This document shows, piece by piece, positions 1-10,098 of a stretch of 10,098 bases of DNA. The notes under the pieces were generated by a model. That model saw only the letters and a list, made by a program, of their open reading frames with translations. It searched no databases and was not told the DNA's origin. The stretch's first letter is position 1; the number at the start of each line of letters is the position of its first letter. The stretch is taken from assembly GCA_964643875.1 (NCBI GenBank), contig CAZXVB010000069.1, forward strand, positions 1-10,098, in the 5' to 3' direction. The DNA comes from an uncultured Anaerolineales bacterium. GTDB lineage: Bacteria > Chloroflexota > Anaerolineae > B4-G1. Made by a program: the position numbers and the translations under genes.

Positions 1-12
1 ATCAACTTTGAG

Positions 13-30
13 TTCAACCTGCGGGAGGGT
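13..30. repeat. Second copy of the CCTGCGGGAGGGT 13-mer (18-mer ttcaaCCTGCGGGAGGGT with 16/18 identity to 5384..5401) at the window edge, embedded in short palindromes
   Basis: 18..30 is identical to 5389..5401. The flanks are TGAGTT(9..14)...AACTCA(35..40) and CAACT-c-AGTTG (34..44). Any inverted partner (CCTCCCGCAGG) would lie left of position 1 and cannot be seen. A 13-mer repeat alone is near chance expectation in 10 kb. The significance comes from the hairpin context. Confidence 0.3.
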
Positions 31-86
31 CTCCAACTCAGTTGAAACACACCCAAGTCAAATGGGTTCGCTCTTTGGCTCTTTGG

Positions 87-749
87 TTAGAGCATGGCGG
101 TCAGTATCACGGCCGAGATGGCCGGAACCGTCAGATTGTCTATTCCCCAAGGGGATATGGCTTCGATGAGTGTTGCTCCCAGGGCCGTCACGGCAGCACT
201 CCATACTATGGAACTCCATGGCAGGGGGAGGGGTGACAGAAGAAGCAGGGGAATCAGCGTGGCGATCCAACTGCTGATGAACATCACGCCCGATCCTTCC
301 TGGGAGCGGGTATAGCCTAGAAGGACGTAACGCCTCTGCCCGAACCGTTGCCCAACGACGGCTGCCAGGGCGTCTCCCCAGGTCATAGGCATCAGACTGG
401 CAACCAGCAGATGGGGAGAGTCCCACAGCAACCAGACGATGATGGCAAACGAGATGGGAAAGTAAATGGTGCCCAGTTGGCCCTTCTGGCCGGTTTCCAT
501 AGCCTGGAACGTTCCCCGCCAATAGGAGAATACATTGATGGCGATAAAGGCAATGGGAGGAATGACGGCCCAGGTGCGATGTGCAAACAATAGTACCGTG
601 CCGTAACTCCACATGCCAACGGCAATGTGGATGAACTTCCGAGTGAACTCGACTGAGTAACTGCGCCATCGCCGCATTCCCTCGGCCAAGCCAATCATTG
701 CAAAAACGTAGACGAAGGAAACGATGAGTGCGAAAACATCCCTTGACAT
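87..749 (-). CDS. Polytopic membrane protein, CTP-dependent polyprenol/phytol/dolichol-kinase-like (CDP-diglyceride synthetase superfamily) (220 aa)
   Basis: Intact ORF starting at ATG 749, with a GAGGGA Shine-Dalgarno about 9 nt upstream on the minus strand. There are about 6 hydrophobic helices. Motifs 'TRKFIHIAVG' and 'GDALAAVVGQRFG' resemble the K-x-x-H...G / GD..A..vG..fG signature of the SEC59/VTE5/CdsA-like CTP-transferase family. An overlapping 203-aa ORF in another frame (58..669) is Arg/His-rich with no features. Confidence 0.55.
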   Translation of the reverse strand: MSRDVFALIVSFVYVFAMIGLAEGMRRWRSYSVEFTRKFIHIAVGMWSYGTVLLFAHRTWAVIPPIAFIAINVFSYWRGTFQAMETGQKGQLGTIYFPISFAIIVWLLWDSPHLLVASLMPMTWGDALAAVVGQRFGQRRYVLLGYTRSQEGSGVMFISSWIATLIPLLLLSPLPLPWSSIVWSAAVTALGATLIEAISPWGIDNLTVPAISAVILTAML

Positions 750-801
750 TTATCTCTATCCCTCAGCTTAAATCCACGTTTGATCCATACTCGATCCACG
801 T

Positions 802-1794
802 TCAATTACCCTTCAATAATGCAGTGATATATCCCACAAGCACATCATCGTCGATCTCAGCACCGCCAAGTATTGTTGCGTTTGCTCCTATGAAGACCAC
901 CTCACCCGCTTCGTCGAAATTGAATTTTCCAAAGACCGGCCCGTCGGCGGTTTCCAGAATGGCGTAACCCTCTTGTGTTATGTCTGACTGCCGTTTGACC
1001 AGGGCATAATCGCCTTCGTTTGCCCCCAGGCTTTCCTGTACTTCTGGAGGGACTTCTATCACGTAGTACTCACCGTCCGGCTCCAGATAAACCCGTTGGG
1101 TGCCTTTCAAGCGCCGGGTCTGTAGGATGTGCTCTCCAACGCGCAATTGGAGCCGGCTCTCGCGTTCCAGGACGAAGCGGTCCACTTCTACCTCGGCAAG
1201 GGCGAATCCCCCTTTCGCTTTCCACAGGACGACGGGGATACAGATGCGTGTGGTCGGACTGACTCCGATGCGGGCGCCGGTGCGCGTTAGGTATTCCTGC
1301 AATGTCTCCACCCATTGCCGGATTCGAACACAGGTCTCGATGTGATTGGTGGCGTTGACAGTCGCCCATTCTCGGATCACTTGCTCGCACTGCCGATCGG
1401 CCTCCTCGTACCATTGAAGCGCGTCTATCTCGTTCCCCAGGGATTGCGAAACGAGTCCCAGGGCATAGATGACCACGGCCTCGTTGTGACGCTGACAACG
1501 GGACGTTTTTTGCCGTAAGAGACGGTACGCCCGCTGATAGCTGGACAGGGCCGGGCCCAGTTTGCCTACATTGTGGTGAATATCGGCCAGGTGGACCAGC
1601 GCAAGGGCAAGGCCGATCCAGTGACCAGGCTCTTGGGTTTTGGTGACTACAGCCTGCGCGCTCTGGATCGCCTCGGACAAGCGCCCTTGTCGGCGCAGAC
1701 GGCGAACGCGACTTAATAGCTCGTCTATGAAGGATGGTAGTTCCTCCCGACAGAGCAACTCAGACGGTGTCAACTCTTGTGGTAAACGGATCAT
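802..1794 (-). CDS. Soluble hypothetical protein: N-terminal TPR-like helical repeats plus C-terminal beta-strand-rich small-barrel domain (LexA/S24-like or NfeD-OB-like) (330 aa)
   Basis: Its start codon (1792..1794) overlaps the stop of the upstream SPFH gene by 4 nt (ATGA), which suggests translational coupling. There is no TM segment. The central region has paired amphipathic helices ('GLALALVHLADIHHNVGKLGPALSSYQRAYRLL', 'ALGLVSQSLGNEIDALQWYEEADRQ'). The C-terminal 130 aa ('IPVVLWKAKGG...LRVGEHIL...GDYALVKRQSDITQEGYAILETADGPVFGKF...DDVLVGYITALLK') follows the strand pattern of LexA/S24 C-terminal domains, but the GDSM serine position reads 'GEHI'. Confidence 0.55.
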   Translation of the reverse strand: MIRLPQELTPSELLCREELPSFIDELLSRVRRLRRQGRLSEAIQSAQAVVTKTQEPGHWIGLALALVHLADIHHNVGKLGPALSSYQRAYRLLRQKTSRCQRHNEAVVIYALGLVSQSLGNEIDALQWYEEADRQCEQVIREWATVNATNHIETCVRIRQWVETLQEYLTRTGARIGVSPTTRICIPVVLWKAKGGFALAEVEVDRFVLERESRLQLRVGEHILQTRRLKGTQRVYLEPDGEYYVIEVPPEVQESLGANEGDYALVKRQSDITQEGYAILETADGPVFGKFNFDEAGEVVFIGANATILGGAEIDDDVLVGYITALLKGN

Positions 1795-3326
1795 ACCCCG
1801 CTTCCTGTGTCCAACATGCGAATAGACTTGTAGAGGTCGCTGAGTGTTGCCTCTGTTCCTTCGCTTGTTTCAGATGGCGTTTTGCTTACTTCGGCTGTCT
1901 GTCCCAGCACGTTTTTCTCCAGCGCCTCGAGGGTGCGCAACGCCTCCGGGGGGAGGAAGGTCTGACTGAATGGATCGTACGCCATCCAGTGCAGAGCCTG
2001 GAACAAGCGCAGGGCGATTAGGTGAGAGGAGACTTCGCTCTGGGTGGATACGAATGGACGAATTGCTTCCGTCAGGGTCAGCACCATCTCGGCTTGCGCC
2101 TGGAATTGGGCGGTCTGGAGACTGGACAATACTTCCGCTTCCCCTTCCGCCAGGGTTTCGATACTCCGTTGCTCCCAATCGGCGTTCCAGGCTTCGATCC
2201 ATTGGGTCGAGATGCGTTTGTCTTTCACGTTTATCTTCCCCAAAGCGATGTTGAGCAATTTGGCCCCGATCTTGTTATCCACCGTCAAGGTGTTCTCCAA
2301 CTTGCTTCGCAACTGTTCTAGAATCTCCTGGCGGGGCGGCTTCTGGTCGGGTTGTGGGGGCTGAAGCAGCCAATCCAGTCGGTAGCGGGCCAGAATGTTC
2401 CGCAAAGCGCCTTCTACTTCGCTGATCATTACCCGCCCGGTCCAGTGGCGAAGCTGCTCCTGGTGATCAGGCTGTTTGATGCGTACCCAAATGGCCGTCG
2501 CGGCATTGAATACGGCCTGATCAGTGTAGGGCAGCGGTGTGGAGATACCTCCCTTTTCTATCTCCTCGGCAATGACGCGATCCAGCGCCTCCGGGAACGT
2601 CTTGCTCCTCAAAAAGTCATCTGGGATTTCGACCGGCGATACTTCCTGGACCTGACCATCTGCACCGACTACCCGATCATCGATTTTGAAAGTAACATCC
2701 ACTTCACAGGAAATCGGGATACCCTCCTTAGTCATCGCGTGGTCGGTGAACAGCCAGCGTTGTGGACGTAGGTCTATCACTTCCCAGATACGTTCATACG
2801 GTTCCAGGAAGCCTACGGATGGCCCCAGGACGCGGGTGAGCCGACCGGCCCGTTCCAACACGACGGCGCTGTCGTTATAGACAATGATGAACCCCGGCCC
2901 TCCCACCCGGTCGAAGAAACTGCCGCTTCCCACGGCGATCTTTCCTTCACGTACGATAATGATTGGCTTGAGCCTGCTCATTCCGAAGACCAGCCGCTGG
3001 AGGAAAGAGCGGGCTTCTCCCATATCCCTGGTATCGTATAGCCCTCGAATGAAGCGCGGCGCCAGCCATAGGAAAATGGCCGCCAAGGCGAGGAAGGCCG
3101 GCAATGAATTGTAGATTGCCCCGGGGAGCAGGGAGATCAGGCGCTGTACCCACCATTGCGTCTGAACGAAGAGAACGCCTTGCGGTGGAGTCTCCGGTAT
3201 AGCAGGGACGGCATCCGTCGGATGGCTGTGAGCTTCCGCGATGAAAGCAAGAGCCAAGATCAGGAGAAGTAAGATTAGCAATATAATCAGGCGATTCGAA
3301 TTCTGAGCTTGGAGTTTCCAGCGCAT
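1791..3326 (-). CDS. Membrane-anchored SPFH/band-7 (stomatin/prohibitin/flotillin/HflKC)-like protein, paralog 2 (511 aa)
   Basis: ATG at 3326 with AGGAG 8 nt upstream. The N-terminus has a hydrophobic leader/TM ('LIILLILLLLILALAFIA') and a second TM. The core 'GRLTRVLGPSVGFLEPYERIWEVIDLRPQRWLFTDHAMTKEGIPISCEVDVTFKIDD' matches the SPFH pattern (G.f..v.PG..f..P...v..vd.r.q......TKD...v.vd.vv.y.I.d). There is a long C-terminal helical/coiled region. It is paralogous to 3354..5015 (shared 'AMTK[DE]GI' and 'IEAW..EW' segments). Confidence 0.6.
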   Translation of the reverse strand: MRWKLQAQNSNRLIILLILLLLILALAFIAEAHSHPTDAVPAIPETPPQGVLFVQTQWWVQRLISLLPGAIYNSLPAFLALAAIFLWLAPRFIRGLYDTRDMGEARSFLQRLVFGMSRLKPIIIVREGKIAVGSGSFFDRVGGPGFIIVYNDSAVVLERAGRLTRVLGPSVGFLEPYERIWEVIDLRPQRWLFTDHAMTKEGIPISCEVDVTFKIDDRVVGADGQVQEVSPVEIPDDFLRSKTFPEALDRVIAEEIEKGGISTPLPYTDQAVFNAATAIWVRIKQPDHQEQLRHWTGRVMISEVEGALRNILARYRLDWLLQPPQPDQKPPRQEILEQLRSKLENTLTVDNKIGAKLLNIALGKINVKDKRISTQWIEAWNADWEQRSIETLAEGEAEVLSSLQTAQFQAQAEMVLTLTEAIRPFVSTQSEVSSHLIALRLFQALHWMAYDPFSQTFLPPEALRTLEALEKNVLGQTAEVSKTPSETSEGTEATLSDLYKSIRMLDTGSGV

Positions 3327-3353
3327 TGTTTATGCTCCTATCTTCAAACCGGT

Positions 3354-5015
3354 TCATGCCGGATTGCTGGTTTTTCGTTGGGCGTCCCGAACGACGCGTC
3401 TCGTATCTTTAGGTAAGTAGCGCTGCACCATCGGGCGGATGGCCATTTGGTTGATAAGGTCCAGGAATTGGGCCACAATCCGGTCAAACGTGGGAGCTTC
3501 TCCGCTGCGGCGCAATTCAGCGATCCGTTTCCCGATTTCCAGGATCACATCGGTCTGCGCCTGTGCACGTGCCCATTCGACGCGTTGTATACGAGTGTGA
3601 TGGCCTGCGGCCCGCTTGCGCATTATCTGGCGCACCCATTCAGTTTGCCAGGCCTCAATACGTTTTTGTAGTACCTGCTCATTGACTGGTTCAATGTTAC
3701 CAATCCCTCCACCAATCCGCTGAATTCCCCATCCAGGCAGGACTTTGTCCAACTCATCCCGGAACTCTTTGGCTATCCGCGCGCGAGGGTCGTCGCCAGG
3801 GTTATCGAACAGCTCGAAGGGGGCATACAGATCGTCGAAGTTGTACCGGGAGATGATCTCTTGCAGAATGCGCTCCCCGGCCAACTGTGGTAGGTCATAC
3901 CACTTGAGGGCCTCCAGTTGGTCAGGTTCCTGAGAAGGGTTCTTGTGGTCTATCACCTGGGCCTGGAACGCCCGGAAGACATCACTAGCCCGGTAGGGAT
4001 ACCCCCGTCCCAGCGCTGGGCGTTGCCCGCCGGCCCCCATCTGGAATGGGATGAAGGCGAAGAACTTGACTTCAATGCCGTCCTTGGTCATCGCTGTGAC
4101 GGGGAAAGCCCGTAGTTGCACCCGCAGATCAATCGCCTGAGTAGGGGTATCGGACATGCCGGTAAACACCACCCCCGGTCCTTTGGGGCCTTTGAACCGC
4201 AGCCCCGAAGAGATGGCAACAGCGTGATCGCATCCGGTAAGCACTAGGCCCGGCCCTGACAGGAATGCACCGTATGTGTCGCCTGCTGCCCGTTTGACCA
4301 GCCGTTCTTCGCCGGTCAGCCAGGTCCGGTTGTCCTCGGTGCGGGCCATAATCTTTTCATCTACAACGACATAGTAGGGATAGTTGGTGCCCAACGTATA
4401 TGTGATCAGGCAACGCAAAGCTTTGCGGCGGTGCTCGATCCATTCCTGACGGATGGCCTTGTTCTGTCGGAAACGGAACATCGCCAGGAAATCCAAAATC
4501 TGGTCTTTCAACATCGGCACTCCGCCCGGTTGGGGAGCGGAGCGCTTACCCCGATAAAGGGCATCCTGTGGTGGAGAGGGAATCAAAAAACCGGCCACAA
4601 AGAGAAGCCCCCCTCCGGCGATCAGGAGCGCTGGCACGGTAATGGTCAACACCCCCAACCAGCCGGAGCGCCATCCGACGCACCCGGCGAACCAGAAGTA
4701 GACCCAGGGGACGTAGAGGGACCAGGCCTTGATGCGTTTGTTGTTCGGTTCCATTGAGGGCAACAGAATCATCAACAGTAGGCCGGCTATTAGATTGGTG
4801 AAGAACCCCAGGGTTGGACCGCCAGCGATTATGCCCGACAGAGCCACTACAAGATAGAGCGTCATCCCTATCAGGCTACTGATGAGCCAAAATCCACATG
4901 TGATGGTGATGTCCAGGCGATTAAAAGTGGCGAGTTTGAGAAACAGGCCAATAGCTACCGTGCCGCCAATCGTCAACGTGGTCAAAAGCATCAAGTCATT
5001 GAGTAGGTCTGGCAT
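3354..5015 (-). CDS. Polytopic membrane SPFH/band-7-like protein, paralog 1 (about 553 aa)
   Basis: The ORF track starts at 5021 (MNMPDLLN), but the AAGGAG Shine-Dalgarno lies only 1 nt from that ATG and 7 nt from the second ATG (5013..5015), so the MPDLLN start is preferred. About 6 N-terminal TM helices are followed by the SPFH-like core 'GPGLVLTGCDHAVAISSGLRFKGPKGPGVVFTGMSDTPTQAIDLRVQLRAFPVTAMTKDGIEVKFFAFIPF' and a C-terminal helical region resembling that of the paralog. Confidence 0.6.
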   Translation of the reverse strand: MPDLLNDLMLLTTLTIGGTVAIGLFLKLATFNRLDITITCGFWLISSLIGMTLYLVVALSGIIAGGPTLGFFTNLIAGLLLMILLPSMEPNNKRIKAWSLYVPWVYFWFAGCVGWRSGWLGVLTITVPALLIAGGGLLFVAGFLIPSPPQDALYRGKRSAPQPGGVPMLKDQILDFLAMFRFRQNKAIRQEWIEHRRKALRCLITYTLGTNYPYYVVVDEKIMARTEDNRTWLTGEERLVKRAAGDTYGAFLSGPGLVLTGCDHAVAISSGLRFKGPKGPGVVFTGMSDTPTQAIDLRVQLRAFPVTAMTKDGIEVKFFAFIPFQMGAGGQRPALGRGYPYRASDVFRAFQAQVIDHKNPSQEPDQLEALKWYDLPQLAGERILQEIISRYNFDDLYAPFELFDNPGDDPRARIAKEFRDELDKVLPGWGIQRIGGGIGNIEPVNEQVLQKRIEAWQTEWVRQIMRKRAAGHHTRIQRVEWARAQAQTDVILEIGKRIAELRRSGEAPTFDRIVAQFLDLINQMAIRPMVQRYLPKDTRRVVRDAQRKTSNPA

Positions 5016-5209
5016 ATTCATACTCCTTGGCAGATGGGCAAATGATCTGGGAGAAAGATAATTGCTCTCATTTGCGGTTGTTCCTTAATTGCCGGTACAG
5101 GCTCTTCTTTCACTCGTGCACTCGCTGGGCAATCGTGGTAGCAACTATACTGGTTTTTCCTCAACAGAGATCGTGTTTCGGCTATGCGGGGACACAAACG
5201 CACTGGCTT

Positions 5210-5237
5210 GATTATATGTCAGAATAGTCTGAAAGCA
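5210..5237 (-). promoter_or_regulatory. Candidate sigma70-like promoter for the minus-strand SPFH operon (-35 TTGCTT 5237..5232, 16-nt spacer, -10 TATAAT 5215..5210)
   Basis: The minus strand reads '...ggattTTGCTTtcagactattctgacaTATAATcaagcc'. The -10 is a perfect consensus and the -35 matches 3/6. A start near 5203 would give a leader of about 190 nt to the SPFH start at 5015. Confidence 0.3.
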
Positions 5238-5359
5238 AAATCCAGTTATACCGCCTTGTACAGCATCGAGGCTCGCCATCTGGAATCGGGATACTGGCCG
5301 TATGATGATATTATACTGATTCTCATGTTTGAGACAAACTCTCATTACCCGACATTTTG

Positions 5360-5401
5360 ACCCTCCCGTAGGTTCGGATGCGGTTAACCCTGCGGGAGGG
5401 T
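5360..5401. repeat. 13-bp stem (one G-U wobble) with a 16-nt loop in the leader of the first NTPase gene; the right arm is a repeated 13-mer
   Basis: ACCCTCCCGTAGG (5360..5372), loop ttcggatgcggttaac, CCTGCGGGAGGGT (5389..5401). The arms are reverse complements with one position that pairs only as U-G in RNA. Flanking bases extend the stem by 2-3 weak pairs. No T-tract follows, so it is not a canonical terminator. It lies about 80 nt upstream of ATG 5484. Confidence 0.45.
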
Positions 5402-5483
5402 TAGCGAAAGACAAACTTGCCGTTGTCATTGTTCTATGGTATTCTTGTGCCAGCGGTGTGACAAAGTGATAGGGGAACCACAG

Positions 5484-7007
5484 ATGAGCAGCTACGGCCA
5501 CAGTTTTAGCCGCCGCTTGAACCGGTGGTTGGAAAAATTCGGCTTGATCGCCGATCCGTTTGCATTCTATGAGGCCGATCGGGAACGTTCGGACCTACCA
5601 TATTTCTTTGTGGATCGCCCATATCTGCATGACATGATCGGCGTTCCCGACCACCCCCAATCCGCCTTTCTCCTGGCCGGTCGAGGGGAAGGGAAGACAG
5701 CCACCCGGGAAATGGTGGCCTATGAGTGTTCGTATGCCAGTTTGCGTCGTCGCGCTCTCCCGGTGCGCTACTATGACTTTACCTCTTTGCTGGAACAAAC
5801 GGGTGGGGATCTCAGCCAGGTAACTATTGGTCATCATGTACGACTCCTCGCCCGACAGATTCTCAAAGCTATGATCGCAGAGATACCGGCGACGTATTTC
5901 GATCTCCTTGATGATTTGGAGCGGGGCATATTGATGGGATACATAGCAGAGTTCGGAGATCCGATTTCCCGATTGAAGTGGGAACGCATCCTGGCTACCG
6001 CTCCGTTGGCGTTGGAATGGGAAAAGCTTTCGCCGTCTGAAACGTTACAGACTCTGTCCAACCTGGTAGTCAAGTTGGGCCGCTCCCCAGACGCCACCTA
6101 CCAGGCGCTGTATGTACTGGTGGATCGGGTGGATGAGACTGCCGCTGGGCCAGATGCGGCCGTAGCACTGTTACGTCCTCTGGTCGCGGATCGTTTGCTC
6201 CTGGAAACTGAACACGTGGCCTTCAAATTCTTCATTCCTGAAGAGGTAGGCCATAGTCTGGAGCAGGTTGTCGATCTGCGCCCCGACCGTGTATGTATCC
6301 GCCGGATTTCCTGGGATGCGGAAGCGCTGCGGGCAATGGTAGAGCAACGCATATTCTATTATAGCGAAGGCCGTACCGCGCGGTTGGAGGAGATGTGCAC
6401 GTCAGGGGTCAAATCTATGGCGATGGAGCGGATGATCCGTGCTTGTAAAGGCTCCCCCCGTCACTTGTTGCGCTTGTGTCAGGCATTGATCCATCACCAT
6501 GTCCGCCATGCCAATGAGACCAACGCATTGATCACCCATGCGGATCTGGTTGATACTTTGCGGGAGTTCGAATATCGAACAGAGGTGGAGCATACGCCAA
6601 CAAAGCGGAGCGAGACCGTGCCCACTGTGGACAAGGGGCCAATCACCGAATCTACTATGTCTCCGTCAAAGCCGCCAGAACGAGGGTTGTACATAGATGC
6701 CGGTGGGCATGTCTGGGTGGACGGGCATCCTCTGACACCGCCGCTTCCCGATCTGGAGTTCCGGCTGCTGAATATCTTGTACCAGCGTGCGCCTGAGATT
6801 GTCCCCCATTCTGCCCTGATCGAGGCCATCTGGCCCACCGCCACCTGGATGTCTTCCGACCATCCTGGTGCTTACAAGTCTGATGAGCAGAACCTCCGCA
6901 AATTGATCGGTCGCTTGCGAGAGCGATTGGACCCTGACTCTCCTGGCCGAAAGTCGCGATTTGTGAAGAACGTGCGCGGGCGGGGATACTGGCTCTGCAA
7001 GGACTGA
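5484..7007 (+). CDS. P-loop NTPase (STAND-like N-terminal signature) fused to C-terminal OmpR/PhoB-type winged-helix DNA-binding domain (507 aa)
   Basis: ATG at 5484 preceded by AGGGGAA (7 nt spacer). The longer ORF from ATG 5436 has no Shine-Dalgarno. Walker A 'LLAGRGEGKTA' (about 5673..5702) is preceded by 'FFVDR' about 25 aa upstream. A Walker-B-like 'LYVLVDRVDE' lies at about 6108..6140. The C-terminus, 'LPDLEFRLLNILYQRAPEIVPHSALIEAIWPT...DEQNLRKLIGRLRERLDPD...SRFVKNVRGRGYWL' (about 6683..7004), matches the trans_reg_C consensus (LT..EfrLL..L.....v..r..L...vW....drtvdv.I.rLRkKl.......I.tvrGvGYrl). Confidence 0.75.
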   Translation: MSSYGHSFSRRLNRWLEKFGLIADPFAFYEADRERSDLPYFFVDRPYLHDMIGVPDHPQSAFLLAGRGEGKTATREMVAYECSYASLRRRALPVRYYDFTSLLEQTGGDLSQVTIGHHVRLLARQILKAMIAEIPATYFDLLDDLERGILMGYIAEFGDPISRLKWERILATAPLALEWEKLSPSETLQTLSNLVVKLGRSPDATYQALYVLVDRVDETAAGPDAAVALLRPLVADRLLLETEHVAFKFFIPEEVGHSLEQVVDLRPDRVCIRRISWDAEALRAMVEQRIFYYSEGRTARLEEMCTSGVKSMAMERMIRACKGSPRHLLRLCQALIHHHVRHANETNALITHADLVDTLREFEYRTEVEHTPTKRSETVPTVDKGPITESTMSPSKPPERGLYIDAGGHVWVDGHPLTPPLPDLEFRLLNILYQRAPEIVPHSALIEAIWPTATWMSSDHPGAYKSDEQNLRKLIGRLRERLDPDSPGRKSRFVKNVRGRGYWLCKD

Positions 7008-7055
7008 TTCGCCTCGTACGTTACACGCAGGGCGATTTCTGTCACACTCCAGACC

Positions 7056-7087
7056 GGGGCGTCATTTTTCTGTCCCCATGACGTCCC
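7056..7087 (+). other. Hairpin GGGGCGTCAT / loop ttttctgtcccc / ATGACGTCCC, 49 nt downstream of the first NTPase stop
   Basis: 10-bp stem with one mismatch and a perfect CGTCAT...ATGACG core. No U-tract follows ('acacaggtc'). It could be a factor-dependent terminator or protein-binding palindrome, or it could be chance. Confidence 0.2.
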
Positions 7088-7097
7088 ACACAGGTCA

Positions 7098-7126
7098 TTG
7101 ATTCCCTGGCAAGATTAGGATATGAT
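7098..7126 (+). promoter_or_regulatory. Near-consensus sigma70-type promoter: -35 TTGATT (7098..7103), 17-nt spacer, -10 TATGAT (7121..7126)
   Basis: Read directly from the sequence: 'cattgattccctggcaagattaggatatgatgacac'. It lies in the 243-nt gap between the first and second NTPase genes, about 125 nt upstream of ATG 7251, which implies NTPase genes 2-4 can be transcribed independently of gene 1. Confidence 0.4.
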
Positions 7127-7137
7127 GACACTATCCT
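7117..7137. promoter_or_regulatory. Operator-like palindrome AGGATA-N9-TATCCT overlapping the -10 element
   Basis: AGGATA (7117..7122), tgatgacac, TATCCT (7132..7137) form a perfect 6-bp inverted repeat with a 9-bp spacer spanning the -10 hexamer and the predicted start. TAGGATAG occurs again at 7237..7244, in the Shine-Dalgarno region. Confidence 0.3.
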
Positions 7138-7155
7138 CGTATAGTCTGCGATGGG

Positions 7156-7215
7156 CAGACGCCAGGTGACCGTTGCCAGACGATGGGGCGGTGAGAGACG
7201 GTCGCCTGACGTCTG
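7156..7215 (+). promoter_or_regulatory. Long imperfect palindrome / leader stem-loop (17-bp arms, 26-nt loop) followed by a T-rich tract, upstream of the second NTPase start
   Basis: CAGACGCCAGGTGACCG (7156..7172) pairs with CGGTCGCCTGACGTCTG (7199..7215): 15 Watson-Crick pairs, 1 G-U and 1 C-A mismatch. It is followed by 'TTGGTTT'. It lies between the candidate promoter (7098..7126) and ATG 7251 and spans the alternative TTG (7173). It could be an attenuator, terminator or regulator binding site. Confidence 0.3.
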
Positions 7216-7250
7216 TTGGTTTACGAGAAGAGGTTCGTAGGATAGCAAAA

Positions 7251-8756
7251 ATGGAGCCAATCGGTCGAGTCATGCGGCACGGATTGCCGAATCAACGCTA
7301 TCTGGATTTCGTTGGACGGTATCTACTTCACCGACCACCGGGTACACCATCGGTGGATCCATTCCAGCCTCAGTTGTCGGTGGAACAAATCGAAGGAGCA
7401 TATGTGGACCGGACGGCTGTCGAAAAAGAAGCCTGTCGGTTGGATACGCAGATCGTAATGGGCCGGCAGGGAAGTGGAAAGACAACCCTGGCGATCCGCT
7501 TGTCCACGCTGCTTCGACAGGGCGTGTTGGTAGTACCGGTTCCTATCGAACTGGCCGAGGTCTACGCTCGACTCGACTCAATCTCCGAGGGTTCAACGCC
7601 GCTGTCCCCCGGCCCTTTGGCAACACTCATATTCGACGCCTACTGGGAAAATCTGTTGTACAATCCGGCGCATCGAGGTCGTTTTTTACCCCGATTGCGC
7701 CAGGATCGGTTGTGGATGGTACGGCTGCGTTGGTTTTATCACCACTTGCCTCCCCGGCATCTTGAAATCCCAGAAGAGTTCGAGTTGATGACATGGCTGA
7801 GAGCCAGTCCATCCAATGAAATCTATGGGGCAGCGATGCGACCGGAGGATATGTTGAGGGAACTGATTCGATTCGTGACCTCGGCAGACCTATCCTTGGC
7901 CTCAGCATGGACACAGGCGTATCGCGCTCGCGCTCCTTACGAACACATTCAAGTGCTTCTGGATGGCGTGGAACATTGCTCGGAGGCCGGGCTGGAGCGT
8001 TTGGGTCGGGATGTGACCTGGCTCCATCGTTTATCTCTGGAAACAGGGCGTATTTCATTCAAACTATTTGCCGGTGACTATTTGCGTGAGGCCTTCGAGA
8101 GGATACGCTGTGTTCAATCCGGGCAAGTAACTCTATACGCGCTTCCTCTATGGAGCGAAGATGACCTCCGACGGTTATTGTACCGCCGTCTGGCGATGTG
8201 GATGCCGGGGGAGAGTATCGCGCCGACGGATTTCTCGGATCGTCGGGAACGGATGACTGAACTTCGGAAGGCTCTGTCCCATTTCCTGGATGAAGAAGGG
8301 GTAAAAACCCTCTGTCGCGATCTGGGAATAGATTATCAAGATTTACCGGCTCAAGGGAAAACGAACAAACTTCGAGAACTGATCGCTCAAATGGAGCGAC
8401 GGGATCGCCTCTCCGAATTATTTGCGATTTCCAGTCGGATCTGCCCCCAATTGGAGTCCCGGTGGCCCATCCCTTCAGAAGGGAAAGAGGGTATGAAGTG
8501 GGAGTCCAATTGGGGAATGCGTATTCCCGACTGCTATTTGACGTCGTTGGCTCGGAAGCATCTGGTCAGAGAGATCGTCGCGGGCGCCCTGCGGGTCTAC
8601 AAGCAAGAGGATGCCTGGGATGCGCCCATACACTTGCTGAAGTTAGCCCGTGGTCTCCTGGCTGCTTCCGTGGGATGTTGGAAAGAACAAGGATTTTGCC
8701 CCCCGCTCAATATCGATCAAATAGCCGCTTTGATCGATTCGTACTGGGCCACATAA
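7251..8756 (+). CDS. P-loop NTPase (STAND-like), paralog of 5484..7007, with internal EAD-like helical adaptor segment (501 aa)
   Basis: ATG at 7251 with AGGAT 7 nt upstream. The ORF track begins at an in-frame TTG at 7173 with no Shine-Dalgarno. Walker A 'VMGRQGSGKTTLA' (about 7455..7493) is preceded by 'YVDRTAVEKE'. Both this protein and 5484..7007 share the N-terminal layout DPF-x13/15-[FY]VDR-x16/20-GRxGxGKT. A Walker-B-like 'IQVLLDGVEH' is present. The segment 'VKTLCRDLGIDYQDLPAQGKTNKLRELIAQMERRDRLSELF' (8265..8430) is read by memory as an effector-associated-domain-like helical module. Confidence 0.7.
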   Translation: MEPIGRVMRHGLPNQRYLDFVGRYLLHRPPGTPSVDPFQPQLSVEQIEGAYVDRTAVEKEACRLDTQIVMGRQGSGKTTLAIRLSTLLRQGVLVVPVPIELAEVYARLDSISEGSTPLSPGPLATLIFDAYWENLLYNPAHRGRFLPRLRQDRLWMVRLRWFYHHLPPRHLEIPEEFELMTWLRASPSNEIYGAAMRPEDMLRELIRFVTSADLSLASAWTQAYRARAPYEHIQVLLDGVEHCSEAGLERLGRDVTWLHRLSLETGRISFKLFAGDYLREAFERIRCVQSGQVTLYALPLWSEDDLRRLLYRRLAMWMPGESIAPTDFSDRRERMTELRKALSHFLDEEGVKTLCRDLGIDYQDLPAQGKTNKLRELIAQMERRDRLSELFAISSRICPQLESRWPIPSEGKEGMKWESNWGMRIPDCYLTSLARKHLVREIVAGALRVYKQEDAWDAPIHLLKLARGLLAASVGCWKEQGFCPPLNIDQIAALIDSYWAT

Positions 8757-8788
8757 GTTGATTTTCGAGGGGAAGAAAGGAGAGGAAT

Positions 8789-10006
8789 ATGGTCAGTTTC
8801 CAAGATCGCAAGGAGTCACTGAAACAGATATGTGATCCTGCCAATAGAGGTTTCCTGTTGAACATTTATGGGGAGGCCGGCATTGGTAAATCCCGCTTGA
8901 TGATGGAAGCCAGAGAGCGATTACGGAAAAATTCTCCGCCGACGTTGGTGTTCTACGTGGACCTGAAGCCTGTATCACAGCGAGCGCCAATGGAACGTCC
9001 CGCCGTGTTACTTCAAGAGCTGTTGAGTCGCGCGGAAGGCCGTCTGAGGGTGGAAGGGCAGGGAGTCGAGTATGATGCGGGGCAAATCATTGCTCAGTTG
9101 ACCGCACTGTCCAATCAAAATCCTGTGACGTTGATGTTCGATACCACGGAAACGTTGCAGGAGGATATGGAGTTCTGGAAGTGGTTGGAAACCAATCTAA
9201 TTGGGCCTCTGGTCGTCGAAGGGAGCGTACAATTGATATTTGCCGGCCGGATTCCCGTTCCCTGGCGGCGGGTGGAAGTGCGGCGGGCGGTCAAGCTGCT
9301 CCTTCTTCAGCCCCTTCACCCTCAAGAAGCAGCTCGCGAACTGGCCCGCGAGGTGTTACGCCAACACAATGCACACTGGAACGAAGCCGTGTTGGAACAA
9401 GCGATTTCTTTGGTATTAGAATTTTCGTTTGCACATCCATTATTGTCCGAAAAGTTGGCGGAATTCATTGCGCAAGAGTGGCAGCCACCGCCTGGCTACA
9501 ATACTGGTTCTGGCCGTTCCAATTCCGATAGCCTTGATTTCGGCAGTGAGTTCCGAGGAAAGTTGTGTAAAGAGGTGGTGGAGCCATTTGTCGAACAGCA
9601 CCTTTTGGAAACAGTAGAACCAACCTGGAAGAAGATCCTGTGGTGGGTCAGCGTGCTGGATTGGTTCGATGCTACAATTTTGCAACGTTATCTGCGGCTA
9701 GTGGCCCCGAACATGAGCACTGACAAGCCCGATTATTTTTTCGTGCAGGGTCTGACACGTTTGCGCATCCATCACACCGTTGTTTGGCGAGAGGAGAGGG
9801 GAGACCGAATGCATGGCGTGATTGGGGACATCATGCGACATTGCCTCCAGGTACAGAAGCCGGAGGTCTATCGTCAGGCATGTCTGAAAGCGGCCGAGAT
9901 GTTCGATGAGCTGGCCGGGGAGTTCGAGGATGACCCAGAGGCAGATCGGTATCGTCAACAGGCTGAGAAATACCGCCGACGTGCGGCACAGGAGGTAGAG
10001 GTATGA
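8789..10006 (+). CDS. STAND-type P-loop NTPase (405 aa)
   Basis: Strong Shine-Dalgarno GAAAGGAGAGG 6 nt before ATG 8789, 32 nt after the stop of the upstream gene. 'FQDRKESLKQI' is followed by 'FLLNIYGEAGIGKSRLMMEA' (Walker A, about 8870..8893), and Walker B 'VTLMFDTTE' lies about 85 aa later (about 9124..9150). The C-terminal 250 aa are helical with no recognisable effector or repeat sensor domain. Confidence 0.75.
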   Translation: MVSFQDRKESLKQICDPANRGFLLNIYGEAGIGKSRLMMEARERLRKNSPPTLVFYVDLKPVSQRAPMERPAVLLQELLSRAEGRLRVEGQGVEYDAGQIIAQLTALSNQNPVTLMFDTTETLQEDMEFWKWLETNLIGPLVVEGSVQLIFAGRIPVPWRRVEVRRAVKLLLLQPLHPQEAARELAREVLRQHNAHWNEAVLEQAISLVLEFSFAHPLLSEKLAEFIAQEWQPPPGYNTGSGRSNSDSLDFGSEFRGKLCKEVVEPFVEQHLLETVEPTWKKILWWVSVLDWFDATILQRYLRLVAPNMSTDKPDYFFVQGLTRLRIHHTVVWREERGDRMHGVIGDIMRHCLQVQKPEVYRQACLKAAEMFDELAGEFEDDPEADRYRQQAEKYRRRAAQEVEV

Positions 10007-10098
10007 GCGAGAGAGATTTGACTGAACGCACTCCCAAAATGGTTGGACGACAGGAAGAAACGGTCCGCTTGAGAAAGCACCTGTATGCCCGTGGCGAA
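10003..10098 (+). CDS. 5' fragment of a fourth P-loop/STAND-like gene, truncated by the window end (MSERDLTERTPKMVGRQEETVRLRKHLYARGE...)
   Basis: ATG 10003 overlaps the TGA of the upstream gene (ATGA), which suggests translational coupling. 'MVGRQEETVRLRKHL' is the classic 'hhGRExEl..L' element that precedes the Walker A in STAND NTPases. Only 32 codons are visible, so the call rests on the motif and the operon context. Confidence 0.45.
   Translation, partial: MSERDLTERTPKMVGRQEETVRLRKHLYARGE

Follow-up and report, generated by a model that had tools for sequence, protein, structure and literature searches.

Introduction

The cages formed by SPFH proteins (HflK/C, stomatin, flotillin and prohibitin) are structurally well described, but how they open, close and signal is poorly understood, and FtsH and NfeD are, to our knowledge, the only well-known bacterial partners of such cages. 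Two described arrangements come closest to the locus presented here. In Proteobacteria, HflK and HflC, which work with FtsH, are two SPFH paralogues encoded in tandem and co-translated, each with a single N-terminal helix and facing the periplasm. In the stomatin-NfeD operons (QmcA-YbbJ; Pyrococcus PH1511-PH1510), a cytoplasm-facing SPFH protein is accompanied by a small beta-domain partner that belongs to a protease family or is derived from one. This partner, NfeD, is membrane-bound and has an OB fold, to which a ClpP-type protease may be added, and the long NfeD proteins cleave archaeal stomatin.

STAND NTPases are the bacterial counterparts of NLR-type immune switches. Kaur et al. (2020; PMC7159879) propose that homotypic binding between EADs links effectors to core NTPases, and count Band7-like domains among the scaffolding parts of such NTPase conflict systems. 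The Band7 examples in that study are fusions in the vWA components of vWA-MoxR systems and its main text contains no S24 or LexA term, so that it does not describe an operon of two SPFH genes and a TPR/LexA-like gene. Nor did we find a published description of the three-gene unit (A-B-C) analysed below. The sequence-only reading of this DNA had presented the coupling of SPFH proteins to NTPases as undescribed; this stands for the A-B-C unit, but has to be tempered by the Band7-like scaffolds that Kaur and colleagues had already listed.

Results and discussion

Gene content of the locus

The window, by which we mean the whole 10,098-nucleotide stretch that was analysed, carries four genes on the minus strand (A to D) and, divergent from them, an array of three NTPase genes (N1 to N3). 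The evidence base is computational throughout.

3354..5021, minus strand: gene A, ORF of 555 aa, polytopic SPFH/Band_7 paralogue
1791..3326, minus strand: gene B, ORF of 511 aa, SPFH/Band_7 paralogue with a two-helix membrane hairpin
802..1794, minus strand: gene C, ORF of 330 aa, soluble TPR protein with a pseudo-LexA (S24-like) domain
87..749, minus strand: gene D, ORF of 220 aa, polytopic membrane protein
5484..7007, plus strand: N1, Sll1717-family P-loop ATPase with a C-terminal OmpR-type winged helix (ORF opens at 5436)
7251..8756, plus strand: N2, P-loop NTPase (ORF opens at 7173; likely start Met27)
8789..10006, plus strand: N3, STAND-like P-loop NTPase

All four minus-strand reading frames are present, with the end of A, initially placed at 5015, corrected to 5021. 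The genes are tightly packed: 27 nt separate A from B, whose start is preceded by AGGAG, and the ATGA overlap claimed between B and the downstream gene C is indeed found, the B stop and C start being contained in GTATGA.

A and B are SPFH paralogues with different membrane anchors

The proposal that A and B are paralogues built on a common SPFH core holds up well. The two proteins align by BLASTP with 23% identity over 339 residues (E = 2e-15), and both contain the SPFH-type motif on which the proposal was based (TAMTKDGIEV in A, HAMTKEGIPI in B). Both also pass the Band_7 check that had been suggested, exceeding the Pfam gathering score (PF01145, 23.6 bits) at 31 bits for A and 41 bits for B, with the profile only partly covered in each case (positions 97-165 by A and 5-73 by B). 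Neither protein matched a flotillin family in Pfam or NCBIfam, or any NCBIfam family at E<=1, HflK/HflC models included, and no gene of the window matched NfeD in Pfam; the locus is thus, as argued from the start, not a canonical HflK/C or stomatin/NfeD pair. A and B had no match in PADLOC 2.0.

3372..4262, minus strand: SPFH core and C-terminal helical region of A (aa 254-550, aligned by BLASTP to B 141-472; Band_7 match at aa 384-461)
2046..2966, minus strand: SPFH alpha/beta domain of B (aa 121-367) followed by a long helix (aa 370-427), from model secondary structure and Foldseek
4581..5000, minus strand: membrane anchor of A (aa 8-147), four strong hydrophobic segments and a weaker aromatic one (aa 101-121), from hydropathy and K/R counts
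3048..3290, minus strand: membrane hairpin of B (aa 13-93), from hydropathy and K/R counts (model helices at 2-34 and 48-97)

An AlphaFold2 model of B, of medium confidence (mean pLDDT 72), places strands at aa 122-228 and 355-367 and a helix at 370-427, with a low-confidence insertion in the SPFH domain around aa 225-295. Foldseek matched this model with probability 1.0 to HflK/C, stomatin, prohibitin, erlin, QmcA, flotillin and the vault protein, and its alignments to SPFH cage subunits extended over 320-370 columns. The best matches were HflK/C chains (7vhq at E = 1.2e-9, then 9cz2 and 7wi3); QmcA (8z5g) and stomatin were also among the matches, and flotillin structures ranked below HflK/C and stomatin. 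Searched at the sequence level against the PDB, the B-family profile gave a single marginal stomatin match (E = 0.25).

The membrane anchors had been read as about six helices against two. Two is correct for B, and two transmembrane segments are found in 47 of 49 B homologues, but hydropathy gives A four to five rather than six. The K/R distribution of A favours, by the positive-inside rule, five transmembrane helices between an external N-terminus and an internal C-terminus. In B, the counts of K/R (three in the N-terminal tail, one in the loop and eight after the second helix) lead to the prediction that the SPFH domain is cytoplasmic, and the same bias would put the regions beyond the last transmembrane helix of both proteins inside the cell. 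A cytoplasmic orientation also agrees with the partner protein C, for which hydropathy shows no hydrophobic segment. Anchors of 4-5 plus two helices with predicted cytoplasmic SPFH domains set A and B apart from HflK and HflC, with their one periplasm-facing N-terminal helix apiece.

C combines a TPR domain with a catalytically dead LexA-like domain

The downstream partner had been described as a soluble protein of TPR and beta-barrel type. Solubility and the two-part architecture are supported by a Pfam TPR_12 match of 37 bits, the lack of any hydrophobic segment by hydropathy and the presence of a beta domain, but the fold of the latter, which is LexA/S24-like, had gone unrecognised. The domain is not an NfeD-like barrel.

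1279..1734, minus strand: TPR-like helical domain of C (aa 21-172), TPR profile match and helical-repeat fold
808..1248, minus strand: LexA/S24-like beta domain of C (aa 183-329), lacking the Ser-Lys catalytic pair

Several comparisons point to this fold. LexA (3k2z_A) is the sole non-TPR structure among the top 50 Foldseek matches for C (probability 0.99). The C protein of the window gave no Pfam S24 match at E<=1 when searched alone; an HMM of the S24 domains that are fused to B-like SPFH proteins does match it (E = 1.2e-4, aa 211-271), one C homologue (P0178) exceeds the Peptidase_S24 cut-off (25.8 against 23.3 bits), and S24 is matched by three of 17 C-family C-terminal domains taken in isolation. 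In PADLOC 2.0, C had a generic TPR match only. At the position of the LexA nucleophile Ser119 the alignment shows Val in C and Val, Ala or Gly in its homologues, the Lys156 position varies within the family, and no Ser or Lys of the beta domain is invariant across 34 C homologues; the cleavage-loop region is likewise variable and modelled with low confidence (pLDDT <50 at aa 204-212). Taken from alignments and model, then, the beta domain of C is an S24/LexA-like fold minus its catalytic pair.

The counterpart with catalytic residues is found on relatives of the scaffold protein B. Among roughly 150 top B-family representatives, in which all fusions were counted, 11 close relatives of B carry a C-terminal S24 domain that retains the VSGDSM and TLKR motifs and a cleavage-site-like AAG motif, and is intact and probably self-cleaving. 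Both the fused domains and the beta domain of C align strand by strand with the catalytic domain of LexA, which belongs with UmuD and cI to the self-cleaving S24 domains, the fused copies keeping Ser, Lys and the AAG while C has lost nucleophile and general base. The DNA-binding domain of LexA is absent from C, which has the TPR domain in its place.

The A-B-C unit is conserved and usually sits among housekeeping genes

In about 48 Chloroflexota species of the Anaerolineae and Thermoflexia, 39 of 40 informative loci keep the order A, B, C: B is always preceded by an A-type orthologue and in 39 loci followed by C, and stop/start overlaps are frequent within the loci. The pairing of A and B persists even in variant loci, one with A followed by an EAD7-bearing B (L085) and another with A, B, A and a B-STAND fusion (L086). 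The usual flanks are housekeeping genes in conserved synteny (GT2, PALP, UvrC, AlaX, PfkB, PrmC and Sua5), and NTPase genes are missing within 5-10 kb of about 80% of the units. Because of these flanks, the synteny and the general lack of nearby NTPases, most A-B-C units look more like a core cellular module than a defence island. Pfam scans of the genes neighbouring A-B-C loci found no member of the FtsH family in these neighbourhoods.

The NTPase array and its facultative link to A-B-C

N1 matches the NCBIfam model ATPase_Sll1717 above cut-off (80 against 75 bits) and DS41_1_antiphage below it (183 against 370 bits), and has a Pfam Trans_reg_C match of 41 bits. N2 has the Walker A motif GRQGSGKTT and probably starts at Met27, where the orthologue alignment begins. 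N3, the conserved third member of the array, matches AAA_16, ATPase_2, AAA_22 and NACHT, all under the gathering scores, as are all NACHT, NB-ARC or AAA_16-type matches of N2 and N3 in Pfam; in PADLOC 2.0 it has a weak mad8 match (E = 0.015). N2 contains one further domain.

8262..8429, plus strand: EAD7 adaptor domain inside N2 (aa 364-419), Pfam EAD7 at 55 bits against a cut-off of 32

This EAD7 domain is part of a 96-aa insertion (the alignment to the N2 orthologue of locus L005 skips aa 348-443) and is absent from that orthologue and the other N2 orthologues; going by these alignments, the insertion is specific to this lineage. The window thus has one half of an EAD-coupled system, a core NTPase component with an EAD. 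The pairing that defines such coupling calls for the same EAD to recur on an effector or signalling protein, as a rule one encoded close by; within the window and its 20-kb twin contig (L001) this pairing is absent, as A, B and C lack EAD7 and no second copy occurs.

Coupling of the SPFH pair to the NTPases had been proposed from their adjacency, to be abandoned if homologous pairs never neighboured such genes. They do so in some genomes, but as the minority state: of the 26 homologous loci that offer 5 kb or more upstream of A-B-C, only four have NTPase genes there. Seen from the array, N1-N2-N3 adjoins A-B-C in five of about nine informative array-bearing lineages, with one or two other genes between N1 and A in three loci (L005, L031 and L047), and is found elsewhere beside CorA, PheST, P-type ATPase or histidine kinase genes without A-B-C. 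The divergence of N1 runs in parallel with that of B, and the adjacency among related Anaerolineae could be inherited synteny.

Fusions add support of another kind. Of the same set of about 150 close B relatives, seven carry EAD7 and one is fused to a STAND NTPase. EAD7 is also found on C, in four protein clusters (64-100% identity) within otherwise ordinary A-B-C loci (the L037/L080 clade), and in L012 it is carried by an NB-ARC protein encoded 581 bp upstream of A. In L085, one copy is on B and a second on a pentapeptide-repeat protein of the same operon, which matches the published pairing pattern of two copies in one operon. The STAND and EAD7 fusions, the EAD7 domains on C or B, the NB-ARC gene of L012 and the N2 insertion together strengthen the link of this SPFH family to NTPases, a link that is real but facultative. 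A-B-C loci share with the EAD-coupled conflict systems of multicellular bacteria the EAD7 adaptor, carried by NTPases (N2 of the window and the L012 NB-ARC protein) and in other lineages by B or C, and their hosts are filamentous Chloroflexota; in contrast to those systems, A-B-C is a conserved chromosomal module that mostly has no NTPase neighbour.

A proposed membrane scaffold wired to NTPase switches in some lineages

Our preferred interpretation, which we consider moderately probable, is that A and B form a cytoplasm-facing scaffold served by a TPR/pseudo-LexA adaptor and, in some lineages, wired to EAD7/STAND signalling. As an ancient pair of SPFH paralogues, A and B would most likely build a joint hetero-oligomer, a ring or cage on the cytoplasmic side of the membrane, as the behaviour of the family suggests and as is likewise expected for the mixed ring of HflK and HflC, anchored by the 4-5 helices of A and the two-helix hairpin of B. 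C would act as their dedicated cytoplasmic adaptor, with the TPR half binding partners. The dead LexA/S24-type copy would dock on the A/B assembly to read or cap it without cleavage rather than serve as an enzyme; we infer this docking from the fusion of the intact version to the SPFH C-terminus in B relatives. The three genes are a chromosomal module stably kept in Anaerolineae and Thermoflexia, and in a subset of lineages this module may have been wired to conflict-system-type NTPase switches, with signals passing between NTPase and scaffold. Such wiring appears to take three forms: EAD7 fused to C or B, a STAND NTPase fused directly to B, and NTPase genes divergent beside A, as in the window with its EAD7 insertion in N2.

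So understood, the unit would differ from HflK/HflC in its third partner, a TPR/pseudo-LexA protein, and from stomatin-NfeD in having two SPFH paralogues instead of one and a soluble partner of TPR and S24 (LexA) fold whose catalytic residues are lost. Both stomatin-NfeD and A-B-C set a small beta domain that belongs to or stems from a protease family beside an SPFH scaffold facing, in A-B-C by prediction, the cytoplasm; since the domain is probably active in relatives, regulated cleavage at the SPFH C-terminus is plausible for the two. The A/B family adds a third type of SPFH partner, a LexA-like domain that is intact where fused to the scaffold and catalytically dead on a separate TPR adaptor, and has repeatedly and independently become tied, at the genetic level, to EAD7 adaptors and STAND NTPases. 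If the NTPase link is functional, the action of an NTPase switch on a membrane scaffold can be tested in a concrete example from multicellular filamentous bacteria; if it is not, A-B-C would still be a clean, conserved three-protein system for studying the assembly of SPFH paralogues with an adaptor.

A possible, if on the whole unlikely, alternative is that A-B-C is purely a housekeeping scaffold, organizing microdomains or membrane-protein quality control in the manner of HflK/C or stomatin, with the NTPase adjacency due to accidental synteny or to the insertion of an island next to a conserved operon, and the two sides functionally separate. The housekeeping flanks and conserved synteny of most loci, the rarity of upstream NTPases, the occurrence of N arrays beside unrelated genes, the lack of EAD7 on A, B and C of the window and the position of an operator-like repeat at the promoter of N1 (see below) all agree with it. 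It accounts poorly, however, for B relatives fused to a STAND NTPase and to EAD7, for EAD7 on C and B within otherwise ordinary units, for two unrelated NTPase architectures divergent beside A (the N array and the EAD7-NB-ARC gene of L012) and for the fact that about half of the informative N-array lineages adjoin A-B-C; the three kinds of association are independent and recur in the same protein families.

A bolder extension of our preferred interpretation, which we consider rather unlikely, would have an immune or programmed-cell-death pathway of multicellular Chloroflexota act at the membrane through the A/B scaffold as its output device. A signal would be sensed by STAND/EAD7 NTPases, which would be recruited to the scaffold through EAD7 contacts or the TPR adaptor, and the LexA-type domain would gate the cage, by self-cleavage in the fused relatives and as a non-cleaving reader in C. 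Were this true, it would represent a new mode of SPFH cage control and a new class of effector for NLR-like proteins.

The divergent spacer

The shared intergenic region had been estimated at about 460 bp, in agreement with the 462 bp measured from A to ATG 5484; the distance to the first ATG of the N1 reading frame (5436) is 414 bp. ATG 5484 is the likelier start of N1, because it is preceded by the Shine-Dalgarno-like sequence GGGGA and the aligned stretch upstream of the called N1 start in locus L073 contains an in-frame stop.

5022..5483, no strand assigned: divergent spacer between A and N1 (462 bp to ATG 5484)
5310..5337, minus strand: sigma-70-like promoter match facing A, TTGTCT-16-TATAAT, 10/12 (consensus match only)
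5446..5463, plus strand: candidate operator immediately before the N1 start, tandem TGTGCCA-N4-TGTGACA repeating every 11 bp

No Rfam family was found in the spacer, and the sigma-70-like consensus scan returned three sites against 0.7 expected. Conservation with the equivalent region of L073 is slight except near N1, where the same tandem TGTGNCA pattern occupies the same place before the N1 orthologues of four other loci (L058, L071, L072 and L073); the repeat may be an operator for the winged-helix domain of N1. Related GACAAA(C/G)T motifs lie at 5333, 5410 and 5460.

These features bear on the idea that N1 is the transcription factor of the divergent A-B-C(-D) operon, its ATPase-gated winged helix switching the genes from the spacer, so that the link would be regulatory and not physical. 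The OmpR-type DNA-binding domain of N1, its divergent orientation relative to A, the tandem repeats in the spacer and the overlap of one of the three GACAAA(C/G)T motifs with the -35 hexamer of the A-facing promoter-like site fit this idea. We nonetheless judge it improbable. Some 425 bp separate the conserved repeat from A; it lies between the likely -10 element of N1 and the N1 start, close to the latter, a position that suggests autoregulation. The rest of the spacer is unconserved relative to L073, and the match to the motif near the A promoter is short and occurs only once. Moreover, one or two genes intervene between N1 and A in three loci and most A-B-C units have no N1 at all. The co-regulation through a shared spacer that had been suggested stays conjectural; the only conserved operator-like repeat is at the promoter of N1 itself.

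That C is instead an active LexA-like protease cleaving the C-terminal tails of A or B, as long NfeD proteins do with archaeal stomatin, is hardly credible, for although its beta domain is homologous to S24 peptidases and B relatives bear intact S24 domains, C and its homologues have lost the catalytic positions and the C of the window has no Pfam S24 match at E<=1.

Gene D

D, which matched no family in Pfam, NCBIfam or PADLOC, is of uncertain membership in the A-B-C unit. Its start, preceded by GAGGG, lies 52 nt beyond C, with which it is probably co-transcribed. Across the homologous loci, D directly follows C in 12 of 42 and is found within 10 kb in 18 of 42.

Gene layout and conservation of the A-B-C unit

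Four tightly spaced genes, A to D, occupy the minus strand of the window, divergent from an array of three NTPase genes.

87-749, minus strand: gene D, ORF of 220 aa, polytopic membrane protein
802-1794, minus strand: gene C, ORF of 330 aa
1791-3326, minus strand: gene B, ORF of 511 aa
3354-5021, minus strand: gene A, ORF of 555 aa
5436-7007, plus strand: N1, NTPase gene (ORF; likely start 5484)
7173-8756, plus strand: N2, NTPase gene (ORF; likely start 7251)
8789-10006, plus strand: N3, NTPase gene

The start of C overlaps the stop of B at an ATGA junction, as the sequence-only reading had described, and Shine-Dalgarno-like sequences are present at both the 27-nt A-B gap and the 52-nt C-D gap. 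GC content is even across the window (0.48-0.59), with minima at the C-D junction (501-1000) and the A-N1 spacer (5001-5500), and an Rfam search of the window found no family.

To place the unit in other genomes, we scanned one genome per species for exact peptide patterns, which yielded 48 loci (L numbers denote homologous loci or contigs, P numbers homologous proteins). Forty-seven of these belong to Chloroflexota MAGs, labelled Anaerolineae/Anaerolineales, Thermoflexia/Thermoflexales or Chloroflexota only; the exception, L051, is a short contig labelled Hyphomicrobiaceae. When the window's proteins were mapped onto all ORFs of the loci, A, B and C followed one another on a single strand in 39 of the 40 loci with enough flank, while D lay right behind C in 12 of 42 and at most 10 kb away in 18 of 42. 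The two SPFH paralogues and the TPR/pseudo-LexA protein C are inherited together as a unit. Its flanks are mainly housekeeping genes in recurring synteny (GT2 glycosyltransferase, PALP enzyme, a 1450-aa S8 peptidase, UvrC, AlaX, PfkB kinase, PrmC and Sua5). The evidence throughout is computational, drawn from uncultured lineages.

A further family of 350-500 aa, here called U1, is absent from the window and lies directly upstream of A, on A's strand, at eight loci, four of which are:

L002:7153-8286, A's strand: U1
L005:6979-8193, A's strand: U1
L031:6832-8355, A's strand: U1
L047:8294-9343, A's strand: U1

U1 has no Pfam match, sits between the NTPase array and A in L005, L031 and L047, and is perhaps a facultative fourth member.

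A and B as a remote SPFH clade

The sequence-only reading had taken A and B for paralogous SPFH/Band_7 proteins sharing an AMTK[DE]GI motif, and this was borne out: they are 23% identical across 339 residues (E=2e-15), each scores above the Pfam Band_7 gathering threshold, and the motif is found in both. Its two transmembrane helices for B also stood, and hydropathy places two in 47 of 49 B homologues. Its estimate of about six for A did not; we count four to five, because hydropathy shows four strong hydrophobic segments and one weaker, aromatic one. Lysine and arginine counts run 3, 1, 8 along B, and in a five-helix A total 11 predicted inside versus 1 outside. From this distribution the SPFH domains of both proteins are predicted to be cytoplasmic, in agreement with the lack of any hydrophobic segment in C. 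One B relative, P0325 (688 aa), is fused to four Invasin_D3/Big_1 immunoglobulin-like domains, which would suggest an extracytoplasmic orientation for its branch, contrary to the topology predicted for A and B.

An AlphaFold2 model of B built from 22 homologues (mean pLDDT 72) begins with two long helices; these are followed by an alpha/beta domain, interrupted by an insertion predicted with low confidence, and then by another long helix. The model matches HflK/C (7vhq) with Foldseek probability 1.0 (E=1.2e-9), and stomatin, prohibitin, erlin, QmcA, flotillin and major vault protein at the same probability. A profile of B homologues found only a marginal stomatin match among PDB sequences (E=0.25), no NCBIfam model matches A or B, and PADLOC returned nothing for A or B. 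Of 1.84 billion representatives, the B profile picks up only 2030 with E<=1e-3; 248 of these reach E<=1e-30. Judged by sequence, the B family is a distinct, small SPFH clade, remote from HflK/C, stomatin, flotillin and their kin.

C carries a LexA-like domain that has lost its catalytic residues

The partner gene product had been read as a soluble TPR/beta-barrel protein. Soluble and TPR both hold, C having no hydrophobic segment, but the beta domain has a LexA/S24 fold instead. In the structure model (mean pLDDT 82) a TPR-like helical half spans residues 21-172 and the beta domain residues 183-329. Thermotoga LexA is the sole non-TPR structure among the best 50 Foldseek matches of C (probability 0.99); the C homologue P0178 (32% identity) scores above the Pfam Peptidase_S24 cut-off, 3 of 17 C-terminal domains searched in isolation match S24, and an HMM of S24 domains taken from B-like SPFH fusions matches the window's C (E=1.2e-4). 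Seeing the relationship took an alignment of many sequences and an HMM specific to the family; when hhalign compared the C-terminal alignment with one LexA sequence, the match was not significant. On the S24/LexA evidence an NfeD-like OB barrel, our first guess, was rejected. Two other candidates were set aside: a hexapeptide repeat scoring 19-21 bits, below cut-off and present in 1 of 17 homologues, was taken as chance, and the designed double-psi barrel 7dvh (E=0.09) matched only a short region around a GDY-V motif.

In the joint alignment, the position of the LexA nucleophile Ser119 is Val in the window's C and Ala or Gly in its homologues, the position of the general base Lys156 is unconserved, and no Ser or Lys of the beta domain is invariant across 34 homologues. 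With these residues lost, the LexA-like domain of C is, on alignment evidence, catalytically dead. About one fifth of C homologues (P0138, P0145, P0162, P0168, P0171 and P0176) carry an extra helical motif in their C-terminal 45-80 aa, behind a Pro/Ser-rich linker. Its consensus is LYxxLxxxVxGDKxxAxRLIEYERxxxPxASxxELxExAIxRLxxDR; the motif matches no Pfam family and could represent a further adaptor module.

Fusions of B relatives to S24, EAD7 and STAND domains

The most informative result is the set of domains fused to B relatives. Of the roughly 150 best-ranking B-family representatives, 11 have a C-terminal S24 domain, seven have the adaptor domain EAD7 (N-terminal, internal or C-terminal) and one, P0243, is fused to a STAND NTPase. 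In the SPFH-fused S24 domains both the serine of VSGDSM and the lysine of TLKR are retained, together with a motif, (I)AAG(K/E/R)E, similar to the LexA cleavage site. The LexA-like domain is intact when fused to the scaffold and dead when supplied in trans.

At the locus level, L086:185-9445 encodes A, B, A, B-STAND and then a protein with AAA_22 and calcineurin-like phosphoesterase domains, an operon with the appearance of a complete conflict-type system based on this SPFH family, its four tandem genes alternating between A-type and B-type. In L085:1394-9086 the order is A, EAD7-B, a divergent C (matched by hhalign with 95% probability), an EAD7-pentapeptide-repeat protein, PfkB and D, so that two EAD7 copies stand in one operon within conserved synteny, which is the published pattern of EAD pairing. 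A third arrangement, in the L037/L080 clade (four protein clusters, 64-100% identity), places EAD7 at the N-terminus of C in units that are otherwise ordinary and flanked by housekeeping genes. EADs are homotypic coupling adaptors, with one copy on the core NTPase and another on the effector; EAD7 is counted among those that recruit effectors, and Band7-like domains are listed as scaffolds in EAD/NTPase systems (Kaur et al., 2020, PMC7159879). The main text of that study contains neither an S24/LexA term nor a two-SPFH plus TPR/LexA-like operon. Full-text literature searches found no description of such a unit or of an SPFH-S24 association, and PADLOC has no model covering A-B-C; the unit is best seen as a variation on two established types, the SPFH scaffold paired with a partner from a protease family and the NTPase system coupled through EADs.

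Association with the NTPase array

The sequence-only reading had proposed that the SPFH pair is coupled to the NTPase genes. Of the 26 loci whose flank reaches 5 kb or more, 4 have NTPase genes upstream of A in divergent orientation: relatives of the array in L005, L031 and L047, and in L012 an unrelated protein of 969 aa with EAD7 and NB-ARC domains, located 581 bp from A. Surveyed from the N1 side in a metagenome scan, N1-N2-N3 is itself a conserved cassette. The unit adjoins it in five lineages (the window, L005/L070, L013/L073, L031/L079 and L047/L078) and not in four other informative ones (L059/L077, L063/L066/L067, L064 and L074), where the upstream neighbour is CorA, PheS/PheT, a P-type ATPase or a histidine kinase. 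The adjacency is therefore facultative, common as seen from the array but uncommon as seen from the unit, and the proposed coupling is supported only in part. Because N1 and B diverge in parallel, part of the pattern may be inherited synteny. Across these loci and fusions, EAD7 and STAND NTPases have repeatedly been fused to, or placed beside, members of this SPFH family. Over positions 200-378 of the NCBIfam profile DS41_1_antiphage, N1 scores 183 bits (cut-off 370), which makes N1 a distant relative of a protein that NCBI names anti-phage; literature searches found no paper on Sll1717 or DS-41.

To our knowledge, all SPFH proteins studied form rings, and by analogy A and B would assemble together into one ring on the cytoplasmic side of the membrane. 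C would bind this ring, likeliest through its dead LexA-like domain, which could act as a non-cleaving reader of the tail that active versions would cut; the TPR half would be left free for partners, which may include NTPase switches in lineages such as the window's. We lean slightly towards this combined picture of ring, bound C and lineage-specific NTPase partners. The main rival, in which A-B-C is a housekeeping scaffold with coincidental neighbours, seems to us rather unlikely. It retains some weight since NTPases are missing from the neighbourhood of most units and since the window has no second copy of EAD7, the feature by which EAD coupling is defined: the window's EAD7 lies within a 96-residue insertion in N2 that N2 orthologues lack, and when all ORFs of 80 loci were searched for EAD7, the window's A, B and C gave no match.

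A purely transcriptional link of N1 to A-B-C is a possible, weakly supported alternative; the only conserved operator-like element (tandem TGTGNCA, 5446-5463) sits at N1's own promoter. The divergent spacer, previously put at 460 bp, measures 462 bp if N1 starts at the ATG at 5484, or 414 bp if it starts at the ORF's first ATG. The later start is the likelier, since a GGGGA Shine-Dalgarno-like sequence precedes it and since in L073 the aligned region ahead of the annotated N1 start contains an in-frame stop; the conserved repeat likewise led us to shift the start from 5436 to 5484. The repeat, TGTG[AC]CA-N4-TGTGACA, is conserved at the DNA level at four orthologues:

5446-5463, plus strand: window repeat, just before N1
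L058:185-202: repeat at N1 orthologue
L071:1390-1407: repeat at N1 orthologue
L072:1140-1157: repeat at N1 orthologue
L073:9964-9981: repeat at N1 orthologue

This repeat probably serves as the operator bound by the winged helix of N1. Aligned with L073, the spacer is unconserved except beside N1. It also holds a 13-nt inverted repeat (5360-5372/5389-5401, ACCCTCCCGTAGG / CCTGCGGGAGGGT, 92% complementary, 16-nt loop), with no Rfam match and unconserved in L073.

Gene D and the sequence beyond it

D has no Pfam, NCBIfam or PADLOC family and is much better conserved than A, B and C, reaching phmmer E values near 1e-100 where B is only 40-55% identical. Its motifs RKFIH, GDALAAVVGQRFG, SQEGS and DNLTVP presumably resemble those of CTP-dependent polyprenol or phytol kinases. 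Past the window's left end, the 20-kb twin contig from the same organism (L001:7053-10083) encodes, right after D, an SSB, a DUF3467 protein, a translin-like protein and a Cas4/PDDEXK nuclease, which could be a mobile-element remnant.

Follow-up and report, generated by a model that had tools for sequence, protein, structure and literature searches.

The window analyzed here is one whole contig of 10,098 nt, and four co-oriented P-loop ORFs, P1, P2, P3 and P4, fill its positions 5484-10098 (ORF list and translations), the last of them being cut by the contig end. The genes and the regulatory features around them are the following:

5417..5463, forward strand: P1 promoter, with a -35 box TTGCCG (5417-5422), a 17-nt spacer and a -10 box TATTCT (5440-5445)
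5446-5463, forward strand: candidate P1 operator TGTGCCA-gcgg-TGTGACA, directly after the -10 box and 21 nt before the P1 ATG
5484-7007, forward strand: P1, 507 aa, ORC/Cdc6-like AAA+ ATPase with a winged helix
7040..7046, reverse strand: single exact TGTGACA half-site in the P1-P2 intergenic region, 33 nt past the P1 stop
7150..7222, forward strand: strong hairpin (RNA or DNA) within the P2 leader; each arm has 18 nt, and 29 nt separate its end from the P2 ATG
7251-8756, forward strand: P2, 501 aa, P1-type ATPase with EAD7; the start at 7251 is fixed by homologue alignment A1
8789-10006, forward strand: P3, 405 aa, STAND NOD without a sensor
10003-10098, forward strand: P4, first 32 codons only (MSERDLTERTPKMVGRQEETVRLRKHLYARGE); STAND NTPase (AAA_16) with a TPR sensor in homologues

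The initial annotation described four consecutive P-loop genes, with a 32-nt gap followed by an ATGA overlap, and this layout holds: the genes form a conserved operon, the gap lies between P2 and P3, and the ATGA joins P3 to P4. The 4-nt overlap of the P4 start with the P3 stop is found in the window and in eight other loci. A Walker A motif had been assigned to all four proteins; it is present in P1, P2 and P3, but P4 has only 32 codons in the window, and its Walker A lies outside, known from homologues (AYGGLGKT in the related locus L001). The [FY]xDR element proposed upstream of Walker A is conserved in the families of P1 (F42/D44/R45 nearly invariant, 64 homologues), P2 (Y51/V52/R54 invariant, 12 homologues) and P3 (F4/R7 conserved, 53 homologues). 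Neighboring genes in the window encode two SPFH membrane proteins, a TPR protein and a membrane protein, none of them defence genes by Pfam/NCBIfam, and PADLOC returns zero matches on the window, including none to Avs.

P1 belongs to the Sll1717/DS-41 family of ORC/Cdc6-like AAA+ ATPases rather than to the canonical STAND proteins. Between its ATPase module (aa ~25-370; Walker A AGRGEGKT at nt ~5667-5702, Walker B YVLVDRVDE) and an OmpR/PhoB-type winged helix (aa 421-503, nt 6744-6992) lies a disordered linker (aa 376-393). P1 scores 80.1 bits against the NCBIfam Sll1717 model (cut-off 75) and 182.8 bits against the DS41_1 equivalog model, under its cut-off of 370; in BLASTP, aa 16-355 align with a bona fide DS-41 protein at 24% identity (E 3e-25). 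The winged helix corresponds to Pfam Trans_reg_C (41.5 bits against a cut-off of 26.2, E 1.5e-10) and is found in 120 of 120 P1 homologues among the matches listed. It is the sole DNA-binding domain assigned among the conserved core genes, and across the homologues the positions that align to the recognition helix of PhoB are nearly invariant. Foldseek matches of the AF2 model (pLDDT 89.8) include ORC4, Orc1/Cdc6, TnsC, RFC and BrxC, plus the DNA-binding domain of PhoB/VicR.

P2 and the P1 ATPase are distant paralogues within the same Sll1717/DS-41 family and make up one pair: hhalign aligns them over 250 columns (probability 97%, E 1e-10), and the P2 HMM picks up P1 at E 3e-6 in a local HMM search. 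Besides its Walker A (GRQGSGKT), Walker B (VLLDGVE) and conserved C-terminal helical region, P2 carries EAD7 at aa 338-393 (nt 8262-8429; Pfam 55 bits, cut-off 32), an insertion that the alignment shows to be missing from most homologues. P2 homologues form a rare family, specific to the cassette context, and the P2 position varies across loci: it is occupied by plain P2, by P2 with EAD7 or bDLD1, by P2 with TIR or PNP, or by a replacement of P2. In some homologues bDLD1 stands in place of EAD7, PNP_UDP_1 or TIR is N-terminally fused in P2 relatives, and one P1 homologue is fused to TIR-EAD7. Loci devoid of P2 have SIR2-caspase or PNP-EAD9-caspase fused to a P1-like ATPase, immediately upstream of P1. 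The variable effector/adaptor slot matches the expectation from the EAD principle (PMC7159879), and it bears out the earlier suggestion that adaptor and effector sit on separate polypeptides.

P3 and P4 are STAND NOD modules and form a second pair of distant paralogues (hhalign probability 78%, E 1.9e-5); local HMM searches agree with the hhalign pairings. P3 consists of an NBD, a helical domain, a winged helix and a C-terminal helical hairpin, with Walker A GEAGIGKS, Walker B LMFDTTE and no sensor. Its Pfam matches (ATPase_2, AAA_16, AAA_22, NACHT) are every one under the gathering score; its homologues match AAA_16, NACHT or nSTAND6. The best PDB match of the P3 AF2 model (pLDDT 90.8) is MalT (E 2.6e-7), and Foldseek also retrieves plant NLR resistosomes, ORC, PAB2304, Avs3/Avs4 and Dark. 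The P4 residues in the window are identical at 27 of 32 positions to the N-terminus of a 997-aa protein in L001 (counted from translations). P4 homologues measure 952-1035 aa and contain AAA_16 and TPR_12, according to a Pfam check on those of L001 and L021. The proteins had been regarded as small and free of sensor or effector domains, which is contradicted by the size and TPRs of P4 homologues, by Trans_reg_C in P1 and by EAD7 in P2. The view of four paralogous or related STAND-like ATPases is not supported: by hhalign the four make two paralogue pairs and not one family, and while P3/P4 are STAND, P1/P2 are ORC/Cdc6-like by NCBIfam and structure matches.

The order P1-P2-P3-P4 is found again in 19 distinct loci, mostly from Chloroflexota, with differing flanks and identity down to 29%; the cassette loci are phylogenetically related, so that locus and site counts represent non-independent events. 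The same order in these loci indicates that the adjacency of the four genes is not due to chance, and homologues co-occur widely outside this genome. Together with the PADLOC result, it agrees with the earlier notion of a conserved multi-NTPase module matching no named system, and we found no description or name of a four-ATPase cassette in the literature searched. Some related loci adjoin restriction-modification, Mrr, integrase, AbiEii, PIN or NYN genes, and several adjoin housekeeping genes, pheST for example. In 9 of the 11 loci with a visible downstream region, genes for a Cys-rich precursor peptide (…YVQCNCACK) and for a radical SAM/SPASM enzyme come next on the 3' side of P4. This module lies past the contig end of the window, hence its absence from the initial annotation.

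Direct repeats of TGTGACA, Pho-box-like in arrangement, mark the P1 promoter and, in relatives, also those of P2, the precursor peptide and a small membrane protein; the initial annotation made no mention of them. All 11 loci with a visible P1 upstream region have the same -10 box as the window and a tandem TGTGACA-N4-TGTGACA at -29 to -42, and the last 75 nt ahead of the P1 ATG are almost identical in L001. The 10-kb window holds only two exact TGTGACA copies, one in the P1 promoter and one between P1 and P2. Tandem minus-strand copies are found 30-143 nt past the P1 stop in L003, L007, L008, L009, L011, L014, L020, L021 and L024. Scanning 218 kb revealed 51 tandem sites, whereas shuffles that kept mononucleotide composition only gave 3.0 ± 1.9; 48 of the 51 fall in the four intergenic classes of the cassette, and the remaining sequence holds about the chance number. 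The operator could also be the target of another PhoB-family host protein. The P2-leader hairpin (-38.9 kcal/mol, z -5.75, 0 of 200 shuffles as stable) is partly retained in L001 and missing from more distant loci.

The Pho box has the architecture CTGTCAT-N4-CTGTCAC. The cassette operator is likewise a pair of 7-bp direct repeats separated by 4 bp, but its sites lie at or after the -10 box instead of replacing the -35 box. The C-terminal domain of P1 matches the effector domains of PhoB, VicR and YycF (target-normalised TM-score 0.7-0.8); unlike PhoB, P1 has an AAA+ ATPase in place of a receiver domain. The combination of a NOD ATPase, a TPR-like sensor and a DNA-binding domain is shared with MalT and AfsR/SARP regulators, and the DNA-binding domain of AfsR is an OmpR-type wHTH. 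In the cassette, however, DNA-binding domain, sensor and NODs are on different polypeptides, the P1 wHTH is C-terminal to an ORC-like AAA+ module and not N-terminal to NB-ARC, and there is no BTAD or LuxR domain. P4, a NOD with a TPR sensor, and P3, whose model matches Avs3, Avs4 and plant resistosomes, also resemble Avs and bacterial NLR-like proteins; the sensor-less P3 encoded beside the sensor P4 recalls plant sensor-helper NLR pairs, by analogy only. By contrast with Avs and NLRs, P3 and P4 have no N-terminal effector, and the effector/adaptor function resides on another ATPase family (P2).

DS-41 (AAA2) is a single-gene E. coli anti-phage system from DefensePredictor: WP_033812887 was cloned as a single gene and is counted among the validated systems, with plaque-assay titres 1.4-3.6 log10 under control on phages Bas63 and Bas25, and Avs1B is listed in the supplement as its remote homologue (PMC13092281). 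With 414.7 bits, the E. coli protein aligned with P1 clears the DS41_1 equivalog cut-off of 370, and at its N-terminus it agrees with the N-terminal stretch of WP_033812887 displayed in that supplement. The ATPase module of P1, and more distantly that of P2, is homologous to DS-41 (~340 aligned residues, E 3e-25 for P1). Both P1 and DS-41 match the Sll1717-family model and have in common an N-terminal DPF/NPF motif, a Walker A G(R/Q)GxGK(T/S)ATR and a Walker B VL(V/I)D(R/K)(V/L)DET. DS-41 acts alone, whereas P1 always occurs together with a paralogue and two STAND proteins, stays at 183 bits below the equivalog cut-off, and has a PhoB-type winged helix replacing the DS-41 C-terminus.

EAD-coupled NTP-dependent conflict systems and peptide-processing modules were described by Kaur, Burroughs, Iyer and Aravind in 2020/2021 (PMC7159879, PMC8195603), who treat TIR, PNP, SIR2, caspase, EAD7 and bDLD1 domains as conflict-system effectors or adaptors and report STAND-TPR proteins of such systems in combination with modules of a peptide and a radical SAM/SPASM enzyme. 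The cassette resembles these systems in the EAD7 or bDLD1 adaptor on a core NTPase, in the effectors that differ among close relatives, and in the coupling of a STAND-TPR protein (P4) to a small peptide and a radical SAM/SPASM enzyme. A further likeness is the occurrence mostly in Chloroflexota, which are often filamentous. The cassette differs in its core, which has two DS-41-type AAA+ ATPases and two STAND NODs and no vWA-MoxR, VMAP, iSTAND or GTPase component. It also has its own PhoB-type transcription factor with a candidate operator, a core peptide that is not of the FxSxx, RxD or acidic type, and no zincin peptidase seen beside the peptide; its architecture was not found in PMC7159879 or PMC8195603.

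We consider an NTP-dependent conflict system the most likely interpretation on balance, and several observations count against it. Non-defence neighbors in the window and housekeeping flanks at several related loci do so, as do the empty PADLOC result and the lack of a further EAD7 protein or of an enzymatic effector both in the window and on the related 21-kb contig. The sub-threshold DS-41 score and the dissimilar C-terminus of P1 weigh in the same direction, and the wHTH of all 120 listed P1 homologues, with the tightly linked precursor and maturase, would equally fit a regulator of a peptide natural-product cluster. This last point leads to a possible but rather less probable explanation: the four ATPases might be a dedicated multi-subunit STAND-type transcription regulator, like MalT or AfsR/SARP split into polypeptides, that controls a radical SAM-modified peptide (a signal, antibiotic or cofactor) and has no role in phage defence, with the P4 TPRs sensing peptide or metabolite and P1 activating or repressing the cluster. 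The operator repeats shared by the P1 and precursor promoters, MalT as the top match of P3, the housekeeping flanks, and STAND-TPR proteins known in peptide clusters (weak matches to the FxsT, HaaT and AfsR models) agree with such a regulator. It leaves unexplained the EAD7/bDLD1 death-fold adaptors at P2, the TIR, PNP, SIR2 and caspase fusions of P2/P1-like relatives and the homology of P1 to anti-phage DS-41, and gives no reason for four ATPases.

It is improbable that P1 is a sensor and not the output, recognizing invading DNA in ORC/Cdc6 style through its AAA+ module and winged helix, while the TGTGACA repeats are bound by a different regulator of the host, for instance its housekeeping PhoB. 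In structure, the P1 model comes nearest to initiators bound to DNA (ORC, Orc1/Cdc6, TnsC), and the repeats have the architecture of a Pho box; some STAND and ORC-like NTPases have been proposed as nucleic-acid sensors (Kaur et al. 2021, PMC8195603). Yet the repeats are cassette-specific, no DNA-binding domain other than that of P1 was assigned in the conserved core genes, and the near-invariance of its recognition-helix residues fits a conserved target. TnsC, DnaA and ORC structures among the Foldseek matches might further suggest accessory ATPases of transposons or of replication (TnsC/TniB, DnaA, ORC-like), or P-loop genes that are unrelated and adjacent by chance. We regard this as very improbable: transposase, TniQ and replication genes are absent from all 19 loci, the gene order is kept across different flanks, no relatives were found on viral contigs, and the P2 family is rare and context-specific. 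Neighborhood data already contradict it, and none of the four proteins was assigned to the housekeeping families that the initial annotation had named as a counter-test (ParA, DnaA, TniB).

The region makes up the front of a conserved cassette, mostly of Chloroflexota, which on balance most likely encodes a conflict system of the anti-phage or programmed-death type with four cooperating ATPases; we infer the roles of P1-P4 from domain logic and neighborhoods. The TPRs of P4 would sense a trigger, either an invader protein or the matured peptide, and P3, a NOD without a sensor, may serve as a helper and co-assemble with P4. P2 would recruit a death effector with a matching EAD7 encoded elsewhere in the genome; in relatives, TIR, PNP, SIR2 or caspase carried at the P2 position could serve directly. 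P1 would be the transcription switch, binding tandem TGTGACA repeats spaced 11 bp that overlap the transcription start of its own promoter, with putative sites in relatives at the promoters of P2-P4, of the precursor and radical SAM/SPASM maturase, and of the small membrane protein. P1 would thus probably keep the regulon repressed until ATP-driven assembly alters its DNA binding.

Four co-oriented P-loop ATPase genes, P1 to P4, lie on the plus strand between 5484 and the window end, as the ORF listing and translation confirm:

5484–7007, plus strand: P1, 507 aa
7251–8756, plus strand: P2, 501 aa
8789–10006, plus strand: P3, 405 aa
10003–window end, plus strand: P4, 32 codons visible

Alignment with homologues places the P1 start at ATG 5484 (an upstream ATG at 5436 falls within the promoter) and the P2 start at ATG 7251, not at TTG 7173. 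P2 and P3 are separated by 32 nt, and P3 and P4 overlap as ATGA, exactly as the initial annotation had claimed; its observation of a shared motif ahead of the Walker A is correct. The window is one entire contig of 10,098 nt, the length recorded for the contig that encodes a protein identical to P1, and the truncation of P4 after 32 codons is therefore a matter of assembly, not biology. Most of P4 and the whole of a peptide module, described below from related loci, fall beyond the contig end.

P1 is a member of the Sll1717 family of P-loop ATPases, matching NCBIfam NF047389 over aa 27–363 with 80.1 bits against a curated cut-off of 75. It is also related to DS-41, an E. coli anti-phage ATPase validated in DefensePredictor (PMC13092281). 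Assignment as a DS-41 equivalog (NCBIfam NF053860, DS41_1) takes a whole-protein score above 370 bits and a match that runs the full length of the profile (448 positions); P1 reaches 182.8 bits, split over two stretches that leave its C-terminus uncovered. The positive control for this model, an E. coli plasmid protein, reaches 414.7 bits; at its N-terminus it agrees with the N-terminal stretch of WP_033812887 that the DefensePredictor supplement displays, and it aligns with P1 aa 16–355 (E 3e-25). As P1 scores below the cut-off while the control passes, P1 is a DS-41 homologue, not an equivalog. Since the equivalog-passing E. coli protein aligns with P1, the ATPase family of P1 has an experimentally shown anti-phage member, the E. 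coli protein being the sole one assayed for phage resistance (PMC13092281). The C-terminus of P1 is a winged helix (wHTH) of the OmpR/PhoB type (Pfam PF00486 Trans_reg_C, aa 421–503, 41.5 bits against 26.2, E 1.5e-10). In an AlphaFold2 model built from 64 homologues (pLDDT 89.8), the ATPase part finds its closest solved structures in ORC4, archaeal Orc1/Cdc6, TnsC, RFC and BrxC, and the C-terminal domain in the DNA-binding domains of PhoB, VicR and YycF (target-normalised TM-score 0.71–0.81). A PDB sequence search with P1 returned a weak match to the wHTH only, and no P1 relatives were found in the viral contigs searched.

P2 has a Walker A and weak matches to both NCBIfam models, Sll1717 and DS41_1. 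Its 21.6 bits against NF047389, where the cut-off is 75, do not make it an Sll1717 member by score, yet profile comparison relates it to P1: the two are paralogous over ~250 columns (hhalign probability 97%, E 1e-10), and the P2 HMM also detects P1 (E 3e-6). P2 carries the adaptor domain EAD7 (Pfam PF19960) at aa 338–393, with 55.0 bits against a gathering cut-off of 32. The family is rare—a profile search returned 126 cluster representatives among 1.84 billion.

P3 has sub-threshold Pfam matches to AAA_16, ATPase_2 and NACHT, the best being ATPase_2 with 25.7 bits against 33.2. Its structure model, a confident one (pLDDT 90.8), consists of a nucleotide-binding domain, a helical domain, a winged helix and a helical hairpin. 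Structurally it most resembles MalT, plant NLR resistosomes, ORC, PAB2304, Avs3/Avs4 and Dark, and Apaf-like NODs are among the folds matched. Sensor repeats are absent from P3 in both the Pfam scan and the model, and as modelled the protein is a STAND ATPase module (NOD) without a sensor. An exact-sequence look-up of P3 found no record, and a scan of genome contigs with P3 alone gave no match. The visible part of P4 is identical at 27 of 32 residues (manual count) to the N-terminus of a 997-aa protein in L001, the related locus closest to the window. P4 homologues all span 952–1035 aa, with AAA_16 followed by TPR_12. AAA_16 scores 27.9 bits in L001 and 38.2 bits in L021 (cut-off 32.6), and TPR_12 scores 48–63 bits against 30.1, which puts C-terminal sensor repeats on the STAND polypeptide in the P4 homologues only. 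The initial annotation had all four proteins as small and devoid of sensor or effector domains; this is wrong, given the PhoB-type wHTH of P1, the EAD7 of P2 and the ~1000-aa, TPR-bearing homologues of P4. We also rejected the idea that all four are close paralogues: pairwise BLAST similarity is weak, and hhalign resolves two pairs, P1/P2 and P3/P4, the latter distantly related through the P4 N-terminus (probability 78%, E 1.9e-5).

Related loci were retrieved via P2 and P1 homologues and classified by a uniform ORF and BLAST/HMM procedure; a genome-contig search with the P2 alignment yielded only 4 loci. The total is 19 distinct loci, all metagenomic and phylogenetically related, with gene calls partly from a custom ORF finder. 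Nearly all hosts are Chloroflexota/Anaerolineae MAGs and one is a Candidatus Dojkabacteria MAG; one P1 homologue among the matches listed is attributed to a Candidatus Hadarchaeum MAG. These neighbourhoods bear out the co-occurrence of P1–P4 beyond this genome:

10 loci: P1-P2-P3-P4 in order
5 loci: cut by a contig end, consistent with P1-P2-P3-P4
3 loci (L021, L023, L024): P2 absent
1 locus (L010): P1 absent and P2 disrupted

The overlap of P3 and P4 is 4 nt in the window and 8 other loci, and 8–26 nt in 4 more. L010 has P2 split into two ORFs (5210–6715) and lacks P1, with the operator repeats retained, and L020 has P3 split into ORFs of 41 and 332 aa (12822–13970); either decay of the cassette or a frameshift in the assembly may account for these. 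The contigs of L001, L002 and L003 end ~100–230 nt upstream of the P1 start, a possible sign of an assembly-breaking repeat or of variable sequence beside the cassette.

Flanking genes vary by locus—pheST, EamA, restriction-modification genes with Mrr and an integrase, or AbiEii and PIN—and the cassette thus moves as a unit. No neighbourhood holds transposase or replication genes, on which ground we rejected a TnsC/TniB or DnaA/ORC housekeeping role, the outcome that the initial annotation had named as fatal to its reading. Upstream of P1, the window contains a block of minus-strand genes:

87–749, minus strand: membrane protein
802–1794, minus strand: TPR protein with a hexapeptide-like C-terminus
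1791–3326, minus strand: SPFH/Band_7 membrane protein
3354–5021, minus strand: SPFH/Band_7 membrane protein

Synteny of this block extends to L015 and, in part, to L012. The block was rejected as a part of the system because it is missing beside the cassette in other loci; a Band_7 gene near the cassette in L021 and L022 is unrelated to it. Four loci carry, directly upstream of P1 and divergent from it, a ~390-aa protein that is absent from the window and has no Pfam or NCBIfam match (35–54% identity among the four loci; L005 and L015 100%):

L005 949–2112, minus strand
L009 704–1882, minus strand
L015 7018–8250, minus strand
L020 8620–9792, minus strand

Adaptor and effector domains differ between relatives of the same ATPases. 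In alignment A1 of P2 homologues, EAD7 is an insertion present in a subset only; at the corresponding region (aa ~330–440), L014 and the homologues P0232 and P0239 have the bacterial death-like domain bDLD1, which L025 also bears. Other P2 relatives begin with PNP_UDP_1, with TIR plus bDLD1, or with bDLD1. A P1 homologue (P0095) has an N-terminal TIR-EAD7, and one P3 fragment among the relatives bears EAD7. Two of the three loci without P2 encode a large protein directly before P1, consisting of SIR2 and caspase (L021) or PNP, EAD9 and caspase (L024) fused to a P1-like ATPase. A second EAD7 was found neither in the 10-kb contig nor on a 21-kb relative. An unchanging NTPase core with adaptors and effectors swapped between relatives is the EAD principle (PMC7159879; PMC8195603), and such a constant core with a varying adaptor or effector is what the related loci display, where P2 also occurs in a plain form.

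A radical SAM/SPASM gene follows P4 in 9 of the 11 loci with a visible downstream region (Radical_SAM 56–66 bits, SPASM 37–39 bits; no named NCBIfam equivalog matched). A conserved small ORF with the leader motif L-x-FF(P) and the C-terminus …[FY]V[QE]C[DN]CACK sits just ahead of this gene, so that the RiPP-like arrangement of a precursor next to a radical SAM/SPASM gene is found, in relatives only:

L001 8273–8482: precursor ORF
L003 7515–7694: precursor ORF
L009 9435–9647: precursor ORF
L015 15542–15727 and 18355–18540: precursor ORFs
L021 13611–13931: precursor ORF
L024 14898–15083: precursor ORF
L025 17330–17518: precursor ORF

Two further ORFs, in L010 (11108–11305) and L020 (17241–17432), have the leader in common with the precursors but end in …DNS…R. 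Three precursors tested against NCBIfam models gave no match. Between its two precursor copies L015 encodes an extra 778-aa STAND protein (15902–18238; AAA_16/NB-ARC and TPR) with weak matches to the HaaT, AfsR and FxsT models. The radical SAM gene is often followed by small two-TM proteins, and in L021 and L024 by NYN-domain proteins. The following hydrophobic products were noted:

L010 12767–12964: small two-TM-like protein
L021 15712–15945: small two-TM-like protein
L023 18275–18472: small two-TM-like protein
L024 16632–16871: small two-TM-like protein
L025 18991–19146: small two-TM-like protein
L001 10425–11069: ~200-aa protein, hydrophobic N- and C-terminal stretches around a charged Q/E/R-rich middle
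L025 19190–19795: ~200-aa protein of the same build

Most of the two-TM-like proteins have a GGC, SGC or GC motif ahead of the second hydrophobic stretch. Both kinds could be immunity, export or target components.

The noncoding parts of the cassette contain the following elements:

5360–5401: GC-rich inverted repeat ACCCTCCCGTAGG … CCTGCGGGAGGGT, 13-nt arms, upstream of the P1 promoter
5417–5463: P1 promoter, with the −10 box TATTCT (5440–5445) and then TGTGCCA-gcgg-TGTGACA (5446–5463)
7040–7046: single exact TGTGACA copy in the P1–P2 spacer
7150–7222: hairpin in the P2 leader, −38.9 kcal/mol, z −5.75

Over the 75 nt that precede the P1 ATG, the window and L001 are near-identical, though the proteins are only ~80% identical. 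The segment holding the inverted repeat is absent from the L001 upstream region, which otherwise aligns. The P2-leader hairpin, partly conserved in L001 and missing from more distant loci, may act as an attenuator or mark a processing site; Rfam at gathering thresholds found no match anywhere in the window.

In all 11 loci with a visible upstream region, the −10 box is directly followed by TGTGACA-N4-TGTGACA. Allowing up to two mismatches, we counted 51 tandem sites in 218 kb from the 19 loci, against 3.0 ± 1.9 in 100 mononucleotide shuffles. The promoters of P1 or the precursors account for 33 sites, and 15 lie between P1 and P2 (or P3) or just after the radical SAM gene, which places 48 of the 51 in cassette intergenic regions and 3 elsewhere. 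The sites are direct repeats, not TGTGA-N6-TCACA, and an interpretation as CRP-type palindromes was rejected accordingly. PhoB-type domains bind direct repeats of 7 bp with an 11-bp periodicity, and we take the TGTGACA-N4-TGTGACA repeats to be akin to a Pho box. No DNA-binding domain other than the wHTH of P1 was assigned among the conserved core genes, and at the positions that align with the PhoB recognition helix this wHTH hardly varies among homologues. From these sequence features we infer that P1 binds the TGTGACA repeats, which would join all parts of the cassette into one regulon. Because the putative operator lies at or after the −10 box, its position suggests repression of this regulon in the resting state.

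The cassette differs from the described systems that it resembles. The cores described for EAD-coupled conflict systems (Kaur et al. 2020)—vWA-MoxR with VMAP, iSTAND or FtsH; GAP1 GTPase; NucA-peptidase; EACC1; TRADD-N—are absent from the window and from the conserved portion of the related loci. Avs/AVAST systems have effector, NOD and sensor on one protein, and the cassette matches none of the PADLOC Avs models; across all seven window proteins PADLOC returned nothing usable (none for P1 and P2, a marginal mad8 for P3, E 0.015). MalT and AfsR/SARP combine a DNA-binding domain, NOD and sensor on one polypeptide, whereas the cassette splits these domains over P1, P3 and P4, and BTAD or LuxR domains were not found in it by Pfam. 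Literature searches for Sll1717 and nSTAND6 found nothing, those for a combination of radical SAM, STAND and EAD yielded no description of the cassette, and PMC7159879 and PMC8195603 contain no matching architecture. STAND-TPR proteins coupled to peptide and radical SAM/SPASM modules of the same kind are reported by Kaur et al., who suggest a toxin or an amplifying signal as the role of the peptide. The best place for the cassette is among the EAD-coupled, NTP-dependent conflict systems, a known class.

We lean slightly towards the cassette acting as an NTP-dependent conflict system. In such a system P4 would sense a trigger via its TPRs, and P3, translationally coupled to P4, would co-assemble with it as a helper NOD. 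The DS-41-type pair P1/P2 would supply the outputs: P2 would recruit an EAD7-tagged effector encoded elsewhere, and P1 would alter transcription of the cassette, the peptide module included. The main rival reading takes the cassette for a peptide cluster outside defence whose regulator is unusually elaborate. It accounts for the wHTH, the operator and the peptide genes, but leaves unexplained the death-fold adaptors, the fusions to TIR, PNP, SIR2 and caspase, and the DS-41 homology; we rate it as rather less likely. A bolder version of the conflict-system reading, which we consider unlikely, makes the cassette a new kind of bacterial machine for immunity or cell death. Four different ATPases would form an NLR-like hetero-oligomer in which the TPR sensor P4 is gated by the radical SAM-modified Cys-rich peptide of the same regulon, and whose outputs are a P1 transcription switch on TGTGACA operators and death-fold effector recruitment by P2. 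Such a machine would amount to a self-peptide-licensed resistosome with a built-in transcription factor.

If the conflict-system reading is true, the DS-41 family, recently validated yet mechanistically opaque, would gain a context as an effector- or DNA-coupled AAA+ switch, and the Aravind-type "EAD principle" would reach a new four-ATPase core. A new family of C-terminally Cys-rich peptides and its radical SAM/SPASM maturase would likewise acquire a link with immunity or signalling. Despite the uncultured hosts, the model lends itself to direct tests in vitro through its domain boundaries and its predicted operator, TGTGACA-N4-TGTGACA. With STAND sensor, helper NOD, adaptor and transcription-factor subunits on separate co-regulated genes, the cassette would offer a natural case for working out how NLR-like signalling is divided between components.

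Follow-up and report, generated by a model that had tools for sequence, protein, structure and literature searches.

The window (the whole 10,098-nt stretch of DNA analysed) carries four genes for P-loop NTPases on the forward strand, here called g1 to g4, and g1 stands first, as the initial annotation had proposed in placing it at the head of an NTPase array. The features of g1 and of its surroundings are as follows.

5417..5445, forward strand: predicted g1 promoter, with -35 TTGCCG (5417-5422), a 17-nt spacer and extended -10 TGgTATTCT (5437-5445)
5446..5463, forward strand: candidate operator O1, with half-sites TGTGCCA (5446-5452) and TGTGACA (5457-5463), 11 bp from start to start
5484..7007, forward strand: g1 coding sequence (ATPase, linker, winged helix), 507 aa plus stop, 100% identical to the 507-aa database entry P0001
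5484..6593, forward strand: ATPase module, aa 1-370, with a conserved motif at the N-terminus (DPF...EA..E), the two Walker motifs and SPR (R326) in the lid
5676-5699, forward strand: Walker A, A65-GRGEGKT72
6114-6137, forward strand: Walker B, V211-LVDRVDE218
6594..6683, forward strand: linker, aa 371-400, disordered and poorly conserved (pLDDT 51-73, no secondary structure, variable alignment columns)
6684..7004, forward strand: OmpR/PhoB-type winged helix, aa 401-507, with recognition helix D466-EQNLRKLIGRLRERL-482 and wing RFVKNVRGRGYWL
7040..7099, forward strand: candidate operator array O2, in the orientation opposite to O1, with TGTCACA (7040-7046) and weaker 11-bp-phased repeats (CGTCATT at 7060, TGTCCCC at 7071, CGTCCCA at 7082, GGTCATT at 7093) running into the -35 box
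7098..7126, forward strand: promoter-like element for g2-g4, TTGATT, 17 nt, TATGAT (9/12 matches)
7156..7215, forward strand: hairpin in the g2 leader, an inverted repeat with 18-nt arms (MFE -51.1 kcal/mol, z -3.58)
7251..8756, forward strand: g2, a divergent paralogue of the g1 ATPase with EAD7, a death-like adaptor, in place of the winged helix (Pfam EAD7, E 7.8e-15)
8789..10006, forward strand: g3, a STAND-like NTPase of about 400 aa with weak Pfam matches to ATPase_2, AAA_16, AAA_22 and NACHT
10003..10098, forward strand: 5' end of g4 (AAA_16 plus TPR), overlapping the g3 stop by 4 nt and ending at the contig edge

The start of g1 was assigned to the ATG at 5484, where both the database gene calls and the homologue alignments begin; a longer version of 523 aa, starting from the ATG at 5436, was rejected because this codon falls within the conserved -10 region. 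The C-terminal winged helix, which failure of a profile search was to have refuted, was recovered by Pfam Trans_reg_C (PF00486) with 41.4 bits against a gathering score of 26.2 (E 1.5e-10), and its fold comprises an N-terminal beta-sheet, three helices including a long recognition helix, and a C-terminal beta-hairpin wing. Models of RpaB and CopR matched g1 only over the last ~80 residues, and no Response_reg match to g1 was obtained in Pfam or NCBIfam, in agreement with the earlier statement that a receiver domain is absent. With neither a receiver nor a phospho-acceptor aspartate, and with a P-loop ATPase at its N-terminus, g1 falls outside the OmpR-subfamily response regulators.

An NTPase region of about 430 aa had been described; the P-loop ATPase was confirmed, and its size had to be revised to a module of about 370 aa followed by the 30-aa disordered linker. 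Residues K71, D214, R289 and R326 are invariant among 113 homologues. The NCBIfam subfamily model ATPase_Sll1717 (NF047389) scored 80 bits against a cutoff of 75, the match covering residues 43-379 of the 523-aa version of g1 and profile positions 2-350 of 454. The N-terminal fold is ORC/Cdc6-like, consisting of an AAA+ base and a lid with Walker A, Walker B and the lid arginine; the Pfam ORC-CDC6-like profile (PF24389) matched only the first ~75 residues, with 20.4 bits against a cutoff of 27, and some homologues carry a precomputed match to it. A profile-supported NBD-HD1-WHD core, the mark of STAND (NACHT / NB-ARC) NTPases, was not found in g1.

The initial annotation had allowed for orthologues that consistently lack the C-terminal extension, and the reverse was observed: PF00486 was precomputed in 119 of 120 homologues among the matches listed, and the winged helix, scored with a purpose-built HMM, was also present in many relatives of only 25-40% identity. 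The full architecture of ATPase plus winged helix comprises more than 140 clusters at 90% identity, in an ATPase family with 1095 representatives at 50% identity, and the only database label for such proteins is "winged helix regulator". In paralogues of g1, the place of the winged helix is occupied by output or effector domains, namely TIR, Schlafen, HEPN or kinase, which fits the winged helix being the output of an ATPase switch; in related loci, caspase, SIR2, PNP, TRADD-N and EAD9 are fused to the same ATPase, and one protein (P0083) has the architecture EAD7-TIR-ATPase-wHTH.

The order g1, spacer, g2, g3, g4 is conserved in at least 13 loci, in which g2, g3 and g4 abut or overlap and the g1-g2 spacer measures 140-440 nt (54 nt in L009). 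The relationship between the g1 and g2 families was evident by hhalign (probability 97.7%, E 2.1e-12, 261 columns) and marginal by BLASTP of the two proteins (E 0.015). In other loci the adaptor of g2 is bDLD1, a bacterial death-like domain. A g3 gene was present in all cassette loci with 33-81% identity, and the translated g4 fragment, MSERDLTERTPKMVGRQEETVRLRKHLYARGE, matched the N-terminus of g4 in the orthologous locus L001; in orthologues g4 is about 1000 aa long. Directly 3' of g4, orthologues possess a precursor-like ORF with the leader motif LRLxFFP and the C-terminus CDCACK, and after it genes for a radical SAM/SPASM protein, a membrane protein and sometimes an MFS exporter. PADLOC models gave no match to g1, g2 or g3. 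Genes for SPFH/Band7 and TPR proteins upstream of g1 were considered as parts of the system and set aside, as they are neighbours only in near-identical contigs and have no operator.

The g1 promoter is kept nearly base for base in orthologous loci with 41-85% protein identity. It matches the sigma-70 consensus at 8 of 12 positions, and was missed by a simple sigma-70 scan because that scan requires at least 9 of 12; the assignment is a prediction based on conservation and on the TG of the extended -10. Immediately 3' of the -10, over the expected transcription start, lies O1, which scored 22.1 bits in a PWM dimer scan. A regex search revealed the arrangement TGTGACA-N4-TGTGACA in 14 of 16 orthologous loci with g1-upstream sequence, that of the window being a one-mismatch variant, and gave no clear O1 upstream of g1 in L016. 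The structured leader that had been ascribed to g1 was rejected. A hairpin at 5360-5401 was considered for this role; it precedes the -35 box, and L001, an orthologue with 85% identity, lacks it, so that the g1 leader is only ~30 nt long and unstructured, the hairpin of this region residing instead in the leader of g2. An Rfam search of positions 4900-7400 at E<=1 gave no match, and ARAGORN found neither tRNA nor tmRNA.

The spacer between g1 and g2 holds the promoter-like element listed above, as expected from the earlier view that a promoter separates g1 from gene 2; in L001 the corresponding element reads TTGACC, 17 nt, TATGAT. The O2 array is likewise present in L001, and almost every cassette locus has tandem TGTCACA repeats between g1 and g2. 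Not every locus has the hairpin in the g2 leader: L008 and L020 lack one, and that of L010, L011 and L013 is a different one with a U-tract after it. The idea of a terminator or attenuator in this leader was considered and rejected, a hairpin with U-tract being confined to the L010/L011/L013 clade.

A search of the intergenic regions for repeats, as the initial annotation had recommended, thus yielded candidate operators in the form of 11-bp tandem TGTGACA repeats, both at the promoter of g1 and between g1 and g2. In 11 non-redundant loci, the exact heptamer was observed 12, 14 and 4 times in three regulatory regions, against expectations of 0.06, 0.11 and 0.07, an enrichment ranging from 58- to 218-fold; the value was 218-fold upstream of g1 (Poisson P 1.6e-24) and 122-fold in g1-g2 spacers (P 7e-25), and the other 152.5 kb of these loci contained only 7 copies. 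The dominant spacing of heptamers was 11 bp (17 pairs). With a PWM trained only on g1-upstream sites, dimers were found at 2.6 per kb in g1-g2 spacers versus 0.14 per kb in the remaining sequence, whose matches mostly form a third cluster just downstream of g4, where the same TGTGACA repeats cover the promoter of the peptide/radical-SAM operon in orthologues. Within the window alone, two exact heptamers against 1.07 expected are within chance, and four dimer patterns with up to 2 mismatches against 0.75 expected were equalled by 2 of 200 shuffles. The significance lies only in the placement of the repeats and in their conservation across loci, not in counts from the window.

These 11-bp repeats, conserved and enriched at the promoter of g1 and ahead of g2, are the signature expected of an OmpR/PhoB-type autoregulator, and support the earlier suggestion of an autoregulatory or locus-controlling switch. 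We consider it likely that g1 is a locus-specific, autoregulated, ATPase-switched transcription factor of a conserved Chloroflexota NTPase cassette, binding TGTGACA tandem repeats. That g1 is the protein occupying these repeats is suggested by their co-occurrence and, by analogy, by the preference of its family for tandem direct repeats. The C-terminal winged helix would bind TGTGACA direct repeats with an 11-bp period as head-to-tail multimers. To judge from operator position, the sign of regulation may differ between promoters: occupancy of the O1 pair over the g1 transcription start would shut off g1, giving negative autoregulation, and O2, with one strong and four weaker phased sites up to the -35 box of g2-g3-g4, lies where activators of the PhoB type sit when they recruit RNA polymerase. 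In orthologues, the third set of repeats would extend control to the operon of the small precursor peptide and radical-SAM/SPASM genes after g4. The switch may be the ATPase, which is ORC/Cdc6-like and of the Sll1717/DS-41 family: by nucleotide-dependent oligomerisation it could determine if the strong tandem sites are filled alone or together with the arrays of weak sites, in the manner of ATP-DnaA. Because of the ATPase family and the neighbouring genes, the activating signal is probably related to invaders or stress. The predicted operator and the predicted regulon of three promoters make the silencing and switching on of large conflict/defence cassettes directly testable.

The closest analogues of g1 are SARP/AfsR, MalT, DnaA and ORC. 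The SARP/AfsR proteins of actinomycetes contain an OmpR-type winged helix and BTAD, with or without an NB-ARC ATPase and TPR; in them the winged helix is N-terminal and is followed by BTAD (and NB-ARC/TPR in large members), an order that g1 does not share. The inverted order noted in the initial annotation is therefore atypical relative to SARP/AfsR, and it is not so in general, since proteins with an ATPase ahead of a C-terminal DNA-binding domain are common (MalT/LAL, DnaA, ORC/Cdc6, NtrC). Like the MalT/LAL, DnaA and ORC/Cdc6 proteins, g1 has this order; unlike them, it possesses an OmpR/PhoB-type domain instead of a LuxR-type domain, DnaA domain IV or the ORC winged helix, lacks a TPR or sensor region in its own polypeptide, and belongs to a conflict-system cassette, not to a sugar regulon or a replication origin. 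With the PhoB/OmpR response regulators, g1 shares the DNA-binding fold and the conserved wing motif (VRGxGY). The pho box consists of 7+4 bp units with a TGTCA core, and the candidate operator of g1 resembles it in core, unit length and tandem direct repeats reaching the -35; control of g1, which has no receiver or phospho-acceptor, would come from the 370-aa ATPase instead of phosphorylation. Transcription factors coupled to ATPases are already known (AfsR/SARP, MalT, NtrC, DnaA), and a Sll1717/DS-41-type ATPase joined to an OmpR/PhoB winged helix is a different combination, for which no description was found in the literature; a literature search on Sll1717 likewise returned nothing.

The neighbours of g1 resemble the conflict systems of Kaur, Burroughs, Iyer and Aravind (2020/2021), in which EAD7, bDLD1, EAD9, TRADD-N, caspase, SIR2 and TIR are coupled to NTPases and which also share a linked peptide-processing module with the g1 loci. 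Such NTP-dependent systems are enriched in filamentous, multicellular bacteria (PMC7159879, PMC8195603). A term search of these two papers revealed no OmpR, Trans_reg_C or ATPase-fused winged helix as a component; their sole mention of a winged helix is a kinase fusion, and the transcriptional output that they note is an ECF-sigma-like HTH fused to TRADD-N proteins. A term search of a 2026 STAND survey likewise gave nothing relevant on OmpR, Trans_reg_C or an ATPase-wHTH fusion. Tentatively, and with less confidence than we place in g1 as a regulator of its own locus, a DS-41-like defence ATPase may have exchanged a killing or effector domain for a PhoB-type domain and become an infection- or damage-sensing immune transcription factor of filamentous Chloroflexota; on ATP-driven oligomerisation it would spread from the strong operator over the phased weak sites, switching on an apoptosis-like module of death-domain and STAND proteins and changing the expression of the radical-SAM-modified peptide. 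If so, NLR-type transcriptional regulators such as CIITA would have a bacterial counterpart in g1, and the locus would exemplify an abortive-infection module that is expressed inducibly, not constitutively.

Alternatively, g1 could be a transcription factor of a cassette unconcerned with immunity or conflict, namely a SARP/LAL-like pathway-specific regulatory module serving a radical-SAM-modified peptide (RiPP), in which g2-g4 would be accessories that sense the signal. SARPs bind heptameric direct repeats with an 11-bp period in antibiotic clusters, and the precursor-like ORF and radical SAM/SPASM operon of the orthologues stand under a repeat-covered promoter after g4. We regard this as rather unlikely, since the EAD7 or bDLD1 adaptors of g2 and the caspase, SIR2, PNP, TRADD-N and EAD9 domains of related loci are hallmarks of conflict systems (PMC7159879, PMC8195603), for which the same papers also describe linked peptide-processing modules, and since the g1 ATPase family includes a validated defence gene, DS-41.

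DS-41 is a single-gene anti-phage system of E. coli found by DefensePredictor, which protects against several Bas phages (PMC13092281). Its ATPase (WP_033812887.1) is homologous to that of g1 (BLASTP E 3e-25, 24% identity over residues 16-355, in the ATPase part only), the two proteins sharing the N-terminal (D/N)PF...E motif, Walker A/B and the lid SPR motif as well as similar lengths (502 and 507 aa) with a C-terminal domain of ~100 aa each; DS-41, validated with its mechanism unexplained, is hereby linked to a family with a swappable C-terminal output module (wHTH, TIR, HEPN, kinase or Schlafen). Accordingly g1 might be a stand-alone anti-phage protein, whose ATPase senses infection and whose winged helix stops replication or transcription by binding the DNA of the invader, and several observations agree with this: the NCBIfam model DS41_1_antiphage (NF053860) scores 182.6 bits on g1, the ORC/Cdc6-like family binds DNA in an ATP-dependent manner, and L019, L021 and L022 hold g1 with O1 but have no g2-g4 nearby, which also indicates that the regulon is not fixed. 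However, this score falls short of the 370 bits set for the equivalog, making g1 a homologue and not an equivalog; the C-terminus of DS-41 is not Trans_reg_C, its last 103 aa having no Pfam match even at E<=10; DS-41 works by itself from an E. coli plasmid or island, in contrast to g1, the first gene of a four-gene cassette that has candidate operators of its own; and the negative PADLOC result for g1-g3 also speaks against it. Since the repeats, which are conserved and host-encoded at three promoters including that of g1, would be left unexplained, we consider this improbable, although the two functions are compatible, as the output of a sensor from a defence family could be transcription. 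It was also noticed that the C-terminus of DS-41 has an HTH-like look by eye.

Even less probable is that the TGTGACA repeats are sites of another regulator (e.g., of CRP/FNR type) or elements of promoter architecture, with the winged helix of g1 having other targets or a role unrelated to DNA: the half-site is similar to TGTGA, that of CRP, the repeat pairs at the post-g4 promoter face each other with a partly palindromic look, and in L027 and L042 11-bp tandem repeats lie beside paralogues with HEPN or kinase in place of the winged helix, so that such repeats can occur without an adjacent wHTH gene, but the units are direct repeats with 17 scored pairs at exactly 11 bp (the g1 promoter having direct repeats only), the spacing of facing pairs varies from 10 to 13 bp while that of direct repeats is constant, and the motif accompanies g1 orthologues (L016 excepted), is nearly missing from 152 kb of flanking DNA, and is missing around distant g1 homologues with a different recognition helix. 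These distant wHTH-bearing relatives instead have other 11-bp tandem repeats just downstream, three copies of TGTCGC in L062 and two of GATGTC in L033.

The ATPase-linker-winged-helix gene, g1, encodes 507 aa on the plus strand (5484-7007), with a translation exactly matching that quoted in the initial annotation. A longer reading from an upstream ATG at 5436 was rejected, since this position falls within the conserved -10 region; because, in addition, the database entry P0001 has 507 aa and homologue alignments begin at 5484, the start was assigned to 5484. Pfam detected Trans_reg_C (PF00486) at the C-terminus (E 1.5e-10; 41.4 bits versus a gathering score of 26.2) and no receiver domain, bearing out the OmpR-type winged helix (wHTH) without receiver that had been proposed. 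The N-terminal ~370 residues matched the NCBIfam model "P-loop ATPase, Sll1717 family" (80 bits, cutoff 75). The AlphaFold2 model, resting on 113 homologues, was confident (pLDDT 91.8, pTM 0.79) and comprised an alpha/beta ATPase with helical insertion and lid (residues 1-370), joined by a disordered linker (371-400) to a winged helix (401-505). Invariant or nearly so in the alignment were Walker A (A65-GRGEGKT72), Walker B (V211-LVDRVDE218), R289 and R326, the arginine of the lid SPR motif, and the recognition helix (NLRKLIxRLRxRL) and wing (RGRGYWL) were conserved equally with these ATPase motifs. Domain matches, model and motif conservation thus confirmed the ATPase-wHTH observation, with the ATPase, first put at about 430 aa, now ending near residue 370 before the linker. 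By these comparisons g1 belongs with Trans_reg_C proteins, the Sll1717 family and ORC/Cdc6-like folds, and not with response regulators, SARPs, the DS-41 equivalog or STAND proteins.

Among 5.8 billion proteins searched, g1 had 147 relatives; the 120 listed had 41-100% identity and were nearly all 480-520 aa. Where names exist they indicate Anaerolineae and Chloroflexota; Candidatus Hadarchaeum is the label of one homologue, and Dojkabacteria that of one locus. The fusion is kept in relatives: PF00486 occurred in 119 of the 120 listed, and an HMM of the g1 wHTH found an equivalent C-terminal domain in many ATPase-family members at 25-40% identity, several also confirmed by Pfam. The ATPase part alone gave 1095 matches (E<=1e-3) among 1.84 billion representatives. 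At the C-terminal position of the wHTH, other members carry TIR (P0135), Schlafen/AlbA_2 (P0152), a Swt1-like HEPN (a paralogue in locus L027) or a protein kinase (a paralogue in L042); N-terminal domains include CHAT, caspase+SIR2 and PNP+TRADD-N+EAD9+caspase, and P0083 reads EAD7-TIR-ATPase-wHTH. These differing termini suggest that the ATPase is a common switch module with swappable output domains, the output in the g1 lineage being a DNA-binding domain. Directly upstream of g1, L018 encodes a 1107-aa PNP_UDP_1+TRADD-N+EAD9+caspase+ATPase protein (5245-8568) and L023 a 943-aa SIR2+caspase+ATPase protein (4492-7323); both end in a g1-type ATPase, and both loci are without g2.

We compared 64 loci from a genome-collection scan and six from contig look-ups. 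BLASTP of all ORFs against the window proteins revealed a cassette, g1/spacer/g2/g3/g4, conserved in at least 13 Chloroflexota loci. As first noted, g1 does head an NTPase array. The genes around g1 were:

802-5021, minus strand, divergent operon: two large SPFH/Band7 proteins of 555 and 511 aa, and one TPR protein
7251-8756, g2, carrying the death-like adaptor domain EAD7
8789-10006, g3, ~400-aa STAND-like protein
10003-10098, start of g4 (32 codons), the gene for a protein of ~1000 aa carrying AAA_16 and TPR

The genes g2, g3 and g4 adjoin or overlap one another. Profile-profile comparison (hhalign probability 97.7%, E 2e-12) showed the variable g2 (26-80% identity) to be a far-diverged paralogue of the g1 ATPase, with an adaptor where g1 has the wHTH (EAD7 in the window, bDLD1 in L009 and L010); no partner EAD7-effector gene was found within the window. 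Such adaptors, together with the caspase, SIR2, TIR and TRADD-N fusions of related loci, match the signature of the NTP-dependent conflict systems of Kaur et al. (PMC7159879, PMC8195603), where term searches turned up no ATPase-OmpR fusion. The SPFH/Band7 pair and TPR gene, considered as conserved neighbours, were rejected, as they are not kept in other orthologous loci; no operator repeats lie near this operon, and its TPR protein has a C-terminal hexapeptide-repeat match. The contig of L017 (JAOZPL010000326.1) is assigned by binning to Candidatus Zixiibacteriota and matches the window at 100% identity in the g1 N-terminus and at 94-98% in the SPFH gene; this is probably a binning conflict, since all other relatives are Chloroflexota.

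Alignment of upstream DNA revealed a conserved g1 promoter (CTTGCC, 17-nt spacer, TGnTATTCT), directly behind which comes TGTGACA-N4-TGTGACA, a direct repeat whose units start 11 bp apart. Between g1 and g2 the non-coding spacer measures roughly 140-440 nt in the majority of loci; in L009, with its uncertain g2 start, it is 54 nt. The heptamers of the spacer face the other way (TGTCACA) and follow one another in tandem at a 10-11-bp phase, L018 having a perfect TGTCACACTCATGTCACACTCA. The direct repeats sought in the intergenic regions were thus found on both sides of g1:

5360-5401, GC-rich inverted repeat, 13-nt arms (ACCCTCCCGTAGG / CCTGCGGGAGGGT), between the divergent SPFH gene and the g1 promoter
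5417-5422, g1 -35 box
5437-5445, g1 extended -10
5446-5452, candidate operator O1, half-site TGTGCCA
5457-5463, candidate O1 half-site TGTGACA
5471-5477, g1 Shine-Dalgarno sequence
5484, g1 ATG
7040-7046, candidate operator array O2, strong site TGTCACA
7060, 7071, 7082 and 7093, four weaker in-phase candidate O2 repeats
7098-7126, g2 promoter-like element TTGATT-17-TATGAT, into which the O2 repeats run
7156-7215, stable g2 leader hairpin (z -3.58)

The promoter previously placed before g2 holds. The structured g1 leader does not: the hairpin at 5360-5401 lies upstream of the -35 and is absent from the 85% orthologue L001. Neither strand of this inverted repeat carries a T-run. The g2 leader hairpin is only partly conserved; L010, L011 and L013 have an unrelated one which looks like a terminator or attenuator, as a U-rich tract (UUUUUGUUGUUUG) follows it just before the start codon (L010 11650-11715; L013 4065-4130), and L008 and L020 have none. 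Short tandem arrays of the GAATGAAAGAATGGGA type lie upstream of the g1 promoter in L010 (9790-9930) and L013 (2290-2340), and L008 has a ~40-nt direct duplication (CCGCCGCGCCGTCCCTGTGGGACTCTGCGGGGCAGG) immediately 3' of the g1 stop (11468-11545).

With a PWM trained only on g1-upstream sites, the density of repeat dimers per kb was 12.1 in the DNA upstream of g1, 2.6 in spacers and 0.14 elsewhere; the majority of these last dimers gather in a third cluster, 80-150 nt past the end of g4. The exact heptamer was counted across 11 non-redundant loci: it occurred 12 times upstream of g1 (0.06 expected; Poisson P 1.6e-24), 14 times in g1-g2 spacers (0.11; P 6.9e-25), 4 times in the post-g4 region (0.07; P 8.9e-7) and only 7 times in the remaining 152.5 kb, with spacing peaking sharply at 11 bp. 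Counts within the 10-kb window alone were not significant; notable there is the placement, as its two perfect heptamers fall in the intergenic regions on either side of g1. Such an arrangement of tandem direct repeats (7-bp core, 4-bp spacer, TGTCA core) is recognised by PhoB, at the pho box, and by SARPs.

It is probable that g1 binds the TGTGACA repeats and controls the locus, and the best-supported reading is that of an autoregulated, locus-specific transcription factor. Because O1 starts right behind the -10 and reaches about +12, its occupancy would autorepress g1; because the O2 array reaches the -35, PhoB-like activation of g2-g4 is predicted, or possibly occlusion. The ATPase, modelled as an ORC/DnaA-like fold with intact catalytic residues, would most plausibly gate oligomerisation and so set occupancy of the weak phased sites. 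Repeat binding, sign of regulation, gating and signal are all what we infer for g1. The domain order is inverted relative to SARPs, as first noted, but other families commonly place a DNA-binding domain after an ATPase. No description of the ATPase-OmpR-wHTH architecture was found in the literature searched; its predicted working is like that of known ATPase-coupled regulators.

In orthologues, g4 is followed by a terminator-like hairpin and then by a promoter of the TTGACA-17-TATGAT type, which two to five repeats overlap. Downstream of this promoter comes an ORF of 56-71 aa, with the leader motif LRLxFFP conserved and CDCAC(K) at the C-terminus; after it lie genes for a radical SAM/SPASM enzyme (~405 aa), a membrane protein of ~200 aa and, in some cases, an MFS exporter. 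No NCBIfam model scored above cutoff for these proteins. The module, RiPP-like in composition, lies beyond the end of the window's contig and is known from orthologous loci:

L001, 8187-10190
L007, 9350-9650
L008, 17480-18969
L009, 17595-19117
L014, 11450-12913
L018, 14780-16333
L023, 13620-15179

With repeats at this promoter too, g1 could conceivably be a SARP-like regulator of the RiPP cluster with no immune role, a rather unlikely reading given the death-like, caspase, SIR2 and TIR context.

E. coli DS-41 (WP_033812887.1, 502 aa), a single gene, protects against several Bas phages (PMC13092281) and is a true but distant homologue of g1 in the ATPase part (E 3e-25, 24% identity); the NCBIfam model DS41_1_antiphage matched g1 strongly but below threshold (182.6 bits, cutoff 370). 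A stand-alone defence protein binding invader DNA is nevertheless improbable for g1: the C-terminal ~100 aa of DS-41 are unclassified, without Pfam match and unrelated by sequence to those of g1, which itself had no PADLOC defence-system match. These ~100 aa read like a helix-turn-helix with wing. The DS-41 gene (L071, E. coli plasmid CP058102.1, 86180-87688) is carried by conjugative IncF plasmids, flanked on one side by the gene for a RES-family NAD+ phosphorylase and on the other by toxin-antitoxin genes (ccdAB, relE/parE).

Ownership of the repeats by another regulator, e.g. a CRP-type protein, is likewise improbable, given their direct 11-bp geometry and strict co-occurrence with g1. TGTGACA is absent at distant wHTH-bearing homologues with different recognition helices; other 11-bp tandem repeats lie just 3' of distant wHTH genes (TGTCGC x3 in L062, GATGTC x2 in L033), which fits, anecdotally, a protein that would specify its own motif. 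Four tandem 11-bp TTAACC(T) repeats lie immediately upstream of an extended -10 (TGTGGTATAAT) in L027 (2175-2235) and L042 (12160-12215), between the HEPN- or kinase-bearing paralogue and a TIR-bearing one. Their geometry is operator-like, yet the adjacent gene lacks a wHTH, and the gene for their regulator may lie elsewhere; a wHTH paralogue is present in L031, which shares its MAG with L027.
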